Shown: piece after piece, positions 1 through 64,000 of the stretch
How positions within the stretch are numbered: the stretch's first letter is position 1
Layout: the number at the start of each line of letters is the position of its first letter
From: Malacoraja senta
Lineage: Eukaryota
NCBI GenBank assembly: GCA_038087875.1
Contig: JAXLNO010003796.1
Span: 558,001-622,000, forward strand
DNA length: 64,000 nucleotides
Direction of reading: 5' to 3'
The notes under the pieces: model-generated
Told to the model about the DNA's origin: nothing
The model's database searches: none
The model's input: the letters and a program-made list of their open reading frames with translations, nothing else
Translations under genes and position numbers: made by a program

Positions 1-959
1 AATAGAATATATCGGCATGATAATAGTGAGTTACTCCTTTTATGCAACTTGCAGTAGTTATGAGTTATGAGCCTTTCATGTTTGTGAAGTAAATAGCTGT
101 GACTCCACCTTTATCAATGCAATAAATCAGGATTTATAATTAATTGTGTGAGACTTGCTCATTTGTGTCCATTTCATCAAGAAAATATTTGCTTCTTGCA
201 AAGATTTAATAACAAGGTCATAAACTGCACGAGCTGTGCAACAAGCAAAAATTTAATTCAATATCTGCCTGCAGAGATAGTTAATTTAATACTCATCAAT
301 TCTAATTTATTATGCAGTTACGCTTCTGTGCTACATAGAGTGGACATTCACATACATTCTGAAATTCATGTGTTCGCTAGAAATAAACGCTTAGTTTAAT
401 GGATTGTAGTTATGAAAGCTAATTTTAGTTTGAGTGTCATTTCAGGGATCAAAATTCACAAGAATGTTATTATTTAAAAATCTAAAGTCATTAGATTTGA
501 AGGAGCAGCAGTAGAACTTCTCTCGGTTTAATTGTAATATTGTAATTTTTTGCATCACTGTGCCAAAATGATGAAGGGAAATGTTTTGACATCATGTGCT
601 GAGATTAGATTACTGTAATAAATAATGAAACAATCAAAGAATCAATCTTACTGTCCAGGGCATAAGACATAACAGTTCAACTAAAACCTTTATTTTACTT
701 TTCTGCTATTTCAGAACAACCTGCAATCAAAACCACTTAGATAAGCAGAGAGCAACTATTCTTTAAAAAACAGAATTAAACAGAAATCTGAACATTCGGG
801 ATGAGTAGCTGGTCAATGTTTACGCAGCAAACAAGCTTCTTCCATTCCAATTTTATCTCACTTTACCTGCACTAACCTTTCTCCCCTTATCCACATTCCC
901 CTAGAACTGAACGTCCATGTGGTAACAGGTTTCTCAGGAGTTGCTTGTTGGATCGTTTT

Positions 960-1250
960 ACCTTTTATCTAGAGTTGGGGAAATAAGCACCAGAGGACAT
1001 AGTTTATAGGTTAGAGGGAAAAGACAGGAACCTGAGAGGTAACTGTTTCACATTGAAGGTGTGTATATGGAACGAGTTGCCAGAGGAAGTTGGTGAGGCA
1101 GGTACTTCCACAACATTTCAAAGGCATTTGAACGGGTACATGGATAGGAAAGGTTTAGAGGGAAACAGCCAAACACAGCCAGATGGGCATCTTGGTCGGC
1201 AGTGACATGTTGGGCTGAAAGGTCTGTTTCTGTGCTCTGTGACTCTATGA
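960..1250 (+). mobile_element. CR1 LINE 3' end, degenerate
   Basis: Matches the 3' ORF2/UTR motifs of the intact CR1 copies in this window (agaggacatagttta..., tggaacgagttgccagaggaag, gggctgaaagg...tgtgctctgtgactctatga). Confidence 0.75.
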
Positions 1251-2434
1251 TGGTGTGTGTGTGAGGGGTAGGGGTAGGGGAGAAAGCTGGAAAAGAGAGG
1301 TAGGGGTGGACAAAGCTAGTCAAGTGATAGGTGTACACAGGTGAGGGTTTGAGGGTACTGAGGAAGGGAAAGGTGCAGGGTGAATGGGGTGTAGAGAGAT
1401 GGTGAAAGCAATCTGTGGGGGTGTGGGCAGAGGAAAGAGGGGGGGGTAGGGGTGTATCACCTCATTAGGAAATTGACAGGCAGGCACAAATAACCTGCTT
1501 TTAAAATTCTGTTGCTTATTAACAAGTTGCTTCATCAACACATTCATAATTTGGTTAGCACTTCATCTACTATCTTTTTAACATTTTTATTTTATTTTAA
1601 TTATGTCAGTACAACTGGTCCCAATTTACTACTTCACTTGGCAAATCAACACAAATATTCTACTTCTTCAACAGCTTAAAATATTCTCCATATTTATGAA
1701 AGCAAAAATGAAGTGTTTATTTTGTGTGTGGAGTGGGAAAAATGTTAAAAATATGAGTATAAAAAAAGGGAATATTGCATAATTCAGTTGTTAAAACGTG
1801 AAATGCCTTGTCAGAGTAAACAGGAAGGAGATACCTCCTGAAGCAGGAATAAAAATCAAGTGTCCTATAGTTAAAATAATTAGTGAAAGGATTATAGGGT
1901 AGATGAGGAAAAAAGAAATCACAAAAAGGTGATAGGTGTCCAGAACACTCTGTATGAATGCTTGGTGAAAGTCTCAATCTTCTGCTACCCTTATCCTCTG
2001 ATGATCAACGGTTACGCTACTCCACTGAATGCAATGCGGAATCTCATTATAGGGTGTGTATTTTTTGCTGTGATGAGGCTTCCACGATGCAGGAAATGGC
2101 CCATATTGTTAAGTATTGCCTTTAATCATTGGTGTCAAATGACGGTGTTATACAACTGGGGTAAATTGTAGAGGCTCTATGTTTTGTGGATGTTAAGCGT
2201 AAGGCCAATTATCTCAAATGCAGCTTCTGAATGCACATAAAACCAAGCTCAACTACTGAGATTTTGATGATGTTGATTGGGAGCAGAAGCGATGCAAGTT
2301 GAACAGTTACCCATTAGTCTTGTAAATTAGTTCCACTCCAGCTGAAGGTTTGTAGGAAATGAGGTGCAGGATTGCAGCAAGAATGGTTGAACAATTTGAA
2401 ACAATGATCCAACCTTGTTTGACATCATGTTGTT

Positions 2435-2561
2435 AAAGAAGGAACTGCAGATGCTGGAAAATCGAAGGTACACAAAAATGCTGGAGAAACTCAGCGGGTG
2501 CAGCAGCATCTATGGAGTGAAGGAAATGGGCAACGTTTCGGGCCGAAACCCTTCTTCAGAC
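2435..2561 (-). mobile_element. Short Penelope-derived element with intact minimal hammerhead core
   Basis: Minus strand 2559-2532 reads CTGAAGA-A-GGGT-TTCG-GCCC-GAAAC-GTT, followed by the family body (gatgctgc...gctgagtttctccagca...ccagcatctgcagttccttctt). Confidence 0.75.
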
Positions 2562-5500
2562 CGTTTGTTTGACACCAGTCTGAATGACATTGGCTCTGTG
2601 GAGGATATTCAATTAGAATAACAGCTTGCATGCCAACATAAAATAAAGATGATGGTCATGATTAGTAGAGTATATATTCCTCATGAAAATCTGCAAATGT
2701 TATGCTGGAAAATGGGATTTTATTACCAACACAGACATAATGGGCTGAATGGTCTCATGTGTCATTAAAGTTTTAGATGATCCAATGATTCAGGGATCAG
2801 AAAACAAATGAGAACCTCTCAACTGAACATATCAATCAGTTTTTTAAATAATTATCTGCAGCTACTCTGTAGCGATGATACTTAGAGATGTTTTAATCTT
2901 CAGTGGGGTATCAGCACACAGGGTTTTCACATCAGCCATAACGCCAAATGACAGAATTTTTTTTTAAATGACCCTCCAACACAAAATTATTATTTTCAGG
3001 TAGCAATTTTGAGTTAATGTGATAACTATAAACCATTTGCATCCTGACCTTGTCATTTATGGTTCATTCTGAATCATCCAGAACAATTACTGATTAGCAA
3101 TGAAGTATCGCCTGCATAGGTTACTCACAGGAAATTGCATAGCAATATTTGAGGATAATAAAATAAATAGTAATTTTTATAAGCTCGTACCATTGTACAG
3201 TTCAAACTCACAATGACGTGAAAAGAAAAGTCCGTGTTTTATTGTACTGAGGAACATTTAATAGACAGGAGTTACAAATTATGGTGTAGAAAATGAAAAC
3301 GTGCATTTATTATCCAGTTTTGGATCACATTTTCTGTGACAAAAGATGCCCATGGTACAATAATAATTCAGAGACAACAGGCCACCTTAGATCCATGTCT
3401 TTGGTCATTATAGCCATGTAATAGAAGGAGGCTTTGAAGATTCCTAAATGCTTCTGGGAGTTAGCTGCTTCTTTACCGTAAGGTCATTCGATTAAACAAA
3501 ATGTTTGGGAGCCAACAGCATTTGTTTTTATTTCCATATTTTTATATCACAATTTTACAGTTGAAAATCCAGCCACCTCGCGTTTTACATGCGTTTGATT
3601 TGATCGTTTTTTGGAATAACGTGCTTGTTTAATACCAAAGCCTAAGTTATGCACTTGTATTTTTTAAATAATACGCTCAAATTTACGCCTGGCAGTGTAG
3701 TCACGGGGATGCCTTGCAAGGTACTGTACATGTTTAATTCAAGCGTTTTTGAGATTCGCGTTGCTTTTCAAGAATGTAAACCCTGTGTAAAATGAGAGTT
3801 AGCTCTATAACTTTTTTACGATGTCTGTCCTGTTTCATATTCATTTCCGTTATACAGTGTAAGTACTTATAAGTTCATTAAATTTATTTGGGGTTATTAA
3901 ATTAAATTAATCCAGGGTACATCCAATTTTAAAATCATAAATATTTATTGCGTACCCTCAATGACCTAGTTGGTAACTGCAGCAGTCATGTGTATGGAGT
4001 TCTACAAACGAGAAACTTTAATGCCCACTTCTACTAAATTATCTGGTTGAATAATACAATTGTCTTCTGGCCCTAGGCTGCTACGGGTGGAAAGAAAACA
4101 GCAAGAGTTCTCATTTCTAATCGCTATCTAATGGAAATGCACATTCATGGAAATAGAGTGAGGAAAGAATTAGACTCTGTTCTGATTTTCCCACCCCCAT
4201 TCCAGTTCCAGCTGAATAGACTGATGAAATTCACTGACTGTTATGTGAACATGACGAATGGCCCCACAAGTGTCCATGTCTGCAGGGCTGAGGTGGAGAT
4301 GGAAGAGAAAATAGGGACAATTATTGAAAGTGATTAAACATACTAAATATTTGCACATCAACCCAGAAGGCTTTACAATGCAATAAAAAGACAGACTTGA
4401 AGCTGCAGCAACACAACGCTTAATAAATGTGCAAATGTAATCTTCACTGTTTAAGTTTCTAGTAAACCCATTCCATATCTCTGCAGATGTAATGACATGC
4501 ATGTACATATAGAGAAGTTGTTGCTGGAGGAGTTTAACGTTCGAGACTGTAATTATATAATCACACTGCAAAGTAGAGGAAACACAGATTTATCTGAATT
4601 CCTGAGAAAGGTTAATGCTTTATGTTTGGTGCAGACTTAAGTTAGAGCAATAGCTTATGGTACGCTTCAAAATATGAAGAGAAAATTACCAAAGTCATTA
4701 TTTTCTGTACTTTCATTATTTTCTGCTCTGCACATAATTGTACAATACATCACCAAATCAGAAGCCATTTGCAGCATCAATATTCAAGTTTAAAATTTCA
4801 GTGGCAGCAGTAACTAAATATTCATTACTTTCCACTTTTGTCCATTAGCAGGATAAATCTGTATACACAGTTGCCCATCCTAATAGCAGAGTGTATGCAA
4901 TCCATCAGTGAGAGAGATGTGGTGATGTTATTGAAATGGTCACACCATTTTCCATTCTGCTTAATGGTGTTTCAGCAAACACTGTGTACATTATAAAGCC
5001 AATAGATTCAGACCTTAGGAAAATTGAGGTTGGTTGCAAAGCCTTGAATGAAAAAAAAGCTGTCTAGTTTGATCTTATACAGGATTGTTATAAAAGCACT
5101 GCATTGCATTTCAATGCAACATCACAACGATCTCAAATCACCTTAAAAGGTCTGAAAAGAACCTGAAATTTTTTTTTTCTTCCTCTTGTTAGTGCTCTCT
5201 GCTTGACTCTGTGAGTGAATATAGAATGGTGTTCCCCATTTGATATTTTAACATAATCAGCTAGTCAGTTATTTCTTTTCACATATTCAGTTATTCCTTT
5301 TCATTCTGAAATTATTTTTCCTCGTTATTCTCTGTGCATTTATAGTGAGCTGTAAAATTTGAGTTTAGCAGGCTCAAATCCCCAATCTCATTTTCTGCAG
5401 CTTTGAAACAACAAGCTATTGGAAACAAGCAGAAACACATTTATTATCTTTTATTTTTACTATTCATTTTGAATCTTACCAACATTCACACATCACTGTA

Positions 5501-5664
5501 ATATCTCCTGCCTGTTTGCTTGCACGTATCCAATGAAGATTCATTTACCTGCTGATCACTATCTGGGTGACAGATGTAGATATTAATAGCCCTGTCAGAA
5601 CATAAGAACCTAACACCTGGAGACATGTTGTTTTCCAAAAAGATTGGGTGAACTATATATTTTA

Positions 5665-6175
5665 CCACAAAGTGCTGGGTTAACTCAGCAAGTCAGGCAG
5701 CCTGCATGGAGAACATGGATAGGTAATGTTTCGGGTCGAGATCAGTCTGAAGAAGGGTCTCGACCCAAAACATCACCTGTCCATGTACTCCAGGAAAGCT
5801 ACCTGACCTGAGTTCTCCAGCGCTTTGTGTCCTTTTGTGTATTAACCAGAATCTGCAATTCTTTGTTTCTAAGGAAGACACAAAATGCTGGAGTAACTCA
5901 GCAGGTCAGGCAGCATCTCTGGAGAGAAGGAATGGGTGACGTTTTGGGTCGAGAACCTTCTTCAGACTGATGTCAGGGGAGTGGGCGGTCAGAGATAGAA
6001 TGTAGTTGGAAACAGTAAGACTAGTGGGAGAACTGGGAAAGGGGAGGGGATGGAGACAGAGGGAAAGCAAGGTTTAAACCAAAGATAGACACAAAAAGGA
6101 GTAACTCAGTGGGACAGGCAACATCTCTGGAGAGAAGGAATGGGTGATGTTTCGGGTCGAGACCTTTCTTCAGAC
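5665..6175. mobile_element. Cluster of four Penelope-derived repeat copies (one inverted pair, then two minus-strand copies)
   Basis: The motif tctgaagaagggtctcgacccgaaac(g/a)tcacc is repeated in both orientations, with a purine-rich linker at 5975-6070. Confidence 0.75.
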
Positions 6176-6737
6176 TTCTCGGAGATGCACACTTCCTGAC
6201 GTGATTGAATAAAAGCAGAATAAGATACCCTGGGTGTCCTTGATTGCAAGAAAATAATATTTGGATTGGCATGACCTCAGGACTGGGGAAAATTAAAAGA
6301 TTTTGACTAGTTTTGAATTATAATGGTTTGCGTTCAAGTAATAACATCATTGATAAATGCTCCATCAACATTTCCCTCTTCTTCTGAAGCTAATTTTGAG
6401 CTCATGGGAGAATTCATAACCTTTATTGTCATGTGTACAATTATGTTGAATTTACATGGCAAGAGATAAACCTGTCATATTAATATAGAAAAGATGCTGA
6501 GCATCTGTGTATACCAGTATATTAAAAGTGGTGTGTTAAAATTATGGCAATAATTGAACTTAATACAGGATTCATAGAGCTAAACCCTCTACATATACTG
6601 GGTGTATGTGTTCAGGTATATACAATGGGAGGGGCAGGGGGGGTGTAATATTATTCAAGCATTCCTGCACAGTTCTGAAGGATAAATGATTGTCACTGTG
6701 AAAACATTTTTGAGACCTGTTTTTACACATAAGTTGT

Positions 6738-7781
6738 CATTCCTCGACTTCCTCATCCACAGACCACAGTCTGTCCGTATTGGTGGAAATGTATCATCCT
6801 CGATAACAATCAGCACGGGAGCACCTCAAGGCTGCGTGCTCAGCCCCCTGCTTTACTCACTCTATACTCATGACTGAGTAGCCGGTCATAGTGCGAACTC
6901 CATCATCAAGTTCACCGACGACACCACTATTGTGGGACCAATCACTGATGGTGACGAGTCAGAGTATAGAAGTGAGATCGACCGATTGACCAAATGGTGC
7001 CAGCACAATAACCTGGCTCTCAACACCAGCAAAACCAAGGAACTGATTGTGGACTTTGGAAGGGGTAGGATAGGGACACATAATCCCGCTTATATCAACG
7101 GGATGATGGTGGAAAGGGTCAAGAACTTCAAATTCCTGGGCGTGCATATTTCCGAAGATTTTTTCTGTTCCCAGCGCACTGATGCAATTATAAAGAAAGC
7201 ACATCAGCGCCTCTACTTCCTGAGAAGATTACGGAGTCGGTATGTCAAAGAGGACTCTCTCGAACTTCTACAGGTGCACAGTAGAGAGCATGCTGACTGG
7301 TTGCATCGTGGCTTGGTTCAGCAACTTGAGCGTCCAGGAGCGGAAAAGAATGCAGAAAGTTGTGACCACTGCCCAGTCCATCATTGGCTCTGACCTCCCC
7401 ACCATCGAAGGGATCTATCGCAGTTGTTGCCTCAAAAAGGCTGCCAGCATCATCAAGGACCCACACCATCCTGGCCACACACTCATCTCTCCGTTGCCAT
7501 CAGGCAGAAGGTACTGGAGCCTGAAATCTGGTACATCCAGGTTCATGAACAGCTTCTTTCCCACAGCCATCAGGCTATTAAACTCGCCATCAAACAAACT
7601 CTGAACTATAACAGCCTATTGCACTTTATCTGTTTATTTATGTGTATATATATGGTCAATGCTATATAGACACACTGAACTGTTCTGTATTTATGCTTAC
7701 ACTGTTGTGCTGCAGCAAGCAAGAATGTCATTGTCCTATCTGGGACACATGACAATAAACTCACTTGACTTGACTTGACTT
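6738..7781 (+). mobile_element. Rex1/Babar LINE, 5'-truncated RT C-terminal half with 3' UTR
   Basis: Broken ORF: [14 protein letters not shown]...[52 protein letters not shown]. Ends in aataaa plus a (cttga)n tail. Confidence 0.9.
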
Positions 7782-7799
7782 ATTAAACTTTGGAGCCGA

Positions 7800-8360
7800 A
7801 TAAATAAATGGCCTGTTATAGTCAAGTGCCGAGTGGAGAACCAGCAAGGTTGTACCCCGCATTGATTTTATTGTGACGGTAGGCAAACTGTAGTGAGTCC
7901 AGGTTCTTGCTAACAAAGGAGTTCCTATGTGCCATAACCAACCTCTCAAAGCACTTTGTCACCATGGATGTTAGTGCCAGTCGGTAGACATTTGGGGATG
8001 TCACCTTACTCTTCTTGGGCACTGTTATTATTGATGTTCCTTTAAATCAGGCAAGAACCTCATGCCTCAGTAATGAGAGGTCGAAGATGTCCACAAAAAC
8101 TTCAGCCAGTTGGTCCATGCAGGTTTTGAGAATGTGACCAGTTACACCATCAGGTTAGGATGCTTTCCAAGGTTTCACCCTCCTGAAGGATCTTCTGACA
8201 TCACTCCCAGTGACTGAGATTGTAGTAGCATCGGGAGCTGTGGGGACCTAAGAAGGCACATCAGTGATCACCCGATGGAATCGTGCATAGAACGCTTTGA
8301 ATTTATCTAGGAGTCACTTGAGTTGCCACTTGGTTTCGTCTTATCGGAAGAGATGGCTTA
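7800..8360 (-). mobile_element. Rex1/Babar LINE RT fragment, degenerate
   Basis: PKKSKVTSPNVYRLALTSMVTKCFERLVMAH...LDSLQFAYR is the RT N-terminal motif. Confidence 0.8.
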
Positions 8361-8577
8361 CAAGCCCTATACATTTCATCATCCAATTTAGAGCAAAAAT
8401 CTATTTTAGCCTTTTTGCACATTCACAATCCAAATTCAGTCCATCCATATAAAAGAGTAATGCTCTTGTAAAAGAAAAATGCTGGTGGCACACATCAATA
8501 ACCAACCTTACATAATCTTTAGATACTCATAATACTTAAAAGCACATAAGTGACGAAATATATTTAACTAGAGCCTT

Positions 8578-8790
8578 ATGAATTTACCGCAAAGAGAGAC
8601 ACAAAGTGCTGGAGTAACTCAGCTGGACAGGCAGCATCTCTTGAGAGAAGGAATGGGTGATGTTTCAGGTCGAGACCCTTCAGATTGAGAGTCAGGAGAA
8701 ACGAGAGATATAGACGGTGAGGTAGAGAGATATAGGACACATGAATGAAAGATATGCAAAAAGGGAACTGGACAGAGTTGAGGGAGTAAG
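8578..8790 (-). mobile_element. Penelope-derived repeat copy
   Basis: Family body gacacaaagtgctggagtaactcagc...gtcgagacccttcaga, followed by a purine-rich stretch. Confidence 0.7.
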
Positions 8791-8844
8791 TATAGGAACA
8801 GGTGTTGCATCTACTGCGGTTGCAGGAATTTACAACGACAATTT

Positions 8845-9143
8845 GGCAGCACAGTGGCGCTGTGGTAGAGCTGCTGTCGCACAGTGGCAAAACCCGCTTT
8901 TGATCCTGACTACCGGTGCTGTCTGTGTGGAGTTTGTACATTCTCCCTGTGATCGTGTGAGCTTTCCCCCGGGGCTCCGGTTTTCCCCCACATTTCAAAG
9001 ACATGCAGGTTTGTAGGTTAATTGGCTTCTGTAAATTGCCCTAGAGTGTAGGACATAGAAGTAGTGTACAGGTGATCGATGGCTCGGTGGACCGAAGTGC
9101 TTGTTTTCATGCTGTATCTCTAAAAACTAGAAATAAACTAAAA
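8845..9143 (+). mobile_element. tRNA-derived V-SINE (HE1-like)
   Basis: A-box-like gtggcgctgtggtaga, B-box-like ttttgatcc, V-domain tgtgtggagtttgtacattctccc...ctccggttt, and a CR1-like tail ending in ctaaa repeats. Confidence 0.8.
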
Positions 9144-9274
9144 AATTGTACATGGCATGGCTGAAACAAAAATGAGATATTGAGGACAAGATCTTGTTCC
9201 AGTGCAGCTGGTTGTAGAACAGCTGTTGGCCCCAAGGAATGTGGGAGTACACCTATTTTATATTTTACATAGAT

Positions 9275-9450
9275 TTCTGGGATATTTTACACTCATCTGG
9301 CAGGGAAGATGGTGCTCAGTTAACGTCTCATCCACAGAAAGCAGGCCCAACTGTCCTAACTCTCTCAGCACTGCAATGAATTGTAAGCCAAGATTAGATA
9401 TTGTGTTGATCTCTTCTTAATCAGAAGTGAGAACACTACCATTGAACATG
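9275..9450 (-). mobile_element. Ancient Deu-domain SINE remnant (SacSINE1/AmnSINE1-like)
   Basis: ctcagttaacgtctcatcc...ctctctcagcactgcaatgaattgtaagcc...tcagaagtgagaacactacca resembles the recalled DeuSINE antisense core. Confidence 0.5.
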
Positions 9451-10589
9451 ACAGCATATTTGAAAATCTGTCAAATAAATTAAATCATTTTATTTGACAA
9501 CGCTTACTGGAGCAGATTCAAGGTTATAAAGCAATGTCCTCGTCAACTAGACAGTTATAGACAGGCTTTTTCATTCTTCTGATACTGAACATTTGAACAG
9601 AACCTTCATACCTCCTCCACCCACGATCCTCTTTGTATTTATAGCTCTAATTCTGTCTCTTGGCAAGACAGGTATTACATGGAATGTACCCAAAACAATC
9701 AAACTATATCACTGTAAAGGACTTTTGATGTTAGATTGCAAACTATAACTGGTATTTTGTAATCAATAACTTGTTATTACATCGCTGCTTCATGAAGCAA
9801 TCCTGTAATCCTTTAGACTCCGCCTTACAAAACACTGTTCAGATTTCATAGAACAAGAAGACAAACAGATGTGCATTGAGAGTGTTATGTCTTCATGATT
9901 GCTGGTAATTGGTAGATTTATTTCCAGTCACCATCCTTGCCGAGTGAATAAAGTCCCTAAAGGCCTAGCCATCAGGAAACTTGAGTGCTAGGTCGCGTTT
10001 TGGGCTGAATGGTAGATAGGAAAGATGGGAAGCACTGGCACATTTATTTCATTGCCAGGACCCACACTCTGGAATTGCCTCTCCAAACATTCTGCATCTC
10101 TTAAAATCTTGCTTTTTAAACCAACCATTTTGTTATCTGTTCTAACTATTTCTTATGTGGATTGCCATGCTTTTTAAAAAAAAAGTATTGATAACCCTCC
10201 TATGAAACTCTTTTGGAGGAATAGTTTACAAAGAGCATGGTGTTATTGATTCACACACTGTATAATAATAGGTTTTATAATAAAATGTGGCATTTTAATC
10301 ATTCTTTCCATTCTGCAGAAATTGAATTAATCAAGTGCCTTAAAATGAAGGGTTGGGCATGATAAGGGAAACTTTCCATTTTATACACCAGCTGAGAGAT
10401 AAGGGGAATTAATCAATTTTATAGTAATCACTAGCTCTTGCATTACTGCTTTCACTATTTCAACAAATATTCCATTGTCAACACTAATGGACTTTGCAGT
10501 AAAAGACATCCTGTGCGTATTTGAAATAGAATTGCTCACAAATGTGTTCCCAGAATGCAGCCTCAATGTCTTGTAACCATATACAGATG

Positions 10590-10965
10590 AATCTCCTCCA
10601 ACCTCATCTACTGCATCCGCTGCTCTAGATGTCAGCTGATCTACATCGGTGAGACCAAGCGAAGGCTTGGCGATCGTTTCGCCGAACACCTCCGCTCGGT
10701 CCGCAAAAAACAACCTGACCTCCCAGTGGCTCAGCACTTCAACTCCCCCTCCCATTCCGTATGGGACCTCTTTGTCCTGGGTCTCCTCCGTGGCCAGAGC
10801 GAGCAACACCGGAAATTGGAGGAACAGCACCTCATATTCCGCTTGGGGAGTCTGCGTCCTGGGGCATGAACATTGAATTCTCCCTATTTTGCTAGCCCCT
10901 GCTGTCTCCTGCCCTTCCTATCTCTCCCTCAGCCCTCGGGCTCCTCCTCCTTTTTCCTTTCTTCT
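10590..10965 (+). mobile_element. Penelope-like element, GIY-YIG endonuclease C-terminal fragment
   Basis: Translates SSNLIYCIRCSRCQLIYIGETKRRLGDRFAEHLRSVRKKQPDLPVAQHFNS...RKLEEQHLIFRLGSLRPGGMNIEFS, followed by a pyrimidine-rich UTR. Confidence 0.9.
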
Positions 10966-12266
10966 GATAGTTGCTGGAAAACTTTATGGGTCCAGGGAAG
11001 AGAAGCCATGTACATTTAATGAAATGCCATTGCATGCTACTGTACATGCTCTCCAAAATAAAATCCTTTAATATAACCAATAGAGTATAGTTTTGTTGCA
11101 AATCAGTCAGTAAAGATTGAATCACTCAGTCTTGGTGGCATCCTGGCATGATCCATGATTTGAGTTAATTGATTTCAGCTAGGGTTGAAGATTTAGAGCC
11201 ACGATGACTTCAGAACTAAGGAGGAGAAGATATCAACCTGAGGCCATACGTCTGATCATTCTCTAGTGACCACTCCTTGCTATTTAGTTATGTAAATATC
11301 AACTAAGGACACGATGGGGCATATTTAAATAATCAACAACACATATTTAGCTTTACACAAATAAACAACACATATTTAGCTGTGCAACTCCACCCAAGTG
11401 TCACCCAGTGCCTCAAAAGAAAATTGAAAGCAAATATTTCATTAAATCAAGAGCAGGAACAAAAGTTCAGCAAACAATTTTATGGTTGTAACTAGTTTTC
11501 TTTTACTATTTGTAGGGGTTACTTTGCTGCTTTTAACTGAGGACAGACAGCTCTGGAGAAAGACAACTCTTTTTGTTAGAAAAGAACAAATGGCTGAGCA
11601 ACTCTGTCATTCAAACTGTTTCCACATCTTAAAGAAACACAACAAGTAGTGGGTTGGGTGCCAAATTCCCCAATCATAGAAGTAAACACCATCGGTCAAG
11701 GTTTACATTGGAAGTTCATTGGGAGCTGTGACAGCACTCGATTGCGTGTTAAGTAGCTGAACAGATAAAGAACCAGTAATTCAACTCAAGTTACATAATG
11801 TTATAGCAGGAATCCCACCTTGTTATGGAGACTGCTCTCTCTAATAGCAGGACTATATAGACTGGAGCTTTACCTCAGCTTGTTAATATCCTGCTTGCTG
11901 TTGAAGAATCCTGTTAGAAAATAACCTGTAAGAAGCTGGCTTAGATTGAAACAAAAAAGGAAAGTAAAAAAAGGAAATGTCAAGCTTATAAAAAAGATAA
12001 ATACAAAAAAACTGAAATATTTGTAGAATCGTTGCTTGAACAGAGAAAAGAAAGGGAAGATCTCATTGAAAGCCAGGAACTTGAGCAATGGAATCTGTGG
12101 GGGATTTGCACGTGTAAGTTATAATGCAAAGCTACCAATGGATGTCTGAAACAAAACAATAAGTAGACCAAAGGAGGACCCTTCCTGCTGCTGAATACGT
12201 TATTCTAGCTACTTCGGTTCATTTCAGATGCTGCTTTCAAAATACACTGATGGAGGTAAGATTATG

Positions 12267-12723
12267 TCAGAATTGGGTTGCTTTGGGGAAGCGGGTGAGT
12301 GGTGGAATATTGCGTTGGGGAAACGGGGCCCAACGGATCTGAGGGGTAGGGAGGGGAGAGGGGTTATGTAGGGTGGAGGTTAGGGAGTGACTGAGGGTAG
12401 GGGAAAGGAGAGTGAGGGAGAGGTGAAGGAGGGAGAGGAGGGGAGAGAAGAGGGAGAGTGAAGAGGAGGGGGAGGGAGTGTTGGGGGATGAGGGGAAATG
12501 AGCCGCGCCTGTGCAGTTCGGGGCTATGGGTGAGTGGTGGAATATTGCGTTGGGCGAACGGGTTACGTTGGAGGAACAGGTGATTGGCTCCGGGGGGCGC
12601 CTGTCTCCAGGGTGAGCGCCGACGCCGCGTTCAGGGACCAGCCCTCCCGTGTGACGCTGTGCCGCCCCCCCCCCCCCCCGCCCGCGTTGGGGGACGGGGC
12701 CCAACGGGTCCCACTTGGTCTAG
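12267..12723 (+). mobile_element. GC-rich non-autonomous Helitron-like 3' fragment
   Basis: Subterminal hairpin GGGGCCC-AAC-GGGTCCC (12696-12712), then CTAG|T at 12720-12724. Internal 27-bp direct repeat at 12293-12319 and 12528-12554. Confidence 0.6.
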
Positions 12724-13254
12724 TTATCACTAAAAGTGCAGTAAAAGTGTAATGTCCATGATGTTCATTTCAACTTTGAAAACAAATCCAGTTATTTTAT
12801 CCTTCTGAACATGTCAAAGAGAGTATTCTCAACAGTATAACCCCACACTAGATCACTGTAGATGATATTAGGGGTGAAATTAGAGTTGATGAAGTAAGTT
12901 ACTGTACATTAAAGCATTTTCCACACTATAGTAGACTGGTATGAAACTTGCAGAATAAGGCTAGTTTTGTTTTGTATATTGTTAGTATTTTGGGAGCATT
13001 TCAACTTGCCTTTATTAATACATTTCTTGATTGAAATTAGGATTTAAATAAATTACTATTTTGAGTTAACAATACTAGTACTAACAGAGTACTAAATAGT
13101 GTTTTTGCAGTGATTATTTTATTTAAAAGCCTCCGTCTCTCCGTGGAGCCACGGTTTTAGTTACTGTGTCTTGAAACGGGCTACACCTCAGTTTCCCATG
13201 CAAGAACTATGAGACTTTATCAAATAGCAGTTTTGTAAGTACATATTTTTGGTG

Positions 13255-14240
13255 TTGGTACTGGTTTATGTGTACTGAGATAAAGTGAAATCCAATCAAA
13301 TCATTACTATGCTTGAGTATAACCAATCCATACACAAGTACAATAGTTAACGCAAAGACAAAAATACCAGAGTGCAGATTATAATGTTATAGCATGATGG
13401 CATTTTTTGTAGAGATAATTCAGATAACAAAAAGTACAAAGTCTCTATGAGGTAAGGTTGGAGATGGGGAATACACTCTTACCTTATGACAATACAGTCG
13501 TCTGATAACAGCGGAGAAGAAGTTATTCCTGAATCTCGTGGTACTTGCTTTTAAACATTTGTAGCCTATGCCGAAGAGGGGTCATTAAGGTACGCTGCCT
13601 ACATTTTCTTTGGCACCAGGATAACAGTGGTCTTTTTATAGCAGGTGGGAACCTCAGAATGAAGTATGAAGAGGTTAAAGATGTGGGTGAATATTCCTGT
13701 AATTTGGTCTACACGAGTCCTGAAGATATGACCGGGGACTTCATCCAGGAGAGTTGCTTTCTGCAGGTTCATTCTCAGGAAAGCCTATCTGACATCTGCG
13801 ACAGTGCCCATGGGTTCAGCTGCACCCGTGTCTGTTGCAGACATCATTCCATCGTCCTTGTGTTCAAAGCGAGCATAGTGCGCATTGAGCATGTTGGGGG
13901 AAGGAACACATTGTTGCCAGCGATTCTACCCGACTAGCCCATTAAAGCATGCAAGCCTTGCCATAATTGATGGGTGTCTATGTAGTTACCCTAGATTCTA
14001 GCTTGGTTCGGAAGTCCCCATAGCATCGTTGATGGCTTTGTCATAACCTCATAATCACAGAACCATTTGAGTTGAACAATGCAGACTTAGACTTCTAGGA
14101 ATGGATCTCACAGTTCATCCATGGTTTGGGGAACACTCACACTGTCTTATTTGGTACACATTACTCCACATACTTGCTGATGAAGTATTTGACAGCAGTG
14201 GCATACTCATTAGGTTGGCTGCAGATCTTGAATATGGACT
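13255..14240 (-). mobile_element. Rex1/Babar-like LINE, old, internally deleted
   Basis: Reverse strand shows CFQPWMN / AVKYFISKYVE endonuclease-linker and PKKM..SVP**PLF RT-like remnants, with an antisense tail (ggtactggtttat). Confidence 0.55.
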
Positions 14241-14529
14241 ATATTTTGTGGCTTTACAATACTAATGTTTCTTCTAAGAATTACAATACTAATGTTTCTC
14301 CCAAGTGATAGTATCACAAACAGCTGACACCTGCCAAAGCAATTCTGTGCTATGATAATACATTTTGTAAAGGGATATTTGATCATTCACAGATTAGTTT
14401 GATAGTTAATGGGTGGTTTACACACAAAAAAACAAGAATGGGAACAGGAGTGGGCCACCAGGCCCCTCAAACCAATCGTGACCAATATATGCTGACCTCA
14501 AATCCTCTTCTCTACCAGTTCCTCCCGTC

Positions 14530-14838
14530 AATACAAAAGCTTGAAAATGCATACCATTAGATTAAAAAACAGCGTATTTCCTACTGTTAGCAGATTCGTA
14601 AGCAGGTCTCTCATATATTAAAGATGTATTGATAATCCCCCAATCTGCCTCATGCAGACCTTGCATTTTTTTCTTCACCTGCAGTTTCTCTGCAGCTGTA
14701 ACACTATATTCTGCAGTAAACATATTTTCTCAGTTGCACTGAGTGTTGTACTCATGCATGGTATGATTTGCCTGGCTAACATGAAAAACTAGTTTTCATT
14801 GTATCTACATACATGGACAATAATAAACAAACACCAAG
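14530..14838 (+). mobile_element. Rex1/Babar 3' end inserted in an old minus-strand CR1 tail
   Basis: YKSLKMHTIRLKNSVFPTVSRF motif and an acaataataaac end. CR1-tail sequence on both sides (14435-14525, 14840-14915). Confidence 0.6.
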
Positions 14839-15774
14839 GCGAACATCCCCATAACTCTCAATTCCTCATTCTTTCAAATATTTAATATATCTCCAGCTTA
14901 TATATATCTAATGATCTAATGGATTTTACACAGTAACTTCACCATCATTTCTTTAATCATGTAAAATCAGTATACATTTTTTCAGAAAAGCAACTTTTTC
15001 TTTTGACAAAAATATCTATGAAATTTTCACTTGTAAAATAATATGAAATAGTTGAAAAGAAAGTGTTTAATATTTTTCCAAATGTAACCGTTTTCTATAT
15101 GGTTGTTTTGATAAAACAAACATATTTAGAAGAAATGTTTCTATTTTTATTATATTTTATAAAACAAGAAATAATGTCTGCAACAGAATTAAACCACAAA
15201 TTAGAGCAATGCATGAGTACAACACTCAGTGCAAGTGAGAAAATATGTTTACTGAGTGCCAACACATACGTTGATTGCAGCCACAATCCTTCACATGGTT
15301 AATTAGTGATCTCAACTTGCCAACTGACTAAGATTCATCCAGGTTTCCATTGTCAAATCAAGCAAGATAAGAAGTGTAGCAGGAGTGACACTGATTTGTC
15401 AAATCAGAATACCAAAAGCTTATCAGAGCAGTACACTGGCACACCCAGTATAAATTCCTTCGTTTAGTTGTCACGCACAGGAGCATGAAAGCTTAATCAC
15501 CCTCCCTAAAACAGAACTGGCCTTGATCTTTTAACTATTCTTCAGCCTTTCAATTTAATTAACGATTTATTGATTTTGCAGTCTTGTCTTAATGCATACA
15601 AATTGTAAGTTTGGGATAGACACGTTGGAAAGAAATTGAACTATTTTATGGAAGTAATAAAAAATAATTTATTTAAGTTGTGTTTTTAATAATTAAGCAA
15701 ATGAATGCAGAAGTGACACTGAGAAATGTCTTTGAAATAAAATAGCATAAATGGCTATTTCTGAAACAGATAGA

Positions 15775-16010
15775 GAAAGTGAGTTACCTGAAGTTATAGA
15801 ATATGGTACTGGCTTCAAAACACTGAACTGTGCCCAGATGGAAGTAGCTTGTGATGGGCCCCATTAAATCAGTGCAGGAGTCCACAGACAGATAGGTCAG
15901 AGTGCAAGTGAATGAGCAACAATAAGCTCAGGGACACTCCTGCAGACTAAATGTGGGCGCTCCTCAAAGCAGTCACCTAATCTGGGTTTGATTTCTCCTA
16001 TGTAGAAGAA
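15775..16010 (-). mobile_element. Penelope GIY-YIG remnant
   Basis: Reverse strand translates YIGEIKPRLGDCFEE, homologous to 10640-10690. Confidence 0.65.
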
Positions 16011-16774
16011 ATTCCGTTTTTCTTTCCCCGTTCAAACAATCATATCTGTTGGGCATGTCCTTGAGCTCTGCATGTTGCAACTTTCCAATTTCTTCATTTG
16101 TATTCCTATTTTCCAACTTCCATCAACTAAATAGTCTCTGCAACTTAATACACAATAATTCTGGTCTCACCCTGCCATGGAGGTTCCTTTTGTCCTATCT
16201 ATCCCTACTCCAACTTCTTTGCGATTTGTTTTCTTTCTTTCCCAAAAAGGTCTTTGTCCAGAAATGTTTTTCTTTCCATAGTTGCTGCTTGACCTGTTAA
16301 ATTTTTTCAATAGTTTTTAGTGTTACGTATACCGTTACTGTTCTTTGAAGCTTTTAGTTATCATTGTGGGACAAAAAAATCATTATATTTTTTACCATAA
16401 CACTCCGGTTGACTATGGTACTGAATTTCCATAATATCTGCCCTAAGGGGGGGAACATCAATTTGGTGCTCAAATGAAATGTTACAGTCTACTAATAAAA
16501 GTTACAGAGATATGAACATCATCATGTTCATTTTGTTATATTATATGGGGTGCCGCCCATCTTTTTCTTGTCTGTATAACTTTAGTAATAGTTGGATCAG
16601 TATATTTATGCAGAATGTGTTAAACTGTGCCAAGTACAATGGGTCACAGCATAATGAACTATTATGGCTTTTTTTTTTTAATTTCATCGGGAACCTGCTT
16701 TCAATATTGGCTTTGGTCTGCTCTTGATAAAAATGTATACATTTCTAGGTGTTATAGGTAGTAACAATGTCGTA

Positions 16775-16950
16775 ATTCTAGTTGAGGCAGGTACAATAAC
16801 AACATTTAAAAGACAATTGGACAGTTACATGGATAGAAAAGGTTTATTGGGATAATGGCCAAATGTGCGCAAATGGTATAAGATTAGATGAGGAATTTGG
16901 TCAGTATGAATGAGTTGGGCTGAAGGGCCTGTTCATGTGCTGTATGACTG
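16775..16950 (+). mobile_element. CR1 3' end
   Basis: gttgaggcaggtacaataacaacatttaaaagaca...gggctgaagggcctgtt. Confidence 0.7.
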
Positions 16951-17056
16951 TGACAATAAATAGGTTTTGAAAGCGGTAACAATAGAGCTTTATTTGGTGG
17001 TCAATTTTCAAGGAACAAAAATCTAATAAAAGCAGTGAAATGATAATGACATTAAT

Positions 17057-17820
17057 ACATAGAAACATAGAAACATAGAAAATAGGTGCAGGAGTAGGCC
17101 ATTCGGCCCTTTGAGCCTGCACCGCCATTCAATATGATCATGGCTGATCATCCAACTCAGTATCCTGTACCTGCTTTCTCTCCATACCCCCTGATCCCTT
17201 TAACCACAAGGGCCACATCTAACTCCCTCTTAAATATAGCCAATGAGCTGGCCTCAACTACCTTCTGTGGCAGAGAATTCCAGAGATTCACCACTCTCTG
17301 TGTAAAAAATGTTTTTCTCATCTCAGTCCTAAAAGATTTCCCCTTTATCCTTAAACTGTGACCCCTTGTTCTGGACTCCCCCAACATCGGGAACAATCTT
17401 CCTGCATCTAGCCTGTCCAACCCCTTAAGAATTTTGTAAGTTTCTATAAGATCCCCCCTCAGTCTTCTAAATTCCAGCGAGTACAAGCCGAGTCTATCCA
17501 GTCTTTCCTCATATGAAAGTCCTGACATCCCAGGAATCAGTCTGGTGAACCTTCTCTGTACTCCCTCTATGGCAAGAATGTCCTTCCTCAGATTAGGAGA
17601 CCAAAACTGTACGCAATACTCCAGGTGTGGTCTCACCAAGACCCTGTACAACTGCAGTAGAACCTCCCTGCTCCTATACTCAAATCCTTTCGCTATGAAT
17701 GCTAACATACCATTCGCCTTCTTCACTGCCTGCTGCACCTGCATGCCTACTTTTAATGACTGGTGTACCATGACACCCAGGTCTCGTTGCATCTCCCCTT
17801 TTCCTAATCGACCATTCAGA
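17057..17820 (-). mobile_element. Young CR1 LINE, 5'-truncated
   Basis: Uninterrupted 226-aa ORF2 C-terminus (RDLGV, RPHLEYCVQFWSP, RRLRGDLIETYK, TRGHS), 3' UTR and (tgtttcta)n tail. Confidence 0.95.
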
Positions 17821-18419
17821 CCATTGAGTCTGACCATTGACCATTCAGACCATTGACCATTCAGAAGTCCAGGTTATATATTGAGAGAGACTTAACCTGC
17901 AAATTTTGCATTATTATTGTACCAAAAGAACAAGGCTGACACAAGAGGTAGGAAGAGAGAAAGAGAGAGAGATTGAAGTTTAATTACAGAACAGTTTCAC
18001 CATCGTAATTGCATCCATTTTGTCGTATATACATAACCATATGAAATTTGTGTGCAGAAAAGTTCCTGTAATGCTTTGTTTAGACCTACAGTAATTAATT
18101 ATGTTATTCACTGTCTGACAAAATATGATTTGACAGTCTGAATTTTTGTCTGACCAGATACTGTAAAATCATGAGTTACTATGAAATGAGAGCTACAAAA
18201 TATGTATTATCAGACACCAGCGTACAACTACCTCCACCTTGTCATTTACCTCTACCTGTACGGTACTAATTCAATCCACTATGCTGAAGCATCAAGTCAC
18301 TAACTTCAATTAAAAAAAATACAACTGTGGTCATTCACCACCAAGGCTTGAGGGGACCTCATCCACCCCCTCAGCTCATGTACAAGCAAAAAAATGTAAT
18401 CCTGAAAGGCTTTGCTCAT

Positions 18420-18912
18420 GATGACTATCCTAAATCAGATGTGTTGCAGGGCTAATTAGATAATTGTAAACTATTTCAACTTGCGGTAGATTTTTACCTT
18501 GCAATAAAATGTCATGAAACCAACCAACTCTTTTCAAAGGTATGGTCTCCTTTCATTGATTCGTTACAAGTATAGTATGGTGCAACACAATTTTGGAATT
18601 AAACCGATTTACGGACAGGGTGATGGGTGTGGTGAGAAATGAAGCAGGTATATCAACACGTTTTGGTCCCTTTTTTAAAAATTATTATTTTTCGTTTTTG
18701 TCTTCTTATTCTGTTTTAGGTTTTTACTTATTCACTCTTTGACTACACTATTTGGCAGTTTAGGGGTTTACACATTCACTATTTCTTTTACTTTCTCTCT
18801 TTCTCTCTTTTTCTATTTCTTCTTTGTCAAAATTAAAATGGAAGATGTACAATAAATGTATTTTGTCATATGCTGCGGTTTATACTATGGTACACTGCTT
18901 CTAATAAAAACA
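18420..18912 (+). mobile_element. L1/Tx1-like LINE 3' end
   Basis: FSKVWSPFIDSL* resembles an L1 ORF2 C-terminus, followed by a T-rich UTR and aataaaaa. Confidence 0.5.
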
Positions 18913-18999
18913 ACCAACTCTGTGGCACACTATTATAGAGTTGCTTCACACATTGAACTGAGATTCCTTTATTTTTCTCTCCAAGTATTAACATTATGT

Positions 19000-19224
19000 T
19001 TTAGCAGTGAAAAGACAACGATCAGTTTCTTTGAACACTGTTTATTTCGAAACTCGTTCTCTGATCTTACAAGTCTAACACACGCGACTGGCCACAACGG
19101 TGGTCGTCGAACAACTGCCGCGGGAAAGCGAAACCGCGCAAAAACCCGACCCCTCCCGGGTCACGTGCCCGCGGCTTCCGACCGCCGGGATCGATATTGG
19201 CGCGCACCAGCAGGTGCCGCTACA
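19000..19224 (-). mobile_element. Solo LTR (Gypsy-like), 225 bp
   Basis: Termini TTTAGC...GCTACA (one-mismatch TG...CA inverted ends), 4-bp TSD ATGT (18996-18999 and 19225-19228), minus-strand AATAAA near 19041, CpG-rich. Confidence 0.65.
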
Positions 19225-20431
19225 ATGTGAGTAATTGGGGAGAAACATTTCACCAAGACACAAACTTTCACAGAAACACTAGCCCTCAAAATAATCACAG
19301 TGCCCACAAAGGTTAAAATTCTAATCATGCTTTAGAAGACCGGCCATATGCACGATACTTAAATACAAATAAAATAAATATAGTTTCAAGAACTCTTGGG
19401 CACATTACTTGGTTTGTATCAATTCAAATCTCATGAAGCAGTGATGGAAGGAAGATTTTCTATAGTATTTAATTTAGCCATAAAAATATACATTATCTAG
19501 GTGATAGAAAATGTACATTGAAATATAAAAGAAACCCCTTTCACAGAATGCCAGTGTGACTAAGTGAGAACATATGCACTTTTGTTTGACCAAATTAGCA
19601 GGCAGCCAGCCTAGTGGTGCCGACCACAACAAAAACTTGAAACAACTGTAATAACAACCTGCAGTGGCAGGGGTCCAGAGATGATGAAACCCCCTACTGT
19701 ACTTGCACATTATACAGTTCCTCTGGATTCCTGCCCTTTCTCCTTCTGCCTACTTCCTCTTTGCTTTTACAAAGGAATACAAAGAAAAGGCAGTGACACA
19801 GGGAATGGGTAACGGAAACTACGTCTGTCTCTTTGCAAAGGTACCTCGGCTGACAAAAGCTGCAAATTAATTCATCTACATGCAAAATTGCAAGGATTAC
19901 AAAAATCAGGAAGTGTTTATTCTGTTTTAAATGGGACGCTGTTCAAAATGTAAATAAATTCCAGAAAAAAACAATTAAACATTTACCAGTGGAGCTAGAG
20001 TGAGTGAATTCCAGTTTGAAGAGTGGAATAGTGTGCTGAAAACTGTAAAAAGATGACAACAGTGTAATTTAATTTTAGGAGACATCTGTTTACTTTTATA
20101 AATACCTCAATGCTCTTACATTTTCTCAGCAATCAAACATCAGGCAAGTCCGTGAATGACTGGAACTACCTTCTAGAGGAAAATCAACGTTAATGAAAAC
20201 TTTACACAGAGGTTTCTAGTTTATAATTCCTAACTCTCAATAACTATTCATTGCAACTATTCTGCCTCTGAGGTTTGAAATTTCCATATAAACATAAAGG
20301 TATAAAATCTGTAAAATAAATATGGATACAGCTAATTTAAACTGAATTATTTCATTTAAATTAATTATTTATTTGACATAAACTTTTATGTTATTGGCAG
20401 GAACATGACCCCAAGTGTCTTTTAATATAGG

Positions 20432-20768
20432 CACAATGAACTGCAGATGCTGGTTTACAAAAAAGACAAAAGCGGTCTGGCAGCTTCTCTGGAATACATA
20501 GATAGGTGACGTTTTGGGTCAGGACTGAATGGTCTTTTTTCTAGTTCTTTTTATACTCTAGTCTCCTTTTCATTTCTAGCCTTTGCCATCCATTTGCCAA
20601 TCTAATCCTCCTCGTTTGTATCCACCACCTATCACTTCCCAGGCTTTGTCCTGCCCCCACCTCTTTTCCCCCCACTACAATCAGTCTGTAAAAAGGACCA
20701 ACCCGAAATGTCGCCTATCTATGTCCTCTGGAGATGCTGCCTTTCCTGAGGAGTTACTCCAGTGCGCT
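20432..20768. mobile_element. Penelope-derived element with inverted terminal copies
   Basis: Minus copy at 20432-20530, pyrimidine-rich middle, degenerate plus copy at 20684-20768. Confidence 0.65.
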
Positions 20769-21072
20769 GATTTTTTAAATTAGTGATCCAACTTAGGCTC
20801 TGTATGCCTCTTCTGATAAATGTTATACATTGCATAATCATGGAGCTACTTTGTCCAGGCCAATATTTTAATCTCAATTTGTACAACTAAAACCAGATAA
20901 TATAGAATGAATAGCTTATTTTATGTGTCATAAAACTTTACGATTCAATTGGAAAAATACACCATCTACCAACTTAATAATCTTTTTCAAACAGACATGG
21001 TGACAATTTCACATTTCTTTCTAAACAACTGTACATAATACTGTGCCTAAAAATAGTTACTATAGTTCTGAA

Positions 21073-21214
21073 GATAGACACTGAAGATAGACACTCAACC
21101 CGAAACGTCACCCATTCCTTCTCTCCAGAGATGCTGCCTGTCCTGTTGAGTTACTCCTGCGTTTTGTGTCTTTCTTCGGTTGAAACCAGCATCTGCAGTT
21201 CCTTCTTACACCAG
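21073..21214 (+). mobile_element. Short Penelope-derived element with 9-bp TSD
   Basis: Family body flanked by AGTTCTGAA at 21064-21072 and 21215-21223. Confidence 0.7.
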
Positions 21215-21574
21215 AGTTCTGAACGTGGACTGTTAGTTGGATAAACTACAGCCTTTGATTCTTACATCAAAATTATACTAGGGCAATGAACATATAAGTA
21301 AGGATGATGCTCACAGATCTTTGCACAAAGTGACACTTGCTTCTGTATTTAACCAGCCCCATTTTCTAGTGCAGAATAAGTCAATCTAGCATCAATTGTC
21401 CAACTGACTGTTCAAGGATGATTTGTAAATTAAACAATATTTTTTCCAAACAAGACTGACAGTAGAAATGGCCAATGTTAATAGTTTCCTTCTTTGACCT
21501 ACATTGGCATTTAATTAGTTTCAACACCCTCCCCCCCCCCCCCCTTTTTTTATCTGGTGCAAGTTTATTTAAAC

Positions 21575-21955
21575 ATAACAGGAATAGGAATACTTTATTG
21601 TCCCATGTGACTAGGCACAGTGAGATTCTTTGCTTGGATACACAATGTATGCAAATAGCGGCCACCTACTGCGCTGACAAAGTTATAAAGCACCCCGGCT
21701 CCTCCTTTTGTCCTCCACCCCCCTCCCCCCACAGCGGTTCCCCCACGCTGGGTCCCCATTGCCCTTTGCCCCCACCTATTGTCCATTGTTCTCCCCCCCC
21801 CCACCTCCCTCACGGCGGTTCCCCCACGCCGGGTCCTCTATTGTTCTTCCTCTCCCCCCTCATGGCGGTTCCTCCATGCTCTCGTTGACCGTGGGTCGAC
21901 TCCCAAGGCATCTCCGCCGCCGTCACGAGGCTTCACCACCGCCTCAGCGGTGAAT
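21575..21955 (-). mobile_element. Non-autonomous retroelement with Rex-type tail and GC-rich internal repeats
   Basis: Antisense tail (ggaata)n-ctttattgtcccatgtg and three copies of ca(c/t)(a/g)gcggttcc(c/t)cca(c/t)gc. Confidence 0.5.
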
Positions 21956-22154
21956 CATCCATTCAGTTCATTAACCAAGTAAAAAGGTTAACAAAATCGA
22001 TGGCTGATACAGCAGCAACGCTCAAACTTTAGTTTATCTATGTTCTGCTGTATAAACATTTCAGTTCATAAAATTTTGAATGTTATTTGCAAGAACTAAC
22101 ACAGTATAATATGGACTCTGGAGTTTAAGGTCTCCAAGATTACAAACCAGAAAG

Positions 22155-22730
22155 AAACAATAGACAATAGGTACAGGAGAAGGCCCTTCGGCCCTTCGAG
22201 CCAGCACCGCCATTCAATGTGATCATCGCTGATCATCCCCAATCAGTACCCTGTTCCGGCCTTCTCCCCATATCCCCTGACTCCGCTATTTTTAAGAGCC
22301 CTATCTAGCTCTCTCTTTAAAACATCCAGAGAACCTGCCACCACCGCCCTCTGAGGCAGAGAATTCCACAGACTCACCACTCTCTGTGAGAAAAAGTGTT
22401 TCCTCGTCTCCGTTCTAAATGGCTTACTCCTTATTCTTAAACTGTGGCCCCTGGTTCTGGACTCCCCCAACATCGGGAACAGGTTTCCTGCCTCTAGCGT
22501 GTCCTAGCCCTTAACAATCTTATATGTTTCAATGAGATTACCTCTCATCCTTCTAAACTCCAGAGTGTACAAGCCCAGCTGCTCCATTCTCTCAGCATAT
22601 GACAGTCCCGCCATCCCGGGAATTAACCTGGTGAACCTATGCTGCACTCCCTCAATAGCAAGAATGTCTTCCTTAAATTAGGGGACCAAAACTGCACACA
22701 ATACTCCAGGTGTGGTCTCACTAGGGCTCT
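22155..22730 (-). mobile_element. CR1 LINE 3' part
   Basis: ORF2 C-terminus MLGESRTRGHSLRIR...GYGEKAGTGY plus 3' UTR. Confidence 0.9.
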
Positions 22731-23184
22731 TCAGTACAGTGACCTTTCCATTTACTGGTACACGAAGCAGGGAGGAAATAACTACAGTGACGTTGTTACT
22801 CCACATTGTTACACATTATACTCCACTTCTTTATACTGAAATAAATACTTAAGGCTAAGAAAGCTAAAAATGCAAAGTTTATATCCAAGTGATAAAGAGA
22901 AACTCCAGAAAACCTGACTTAATAGAAAAAAAATAAACAGAGGTCTTTGAAACTTGCTTAAATTGGTTCTTTTCTCAAGCTTACAATTTATACTCACTTT
23001 CTTAAAACAAATTAGATTGCGTGTAAGGCAACATTAGCACTTTACTGGTGTTTTATAAACGAATAGACAAAGATAATGCGTGGGAACAAATATACCCAAA
23101 GCTTAAGGCCATGGAATTCAAAATAAATCTTAACCCTGTCAGACGTATTTAAGGTGCAGGAGAAGGATCACAGAAATAAAGTAT

Positions 23185-23575
23185 GTAGGCCCCCCCTCAG
23201 TCATGATTGACCATGGGTAATGCATCCTAGTTGTTGGCTGCTTGCTCCAAACCTCAGCCAGAGCAGCGTTGCTTGTGGCTGAAGAGACCAATGCGGGAGT
23301 GACAGGTTCTGTCACAAAGGTCACATTTGTGTGTGGTCTCTGGTCTGTTGAAGTTGCTGCGCTCCTTTCTTTGTGCCCGCTTGTCTGCCGCTGCGTTCAT
23401 CAGTTTCTCTTCCCCTGTTTTGAGATGTTGGTTCAGGGTGCCTCTCCACCTCGTGCGGTCAGCTGCAAGGCTCTCCCAGGACTCCACATCGATGTTGAGC
23501 GCCTTCATATCTCTCTTGCAGACATCCTTGTAACGTAGCTGAGGGCGGCTGATGGTTCTCTTCCCAGATGTCAGA
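23185..23575 (-). mobile_element. RTE-clade LINE 3' end
   Basis: GRPQLRYKDVCKRDMKALNIDVESWESLAADRTRWR...CDLCDRTCHSRIGLFSH, the RTE C-terminal zinc-finger-like motif. Confidence 0.9.
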
Positions 23576-23756
23576 GATCACTGAAAATTGCCACATAATT
23601 TAATTTGATGTAAAGGCCATGTTTGGTTTAAAGCCTTGTAATAAAATGCATTAGTTACACTTCGCTTTTTAAGTTACAAGGCTCTAGTGATATACTCCCA
23701 TCCAAGGAACCATTTTTTGAGGCTTAAAATGTGGTGGAACAAACATTACTTCTCAA

Positions 23757-23852
23757 GGGTAGACAAAAAGCTGGAGAAACTTAGCAGGTGAGGCAGCATC
23801 TATGGAGCGAAGGGATGGGTGACATTTCAGGTCGAGACCCTTCTTCAGACGG
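23757..23852 (-). mobile_element. Short Penelope-derived element with 12-bp TSD
   Basis: Flanked by ATTACTTCTCAA at 23745-23756 and 23853-23864. Confidence 0.8.
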
Positions 23853-24809
23853 ATTACTTCTCAATGGAATAATTTAGAAGAGAAGAGAATCCTGACTTCA
23901 CAGGACTAACCTTCTTTGTACATCAAGAAACTGTTTGATCTCATGACTGAGCCAGAAAGGCACACTTAAATAAGATTTAAACCTGTCCTTGTTATATTTT
24001 AATACACGCTTGAAAATACTTTTGAATGATAAGCATTTTAAAATAGATTTTTCACATTAATCTTCAATAATGAGAACTGCAATCAAATTCGGGATCCCCC
24101 AAGGGTTCCTTGGCATTGATATCAGTTATATATCTAGAAACAATTAATTGCATATTTTCTTCACGGTATTAACTGAAAGTTAAAAGACTAAACTAGACAA
24201 ATGTCATCATGGATTTTCTTCCACTACACACTCTTTGTATTTGTACATAGCCGTAAAAATGGTTGTGTGAATTAAAACATATGATTGTTGATGATCTTTT
24301 GATATTAAACAAGTTGTATTTATATAAAACTGAAACCTAAAGTTCAATCACAATGCAAATTGGTGACACAGTGTATTATGTATTAGTGCAGCAAAGCAAA
24401 TTGAATGCTGGTCGTTCATTGTACAGTGAGCAGGCAGGGCAGTAATCCTTTGTGGTTTTATGTTGAAATGAAAACTAAACAAGCATGAGGTTTAGGAATA
24501 AATATGATAATAGATGACACACCAATCACAGAATAAATAAGCTCAAAGATGAATCATAGCAGATGCATCTAAACTGAATATCACAGGGAAACATGCATTC
24601 TGAGACTTAATAGCATGCACCATTATTGAGCATGTAGACACTACTGTCACTTGACAAGGAACTATCAATGCTGGTTTACAAAAAAAATCACTATATCACT
24701 GCATACTGAGATCGTGTCCTCAGGCTATATGACTTAAATCCTTCCTTTCAGTTGGATTGTATCCTGTCACCTGTCATTCACCAGAAGTTGTGTGCAAAAG
24801 AAAAGGTTT

Positions 24810-25000
24810 TGATGCCCTTCCTCTCTTCCTGCTTTCTCTCCCACCCACCCCACCCCCACACTTTACAATCATTCTGAGAAGGTGTCCCGACCTGAAACAT
24901 CACCTATCCATGTTTTCCAGAGATGCTGCCTGATCTGTTGAGTTACTCCAGAACTCTGTTTCTTTTTTTGTAAACCAAATTGTGCACTGCCTTGTTTTCC
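24810..25000 (+). mobile_element. Penelope-derived repeat copy, degenerate
   Basis: ttctgagaaggtgtcccgacctgaaacatcacctatccatg...gagatgctgcctga. Confidence 0.65.
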
Positions 25001-25014
25001 ATGCTTTCACAAGG

Positions 25015-26330
25015 GAAATGGCCAGTCTTCACCAAAATCTTCAGCCTTTCACTTCAACTATCTTCAGTCCTAATCTTCTTCAAGGAAACCTCCATCATTC
25101 CAGTTCCCATGAAAAATAGTGACCTTTCTCAATGACTACTGTGCAAAAGCTCCAACATCGACCATTATGAAGTGTTTTGAAAGGTTGGTAATAGCTCACA
25201 TTTGCAACAGTCTTCGAGACACTCAAGACCCTCTGACATTCTTATACAGTAGAATAGATCTATGGAGGACTCTCTTGCATTCAGTCCTGGATTTTCTTGA
25301 CAATACGAACATCTTTGTCAGGAAGTGTTCACAGACAAAAACTCAGCCTTCAACACCATACTTCCGAATTAGCTCAATCCTAACCTGTGGACCTTAGCCT
25401 TGAGGCTTCCAGCTGCAACTGGCTTCTGGGCCTCTTGACCAGCACAATTTTGTCTGTTAGAAATCATCATAACATTTTCTTTATCCTCAACACTGGTGCC
25501 CCTCAGGATTGTGTGTTCTACCTTGTACATCTATGACTGTGTAGCCAAAGGCTAACTCGATCTTTATGTCGACGATATCACTGTTGTCGGCCAGATCTAC
25601 AACAATGATGATACAGGAAATAGACGGCAAATCTAGTGTCGTGGTGTTAATATAATAAACTAGCCCCTAATGTCAGCAAGACAAAAAAGTTGTTTGTAGA
25701 CCAACTTGTAGAGATGGTCAACCACTTCAAGTTCTTTGGCCGCCATATTATTCGCATCTAACATGGTCCCTTCACACTGATATGGTAAAGCATATCAGCA
25801 TATTGACTTCCTTAGGAGTCTGGGAAGACTCGGCATGTCCACAAGGTTCTCTCGAGCTTCTACGAGTAGTATTCTGACAGAATGCATCTCAGCATGGTAT
25901 GGCAACTGCTCTGATCTTGACCGCCTGAACATCGAGAGAGTAGTGTAAACAGCCCAGGTTTGTGACTTTCTTCTATCCAGTTTATCTTCACAGTATGTTG
26001 CATCAGGAAGGTTAGAAGCATCTTCAATGCCTGTCACTGAAATTTCATATTATCCCTCCCAGAAGATACAGGAGCTTGAAAGCTCGGATATCCAGACTCA
26101 AGAACAGTTTCTTTCCCCACAGTTAATGGACCCCTGAACTAATCACCTCTTTCATACCATATTCCCGACGGTGCTGCCGTGTCCTCTTCATTCAATTATT
26201 CCGTTATTGTACTTTCTTTGCACTACTCGTATTTTGCACTACAATCTTGCACCATTCTGCTGTCATATTTATTGTTCTATTTATCAATACTGCATTTATA
26301 ATGTTTACTCTGAGCACTCTACTGTATATG
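25015..26330 (+). mobile_element. Rex1/Babar LINE, old
   Basis: LNDY...TSTIMKCFERLVIAHI, TGAPQDCV, YVDDITVVG and RLKNSFFP motifs with many frameshifts. Confidence 0.85.
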
Positions 26331-27061
26331 ACACTGATCTAATCTAATCTTATCAAATTCATGAAAGAGCTTCACAAAACTTGATTTCTAAGAGCTCTCC
26401 ACCACTGAATGTTGCAAACTAGCATGTTCTATGGTCTATGACTACATGCTGAGAGAAGCATTGAAGAGTGGTGCTGCAGCTGCCACAGAGGCTTTATAAG
26501 GCAGAAACCAATGTTTAAAAAAATATTTGCATTATTTACTCAAGGAATATGCATAATGGGAAATTGATGTTATGCTGAACGTAATATAAATATGATGACA
26601 TTTCCTATGTGGCAGTACCGAGAATCGTACAATGTACAATATTATTTATTTGCAAATTTTACAAGTAAAATAATGTTGTTGAAAAAAGTTTTTTTTAATT
26701 TTTCCAGTGGAAATATAACCTTGGGTTCTAACTTTTGTGGCGTAGTTTTATGTTGGAGTATGAGCATCATAACCATAGGCAAAGGAGAATAAATGAAAAA
26801 GCAATGAAGAAGCAATACCTTCCTCTCACCCCATAACTGACAGAAACAGATGTTTGTAATTCACCCCACTCATGACCTCATCCATGAAAAATCAATCAGG
26901 TCATGTCCAACGCAAAGACAGCTTTGAATTAGTGTCAAACATACACATGAAACTGCACAAACAGTTTTATATGTCTAGGCATTCAATTATGGTTTAAACA
27001 GTAATAGCAAGACTTAACTTTCAAATATTCTGGTAGGAATAAATATAATCATTTTTTTTAA

Positions 27062-27156
27062 AAGGTAGACAAAAATGCTGGAGAAATTCAGTGGGTGAGC
27101 AGCATCTAAGGAGCGAAGGAATAGGTGACGTTTCGGGTCGAGACCCTTCTTCAGAC
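27062..27156 (-). mobile_element. Short Penelope-derived element with intact minimal hammerhead core
   Basis: Minus strand 27154-27127 reads CTGAAGA-A-GGGTCTCGACCC-GAAAC-GTC. Flanked by TCA(T)nAA on both sides. Confidence 0.8.
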
Positions 27157-27967
27157 TCATTTTTTAATGAATCCAAAAAACTAACAAGCTGAGTAACCAA
27201 AACCTCTAATATGAATGAATATGTGTCTATCCTAGTCAAAGTACAGATGTGAACTGGATCTTTGATAATTGATGATCAAGTGTTTTTAATAGTTTGACTC
27301 CAAAAGTGATCCTAATATGAACAAGCTAATGCAAGGAACAGGCTCCAGGAATATTACTTGTTGAGAAATAAAAGTTTAATTTAGTATGACGTCAAGAAGG
27401 ACACATGTAGATATCTTTGATTTTTGAACATATTTCCTTTCATAATTAAAATTATGGAATTGTGCCATTACCCAATAAAATTATTGGTGATTATTCTTTT
27501 CAGCGTATTAGTTTTTGGATGTCAGGAATGTCATCTTTTTATTCAAGATATGTCGGTTTTAAGGTATTTTTATATCAGCAAATCTGGACAGTAACATCAT
27601 GCTGGCTTTGCTCTGTATGGTCACATACTGTTTTCTGTCAGCCACTGTCCAAGCAAATCTGACAACAGATCAAAAGATATAAGCTTTTTTTTTGCCGATG
27701 GCAGATAAATATGCCTTTTTAAATCTTTCTGTATAGCTGACAGAAGGAAAACATACTTTAGTAGAGAACTTCACTCTTGTAATGTTAAGACCTTATGACA
27801 TTGTTCATATATGTTTAGATGGCCAATTCAGTGTAAGTAGATTTTTTAAAAAGCCTAATTCATGCTTCATCTGATAAATGACATGAAGTTACAAAACTGC
27901 ATTTTTGCATGGTATATGGTGCATTGAACAAGATGGTTGAGAAGAAACTGTATGTTAACTAATGTGT

Positions 27968-27987
27968 ATTTTTCTCCTACCCTGCAG
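27968..27987 (+). promoter_or_regulatory. FLRT1: Splice acceptor of the FLRT1 coding exon
   Basis: Polypyrimidine tract atttttctcctaccctgCAG ending at 27987, 54 nt upstream of the ATG at 28042. Confidence 0.75.
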
Positions 27988-28041
27988 ATTATAAGTGGGC
28001 AAAAATATAAAATTTCCAATCTCCATATGCTGCTACAAACA

Positions 28042-29973
28042 ATGGATTTCAAAATTTGTTTGCTATTCTGCGTTACCATACCAGCACTGCTAATGCCAAG
28101 AGTTCTATCTACTTGTCCTTCTATGTGTCGATGTGACAATGGATTTGTTTACTGCAATGATCGTGGCTTGACATCAATTCCTGCCAAACTACCAGAAGAC
28201 TCCACAACTCTTTTCCTACAAAATAACCAGATTAACAATGCTGGAATTCCAAACCAACTGAAGATTCTATTGACCATAAAAGTGATTTACCTTTATGAAA
28301 ATGCTTTGGATGAGTTTCCAATAAACCTCCCCAGATCACTGAAAGAGCTGCATCTTCAGGACAACAACATTAGAGCCATTACTCACGATGCACTCGCAAG
28401 AATTCCTTTGTTGGAAAAGTTACATTTGGATGATAATTCAGTGTCCACAGTTAGCATTGAGGAAGACGCTTTTGCTGACAGTAAGCACCTTAAATTGCTT
28501 TTTTTGTCAAGGAACCATCTCAGCAGCATCCCAACTGGTCTTCCTAAAACACTGGAAGAATTGAGATTGGATGACAACCGGATTGCAACCATTCCACAGT
28601 ATGCATTCAAAGGTTTGATCAATTTGAGGCGCTTGGTATTGGATGGCAATCTTTTAGCTAATCAAAGAATTGCAGATGAGACTTTCAGTAGACTTCAAAA
28701 TTTGACTGAACTTTCATTGATCAGAAACTCTCTGAGTTTTCCACCATCAAAACTACCTGGTTCAAATTTACAAAAGCTGTATCTTCAAGATAACCTCATT
28801 AGCTACATTCCACCCAATGCTTTTTCTAAAATGAGACAGATACAGAGACTGGATATCTCAAATAACAATTTAACAAATTTGCCCAAAGGAGTCTTTGATG
28901 ACTTGGTGAACTTGAGTCAGCTACTCTTACGCAACAATCCTTGGTACTGTGGCTGCAAGATGATGTGGCTAAAAGACTGGTTACAAACAACTGCATTTCA
29001 TGTCAATGTGAGAGGGTTGATGTGCCAAGGCCCAGATAAAGTTCGAGGAATGGCAGTCAAAGACATCAAAACAGAAATGAATGAGTGTTTTGAGATTGGA
29101 TTGCATGGTGGCAATACAGCTCTGAAGACAACCCCAATTGTATATACAATAACTGCCACTCAAGGATTACAATTCACATATAAACCAAGGCGACCATATC
29201 TTAAGTCACCAGATTTTGACGTGGACCATCCTTTGTCAGGAGGGTCAGAAACAAAACCAATAACCATTAACGTTATGCCTTTAACTGCTGATAGTATTCG
29301 TATAACATGGAGGGCAATATTGCCAGTCACATCCTTCAGGCTTAGTTGGCTTAGACTTGATCATAACCCATCAGTTGGGTCCATCACTGAAACCTTGGTA
29401 CAAGGAGATCAAACTGAATATCTTCTCACAGCTCTTGAACCTAAGTCAACCTACATCATCTGCATGGTAACAATGGAAGCCAGCAATTTTTATGTAAGAG
29501 ATGAGACTCCAGTCTGTGCTAAAGCAGAGACCGCTGATCTATATAGTTCTACTACAACACTAAACAGGGAGCAAGAAGAATCGGACCATGTAGCCTTTCC
29601 ACTCGCTGGGATTATTGGAGGTGCCTCAGCCTTAGTTTTTATTATTGTTGTCCTTGCTGCATTCTGCTGCTATATCAACAACAATAGGAATGTTTTCTCA
29701 CAGGATCAACCATACAATAGAGGTTGTAGGAAAAAGGATGACTATGCAGAAGCAGGGACAAAGAAAGATAATTCCATTTTAGAAATCAGAGGGAGTGGGT
29801 TTCAGATGATTCCACTCAATAACCAACAGCGACCAAAGGAGGAATATGTCATTCACACCATATTTCCATCCAATGGGACAAGTCTTTACAAGAACAGTCA
29901 TAGTACAGCACTTGGCAGTAACCGAGGTTACAGAGACGGTGGTATACCAGATGCCGAATACTCTTACACGTGA
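28042..29973 (+). CDS. FLRT1: Fibronectin leucine-rich transmembrane protein 1 (single coding exon, 643 aa; alternative in-frame ATG at 28027)
   Basis: Signal peptide, LRRNT ([23 protein letters not shown]), LRR array, LRRCT (NPWYCGC), FN3, TM helix and tail [20 protein letters not shown]...[15 protein letters not shown]. Paralog-diagnostic FLRT1 segments ([30 protein letters not shown]; NQRIAD). Strong Kozak context acaATGg. Confidence 0.95.
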
Positions 29974-32900
29974 TTGCAGTGATGCTTCCCTGCATTATTA
30001 TCTCCAATGCACTGCTAAACAAAAGATATGTAAAAATAAAATCATAAAAACCATTAGGGACAAAACACAAAGTCCAGCAGAATATGCCTGGCACGATATT
30101 TTGTACATTTGTCATATAATTTATATTTAATATGCTTAAAAGATTAAAAAAGCTGGATATTTAGAAAGAAAACACAGCTTCCTAATTGTATTCAAGCCAG
30201 TCTTTCGTTCGCATTTTGACTAGAAGTGGGATTAAGAATGAACAGCCTACTCTGGAATCATCAGGCAGTCTAAAGACTACCAAGTTTTTTGATTGTCAAA
30301 CAGGTAAACAACGTAGATTTTTTTTTATCAATCAGTCTTTCCCACCACTTTGAAGATTTACTCAATATGGTCCAACAAGAGGCTATTTACATGCACACAT
30401 ATATTTACAATATAAATCCGTTTCTTTGTGCAGGATTTAAATATTCCCCACACTTCCAGTAATTCCATCTGTTGATGCTATGTTTTCCTTATTTCTGTGG
30501 TGTTTTAAAAGAGGAAACTCGTTTTAAAATATTTAGTTCTTTATGACATTTTAAGAGCTTTTTGTAATTGGGAAAAGAGACAGAATTTTAAGATAATTCT
30601 GCTGAAACATTCTTTTAAAATTCAAGTTAGAAATTTGTGTATTGTAAAAATAAAGATCTAGATTGTGAATTACATGTCCTTAGATGTCACATCAAATGGA
30701 TGTAATATAGGTATCTGACCTGCGATGCTGTTTATTTTTCTCCTCAACTTAAATTTCTGAGGACTACTGCGGGGAAAATGGCAAAAATTGCAACTAAAAT
30801 GAATTGTTTTCCCAAAAGCAAATTTTGCAATTAATTTGAATAACTATGAGTCTGTTTTGTTCTGTAGTACATTTATTCCGACAACACAAAGTGTAGAAAA
30901 TTGACATGTCGTGGTGTATTTGGACACGGTTTAGCCAAAACTCTCTGCCATAAATGTGATCTCCTGCTTCCTATGCGATAAATGCTCCTTGGTTTTGAAG
31001 AAAGTAATACCATTTCAACAACGACCAGTAAAACTAAATATTGGAAGGGTTAATAGTATTTTCTCCTTATAATAAATTAAATTGAATGTTGCGAAAAGAA
31101 CAAATTCAAACTAAAGCAAACCTAGGATGGTGTTAAATATTTTATTAGATGATAAAAGGCTACATTTTTCATGGAAAATATGTCCCAAGTTACCACAAAC
31201 ATACAAGTGTATTACCTACAGCTAACCTAAGAATCTGAGTCTCAAATTCTTCACTGTAATGTCAGCCTTTTGGCTTCTGTATGGTGGTCATCCAGAAATC
31301 CGTTTTTATATACAGAGAATTCCTTCAGGGAATTTTTACTGAAAGGAAAGATTTTAACTGTTCACAAAAGTCTTCATTTGATCACTGTAAATCAATGGTA
31401 AGGTTTCCTGAACATTTGAACTGATAGTCTCAAATCTATACGTGCCAGATGCATTCATAAACTGGATTGACAATTAGCAGAAATAATATGAAAATCACAA
31501 AAGTTTGCCTGTAAATATATTTTTCAATTTATCATGATCAAGTTACAACTGATCTTTTAAATAAATCCTCTTCTTAAAATGTAAAATGTTCTAATATTTG
31601 TGTGACCCTAAATATATTAAATTGGTCATTTCTATTTCCAGACTAATGATGGTGTCATTGTAGTTATATCATCTAACCTTTCATTTCTCTGCTCTAATTT
31701 GTTTTTAAATAACCATAAAGTATTGATTTATTTTAAATCAGACAATTTGAATGAGAATATTAACTACAGTTTTTTTCACTTCCATCCTACCTCCACAACC
31801 CCAGTAGTTTTAAATTACTTTCGGAATTGTAATTAGAAAGGTTAACAAAAAGTAATAGAATGTTGTCAAGACTGGCAGGGTATGATTTGCATTCTGGATA
31901 GGCTCGATATTCTGCACTTTGACTACTTGGATAATGACATGTACATGATAATTTCAGATATCTAGATATCTGTCTGTCACTCAATTGAGCCCAGATCAAA
32001 AGCAGAACCACCCAACTAACTTGCCTACTATACGAATGTAAGCATTTATACTAAAACTGTAATAAACACCCAAGCTAAAATGTTTGTTAAAAATGCTTCA
32101 CTTTAACAAACCATTTAATAAAACGTTATGTAAAATGTTTATCTCAGCCACCCAGAATATAATTAAAATGCAGTGCATAGTGCAGGGAGTAGAGTGCATA
32201 AAATAAAATATTGATTCTAATTCGCAGCACCATTCAAGAGCGATGTAAATGTACAGGTTTAAACTGAGAGCACACCTCATTGTTGTGCGATACATTTTCA
32301 AAATGAGAAAAACGAGCTACCAGCAATCTTTGCAGCATCACTCTCCTACACAGGAAAGCTGCCAATATTTCCACCAGATTGATTTACAAATTATCCTAAG
32401 CAGTCAAGCATGAATAATGACTTGCTCCGATGTTACTTGCAGATCTGAACATCCAGCATTCTCGACTTTGTCAATGCAGTTTTAGAGCATGTACTGCAAG
32501 CAAAATCTATTATGTCACCCATCCTTTTGATTCATGCTTTTGCTTCATTATTTTGCAAATCTTATGCTATGAACAGTAACTGTTCCACCATTAATTAAAC
32601 TGAAAATGAATTTGATCCTTATGTGTCACAGGGAATTACAAAGCTGGCCATCTTAGTGAACAACAAGGAATGAAGCTCTTCTGTGATATGACTGATTTTA
32701 CCAAAAAATGGTGCTTCTCGCATTTGGCAAACAAAGTACAGGAGTAGGTAGCAAAGAGCACCCCTTGGCATAGGTGCCATTGTATTTTATTAAGCAGAGT
32801 CATCTCCCATCTAGAAAGGAAAGGAAAATTAGACTTTTTAAAAATTAATTTTCTTTGTTTGGAAATGCAGAGGGAAATGTATTTAATATCTGATATGGCA

Positions 32901-35639
32901 TGGAGCATAGACATTTCACATACTCTGCTTTATGATTTTCTTCACTTATCCTTTCCTGATTAGTTAATCTCCTCCCTAAATATTTCTGTTCCATAAAAAC
33001 TATCTGTTTGACCAAGCTTTCTGTCCTTACATGGCTTGGTGCCAAACATTGTTTGATAACACTCCTATAAAAGACCTTGGGACATTTTGCAATGTTAATG
33101 GAATTACATAAACACAAATCATTATTGTTAAAGGAAATAATGATTGATTCAGCCGTTCTCCTGCCACCCTTACTCCTCCATACTGAAAATCCCTTCCCAG
33201 CATGACTCCAGACATCTTTTACCAGTCATATCTGGTAGATATTGTTTTTCGTTAGACAGATTACATCTCTGACAACCATCATAGGTATTTCACATGTATT
33301 TTGAAATAGCACAGCACTACTCATCGGTAAGCTAAATTACAGAGTATTTTCTCTGACCTTCCAATCTCATCACACCAAATGTAAAATATCCCATGTTCAG
33401 CAAATAATTATCATGGCTAAATGCACTATTAACAATGATCACAATACATGGTAACAAAGTGACAACTTGGTTAACATGGAAAAGTTGGCTGAAGCATCTG
33501 TTTCCAAGCTGTTTAGCTCTGACTGGCCTAATAATCAAAGTAACTGACCTAATAATCAAACCCACCAGAACTGTAATAGAATTTAAACTTTTTTTTTTAA
33601 CCATGCAGGATTTTACTATGTTACCATGAAACGGCTCAATTAGGTCACTAAAACCCCTTGTGTCGGGAAACAGTTTTTATGCTACATACTCAACTTCCAG
33701 TCTCACCTCAGCAGGGTTGAATTATAACTGCTCTCTGACCTAACAAAGAGGGAGGACAATTGGGGATGAGCTACAAATGTTTACATTGTCAGCAATGGCT
33801 AGGTTCTTAGAATTAAAATACTACATCTAAGTTTTAGATTTTCTTTTTTAGCATCAAATCTCAGTACTTAGTCTTGTTTCCACTCCTAATCTGCGTCATT
33901 TTACTTCCTATTTGGGTTTCATTTAATATAAGGAGAAACAATGCATTACAAATCAGGTCTTAATTTAGCAGAGTATCAGCTCCTGGTAGTTTGCCACTTT
34001 AACCAGTTAACAGTGTCACCAGAACACCATTACAAATTTGTATTGCCAATACAATTTGCCATTCTACAACAGGGCTATGCTATTTCGAATTTAAATTATC
34101 TTCTGGTACATGGATATGTCATTCAGAATCAACTGGTCATACAAGTATTCTTTGCAGAAATGATTCCTTAATTTCAACAAAACAATTGTATTTTCCACAA
34201 TGCAAATTCCTGATGATAAAATTGCTTAAAAATTCAAAAGCAAACATACATCAAAATCCTATCTAGAGTATACACTGTTCTGTGAAAAAGTAGGTGTCAT
34301 CCTGCTTATAAAGTATTCTTTTCATTACTGTCCCAAGATTGATATGAATCTAATGTTAGTAGTAGAGGAGTCCAGTTAGAATATGAAGTAGTGGTCACTG
34401 TAGGAAGATGCAGCTGACTGCAGAAATAACCTGGTCTGTGCCTACTCACCTCTCTCATGCTATACTGGATGAATGCCTACATTGGCAAAGAACAGCTCCA
34501 GAATTAATGTTTTAAAATTAGTCAAAAAGGGGATATGAACAAAATATAACAAATTATTAAGAAGCCAAGGTGAATTATTGCCCGCATCCAATACGCTGGT
34601 TAAAGCTGAGTGCACAACTTAAAGAACAAAGAATGAACATGTGAAAATGCAGTTCAAAGGACATGGAAGCAAATACTGGAACTGCGGAAATATTACCTTT
34701 CTGCGAGGAGTTAACTATCAAAAGATTAATTAATATTATTAGCTCTGGCATCTACTGTCTTATGTGAATAATTATGTTCCACATGAGACAATAAATCATA
34801 AGGAGCAGGTTAATTAGTTAAGCTCAATCGTCATTATATATTTTTAAATGGTCACTTCTTTTTCATTCTCTAAATGTTGTATTGTTTAAGGTTGGCTTGC
34901 TGTGTTTTGACAAGAATTGCTACATGGAAAAAAGGATTTTCAGAAGACAAAACCAAAGTGCATTGTGAAGCCCTTTGGCCTCTTTTTGTAGGTGCCTTGA
35001 AATTTCAATGTTAAATGTGTGTTCAAGCTGAAACATGCTGACCCTTTCCTTGTAAATACAAATGTGAAAATTTCCTTGTTATCTTCAAAATAAATTGTTT
35101 TTTAAATACAGCCGGAGTTTACTGTTATCACTGCTAACAGCTTTGTCAATTATATATTTCTTTAAAGTCTCTCCATATTACATAAATGAAATATTTGTGC
35201 ACTGGTGCCAAATTCTATTGTTTATGATAGTAAATGAGGTCATTTCCACTTACATTAGCAGCTGTTAAATCAGTGCAGGTTGTGAATGCATTTTCTCCTG
35301 TGTCTGTAAGAAATTCCTGCCCATTATCACCCAACCCCTTAACAAATTCCACCCTCAATTCTTGTCATTCAATCCACTGACTCATTCCAAACCTTATTCT
35401 CCCTTCCAATATGTTTTAATGTTGTTAGGTTCCAAATCGTACCCCTACTACTCCGTGTTTAAATCTTCCCAAGTTTCTACCCATATTTAGGATGAATGGC
35501 ATACTCTGTGAAAATGGCGCACAATGTAACCTAACATCTTCTCTCATGACATTGAGTCAAATTTTATCTCATAAAAGCTCCTATAGATTTCTTTGTTATG
35601 TTTTGCCACGTTAAAGATGGTATGTAAATACAAATTATA

Positions 35640-35962
35640 GTTTAGATTAGTTTAGTTATAATTACATTTAGTTTAGTTTAGTGATACAGCGTGGAAACAG
35701 GCCCTTCGGCCCACCGAGTCCGCAGCGATCCCCGCACACTAACACTATCCCCCACACACTAGGGACAATTTACAATTATACCAAGCCAATTAACCTACAA
35801 ACATGTACGTCTTTGGAGTGTGCGAGGAAACCAAAGATCTCAGAGAAAACCCACGCAGGTCAAGGGGAGAACGTACAAACTACGTACAGACAACACCCGT
35901 AGTCAGGATCGAACCCGGGTCTCTGGCGCCATAAGGCCGTAACTCTGCTGCTAGGCCTCCGT
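35640..35962 (-). mobile_element. tRNA-derived V-SINE
   Basis: Reverse complement of the 8845 family. B box gggttcgatcc, antisense (tttag)n tail. Confidence 0.85.
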
Positions 35963-36859
35963 GCCCAAGTCCCATACTTGGGTAAAATATGCTCACACGC
36001 AGTCTTCTGCAAAAGTCACTAGATACTAATTAGGAGCCAGAGCCTAACTTACTCCGTACAACAAAGACATGGAGACCAATTTCACGGCTCCATTTATGGG
36101 TCAAGTGATAATCAGCTAATGCAGAACAGCCTAAGGTTTAAAATTGGGATCCTATTGATCCTCTTACTAGGTTGTGCCTTTATTTGTGAAGGCTAGAAAA
36201 TGTAGTTTCCCAGGGAAGCTCCCCAATCAGTGTCTAGACTCAGATTAAAATCAAGGAAATAGATAGCCATTTGAAAGATTTGCGAAAGAAGCAATGCTCT
36301 GCTGCTGCTCAAACAAACTAACTCAATGTGTACTGCATTTCTAAATGCAGTTGATAGCAAAAAAAAACATGAAATGATTTTGGCTTTGAATGTGAAAGTG
36401 CCTTTGGATGGTTTGGCAATATTTCAGAAGTGAACAAATCAGTAAGTCAAATCCCACAACTCCAAAGTAATATAGTAATATAACATAACCTTCAACTAAA
36501 TTGCATAATTTTTTTTAATAAATCTAAAATAATGATGACACAGACAACTTTAAAAGACCATTTACAACTGTACAGTCTTGGCCCAGCCATTTAGCATAAA
36601 AATCATTAAAAGCACAGAATAATGAAAACTACAGCAGCTAAAAGAGGAATATTATCATTATGATATAATTCTTTATGTCCAATGACAGTACTGGAGAAAG
36701 ATTTGAGGGTGAGATGGCATGGTGTGGAACCATAAATCATGGAAAAAGACGTTATATTGGTCAACAATTATCTGTTGACATAGGGGGTCATTCGGTTCAA
36801 GTTATTTATCTTTGATCATATATCTGTAAAAATACTTGGATAGCATTTGATTAGATAAT

Positions 36860-37080
36860 GGGGTTTTATCCCCCTAACAGAAGTCTAAAAGTAAGATTTA
36901 AAGTAAGGATTAAGAGGGTTAGAAGGTATCTGAGGACATATTTTAATTCAGATGGGATGCACTCACTGCCTGACAAGATGCTGGAGGCAGGTACTCTCAC
37001 AACTTTGAAGTATCTGGACACCCACTTGAATTTTTAGGCCATAGGAGGCTATGGACCAAGTGGTGGTACGTGGGATTGGA
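36860..37080 (+). mobile_element. CR1 3' end, old
   Basis: cactgcctgacaagatgctggaggcaggtactctcacaac...ggctatggaccaagtg. Confidence 0.6.
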
Positions 37081-37409
37081 TACGCTGATTCAAAGAGCCT
37101 GCAGGAGTAACTTAATGTTTTTTCTCTCTACATTGGCACAAGAAAAGACATTATGTTAATCATGAGCTATTTGACTTAACAAGAATGACTACGATCTTTT
37201 CAAATCTTTTTCCATCTTTTCCTGTGGGGGAAATACCTAAACTCGAATCTGTGGGCATCTTACATCTTCAACTATAGTAATATCAGTGGTTCACCAATGG
37301 AGTACCACAAGCATGAACCTATTATTCTTTGGCACCAATTGCCAATCTGAACCTATTGCAAATCTAGACATTGTCATTAAATCACTACATTCTATTCATC
37401 TTTTTAGAC

Positions 37410-37690
37410 TCATACAGCATGAAAAAATGTTCTTCAGTCCACCAAGTCAATGTTAACCATCAAGCACCCATTTACACTAATCCTACATTAATCCAATTTT
37501 CATCTCCTCCCATTCTCATCTACTCCTCATGATTCTTTCATTCACCTACACAAAGTGGCAATTTAACCTATAAACCCATATTTGGTTAACAGGAGGAAAC
37601 CAGAGCACCTGAGGGACGGGTCACAGGGAGAACATGCAAATTCCACACAGACAGCACTGGGGATCAAACCCAGGTTGCTGAAGCTTCAAG
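37410..37690 (-). mobile_element. V-SINE, degenerate
   Basis: ggaggaaaccagagcacc...gggagaacatgcaaattccacacagacagcac is the antisense V domain. Confidence 0.7.
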
Positions 37691-38679
37691 GCAGTCTTTT
37701 TGCTTCTACCCTTTATCATTTTTCAGCCGTTCAAATGATGGATGAAGGCTTGCTAATGCACAACATTACAAGCCTTCATCCAACAGTTGGGTTAGTCTAA
37801 TAGAACATCATTTATGGTATAGCTAATTAGCAAAATATAAAGCAGAAAAACAAAGTTCGGTTGCCAGTGTTTCATTAATTTCGATATAAATTAGGCCTAA
37901 GATATTGTCAGCACAATTCTGTAGCAAATTTTTCAGACACTGTACCAGTAGTAAAATCTATAATTTCTGTACCAAAGTGTACATCAAAGAAAAGTAACGC
38001 ACTATTTGTTAAATTGAACTAATGCTCATTGCTGCAGACTCTCAACCTCAACCCCTCATAACCATCATCTTGTGTTTCCATTTCAACAGTGGCATTCCTG
38101 ACACCATAGAAAAAAAGGCAAAGGCTGCGAAAGGAAGTGAAAATCTGACCCAGCTGATCGTGGAATTTATTCAAAATTCAAAAACCTATGAGATCAGTGA
38201 GCACAGTTCTCACTTCAAAGGAATGCTTAGATAAATGGAACACTTCAATAGGTTTATTGCTGAAGTTCCCATCCTCTAACAGATTAGTTGTGGAAAGCTA
38301 AATGAAACCTCTTATTTTATCTCAATATTACCAAAAAAATTAATGCTTAACGAATCAGCTGGCTCTAATCACACAGAGTAAAGCTCCACAAATAATTTGA
38401 GCAGGAAATAGGGATGTGCATCTTATTCACACACAACAGAACTTCTGAAGAAGAACTAAATTTAAAGGTCTGCAAAGCTTCTCAACCATGGGATACTATC
38501 TTAGCTGCGCAAGTATTAAATTAAAAACAAGATAATACATAAATATAATTTCCTTCTACTATTATGCTCTGGAAATCATTCTACCTTGAATGCTTAAATG
38601 AAAACACAAAATCTCTCAATAAACGTTCCACGGAGCCTGATGCAATCTATCCCTGGTCAATTAGAGAGACAAGAGATAT

Positions 38680-41575
38680 TGGTGGGGTTTAACAGAGATC
38701 TCTGTATCCCCTTTAGCCACAAGCAAGGTTCCAGAGAACTGCAGAATAGCCAATGTTTTCCTTTACTTAAGAAGGGCAAATAGGAACAAACCAGAATTAT
38801 AGGTCAGTGAGACTGCCAGTGAGAACATTCTTAGGGATGGAATCTACTCACATCTGGAAAAGCATTGACTTATGAGGGATAGTCAGCCTGACTTTGTGTG
38901 GGGGAAGGTCATGTCTTACAAACTTGATTGAGTTTGTCGAGCAGCCGATGGACATGATTGATGAGGAGATCGTTGTATATGTATTCAAGAGAGAGTTTGG
39001 TATAGCTCTTAGGGCTAACGGAATCAAGGGATATGGGAACAAAACAGGAACTGATTCTGGATGATCAGCCATGATCATATTGAATGGTGGTGCTGGCTCG
39101 AAGGGCTTAATGGTCTATTGCTATGTTTATACATAGACTTTGGTAAAGCATTGGACAAGGGCCCTCAGAGTCATATGGTCATAAGGTCATAAGGAATATG
39201 AGTGGAATTAGACCATTCGGCCCATCAAGTCTACTCGCCCATTCAATCATGGCTGATCTATCTCTCCATCCTAACCACATTTTCCTGACTTCCCCCCATA
39301 ACCTCTAACACCTGTATTAATCAAGAATCTATCTATCTCTGCCTTAAAAATATCCACTGACTTGGCCTCCACAGCCTTCTGTGGCAAATAATTCCACAGA
39401 TTCACCACCCTCTGACTAAAGAAATGTCTCCTCATCTCCTTCCTAAAATAATGTCCTTTAATTCTAAGGCTATGTCCTCTAGTCCTAGACTCGCCCACTA
39501 GTGGAAACATCATCTCTACGTCCACTCTATCCAAGTCTTTCACTATTCTGCATGTTTCAATGAGGTCCCCCCTCAATATTCTAAACTCCAGCGAGTACAG
39601 GCCCATCATAATTTAAACTACTCATTCCAGAGATAATTCTTGTAAACCTCAACTGGACGCTCTCCAGTGCCAGCACATCCTTCCTCAGATATGGTGCCCA
39701 AAATTGCTCACAATTTACCAAATGCCAAATTTACCAGCGCTTTATAGAGCCTCAGCATTACATCCGTGTTTTTGTATACAAGCCTTCTTGAAATAAATGT
39801 TAGCATTGAGTTTGCTTTCTAGTAAGCTGATCCAAAAGATTAAGGCACCTGGGATCCATGGCGACTTGATAAAGTGGATTCAAAATTGTCTTGGCCATAG
39901 AAGAAGTGGAATGGTGTTATTCTGACTGGAGGTCTGTGACCAGTAGTGTTTCACAGAGGTCAGTGCTGGGGCCTCTACTGTATGTAATTATGATTTGGAC
40001 GAAAATCTAGGTGGGTTGATTATTAAGTTTGCAGATGACACAAACATTTGCAGACCAGTTGAAGTATGGGCAGGGAAATGACAGATGGAGTTTAATCTGA
40101 ATAAGTGTGAGGCTATGCACTTTGGGAAATGCAAGAAGAAAGTAGACTGTAAATGGCTGGAGGACTGTTGTACAGAGAGATCTTGTGGTAGAACATTACT
40201 CTGTGAAAATGGCAACACAAGCAGGTACGGTGGTAAAAACATTGTATGGCGTACTGCCTCCTTCCGTTGGAGCATTAAATAAAAAGTGGGGAAGTCATAT
40301 TGGAGCTGCATAAAACTTGGAGAATTGTGTGAAGTTTTGGTCAATGCAATGCAGAAAGGATATAGAGGTTTTGAAAAGGTTCACCAGGATGTTGCCTGGA
40401 TTTGAGAGAGTTGGCTATAAGAGGTTGAACAAACTTAGCTTGTTTTCTTTGGAGTGTCGGAGGCTGAGGGTCAACCTTACAGAAGTATATATAATTTTCC
40501 CAGGATGAAAATATCAAATTTAGCTTCAGGGTGAGAGGGGGAGACATTAAAAGGAGTTTTATTAGACTTTTTTTTTACACACAAAGTGCTAGGTTTCTGT
40601 AACGTGCTACCAGGGGAAATGGTGGCAATAGATATGGTAGAAATAGAAACATAGAAAAATAGGTGCAGGAGTAGGCCATTTGGCCCTTCATGCCAGCACC
40701 ACCATTCAGTATGATCATGGCTGATCATCAAAAATCAGTACCCCATTCCTGCTTTTTCCCCATATCGCTTGATTCCGTTAGCCCTATGAGCTAAATCTAA
40801 CTCTCTCTTGAAAACATCCAGTGACTTGGCCACTACTGCCTTCTGTGGCAGAGAATTCCACAGATTCATAACTCTCTGGGTGAAAACATTTTTCCTCATC
40901 TCAGTCCTAAATGGCCTATCCCTTATTCTTAAACTGTGTGTGACCCCTGGTTCTGGACTCCCCCAACATCAGGAACATTTTCCCTGCATCTAGCCTGTCC
41001 AATCCCTTAAGAATGTTATATGTTTCTATAAGATCCCCTCTCATCCTTCTAAATTCCAGTGAATACAAGCCCAGTCGACCCATTCTTTCATCATATGTCA
41101 GGCTCGCCATCCCTGGAATTAACCTGTGAACCTATGCTGCACTCCCTCAATAGCAATAATGTCCTTCCTCAAATTAGGAGACCAAAATTGCAAAATCTGA
41201 CACCATTCAGATAATAATCTGTCTTCCTGTTCTTGCCACCAAAGTGGAAAAACTCATATTTATCCACATTATATTGTATCTGCCATGCATCTGCCCACTC
41301 ACCCAACCTATCCAAGTCACCCTGCAACCTCATAGCATCCTCCTCGCAGCTCACACTGCCACCCAGCTTTGTGTCATCTGCAAACTTGAAGATGTTACAT
41401 TTAATTTCCTCATCTAAATCGTTGATATATATTGTTTAGAGACATTTAAACAGGCACATAAACAGACAGGGAATGGAGATATGCAGGCAGGTGTGCAGTT
41501 TAAATTGGCATCATAGTTGGCATAGACATCGCAGGCCAAAGGGCCTGTTCCTGTAATGTACTGATCTATGTTTCA
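38680..41575. mobile_element. Old plus-strand CR1 carrying three nested CR1 insertions (about 38975-39125 +, 39170-39820 -, 40640-41435 -)
   Basis: The host RT motifs (NYRSVRL, YIDFGKALDK, KFADDT, WQMEFN..KCEAMHFG) resume collinearly after each insert. Confidence 0.85.
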
Positions 41576-42175
41576 ATGTTTCTTTTCTACGATACAGCCT
41601 TCTATTAAACACTGTAATTAAATCTACCTCTATTTCAACTCCTGGCAGTGTATTCCTGAGCCAGATGACTCGCTGCGTAAGTTTACCTCACTTGTAATTC
41701 TTTTGTCAATCATCTTTAATCTATCTCCCCTGCTTCTCGCCCCCTCTATTAATGGGAACAGTTTATCTCTATTCACTGTCTATATCTGTATCAGATTCAC
41801 TCAAAACCTCCTGTGTTCCAAGCGGAACAATCTCCACTTCTTCAATTAACGGAACTAAAGTTCCCCTTCTCCAGAATAATTTTGGTTCATCTTTTCTGAA
41901 CCCTGGTAAAGTTTTTCCATCATTTTAAAATAGAAATCTGACAAAGGGTCTTTGACCTGAAATGTTAACTGTGTCCCCTTTTCACAACTGCTGCTGACCA
42001 TAATGCTGAGTGTTTCCAACATTTTCTATTTTTATATACTTTTTAAATGTGGCACATGAGGCCACAACAATTCTTTATACACATCAATTGTTTTTAAAAT
42101 TAAACTAGTCTCAACTGAACTACATGGATAATCAGTCATCTACCACTTTCATTTCCTCTCAGAATTATTGTTCTT

Positions 42176-42323
42176 NNNNNNNNNNNNNNNNNNNNNNNNN
42201 NNNNNNNNNNNNNNNNNNNNNNNNNNNNNNNNNNNNNNNNNNNNNNNNNNNNNNNNNNNNNNNNNNNNNNNNNNNNNNNNNNNNNNNNNNNNNNNNNNNN
42301 NNNNNNNNNNNNNNNNNNNNNNN
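42176..42323. other. Assembly gap (148 N)
   Basis: Run of n characters. Confidence 1.
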
Positions 42324-44189
42324 TCAGGGAATTATGCATCATTATCTGAAATAAACTTAACCCCCAATTTACGATTTGCAGTAAATATTTTGCCATTTTT
42401 CCTTCAAGTATTTCTCCCTTTATAAAGCATCGCAGATCCCCAAGAACATTGTTATTTTTCAAGGCATCAAATGAATTTCAGACTCAACTGAAAATATGTA
42501 TTTATCTATTCTCCATTTGTATCATGTTTTCCCAACAGCCACAAGTTGACTATTCACCTTATAACTTAAAGTTCAAGAAATTCCCAGGAATAAAATGTTA
42601 AAGAGGCACTCTCTAAATAGATTGTAATTGTCAGAATAGTTTCATTGCCTTACCAATGCCTTTTAATATACCTGCAGATATGGACCTGTTAAAGTCCACT
42701 GCACACATTGTGAAAGAGTGGTGGGGATCTAATAAACCCTGAGTAACACCGGAAGATAGAACTTTGTTGTGATGTGCTGAAGCTGAACACACTCTCACTT
42801 CATTGTGTAAAACTCGCTGCATCACTTTTTTTTAATTAAAAGAGCTTTAAATTCAATGACATCTGTACTTTGTCTTTCAGCCCCTTCAACAGCCATCACA
42901 TCGCTAACCAGCTGTATAGTATTAGCCCCGTCATGCCAATTGTTTTGCTACAAGCTTTTCCTCGAATTCAACTGTTTGAACCCAGCTCATGGAACTTTAG
43001 GTCCAAGGTCTCCTGAACTTTTAATCCTTCACAGTTGTCCATCAGCACACTTTTTTGACCAGCTCAGCTCAGCAACTAATAGAGGTTTATTTGAAATGAA
43101 TCTTGTTACTGATGACTTTGAAGAAGAGATTGCTTTTTCATAGATGTCTGCGATAATGGTAGTTACTAAAATACCACCATAGTAAACTGTCCCTTTAATC
43201 TGAAGTTTCCTTTTCTTTCTTTCTTCAATAGTTTTACCAATTCCCAATTTAGTTCTCAGAGTACCAAGAACCAAAGCCACAAAAGCTCAATTACTTTCCT
43301 TATAGGCACAATAACTTTCAGTTATGTGAAGCAAACACTCACTTAACTTTCCCTTTTGTGTAAATCAATTAGAAACTCCTGTGTCTGTTTAAATAAATCA
43401 GAAATCCAAATCTTCCAAACTAGTACTTTCTTTACAATTAGATCAAGGGTTAAACTCTCTTGGAATCAGAGACAGGAATGCTGGGTTAAGGAACCGATGA
43501 AGCAAAACAAATCAGACATTAAATTTCAAGTTACAATGTGAACTAAGAACATTCAATGCATCATCAGCATAACATGCTTTGTGATCTTAGAAGTACCATG
43601 ATGATTCATTCAGATAAGTGAACTTTGAAGCTGATGATCAAACAAATATATTAAAAGATAAATCATAGATTTGGAAAATCTGTGTTCTCCATGACTGAAT
43701 GTAATTTTTTTTGTGAAATAAATATAAAATGTATGCATTGATGTTGGCCAACTGGTAGTTACGGTCCCTAATGGACCAATTCTCAATTTCAATTATACCA
43801 TTAGAAAAATCAGATACTTCCTCTTAGATTGTGAAAAATATAAGGATCCTAAGAGTGACTTTCATCCATTAATCCACATTCATTTTTTTTGCACTTTCCA
43901 TCTAAGCAGAAACATTTCCTCAGAAACATTTTGAATGGCAAATAGTTCTAATTCTGTATCATTTTCTGTACCTCCCATTGCATTTGTTAAAAGGTCATGG
44001 TTGGTTGCCAAGATAACTACACTTGAAATTATTCTTTGGATCAGTGCAATTCATTCAATTAGGAAGATCTTAAGGTACCTAAATTGCTTAAGAAACAATT
44101 CAATGTTTTCACCTTGGGACGTGGGCATTAATGATAAGGTTATCATTTATTGGCCAACTCTACATTACCTTTGCAAGATAAAGGCACGG

Positions 44190-45255
44190 AATCATAGACA
44201 ATATAGCCAGAAACAGGCCTGGGTCAACTCATCCATGCCAAGCAAGTTGCCTAACTGAGCTTGCCTGCGCCCAGCCTGCATCCATCCAAATCTTTCCTAT
44301 CCATGTATGGCCAAGTATATATTAAATGTCTTAATTGTACCCATCCCTGGCAGTTAATTCCATATATGCACCATCCTCTGTGAGGAAAAGCTGCCCCTGG
44401 TAAGGTTGTGGCAAGATGCCTTCTTGAATCTGGCAAATAGTCCCCCTTAGTGCCATTGGGCACAGCATCTAGGCCCAACACTGATGAAGGAATGACGACT
44501 CACTTCTAAGTTACGATGGTCATGTAGTCATACAGTCCAGAAACAGACCTTTTGGCCCTCAATGTTCATGCCATCCATCATCCTATTTGGCCACATTAGG
44601 CTTGCATGTCTTGGCAATACAAGTACTTGTCTAGATGCTTTTAAATGTTGAGAGAATATTAGCTTCCAACACCTCTTCAGGCAGTGTGCTCTAGATCCCA
44701 ACCACCTTCTATGGGAAAAATATTCCCCCTCATATCCCATCTAAACTTCCTACTTTTCACCTTAAATGTATTCCCTCTTGCCTTAGACCCCTCGCAATAG
44801 GAAACGGGTATTTGTTATTTACCTTATCTACTTCTTGTATAATTTTATGTACTTTTATCAGCTCACCACTTAGCCTTCTTCTCTCCAAGTTCACAAGTTA
44901 TAGGAAAGAATTAGGCCATTCGGCCCATCAAGTCTACTCCGCCATTCAATCCTGGCTGATCTCTGCCTCCTAATCCCATTTTCTGCCTTCTCCCCATAAC
45001 CCTTGACACCCGTTCCAATCAAAAATGTGTCTATCCCTGCCTTAAAAATATCCTCTGACTTGGCCTCCACAGCCCTCTGTGGCAATGAATTCCACAGATT
45101 AACTACCCTCTGACTAAAGATAAGGGATAATGAACTCAGCCTATCCAGTCTCTCCGTATAAATGAAATGCTCCAATCCTGACAACATCCTGGTTCATCGT
45201 CTCTGTACTCTCCCCAATGCAATCACAACCTTCGTATAGTGTGGCAACCAGACCC
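44190..45255 (-). mobile_element. Cluster of nested CR1 3' ends
   Basis: Three antisense CR1 tails. The 44890-45120 copy encodes FSQRVVNLWNSLPQRAVEAKS. Confidence 0.8.
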
Positions 45256-46744
45256 ACACTTCCTCAACCTAAAAACAGCTGTGTGACTTGCTGCAGAATT
45301 TAATAGTTGGGATGTCCCCATTCTCTCTTTCCCCTTCCCCCAATAACTTGTACTGATCTTTTCACTCAGTCTCAGAAAGTTCATTCAAATGAATGGGGTG
45401 GTGCTTTATACCTTTCACCATGCAGGCTTCGGAAATAAGTCAAAATATTAGTTCCCTATGCAACTGTTGACTAAAGCACAACACAGCTCAATACACCAGA
45501 AATAACGAGGTTGCAATGCTTCCTCATACTGAAATAGTAATGAGAAGCCAATTGTAATGCCCTTGCTGCCAATGAACTTGAGATCAGTCAAGAACATTGT
45601 GTATTGTGCCAGAATAGAACAACTACTCATTACCTTAATCATTCAGGGATGCTTGACACATGCATCCTGGATACTGTAAGCTTAATACTAATTCCAATCC
45701 ATTTTTGCAGACAAATTGCAGAAAGGAAAATTGACTAATAGTCTCAGTGGTTGAGCGAAAACACTTAAATCAAATGGAAAAAATATATAACAAAAGGTAT
45801 TTGAATATAGTCCCAGAGCTATGAGCAGATTTTTAAATATTCATCAGTGTGGTGGGAAAGGGGAATTTACAACAGTTGAGGGGAATTGAGTGAGAATCTA
45901 GATTAAAATAATCACTTTTAAATTATTATTTTCAATTACATACATTTGTGTTCAAATAAACAAAATCTGTAAATTGTGGATGGAGATCAGAGGTTCTCAG
46001 ACATCGACATCTTTCAAAATTTGATTACAGAAGACATGTGGATATTATTTTTACCTGATTTGTTCTGATCTGCAATGCAATGACTTGAAATGGTGGTGGA
46101 AACTCAAACCAAGTACAAATCCTGTCATGAAAAAATCTGCAGGCCCATGGGGTAAGATTGTGAAGACTAATTGGTGAGCTCAATCAAAGAGCTGTCATAT
46201 GTACTACGAACCTTGTTCTGTGCAGCAAGATTTAATTATTCTAACCCTACAAGTTTAGATTTTAATAGTTTCTCCAAATTTTAACATTTGCACCCACTGT
46301 TTGATGTTTAACTAAAAGTTAGGAATGTTGTGATGTATAAAAATCAACAATCATTGAATTATCAGTTACCAACTATCAGTTCAACCATTTGTTTCCATAA
46401 ATGTAATGCTGTAAAAAGGCTATGCCATCATACATTTTGATAATTTTACATTTGTAAGTGAATGCATGCAAAACAGGTTGACCACCACAGTTATGTGTAT
46501 GTACATTACATATGGCCACGGATTCTTTTACTCATTAGAAATATTTCTATACAATTACTTTCAAGGCCAACGTGTTTGTAAAAATGGAATCTAATTTGTT
46601 TTCTGGAATGTTCCTTTTACTTCCCCAAATGGTGAGCGATGCCGGATGCCTGTACATTTTCATAGGTGATGACATACAGTATGGCAGACATTGATGCATT
46701 TTGCTTTTCTAAAACCACTGCAAAAAATACAGTCTTGAGAATAG

Positions 46745-46858
46745 TTTAAGAAGGAACTGCAGATGCGGTAAAATCGTAGGTAGATAAAATTGCTGGAGAA
46801 ACTCAGTGGGTGCGGCAGCATCTATGGGCCGAAACGTTGCCTATTTCCTTCGGTCCAT
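46745..46858. mobile_element. Short Penelope-derived element with internal inversion and 14-bp TSD
   Basis: Flanked by AGTCTTGAGAATAG at 46731-46744 and 46859-46872. The minus-oriented body switches to plus (gccgaaacgttgcctatttcc) near 46826. Confidence 0.8.
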
Positions 46859-47208
46859 AGTCTTGAGAATAGAATGGTTTGAATCCGTAAAGGAGAGCAT
46901 TTCTTTCAGATCAACAGTGCCAGCTGCTGGAATTTAGCAGTATTGCCATGATTTCTGGAATTAATAGGTACAATAAAATAATTATATTCCAACAGAATCA
47001 AGGCAATGAGCCTAAAAACAACAGAAAGCAATAAAAGAGAAAGGAGGAGTGAAAATAATAATAGATTTTTAGTGAAAGATGTTTTTTAAACTGCTCATGC
47101 AGGAAACCTAAATTGAAAACTGAATAAGCTGGAAAACCCGAGCAGCATTGTTATTGTTTTCAATTGAAGACCCTTTGTCAGAAAGAGAGAAAATAAGTTA
47201 ATCTTAAG

Positions 47209-47340
47209 ATCTGAGGAAGGGTTCCAACCCGAAACGTCACCTATTCCTTTTCTCCAGCGATGTTGCCTGACCCACTGAGTTACTCTAGCATTTTGTGTCT
47301 ATCTTCGGTATAAACCAGCATCTGTAGTTCCTTCCTACAC
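47209..47340 (+). mobile_element. Short Penelope-derived element with intact minimal hammerhead core
   Basis: 47211-47238 reads CTGAGGA-A-GGGTTCCAACCC-GAAAC-GTC, followed by the family body. Confidence 0.75.
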
Positions 47341-48189
47341 AATTTAATCATCATTTTTTTAATAATTGAAAGTTGGGCCTCAAGAACTATAATTTAGACA
47401 GAATGTTAATGGCTGAGGGCACAGGATATACAAGTAAATATCACTAATTTTTTTAAAGAAAGATACAAGTAAATTATATTCGTCAGAATGAGAAAGCGAC
47501 TCGAACTTGAAAAGGTTACAAACAAATTTAAAAACTGAACAAGGCTGCAAATAGAATACATTTCACCCCTAGAGTCCGCTGCATTATTCAATTAGATCAT
47601 AGCTAATGTGGACTTCAAATACAATCATATTTCTTCACACACAATATTATATTTATCAATCTTTAAAGCTGCAATTTTCACACCATTCACATGTTTTGAG
47701 GAAAGAGTTCCAGTTTGCTACCTTTTCAATGTGGTAGCAACCTGCAGGCCATGCAGAAAATATCAATTTGGAAGAAAGGTTGTTTGGAGAACAGCAATGG
47801 GCAAAGGCTGCAGGAAAATAGGTTAAGAATTGAAATAAAAAGAAAACGGTCATAAAATTACTATTCTTGGAAACAGAAAACAACAATCAATTACCCTTTG
47901 TCCTTATTTTATTTTTAAAGTTAGGTGCATTAATATTATGTAACTACTTTTTATATTAAAATTTTAGTAGCTTCATTTCAAATCAGTGAGCTTAGCAACC
48001 CTGGGTTTTATGGATTTTGGGGACATTGGTTATCATGTTAAGATGTTTAGGAGAAAGTCAGTACTTTCCTATAAAGTAAACAGGAACAAAACTCAAGAAA
48101 TGGTCATCCTAGATGTTGTTTAATTAGACTTTCCCAGTGAGTAATTTACCCGATTAGCCTTTTGATGCCTTGGAAAGAAAGCAATCTTT

Positions 48190-48463
48190 GTCTTGTAACC
48201 TTCTATGTTTTCATCTCTAGCCTTTGTCCAATCATCTGCCTATCACCCCCACCCCTCTCACCTGTGTCAGCCTATTACAGGCCAGACTTTGTCCTGCCCC
48301 TCCTCTCTTCCTGCTTTCTGTCCCCTCCCAGTACAATCAATCTGAAGAAGAGTCCCGACCCGAAATGTCACCTATCCATGTTCTCATGTGTTGATACCTG
48401 ACCTGCTGAGCTACTCCAGCACTCTATCTTCTTTTGAAAACCAGCATCTGCAGTTCCCTGTTT
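48190..48463 (+). mobile_element. Penelope-derived 3' UTR with terminal repeat
   Basis: Same layout as 20540-20768, ending tctgaagaagagtcccgacccgaaatgtcacc...ccagcatctgcagttcc. Confidence 0.7.
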
Positions 48464-49861
48464 CGAGTATTACAAAAGATTCAGCAAAGGATTTGCGTTG
48501 TGTGTTGAATGTTACAAATTACTGCAAGATTCATCCATAAATCACCACTGCTCATAATTTCCCCTTTATGTATGAGTCCCAATCATATTTAATGTATTAT
48601 TTTTGTTCAAGGTGGCGAGTCCCACAGAAATAATTTAATACTATTTATCAGTTTTAATCTACCCAAGAGAAAATATTGAAAAGATTGATTCCACATCTAA
48701 AATACAGAGAAGTAATTGTTTCATGTGGAACCAGTTTTAGATAGATTGCAATGTTTTCCATTTATGCAGTTATGCAGCATTTGCAGTTTTGGTGTCCTTT
48801 CCAAATTTATACAAACCTGCCCACGATCGTTCATCAATTTCCCTTTACCCTTGTGCCCTTTCTCATTAATCAGATTTCACTCTGCTATCTGAGAGGAGGA
48901 AAATTATATACCAATAAGCAAATACCCATTGTAAAAATATATGATTAGTGTCTATAATTATGCAGACAATATCTGAACACCTGGAAAGTTTTCATCTGAT
49001 CATGGCAGCCAACATGTCTTGCAAAGGGGAGTTCATGTCCTACAAATCTGATCAATGTTTTTAGTAGTGGACAGGCACATATCTAATGATGTTATTGCTA
49101 TGAAGTGTCTGAAGATATTTGATATAATCTCTCATGAGAGATTATTACTAAAGCTGAACATCATGTAACTAAATGCCATTAACTTGACCAGGAGGCAGAT
49201 ACTCAAAAATGGCAGACTGTACTGAGGTGTCCTGCTAGATGGGGCTACAAATCTTTCAAGAAGTTCAGTTCCTGGTCTTTGCTCTATCTCAATGTTTCTT
49301 TTTTGAAAAGAATATCACTATGAAGATTCAAAAGTAGAAACAAGGTTTGAATTTTCCTTACTAGACACTCAGATCAATGATAGCGAGTAAATCAGCAGTG
49401 CAAGATTTTTTTTTCTATTTGCTGTTGAGTTGGCTAACCTTGGATAACAGATATGCAAACCCATTACCCTGCGCAAGAGGAAAAAAAATCAAAGAAATTC
49501 ATTTATGCTTGCCGCACGGTGATACACTTCTCAGAAATACGAATGCATGAAAATGATCATTCTGCTCCTGTCAGATAGTCTCAGTGCTTAATTTTCGCTT
49601 ACAAAAAATGTCTAATTGAGGAAAGTACCAGAGAGCTGATATATTTGAAGCAACACAATAAGAATCGGTGGCTTCAAGAGGAAGATTGAAAATGGAATAA
49701 AGTAAAGAGACTGAAGGGTGAATATATTTATCATTTCGCATAACTTTTTGATAATGGAAAGCAACATATTCTCTGAAATACCTTTTTCATTAAGTAATTG
49801 TTACAAATATACTTTAACCCTGATGAACAAAAGATTCTACTGAATTTATTAAATATATAAA

Positions 49862-50147
49862 TGAGTGGCGCAGCGGTAGAGTTGCTGCCTTACAGCACCA
49901 GACACCCGGGTTTGATCCTGACTACGGGTACTATCTGGAGGGAGTTTGTACGTTCACCCCATGTCCTGCGTGGGTTTGCTCTGGGAGCTCCAGTTTCCTC
50001 CAAAGGCATACAGGTTTTTAAGTTAATTGGCATGGTAAAATTGTAAAATTATCCCTAGTGTGTGTAGGATAGTGTTAGTGTGCGGGAATCACTCGTCGGC
50101 GTGGGCCGAAGGGCTTATTTCCTTGCTGTATCTCTAAACTAAACTAC
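49862..50147 (+). mobile_element. tRNA-derived V-SINE
   Basis: gtggcgcagcggtagag A box, gggtttgatcc B box, V domain, ctaaactaaac tail. Confidence 0.85.
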
Positions 50148-50159
50148 TAATTTTGGTAG

Positions 50160-50294
50160 AGTGTGTAAGAAGGAACAGCAGATGCTGGTTTAAACCGAAG
50201 ATAGACACAATAAGCTGGAGTAACTCAGCGGGACAGACGGCATCTCTGGAGAGAAGGAATGGGTGACGTTTCTGGTCGAGACCCTTCTTCAGAC
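50160..50294 (-). mobile_element. Short Penelope-derived element
   Basis: Full family body ending ...gagacccttcttcagac. Confidence 0.8.
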
Positions 50295-50522
50295 TTAGTA
50301 TTGTAAAGTACCAGGTGGCAAAGGCTTGGTCAGCTTTGTAAGATCACAACCTTTCATTTACATTCAGTGCCAACCTCCTGAATATAAATCGGAATTACCT
50401 GATAGTTAATTGTTAAAATGAATCAGTCTCACAATATTACAAATTAATTATATATATTTAAAATAATTTACATTTTAGCACTAAATTGCATTTAATATTT
50501 AATAATGAACATATCAGATGAA

Positions 50523-50607
50523 GAAGGGTCTCGACCTGAAACAACACCCATTCCTTCTATCCAGAGATGCTGCCTGTCCCGCTGAGTTACTCCAGCATTT
50601 AGTGTAT
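50523..50607 (+). mobile_element. Short Penelope-derived element with 12-bp TSD
   Basis: Flanked by ATATCAGATGAA at 50511-50522 and 50608-50619. Confidence 0.75.
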
Positions 50608-51464
50608 ATATCAGATGAATATTTTAACTTATTGTTTACATTTGACTTTATTTTCTCATTCTCCATTACTAACTTACAATTAATTAATGAAATCTGGAAT
50701 GGATATGTTGAGAACAATTATTGGAAATCAACATCTGAATAGTAATGAAACAAATAGGGAATGTTTACAGATGGGTTCAACAACAATCAGACTGCCTGCA
50801 AAAAGACAACCAAACCCGTATTGGCATTACTAAGTTAAAATGTTGTCAGTGTTTTGGTTACATTGCAATTGGATGTGTATATTCTTAACATGAATGGATT
50901 TAAGGCCAATGATGGACAGATTTGATCAAAGCCGTTTATGGTACCAGCAACTAGGCCAGATACCAGTCATCATCCTCTGAAATAAAGTGCATAGTTAGCA
51001 ATTATTAAGTTGCTAAATTCCTTTAAAAGCCATTTATGAGTGCCCGAAAGGACTTCCAGTTGTTCCGAATGAATTAATCCTTCATGCTCATCCTATATTG
51101 GTTGACTCTTCATTTTGTATACTTCAATTAAACCAACCATTTTGTTCCAAAGAAAACAATATCAGTTCCTCTCCAAAAATATGTTGGTCCTGTCCCAGCT
51201 ATATCATAATCAGGGAGTAATAGAAACATACGGCAATAACCTACATATTGGCCCACTGAGGCCACTCCAACCATCACCATCCACGTACACTAATTCTATT
51301 TTACACTCACCGCATTCCCATCAAGTCCCCACTCAGTCTATCCACCCACACACATGGGGCAATATAAAATGGCCAGTTAACCTACAAAGCCATACCGTTG
51401 TGGTAATTTACTCGGTGTTCGCTCTAATACTCTCATAATACTGTGTGCCTGACGTTGAACTAAC

Positions 51465-51581
51465 CTGCATTGACGATTGCATCAATTTCCAGCTTTGTGA
51501 TATCCTCTTGCAAGAGTGAAACCTTTTCATTCAGAACATCACTCTTCTTGTAATGTGTTCTTGGCTGTTTCAGATTTTCGC
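51465..51581 (-). CDS. MACROD1: ADP-ribose glycohydrolase MACROD1, internal coding exon (probable exon 3, 117 nt, phase 1-1)
   Basis: Acceptor ttttggtttgCAG, donor GCAG|GTTAGT. Encodes (G)ENLKQPRTHYKKSDVLNEKVSLLQEDITKLEIDAIVNA(A), the start of the macro domain. FLRT1 lies antisense in the next intron, as in mammals. Confidence 0.9.
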
Positions 51582-51959
51582 CTGCAAACCAAAACATAAA
51601 AAAATTGGAATAAAGTAAAATCATAACTGTGTGTAAATCTGGATTTTCAATTATTTTCTGAATGAAAGACACTTTCTGACAGAAACACCAAGAAAATGAT
51701 CGCTGGCCTCAATCTCCATAGAACATACGATAAACAGTACAACACTTTGGCGCACCATGTCTGCACCAACTACGATGCCATGTCTGACCCAACTATGATA
51801 TCACACCGTATTGGGGACAGATCTCAAACAATGATGAGACACAGCTCAGAAAGGAGATGGAGAGCTAAGTAGCGTAGTTTTAAGGCAATAAGCTCTCCCT
51901 CAATCTCATCAAAAGAAAGGAGCTGGTCACCGATTTCAGAAAGCGAGGTGCTTGGCAAG

Positions 51960-52445
51960 GTAACTGCTCTACCCAAGATGCAAGATGCAGCAGAGTCATG
52001 GACACAGCCCAAATCATCACAAAATCAGCCTTCCAAATCCCTGTTCCCAATTGACTCCATTTACATATTGATACTTCATGCTACCTTGGGAAAGCAGCCA
52101 ACATTATCAAAGACCACACACACCATTGCCATTCTCTCTTTAACCCTCCCCTGCCAATCAGATGATACAAAAGCATGAAAGCATGAACCCCCATATTCAG
52201 GAACATCTTCTTCTCCCCTGTTAACAGATTTTTGAATGGACCTCATATTCTAAGGATATATTCCAGATCTTCTAATCTACCTTGTTTTAGTGTTGCAATT
52301 TTTTTGTCTGCACTTTTTCTATAGCTGGAACACTATATTCTGCACTCTGTTTCCTTTCTGTTCATGCATATACTCATATACTCATATATGGTCTGAAAAC
52401 TTTTTTGAATCTCGATACACATGACAATGATAAACCAATACCAAA
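51960..52445 (+). mobile_element. Rex1/Babar 3' end inside an old minus-strand CR1 (51715-52770)
   Basis: LGKQPTLSKTTH / FRNIFFSPVNRFLN motifs and a catgacaatgataaacc end. Antisense CR1 motifs follow (gaactgcagacaatactccaaatgtg). Confidence 0.65.
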
Positions 52446-53479
52446 AAAGTCCAGCGACCAGAACTGCAGACAATACTCCAAATGTGATCTAACCAAGTTT
52501 TATATAAGTGCAACACGATTTCCAAACTTCATTACCTAATGCCCCCAACGAATGATGGTAAGCATGCTGTACACCCTTACCAGCATATTCGCTTATGTTG
52601 CTAGTATCAGGGAGCTTTAGACTTCAACCTTAAGATCCTTTTGAACCTCTAAGGGTCCTGCCATTAATTATAAACTTCCATCTTGCATTTGACCTCCCAA
52701 AATGCATCAAGACACACTCATCTGGATTAAACTCCAACTTCATTTCCCTACCCAAAATTTCCATCTGATCTATACAAAATTTCCAACTGACAAAGTGAAA
52801 ATCGAACTGGCTTATTTGTTTTCCATGAATTTTGCCAGGTTTTGGTACCTCCCAAAATATTTAAAAGTATATAGCACTTTTAAAATGGAAGGCAACTAAA
52901 CTATTTGTATATAGCAGGGACCAGAAACACGTAAATCAAAAGAACATCGGTGTATAACAACTTTTGCACAAGTTTTCAGTAAGTGCCTAAAAACGTGAGC
53001 GGTGTGCATACATTTATTCCAAGTAGAAAATGAGACACCCACCATGTGCTTTGGCTCCTTCATAGGCAATGATAATGCAGGAATCAACTGCTGGTAAATT
53101 GGATTGATATTTGATGGTCGGCATGCACAAGGTGAGCCAAAAGGTCTGCTTCTATGCTTGTTTTCTCTATTACTGTATTTGCAAAGAGTGCAGAACTCAC
53201 GATTACCAGAGCACCTTCTCTAAATACCTATAGATTTACTAGACAAACTAATAAAGAAGCAATTCTTTAAAAAAGAACCACTTTAGAACTGTACTCCATC
53301 TACTGTACTCCATCCAAGGGTACCTTTGGAGTGTGAAGTGAAGTGAAGTGAGTTTATTGTCATGTGTCCCTGATAGGACAATGAAATTCTTGCTTTGCTT
53401 CAGCACACAGAACATAGTAGGCATTTACTACAAAACAGATCAATGTGTCCATATACCATAATATAAATATATACACACA

Positions 53480-54030
53480 TAGATACATAGATACATAGAA
53501 AATAGGTGCAGGAGTAGGCCATTCGGCCCTTCGAGCCTGCACCGCCATTCAATATGATCATGGCTGATCATCCAACTCAGTATCCCGTACCTGCCTTCTC
53601 TCCATACCCCCTGATCCCTTTAGCCACGAGGGCCACATCTAACTCCCTCTTAAATATAGCCAATGAACTGGCCTCAACTACCCTCTGTGGCAGAGAGTTC
53701 CAGAGATTCACCACTCTCTGTGTGAAAAAGTTTTTCCTCATCTCGGTCTTAAAGGATTTCCCCCTTATCCTTAAGCTGTGACCCCTTGTCCTGGACTTCC
53801 CCAACATCGGGAACAATCTTCCTGCATCTAGCCTGTCCAACCCCACAAGAATTTTGTACGTTTCTATAAGATCCCCTCTCAATCTCCTAAATTCTAGCGA
53901 GTATAAGCCAAGTCTATCCAGTCTTTCTTCATATGAAAGTCCTGACATCCCAGGAATCAGTCTGGTGAACCTTCTCTGCACTCCCTCTATGGCTATAATG
54001 TCCTTCCTCAGATTTGGAGACCAAAACTGT
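53480..54030 (-). mobile_element. Young CR1 LINE, 5'-truncated, inserted into a (cttca)n-tailed element
   Basis: 153-aa uninterrupted ORF2 C-terminus nearly identical to 17157-17610. cacacat is duplicated at both ends. The host tail gtgaagtgaagtgagtttattgtcatgtg starts near 53333. Confidence 0.95.
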
Positions 54031-56409
54031 ACGCACACATGAATAAATAAACTGATAAAGTGCAGATAACAGATAATGGGTTATTAATAATCAGAGTTTT
54101 GTCCAAGTTTTGTCCGAGCCTGGTTACCTAGGCAATAAACACAATTACGTGATTTATTTTTCCCAATAATGTAATGCATGGAATCCACCACATGGAACAT
54201 AGTGCTCTCCAATATCAGCCTATTACATTGTCCATATAACATCTCTACTCTTTATGAACAATTTCTGAAGGAGTAGTTTTTAAAATTTCAAGGACTGTCA
54301 AGTCTCCTGATTATGACAGTAATTTCAACCACATCTGAATGATTCTTCATGGTTTCTGTTAAACCTTCCATAAGCAATTTGATCAAATTAATAATGTCTT
54401 TACAAGCATTTATGTAACGCTTACCAAACTCTGGAAACCTATTGATCATTACCAAGTGATACAAATGGATCTGTAAGCATTTTGCATTTCATTAAATAGT
54501 TTAATAACATTCTAATGGCTTATGACATTTATGTAAAATTCCTTTTCTTTAGTGCGAGTGCAATAAAAGTTCATTTGAACAGTTATACAAATATTAGAAT
54601 GGGTGCCAGGAATAAATATTAGAATTTATTCCTGAGGTATTTTAAAAATGAAATAGAGATTCCTTGATGTTGAATTAATGAGACTGTATTCTAAATCATG
54701 TTAATTTCATGTTAATCCACTTTCAACACTTTCTACTGTACTTGGACAAAAGTGTTACAAGGGAGTCCAGTGAAGATATGCTCAATATGAAGGCATAATT
54801 TTACATACACAATTTCCAGAATAAATATAAAGGGGGAGATAAAAAGATAGCTTGAAAAATTGAAGATAAGAAATATAGAATCAAAATTAATGTAAACAAT
54901 ATTTGTTGTATTGACACTACACCAAGAATATTTTTTCACCTTAACAATATTAAGATTGCTTTTAAATCACATAATAATTATATTTGCAGTGAACGTCGGG
55001 GGTCAACAAAAGCAATCAAATAAATTGTTGTAATCCCTAAGATGATCACCTAATAACTAGTTGAGCACAAATATAAAACATGACAACTTGAACTTCCCCT
55101 TCTGAAGGGGGATGGGGGAGCAACATTATTTCTGAAGGTGTTTCATTTACCAGACAGTAATAGAATGAAAGGTAGAGACCCCAATTTCAATTCAAATAAT
55201 CTGGCCCACAGGCTGACACCAGGAAAACAATTATGATCACAAAAGGTGTTGTATTTTTATCAACATTTTGCCAATGTCTACAGGAAGAAGAAATAGCAAT
55301 TGCCACCTTGGTCTGACCAATATAATTCCAGGGCCATACAATATCAGAGTACACACCTTGTTTGTGATAGACTAGACTGACAACCAAATCATTTCTGACA
55401 CAATTTAAGCGATACAGGTTTTATTTTAACCATTCATAATTATCCAATACTGATATTTTCACTCACTGATATAAAGATACAAATGCAGAAGGCATTCACA
55501 GTTTAGATTGTGCTCAGATTACTACAAAATAAGCCATCATTGTTCCCTTTTTTTAAATGGAGGAAATTAAGTTTGGTATTTGAAAGTATTTGACAGCATA
55601 ATTTTATTTGAAATTTTTAATAGTTTTTATTAGTCCTGGAGATTCAATTAAACACATTTTCAAAAGATTTTGCTAATATATTACTGCCCGCTGCTGACAG
55701 CAACTTATGAACATCCAGATGAGGGAAAATAAGATGGTCAGTAGTTGAATTCTGTGTCTGATTAATAACTGTTTAGGATAAAATGCAGAGTGGGGACAGA
55801 AAGGCTACGTAAGATGCATAGTGACAAAGATTCCATTATAAGTTTCAAGTAGTACCTGGGGCAATTCAGCAGTGAATAAGAATATAAGAAATAGAAGCAG
55901 TAATAGACCATATGACTCCCAAGCCTGTATGTAAGTAATTAATGTAGATTGTTAATGGATGATATTCAGGGACTGATCCTTGTGACAGCTCATTAGTCAC
56001 AGCTTATTATTCAATCCTCGAGCCATACAAATGTAATTTATCCCCAATGCCATGAGGTATTTCCTTGCACAGTAACTTTTTATGTGGTATCTTGTTAAAT
56101 GCCTTTTAGAAACCCAAATACTTTACATGTACGGTTCCTCTTTAACCATCCACAAAAAAATTCCAGAAGTGATTTCCCATTCACACGATTATAATCTTTG
56201 CTGCTTTCAGTTTCAGTTTAGTTTATTGTCACGTGTACCGAGGTACAGTGAAAAGCTTTTTGTTGCGTGCTAACCAGTCAGCAGAAAGATAATACATGAT
56301 TACAATCAATCCATTTACAGTGTGTAGCTACATGATAAAGGAATAACATTTAGTGCAAGGTAAAGCCAGCAAAGTCAGCAAAGGATAGTCCTGTTTCACA
56401 ACAGTATGA

Positions 56410-56487
56410 TTTTCTTACTGTCCTACCATTACTTCCTTAATTGCATCCTTTTCTTACTGTCCTACCATTACTTCCTTAATTGCATCC
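56410..56487. repeat. Perfect 39-bp tandem duplication
   Basis: ttttcttactgtcctaccattacttccttaattgcatcc occurs twice (56410-56448, 56449-56487). Confidence 0.95.
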
Positions 56488-57039
56488 ACGTAGCCTAACT
56501 AGCCTAGTTTCTTGATTTCTGTATACCTTCTTTCTTGAACAAAACCATTATACCTGTGCTTTTTCCAATCTTTTGAGAATCTTCAGAGCTTTGGAAGATC
56601 ATAATCAATACATTCTTTATTTATGTAGTTATTTCTGTTTTAATACACTACGATGCAGGTCAATGGGTCCATGGAACTTGTCAGCCTTTAATCCCATTAT
56701 GTTATATTGTACTTCTTCAATGATGGTTTTGCTTATCCCTTTACTTTCACTGATGTTCTCCTATTGTAGAAAAGCCATTTCTTTAAGTTCCATTATTCTT
56801 TCCATCATATAATTTCCTAATGTTTTATTACACTTGTTTATACTTCTGGTGGCTCCGACTGTCTGATCCTGTATTTTTTTGCCATTTTACTCTTGTGATC
56901 TATTTCTTCCTTTACTTGTGTGGGGAGTGGATGAGAAAGTGGGATAACAGAGAACTCGTGTGAATGGGAGATCGATGGTCGGCATGGACTCGTTGAGCCA
57001 AAGGGCCTGTTCATGCCATATCACTAAACTAAATTAAAG

Positions 57040-57720
57040 AAGGCTGAAGCAATTACCACCATCTTCAGACAGAAGTGAATCTGTTTCCTCCTGAGAATCC
57101 CACCATGACAGAAGACAGTTTTCAGAAATTCATTTAACTCAATGTGATAATTAGAAAAAGACAAGGACAATGGAAACAGCAGAGGTAGGGGGGACAGACA
57201 ACATTTTGGCTGTAGTACTGAAGATCAGAATTAGATACAACACCAGTCAAGCTGTTCCACTATAATTACAACAATGGCATCAGCCAACCATGTGGAAAAT
57301 TGCCCACATATGCCCTATCCATAAAAAGCTGGACCTAACCAAACATTTGGTCCTCTGTCTAATCCCAATCACCATTAAAATAATGGAATATGTCATTGAC
57401 AATGCTATCAAATGGCACTTACTCACCAACAATATGCTCACAGATGACCATTTTGAGGCTTTATCACAGCTTTGGTCCAAACATGAAACAAAGAATTGAA
57501 TTCCTGAGCTGAGGTGAAAGAGTTTACCGTTAACAGGAAGGTCGCATTTAGTTAAGTGTAACATCATGGAGTTCTGGTAAAATTGAAATCAATGGGGCTC
57601 AAGAAGAAAGTACCTAATGTGTTGGGAGCCATATCTCGCATAAAGAAAGCTGATTGTGGTTGTTGGATGTTAACTATCCCAGTCCTACAACATCACTGCA
57701 AGAGTTTGGACTAGTTTTCT
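57040..57720 (+). mobile_element. Old CR1/L2-group LINE RT fragment
   Basis: PTMWKIAHICPIHKK...IKIMEYVIDNAIKWHLLTNNMLTD is the RT N-terminal motif. Confidence 0.7.
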
Positions 57721-58634
57721 AGGGAGCAAATAATTTTCATATATTTTATAAATAACCTGACTTCCATCATATGATTATAAGCATTTGTTCCTTCTTCCAA
57801 CCGCCGTGACAACTAAATCCCGCAAAATAATTTGAAGAGACCCCAGTCCGGTATCCTGTGTTCCCATGTCTGCACAAATCAGCATTATGTTACTTGGTAG
57901 TTCAGCCTAGCGTGAAACAGGATGGTGGAAAAGTGAGGATTCAGTGGATCTGGACAACTAACTTTATCAAGTGACATGTGATTGTAAAACAATAATCAAG
58001 TGACACATAATTGTAAGTAAATTCAATCTAAAGCAAATGGATGATTTAGAAAGTTTATTGGTTTTGTTAGAAAATCAAAAACTATTGTTAATTAATGACA
58101 TGGCAGACTGCAAGCTTCTACAGAAATTGTCATGTAATAGCAAGGCTACTAGATTGGTGGGCAGGAGAAGAATACAAAACTGAAGAATAGAATACATATC
58201 GAAGTGAAAGAATGACATAGGGAAGATTGCCAGATGGCACGGTGTTCTGACATAAATGGTTGAAATTGGGTTGATTCTCCCCAAAAAATATGATCTGGGA
58301 AGGATTTGAAAACTGGTAATAATATTTTATTAGAATTAAAGGGTCTTTCTCAATCCTTTAATATGGAATATAAAATATTTTTTAAAGAGAGGTAATAAAG
58401 AATGTTAAAGTGAGAAGCTAAGAAACAATCTCTTTACTCTCAATAAAATATGGATAAATGCAATATCTAGTATCATATACTGTCAAAGAGCTTAAAGGTC
58501 CCATATTCCCTCCTTATTTCTAATTGAAGTTCTCACAGATCACACAGGACGTTTTATCTGTCCTCTATGAACGGCATGTACATTGAATGACACAGGACTC
58601 CTGCTTCCAATGTATATTTAATGTCCGCTAGTAT

Positions 58635-59541
58635 AGGGGGGTTGCACGTAAGGTCACCGGGTCATAGGGCTTGACGCACGGAGCCGCTCAATCCATCTGG
58701 AGGACATCCGTCACTTCCGGTATATGTTATTAATACAAGAAACGCGTACTTTCCTACCTGTTAAAAGCCGCCAAAATGTTGAATTTTTTCGCTGTAAAAA
58801 AGTGTGGAAGTCGGGGTAGTGAGAGACATGTACCCAACTTCAGAATTCAAAAAGGGAAGCGAAATGAAGGTAAAGAGAAGCGACAGCTGAAGGGACAACA
58901 GCAGCTAAACTGCTTGGCGGACATTGGCCGTGCAGATATCGGAATTGGAAATATTGGGAATTATCGTGTTTGCTCACTGCATTTCATCAACAGTATGGCA
59001 TTATTTGTGTTTTTTCTTAATTCCTTTGGTATCTAAAAAGTCTCAGAAGTGATAAATCTGGCTGTAAATTTTGCTTCAGAGGCGTTTTCTTTTTGTATGT
59101 AAAAACCCACTTGAGAACCATGGGCGATTTTAAAATTTTACAGCCAGATTTATCACTTCTGAAACTTTTTAGATGCCAAAGGAATCAAGAAAAAAACACA
59201 AATAATGCCTTAGTTGATGAAATGCAGTGAGCAAACGGCCAAGGTACGCCAAGCACTCTCTGGCTGTTGTTGTCCCTTCAGCTCTCGCTTCTATCTACCG
59301 TCATTTCTCCTCACTTTTGGAATTCTGAGGAAGGCTAAATGTCTCTCACGCTTATCCCGATTTCCATAATTATTTACAGCGCAAAAATTGACAATTTCGT
59401 CGGGTTTTAACGGGTCCGCTACGCTGGAAACAATGGTAAGTGCTTGCCTTCAGTTCATCGCGTGTACTCCACTTGGCGTAGCGTAGCAACACTTGGCGTG
59501 GCGTTTCATGGGTCGTGACCCGACTGCCGTGAAACCTCCCT
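58635..59541. mobile_element. Fold-back non-autonomous DNA transposon with THAP-coding arms (PIF/Harbinger group, ISL2EU-like)
   Basis: TIRs AGGGGGGTTGCACG / CGTGAAACCTCCCT flanked by AT (within TATA) on both sides. Long inverted arms around an ~60-bp spacer (59073-59131). The arms translate to a THAP domain (NFCAV..., GRAD...YRVCSLHF). Confidence 0.75.
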
Positions 59542-59610
59542 ATAAATATACTGCACACTTGAGTAAAGCAAGTGTAGGGCTATTGTTAAAATTACATAAA
59601 ATTACATAGA

Positions 59611-59728
59611 AAGGTTGACACAAAAAGCTGGAGTAACTCAGCGGGACATGCATTCTGGAGTAAAGGAATGATGTTTCGGGTCGAGATCGATCTTCGATTT
59701 AAACCAGCATCTGCAGTTCCTTCTTACA
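59611..59728. mobile_element. Short Penelope-derived element with internal inversion
   Basis: Minus body (gacacaaaaagctggagtaactcagc...gtttcgggtcgaga) joined to a plus end (tcttcgatttaaaccagcatctgcagttccttctta). Confidence 0.7.
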
Positions 59729-60034
59729 CATAGACATACGGATGCTGTTCTTGAAAGGCATATGTGGCTCTATCAACAGGAAGGGTGAAAATGTGTGGAA
59801 TGTCAAGTGTCAAGCGTGTCAAGTGTTTAATTGTGATATGCTCCGAAACGGAACAATGACATTCTTACTTGCAGCAGCAAGAATGTAAATTAATATGAAC
59901 AAAATAAAGGACTGCATAAATGATTGATTGCTGAACAACGAGACGTAAAACCAAGCACAAATATTTATTTGCTCAGCAACTAGAATTTGCCAAACAAATT
60001 ATTGCATTGCTTCAGAAAAATGTCAATCAAATAA

Positions 60035-60105
60035 TCCCGGCTATTTCCTGTCACGTGAAAAATACTTGCCCTGAAGGGAAGTGGTGAAAATTGAAGCCGA
60101 TTCTG
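60035..60105 (+). promoter_or_regulatory. Candidate promoter / non-coding first exon of the RILPL2 copy
   Basis: GTCACGTGA E-box (60050-60058), ETS-like TTTCCTG and GGAAGT (60077-60082), donor CTG|GTAAGG at 60105/60106. Confidence 0.4.
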
Positions 60106-60277
60106 GTAAGGAGTGTAACGAAAATGCGAGACTATTTATTTTGCAGGTTTATTAATTAAACTCAAAGGGTGAAACTTTACTTAAGCCTATCATTTGCGAA
60201 ATAGTAATTCTTCATCTTTAGATGGTCAGTTGGTTTTATTTCCATTTTCAGTCAACGGGAATTGGCACCACAGGTCG

Positions 60278-60847
60278 ATGGAGGAATCGAATCCCGCATC
60301 AGCATTTGACAAAGATCCATTCGAGCTCACAGCTGAACATGTCTACGATATTTCTTACATTATTGGCCGCGATTTAATGAAGCTCGGCAGCTCAGAAGAT
60401 TGTAACATGGTTTCCGAGTTGCAATATAAGATAATCAGAGTCCTAGAAATGCTGGAGTGTCTGGTGAACAAGCACAATTTAACGGTGGAAACATTGAAAA
60501 TTGAAAGCGACAATCTAAGAACCGAGACGGAAAGACTTAACAGAGAACTTCAACAGGCAGTAAGCAATTCAAAACAAAATGTTGGGTCGGATAAACTTGT
60601 GGTAGACATCGATGACACAGATCGCCCACGCTTCACGCTGCAGGAACTGCGAGATGTATTGCATGAACGGATTAAACTGAAGGCACAGCTGCATGTTGCA
60701 CAAGAAGAACTTGAGTGCTATAAGAACGGATTAATCGGAACAAAAGAATCTCAAATCGGAGAAATAAATAACTCTGGTCCGAGTAGTGGCAGTGAACAAA
60801 CTATGATTAAAAAGCTATTTTCTCTTAGACATAGAAAACATACTTAA
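60278..60847 (+). CDS. RILPL2: RILP-like protein 2, intronless copy (189 aa), probable retrogene
   Basis: RH1 domain (KDPFELTAEHVYDISYIIGRDLM...LQYKIIRVLEMLECLV), RH2 domain (RPRFTLQELRDVLHERIKLKAQL...QEELECYK) and C-terminal IKKLF, all in one uninterrupted ORF. AATAAA at 61029-61034. Confidence 0.9.
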   Translation: MEESNPASAFDKDPFELTAEHVYDISYIIGRDLMKLGSSEDCNMVSELQYKIIRVLEMLECLVNKHNLTVETLKIESDNLRTETERLNRELQQAVSNSKQNVGSDKLVVDIDDTDRPRFTLQELRDVLHERIKLKAQLHVAQEELECYKNGLIGTKESQIGEINNSGPSSGSEQTMIKKLFSLRHRKHT

Positions 60848-61096
60848 ACCACTTGGACTCGGATGTTCGAAAGATTTGCTGAGCACTCATAGAAAAGAAT
60901 TGTCTAATAGAATTTCAGAACTTTGAAACGACTGTATAGTGTTGTGAGAGAAGAATTTTTGAGGTTTACTTTTTTACACGATTTTGCAGCTTGTAAATTA
61001 TCTGCTTTTTAAAACAAATTGGAGCAGAAATAAAAAGATTGCAAAAAGAAATTGTCACTACTTTTAATAATATAAAACATAGAAACATAGACATAG

Positions 61097-62171
61097 ACCA
61101 GCAAAGAGTAGGAGTAAACGGGTCCTTTTCAGAATGGCAGGCAGTGACTAGTGGGGTACCGCAAGGCTCAGTGCTGGGACCCCAGCTATTTACAATTTAT
61201 ATTAATGATCTGGACGAGGGAATTGAAAGCAACATCTCCAAGTTTGCGGATGACACTAAGCTGGGGGGCAGTGTTAGCTGTGAGGAGGATGCTAGGAGGC
61301 TGCAAGGTGACTTGGATAGGCTGGGTGAGTGGGCAAATGCATGGCAGATGCAGTATAATGTGGATAAATGTGAGGTTATCCACTTTGGTGGCAAAAACAG
61401 GAAAGTAGACTATTATCTAAATGGTGGCCGATTAGGAAAAGGGGTGATGCAACGAGACCTGGGTGTCATGGTACACCAGTCATTGAAAGTAGGCATGCAG
61501 GTGCAGCAGGCAGTGAAGAAAGCGAATGGTATGTTAGCATTCATAGCAAAAGGATTTGAGTATAGGAGCAGGGAGGTTCTACTGCAGTTGTACAGGGTCT
61601 TGGTGAGACCACACCTGGAGTATTGCGTACAGTTTTGGTCTCCAAATCTGAGGAAAGACATTCTTGCCATAGAGGGAGTACAGAGAAGGTTCACCAGATT
61701 GATTCATGGGATGTCAGGACTTTCATATGAAGAAAGACTGGATAGACTCGGCTTGTACTCACTAGAATTTAGAAGATTGAGGGGGGATCTTATAGAAACT
61801 TACAAAATTCTTAAGGGGTTGGACAGGCTAGATGCAGGAAGATTGTTCCCGATGTTGGGAAAGTCCAGGACAAGGGGTCACAGTTTAAGGATTAAGGGGA
61901 AATCCTTTAGGACCGAGATGAGAAAAACATTTTTCACACAGAGAGTGGTGAATCTCTGGAACTCTCTGCCACAGAAGGTAGTTGAGGCCAGTTAATTGGC
62001 TATATTTAAGAGGGAGTTAGATGTGGCCCTTGTGGCTAAAGGGATCAGGGGGTATGGAGAGAAGGCAGGTACAGGATACTGAGTTGGATGATCAGCCATG
62101 ATCATATTGAATGGCGGTGCAGGCTCGAAGGGCCGAATGGCCTACTCCTGCACCTATTTTCTATGTTTCTA
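61097..62171 (+). mobile_element. Young CR1 LINE, 5'-truncated RT half
   Basis: SGVPQGSVLGP, YINDLD, KFADDTKL and RPHLEYCVQFWSP in one frame. A single nonsense codon at 61993-61995 where sister copies have Ser. 3' UTR and ctatgtttcta tail. Confidence 0.95.
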
Positions 62172-63341
62172 GGCAATGGGAAGATTACAATAATTTTATG
62201 GGTTTGGTTATCCAGCCTACAAAAATATAATCTAATACATGCTGGTGTATAAATAATAATTAAACTGACTTATCAGTGTCGATAACATGGACTTGAGAGA
62301 ACTAGACTTGATTCCCTATTCAGTTACCAGAATTAGACAAGGTTATTCTGAAGTTACTTAATCACAAGCCAGCTCATAGGAAAAGATAGTGAAGATTTCT
62401 TATGCAGAGGTCAACTTGGAAATGTAATGTTGATGAAATTGGTTTTATTCTACTTGTCTTTATGTTGTGCATCTTCTGGAGGGAGCGTAGACTACATACT
62501 GAATGGTTTGGGTTCTTCTGTGTAATTTCCACTCTTTATCTCTGATAATAATAATTGTGTTGTCGAAAGCAAATCCAATTTTGTGCTCTGCAAACTTACT
62601 TACTTTTTATTACAGACTCAAGGTCCAGATAAAAGACAAGACATTACATAGCATAAATTGCTTACAAAATCACAATAAATTACACACAAAAGCACAGTAA
62701 ATTACAAAAGCAAAATAACTTGCATACAAAAGCACAATACATGGTTTAAGATCAAGAATTTAAAAAAAATCAGTGTCCTACCACAAAACAACTATACCTA
62801 TGCCTCCACAGCTGGGATTGGTAGCGTGTAGTGCTAAACCTAATGTTTGATAAGGGCAAGATGAGTTCATTTTCAGAGTCATTCACACATGCAAAGATTA
62901 AGCCAGGGCCTTGACCAGGAACACCCAGTTAATTGTTTCCACCATTGCTACCTTTTATTTATGCTTAGGAACTAGTTACAAACTGGTTAGAGTTCTTCCA
63001 GATTTGATGAAAGATCACGGGCATAAATATTAACAGTATTCTTCTCTTTCTACCTTCATCTTTCCCTGCTGAGGATTTCCATCATTTTCTATTTCGTTCT
63101 CTAAATTACTTCCTGATTAAAAGACACTGAGGCAAAATTGTTGACACATCTCTCCCTATTTTCTTCATGCCTCTGTACCGCAACACAGATTTAGTGACTA
63201 CAAAATCTAATCATGGTTAAAATACGATTTTTTTTTAAATTCAGATTTTGAGGATGAAAGAAAATATATGGAATCACTAGTCCTATTTTTTTATTTACCA
63301 TCAAGTTTATTTTCCTTTTAATATCTTAGTCTGTGACTTAC

Positions 63342-63443
63342 CTGCAGTAAAGTCTTTCCATGTTTGAATTTCATCAAGGATAACAAATCTCTCTGCTTTG
63401 TAGTAACTCCGTCTCTCTGTGTGATCACTTTCCTCTAAGTGCT
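63342..63443 (-). CDS. MACROD1: MACROD1 internal coding exon (probable exon 2, 102 nt, phase 1-1)
   Basis: Acceptor ttttattttccttattAAG, canonical donor GCAG|GTAAGT. Encodes xHLEESDHTERRSYYKAERFVILDEIQTWKDFTA(G), matching the recalled MACROD1 segment ...QREEHYFCKDFVRLKKIPTWKEMAKG. Splices in frame to the 51581 exon. Confidence 0.85.
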
Positions 63444-63723
63444 CTTAATAAGGAAAATAAAAGAAAGGCATTTTATTAATTTCTGGCCTTTTTTGGGAGT
63501 TTCATTATTCCGGTTTAGTTTCTTCCACATGTCAGGCTCCCAACAATTATCAGGCAGTCAACTATTTGTTTATTAATTTTTGATAGCACTTTAGTTGCAG
63601 TTAGATGCTCAAAGATAAATTCACATTGTATTTCATGGATCAATATATTCTTCTGGGCTTGACATTACAACTGTGAATAATTTGTACATGGATGGAAGTA
63701 ATTCCCAAAACACTAGATTTTAA

Positions 63724-64000
63724 CATGCCCATCGAGGTTGGCTGCAGAGGTTTTGCAGGGCAATCGCTCTACAAAGCCTTGAGTGCACTGGGCATCAACG
63801 GAGTGGCGAGGAGAAGAGCCATCAAGAACACCACAGAGGCAACGGAGAAGGCCTCGAGATGGCTCTGGATCAGGAGAGAAGGTCCATGAGGAGGAGTGAA
63901 TGCCACCTGAACACAAGTCGTGGTCTGATCAACCACGGCTGGGTCACCTGGGCGAGGGTGTCTGATGTTGAAAGACCCGAAACACCCAATGACCCCCAGG
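63724..64000 (+). mobile_element. HERO-like (R2 group) non-LTR retrotransposon 3' end, runs off the window
   Basis: PIEVGCRGFAGQSL...EATEKASRWLWIRR is the C-terminus of a restriction-like endonuclease, followed by a structured 3' UTR. Confidence 0.75.

Follow-up and report, generated by a model that had tools for sequence, protein, structure and literature searches.

An intronless RILPL2 nested antisense in MACROD1 intron 2 of skates, rays and sharks is best explained as an old, working retrogene

In the window, the 64,000-nucleotide stretch of the genome of the skate Malacoraja senta that was analysed here, an uninterrupted RILPL2 reading frame lies between two exons of MACROD1 on the opposite strand, which raises the question of whether it is a working retrogene and whether such a gene stands beside the canonical multi-exon RILPL2 or has taken its place. 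The explanation that best accounts for the whole of the evidence, to which we assign a probability of roughly 0.8, is that of an old RILPL2 retrogene, free of introns and still working, of which this is the copy in the skate. According to this model, the mRNA of a canonical multi-exon RILPL2, residing next to RILPL1 and a SET-domain gene resembling KMT5A, would have been reverse-transcribed, and the cDNA would have entered MACROD1 intron 2 in antisense orientation at a time before the shark-ray divergence, probably even before the chimaeras branched off. Equipped with its own conserved upstream block and AATAAA signal, the retrogene would produce an mRNA about 1 kb long that undergoes no splicing. 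The predicted product is a dimeric adaptor that would link (phospho-)Rab8/Rab10 membranes to myosin Va, most likely the ancestral job of RILPL2, and that would comprise an RH1 domain, an RH2 coiled coil with the X-cap arginines, the K149-equivalent lysine and the counterparts of F133 and T134, and a tail containing TMIKKLF. The features of the locus are collected in Table 1.

Table 1. Coordinates of RILPL2, its flanking elements and its host gene in the window
Feature	Position	Strand	Basis
RILPL2 coding sequence (probable retrogene)	60278..60847	+	ORF, Pfam, solved chains, RILPL2 of relatives
Conserved upstream block, presumed core promoter or distal 5'UTR	59964..60075	+	Alignment with Pristis and Heptranchias; four-species alignment
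Approximate RILPL2 transcript, about 0.97 kb, unspliced	60076..61047	+ (strand inferred from ORF and AATAAA)	Contigs
Polyadenylation signal AATAAA	61029..61034	+	182 nt after the stop codon, followed by an A-rich stretch
MACROD1 exon 2 (102 nt)	63342..63443	-	AG/GT boundaries; peptide match to Macro genes of relatives
MACROD1 intron 2 (11.8 kb), host of RILPL2	51582..63341	-	Boundaries of the two exons
MACROD1 exon 3 (117 nt), start of macro domain	51465..51581	-	AG/GT boundaries; match to 2x47
FLRT1-like single-exon ORF, 678 aa	27937..29973	+	ORF; LRRNT, LRR_8 and fn3 domains

The RILPL2 coding sequence occupies a single exon that runs on the forward strand from an ATG at 60278 to a TAA at 60845-60847 and specifies 189 amino acids with no internal stop codon or frameshift. 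Pfam places an RH1 domain (PF09744) at residues 21-87 (E 7.7e-12) and a RILP/RH2 domain (PF11461) at residues 120-172 (E 1.2e-16), while the C-terminus bears the MIKKLF motif (...EQTMIKKLFSLR...). Solved RILPL2 chains align to the ORF with E-values from 1e-20, obtained for the RH1 chain 4kp3, to 2e-12, the remaining chains, 7lwb and 6rir, being of RH2. The complete, intronless ORF of 189 residues with RH1, RH2 and IKKLF that had been described in the original prediction is thus borne out by the reading frame itself, by Pfam and by the structure matches. All of the best protein matches are RILPL2, none being RILPL1 or RILP, with identities of 96% to Amblyraja (thorny skate) and Leucoraja and 87% to Pristis (sawfish), and the tree separates the window protein from outgroup proteins of 360-450 aa with a support of 100/100.

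Mammalian RILPL2 binds the tail of myosin Va through its RH1 domain. Alignment of the window ORF with 6rir and 7lwb equates Arg116, Arg118, Phe119, Thr120 and Lys135 with Arg130, Arg132, Phe133, Thr134 and Lys149 of the human protein, so that all five residues are kept. In human RILPL2 these residues make up the X-cap and the switch-1 contact, and mutation of Arg130, Arg132 or Lys149 abolishes or severely weakens the binding of phospho-Rab8a (PMC7139218). Binding of phospho-Rab8/10 and of the myosin Va tail is therefore predicted for the skate protein from the conservation of contact residues. The overall likeness to human RILPL2 (12q24.31; 4kp3, 6rir, 7lwb) extends to a length of about 190-210 aa and to the order of an RH1 domain followed by an RH2 coiled coil, and the window protein, whose identity to bony-vertebrate RILPL2 is 52-56%, also has the X-cap RPRFT, the K149-equivalent lysine and the TxIKKLF tail in common with vertebrate RILPL2.

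The host gene is delineated by two exons on the reverse strand. The peptide of exon 2 is 96%, 82% and 80% identical to its counterparts in Amblyraja, Pristis and Heptranchias (sevengill shark), respectively, each of which lies within an annotated Macro gene, and it matches human MACROD1 (2x47) weakly (E 0.77) but at the correct place. Exon 3, whose reading phase runs on from exon 2, matches 2x47 with an E-value of 3e-8, in comparison with a poorer 2e-3 for MACROD2. Neither of the macro-domain core motifs, NAAN and GGGVD, was found in the window, since the core exons fall outside it; exon 3 was located with a looser pattern. Because exons 2 and 3 flank the ORF on the opposite strand, RILPL2 is antisense within MACROD1 intron 2, exactly the nesting that had been proposed. 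The FLRT1-like ORF also runs counter to MACROD1, within an intron nearer the 3' end of the host than the one that contains RILPL2, and in Heptranchias a STIP1-like gene is arranged head-to-head with the Macro host gene, as at human 11q13. Together, the nested FLRT1-like ORF in the window and the STIP1-like neighbour in Heptranchias identify the host as MACROD1, which is indeed, as suggested originally, a double host. Nesting of FLRT1 in MACROD1 is common to mammals. Both nested genes have a single coding exon, are intronic and oppose the strand of MACROD1; that of RILPL2, unlike that of FLRT1, has been seen in cartilaginous fishes only and uses a different MACROD1 intron.

Protein searches reveal two classes of RILPL2 in cartilaginous fishes. 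Class A is a close-knit set of proteins that share 60-96% identity with the window protein, with members from skates, sawfish, electric ray, stingrays, mantas, many sharks and Callorhinchus (elephant shark). In Pristis, Amblyraja, Heptranchias, Heterodontus (horn shark) and Scyliorhinus canicula (catshark), class A is a single-exon coding sequence of 564-576 bp that lies antisense in an annotated Macro gene. Class B, which is canonical, multi-exon and 59-62% identical to the window protein, was found among the proteins searched in Heterodontus, Pristiophorus and Heptranchias only, and a search seeded with class B yielded no members beyond these three sharks. In Heterodontus, class B spans 17.7 kb between a RILPL1-like gene (394 aa, RH1 and RILP domains) and a SET-domain gene, and in Heptranchias it spans 6.5 kb and adjoins a SET-domain gene, a setting that corresponds to the canonical KMT5A-RILPL2-RILPL1 neighbourhood of human 12q24.31. 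RefSeq entries of stingrays include N-terminally longer RILPL2 isoforms of 207-260 aa.

Both classes belong to the same family and have in common a chondrichthyan ELQ stretch in the linker, but class B differs from the window gene in being multi-exon, in lying beside a SET-domain gene and in having a tail that is divergent or missing. Indeed, the C-terminal tail of bony-vertebrate RILPL2 is present in every class A protein, whereas in class B it is garbled in Heterodontus, unrelated in Pristiophorus and absent in Heptranchias. The class B proteins (P0016, P0017, P0217 and P0035; L005 13202-13276) exhibit three unrelated C-termini, each without the TxIKKLFSF tail, which could be due to mis-annotated last exons or to real decay. 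Over the aligned RH1/RH2 columns the evolutionary rates of the two classes are equal (Tajima tests not significant), which argues that class B is not simply dead. In contrast to human RILPL2, the window gene has one coding exon, is located in MACROD1 intron 2 and is not in the position of orthology beside RILPL1 and KMT5A, where sharks have class B. Given its locus, it is not the positional ortholog of human RILPL2, even though RefSeq already refers to class A of its relatives as 'RILP-like protein 2'.

The position of the gene provides its minimum age. The DNA surrounding RILPL2 is colinear with that of Pristis over 54544-63656 of the window, and the locus is also colinear with that of the sevengill shark, including MACROD1 exon 2 on the same side and at the same distance. 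Exon 2 is encountered 1.8-3.6 kb past the RILPL2 stop codon in the window, Amblyraja, Pristis and Heptranchias. The same position and colinearity in rays and sharks point to one insertion that is older than the split between them, which is estimated, rather than computed here, to have occurred more than 300 million years ago. The RILPL2 retrogene is therefore old, being neither young nor lineage-specific, and the question of whether the MACROD1-intronic copy is syntenic in sharks and rays can be answered positively for five genera with an annotated Macro host.

The region that is conserved between species extends well beyond the ORF, from 59964 (Pristis, 83.5% identity) or 59969 (Heptranchias, 74%) to 61053. 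Upstream, a strongly conserved stretch contains an E-box, CACGTG, at 60052-60057, which reads CATGTG in the sevengill shark. An upstream ATG at 60222, which is out of frame and overlaps the main start in the skate, is kept in each of the four species (skate, thorny skate, sawfish and sevengill shark), as is an acceptor-like polypyrimidine-CAG at 60241-60252 (TTTCAG at 60247-60252). Downstream, the AATAAA that had been reported about 180 nt after the ORF, with an A-rich stretch behind it, was found 182 nt after the stop codon, and the signal together with about 50 nt around it is invariant in the same four species.

Assembled sequencing contigs delimit a probable transcript within this conserved region. 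Logan contig L002 (952 nt, from a related skate) covers 60084-61029 without gaps at 97% identity, and unspliced contigs from four small runs cover 60076-61008, 60076-61047, 60093-60949 and 60265-60987; these runs represent three related organisms and four studies, with one contig from each run and a pair from one. Next to no contig cover was observed in the four runs on the unique flank 59970-60076, and a search for spliced MACROD1 mRNA in them gave zero contigs on the unique 900 nt at 51100-52000 that include MACROD1 exon 3. Since unique intron DNA is devoid of contigs, the four runs are not whole-genome data. The contigs probably correspond to a discrete unspliced RILPL2 mRNA, the runs, which come from other skate species and give no strand, being presumably RNA. 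Its layout would be a 5'UTR of about 200 nt, the coding sequence and a 3'UTR of about 200 nt. Splicing of a candidate 5'UTR intron (donor at about 60108, acceptor at 60252) was seen in no contig, although contigs drop minor isoforms.

Comparison of the coding sequence with its orthologs indicates purifying selection. The NG86 dN/dS ratio is 0.18 both between the window and Pristis (dS 0.40; bootstrap 0.10-0.29) and between the window and Heptranchias (dS 0.63; bootstrap 0.11-0.28), with all 500 bootstrap replicates below 0.41, and is about 0.11 in relation to Callorhinchus, where dS is saturated. In addition, more than 17 species from both sides of the shark-ray split have an intact class A ORF. 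The ratio of 0.18 and the intact orthologs run contrary to a processed pseudogene, the outcome against which the original prediction had proposed to set a dN/dS comparison.

Within the rajid skates, the pattern of change is different. Replacement and silent changes number 10:4 in Rajidae (omega about 0.7) as opposed to 22:32 among fixed differences to the sawfish (Fisher p 0.069). The codons affected in the window set are 44, 77, 114 and 132; an N-to-I replacement at the position of human N146 is common to Rajidae, and R44M, R77S and P114T are found in the window only, with P114T falling within the otherwise invariant DP(N/D)RPRF. This excess of replacements could be noise, relaxed constraint or adaptation. 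The preponderance of replacements, and the location of the window's private changes at conserved positions, are what might be adduced for a processed pseudogene or a transcribed copy drifting neutrally, its ORF intact by chance. We regard such an explanation as scarcely credible: at the level of the whole clade, it is already contradicted by the number of species with an intact ORF and by dN/dS with its bootstrap, as well as by the conservation of the promoter block and poly(A) signal and by the existence of transcript contigs.

A working gene without introns could nevertheless have arisen in more than one way. The introns of class B in Heptranchias follow approximately amino acids 100 and 150, and the window coding sequence is uninterrupted at both places; likewise, DNA alignment shows the class A coding sequence of Heptranchias to be colinear with class B exons 1-2 across a 1.35-kb intron. 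At least two parental introns are thus precisely absent from class A, with no relic. Moreover, class A (with MACROD1 and STIP1) and class B (with RILPL1 and the SET-domain gene) are located on different chromosome records in both Heterodontus and Heptranchias. It is this combination of relocation and precise absence of introns that argues for retroposition, and, together with the dN/dS of 0.18, it supports the earlier proposal of a retroposed copy kept under selection. No relic of a poly(A) tail and no target-site duplication is recognisable at the locus, as would be expected at such an age, the A-rich stretch after AATAAA being all that is present.

Some resemblance between the two classes persists upstream of the coding sequence. 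By blastn, the class A UTRs have no significant similarity to the class B locus. A profile built from the 330 nt that precede the class A ATG in four species, searched with nhmmer against both strands of the 26.5-kb class B locus, gave a weak best match (E 0.02) at L005 9765-9832; this segment precedes the class B ATG by 169-236 nt and pairs with a part of the profile that precedes the class A ATG by 182-243 nt. In the window, the block at 60033-60090 around the E-box therefore resembles a class B upstream block at the same offset, which is where a homologous block would be expected. This suggests that the mRNA had a long 5'UTR when it was retroposed, or that a downstream promoter travelled on a transcript initiated at an upstream start.

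The same block of about 65 nt, which looks homologous between the classes at 170-240 nt upstream of the ATG and includes sequence upstream of the contig starts, could instead have moved in a DNA-level duplication that included the promoter, the coding introns being lost later and no mRNA being retroposed. We consider this improbable, in that at least two introns would have had to disappear precisely and tracelessly, no other part of the parental neighbourhood has moved, the UTRs are otherwise dissimilar, and a match of this weakness is as easily accommodated by a long parental 5'UTR or a transcript-borne promoter. Retroposition thus remains the preferred origin.

How far before the shark-ray split the retroposition took place can be approached through the chimaeras. 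The RILPL2 of the elephant shark is also intronless; it is on an unplaced scaffold, where two copies occur in a 1865-bp inverted repeat of 99.7% identity (L003 8944-10806 and 18703-20567), one arm of which ends at a gap of 25 N. An ELM2-domain gene model between the arms looks unrelated to the MACROD1 neighbourhood, and no Macro gene and no MACROD1 exon 1 or 2 was detected within 10 kb of the elephant-shark RILPL2. The inverted repeat may be an artefact of the assembly; otherwise, it is a palindromic duplication of recent date.

In the tree, elasmobranch class A and class B each form a clade (support 98/97 and 100/99, respectively), and the base of RILPL2 is a polytomy. Approximately unbiased (AU) tests reject neither a grouping of Callorhinchus with class A (p 0.34) nor a chondrichthyan clade of A and B together (p 0.34), and weakly reject a grouping of Callorhinchus with class B (p 0.033). 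The insertion is likely to predate the chimaera split. As the base is a polytomy, the event may fall on either side of the split from bony vertebrates; had it come first, the retrogene would later have been lost in bony vertebrates.

The distribution of the two classes bears on what became of the parent. Class B is annotated in three sharks and in none of 16 other chondrichthyan species, including eight batoids, six sharks and Callorhinchus, and class A is present in all 16. The lack of annotated class B and the better-kept tail of class A favour replacement of the parent and, on the basis of annotation, the likeliest course is that the retrogene replaced the canonical gene in most cartilaginous fishes, which would require at least three independent losses of the parent. 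The original prediction had allowed for either an extra paralog or a replacement; class A is indeed the only RILPL2 annotated in most of the species, but the three sharks keep both genes.

This retention of both genes, the finding that class B evolves over RH1/RH2 at the rate of class A with no obvious decay there, and the fact that its absence is judged from annotated proteins alone would equally suit a functional retrogene that is an additional paralog, with another role or tissue, alongside a canonical RILPL2 still present but unannotated in skates and rays. We deem this unlikely, as no class B protein is among the matches of the batoids, the additional sharks and Callorhinchus, and as it is class A, not class B, that has kept the ancestral C-terminal tail. 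Returning to replacement in its fullest form, we see an even chance that the 'RILPL2' of most cartilaginous fishes, including all rays and skates, is a retrogene whose age exceeds 300 million years rather than the ortholog of human RILPL2, having taken over the ancestral function from within MACROD1 and perhaps brought along part of the parental promoter or 5'UTR, with a parent that survives in a few sharks and is degenerating in its tail. If true, cartilaginous fishes would offer a natural series leading from 'both genes' to 'retrogene only'.

Orphan retrogenes and the replacement of genes by their retrocopies have been well described before, in human (PMC3548309) and for SYCP1 in amphioxus (PMC5803294). 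In those cases, a single-exon retrocopy keeps the ancestral function and the multi-exon parent vanishes in some lineages. RILPL2 differs in that lineages with both genes, namely the three sharks, stand alongside lineages in which the retrogene alone is annotated, parent loss being here a candidate. A full-text literature search returned no paper that ties RILPL2 to a retrogene origin, an intronless state or MACROD1. The locus thus adds a clear new instance to a phenomenon already known.

Several consequences follow for the interpretation of these genes. It would be wrong with respect to locus and regulation, and possibly expression, to regard the 'RILPL2' of sharks and rays as the one-to-one ortholog of mammalian RILPL2. 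The gene is a rare example of an old retrogene that has remained in the same host intron throughout the elasmobranch radiation, its promoter block and poly(A) site conserved, and sister lineages that keep the parent make it possible to test directly how and when a source gene is replaced by its retrogene. MACROD1 gains a second conserved nested gene; what is known of the mechanism of RILPL2 is unchanged.

The remaining features of the window are mostly repeats. Just past the RILPL2 poly(A) site and in the same orientation lies a 5'-truncated LINE reverse-transcriptase ORF (RVT_1; 61039-61995, +), on which the contig depth is very high in the small runs, and further LINE-related fragments are found at 53580-54080 (-) and about 6686-6874 (+). 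A run of 148 N at 42176-42323 is a gap or masked sequence. Within MACROD1 intron 2, the segments 54544-58512 and 62277-63656 align at 70-77% with the sawfish, and in part with the sevengill shark, reflecting either unusually high non-coding conservation or slow genome evolution. Finally, a very high-copy short repeat occupies 59610-59735, some 350 bp ahead of the RILPL2 transcript, and joints between opposite strands at 59617/59690 in all four runs mark it as hairpin- or SINE-like.
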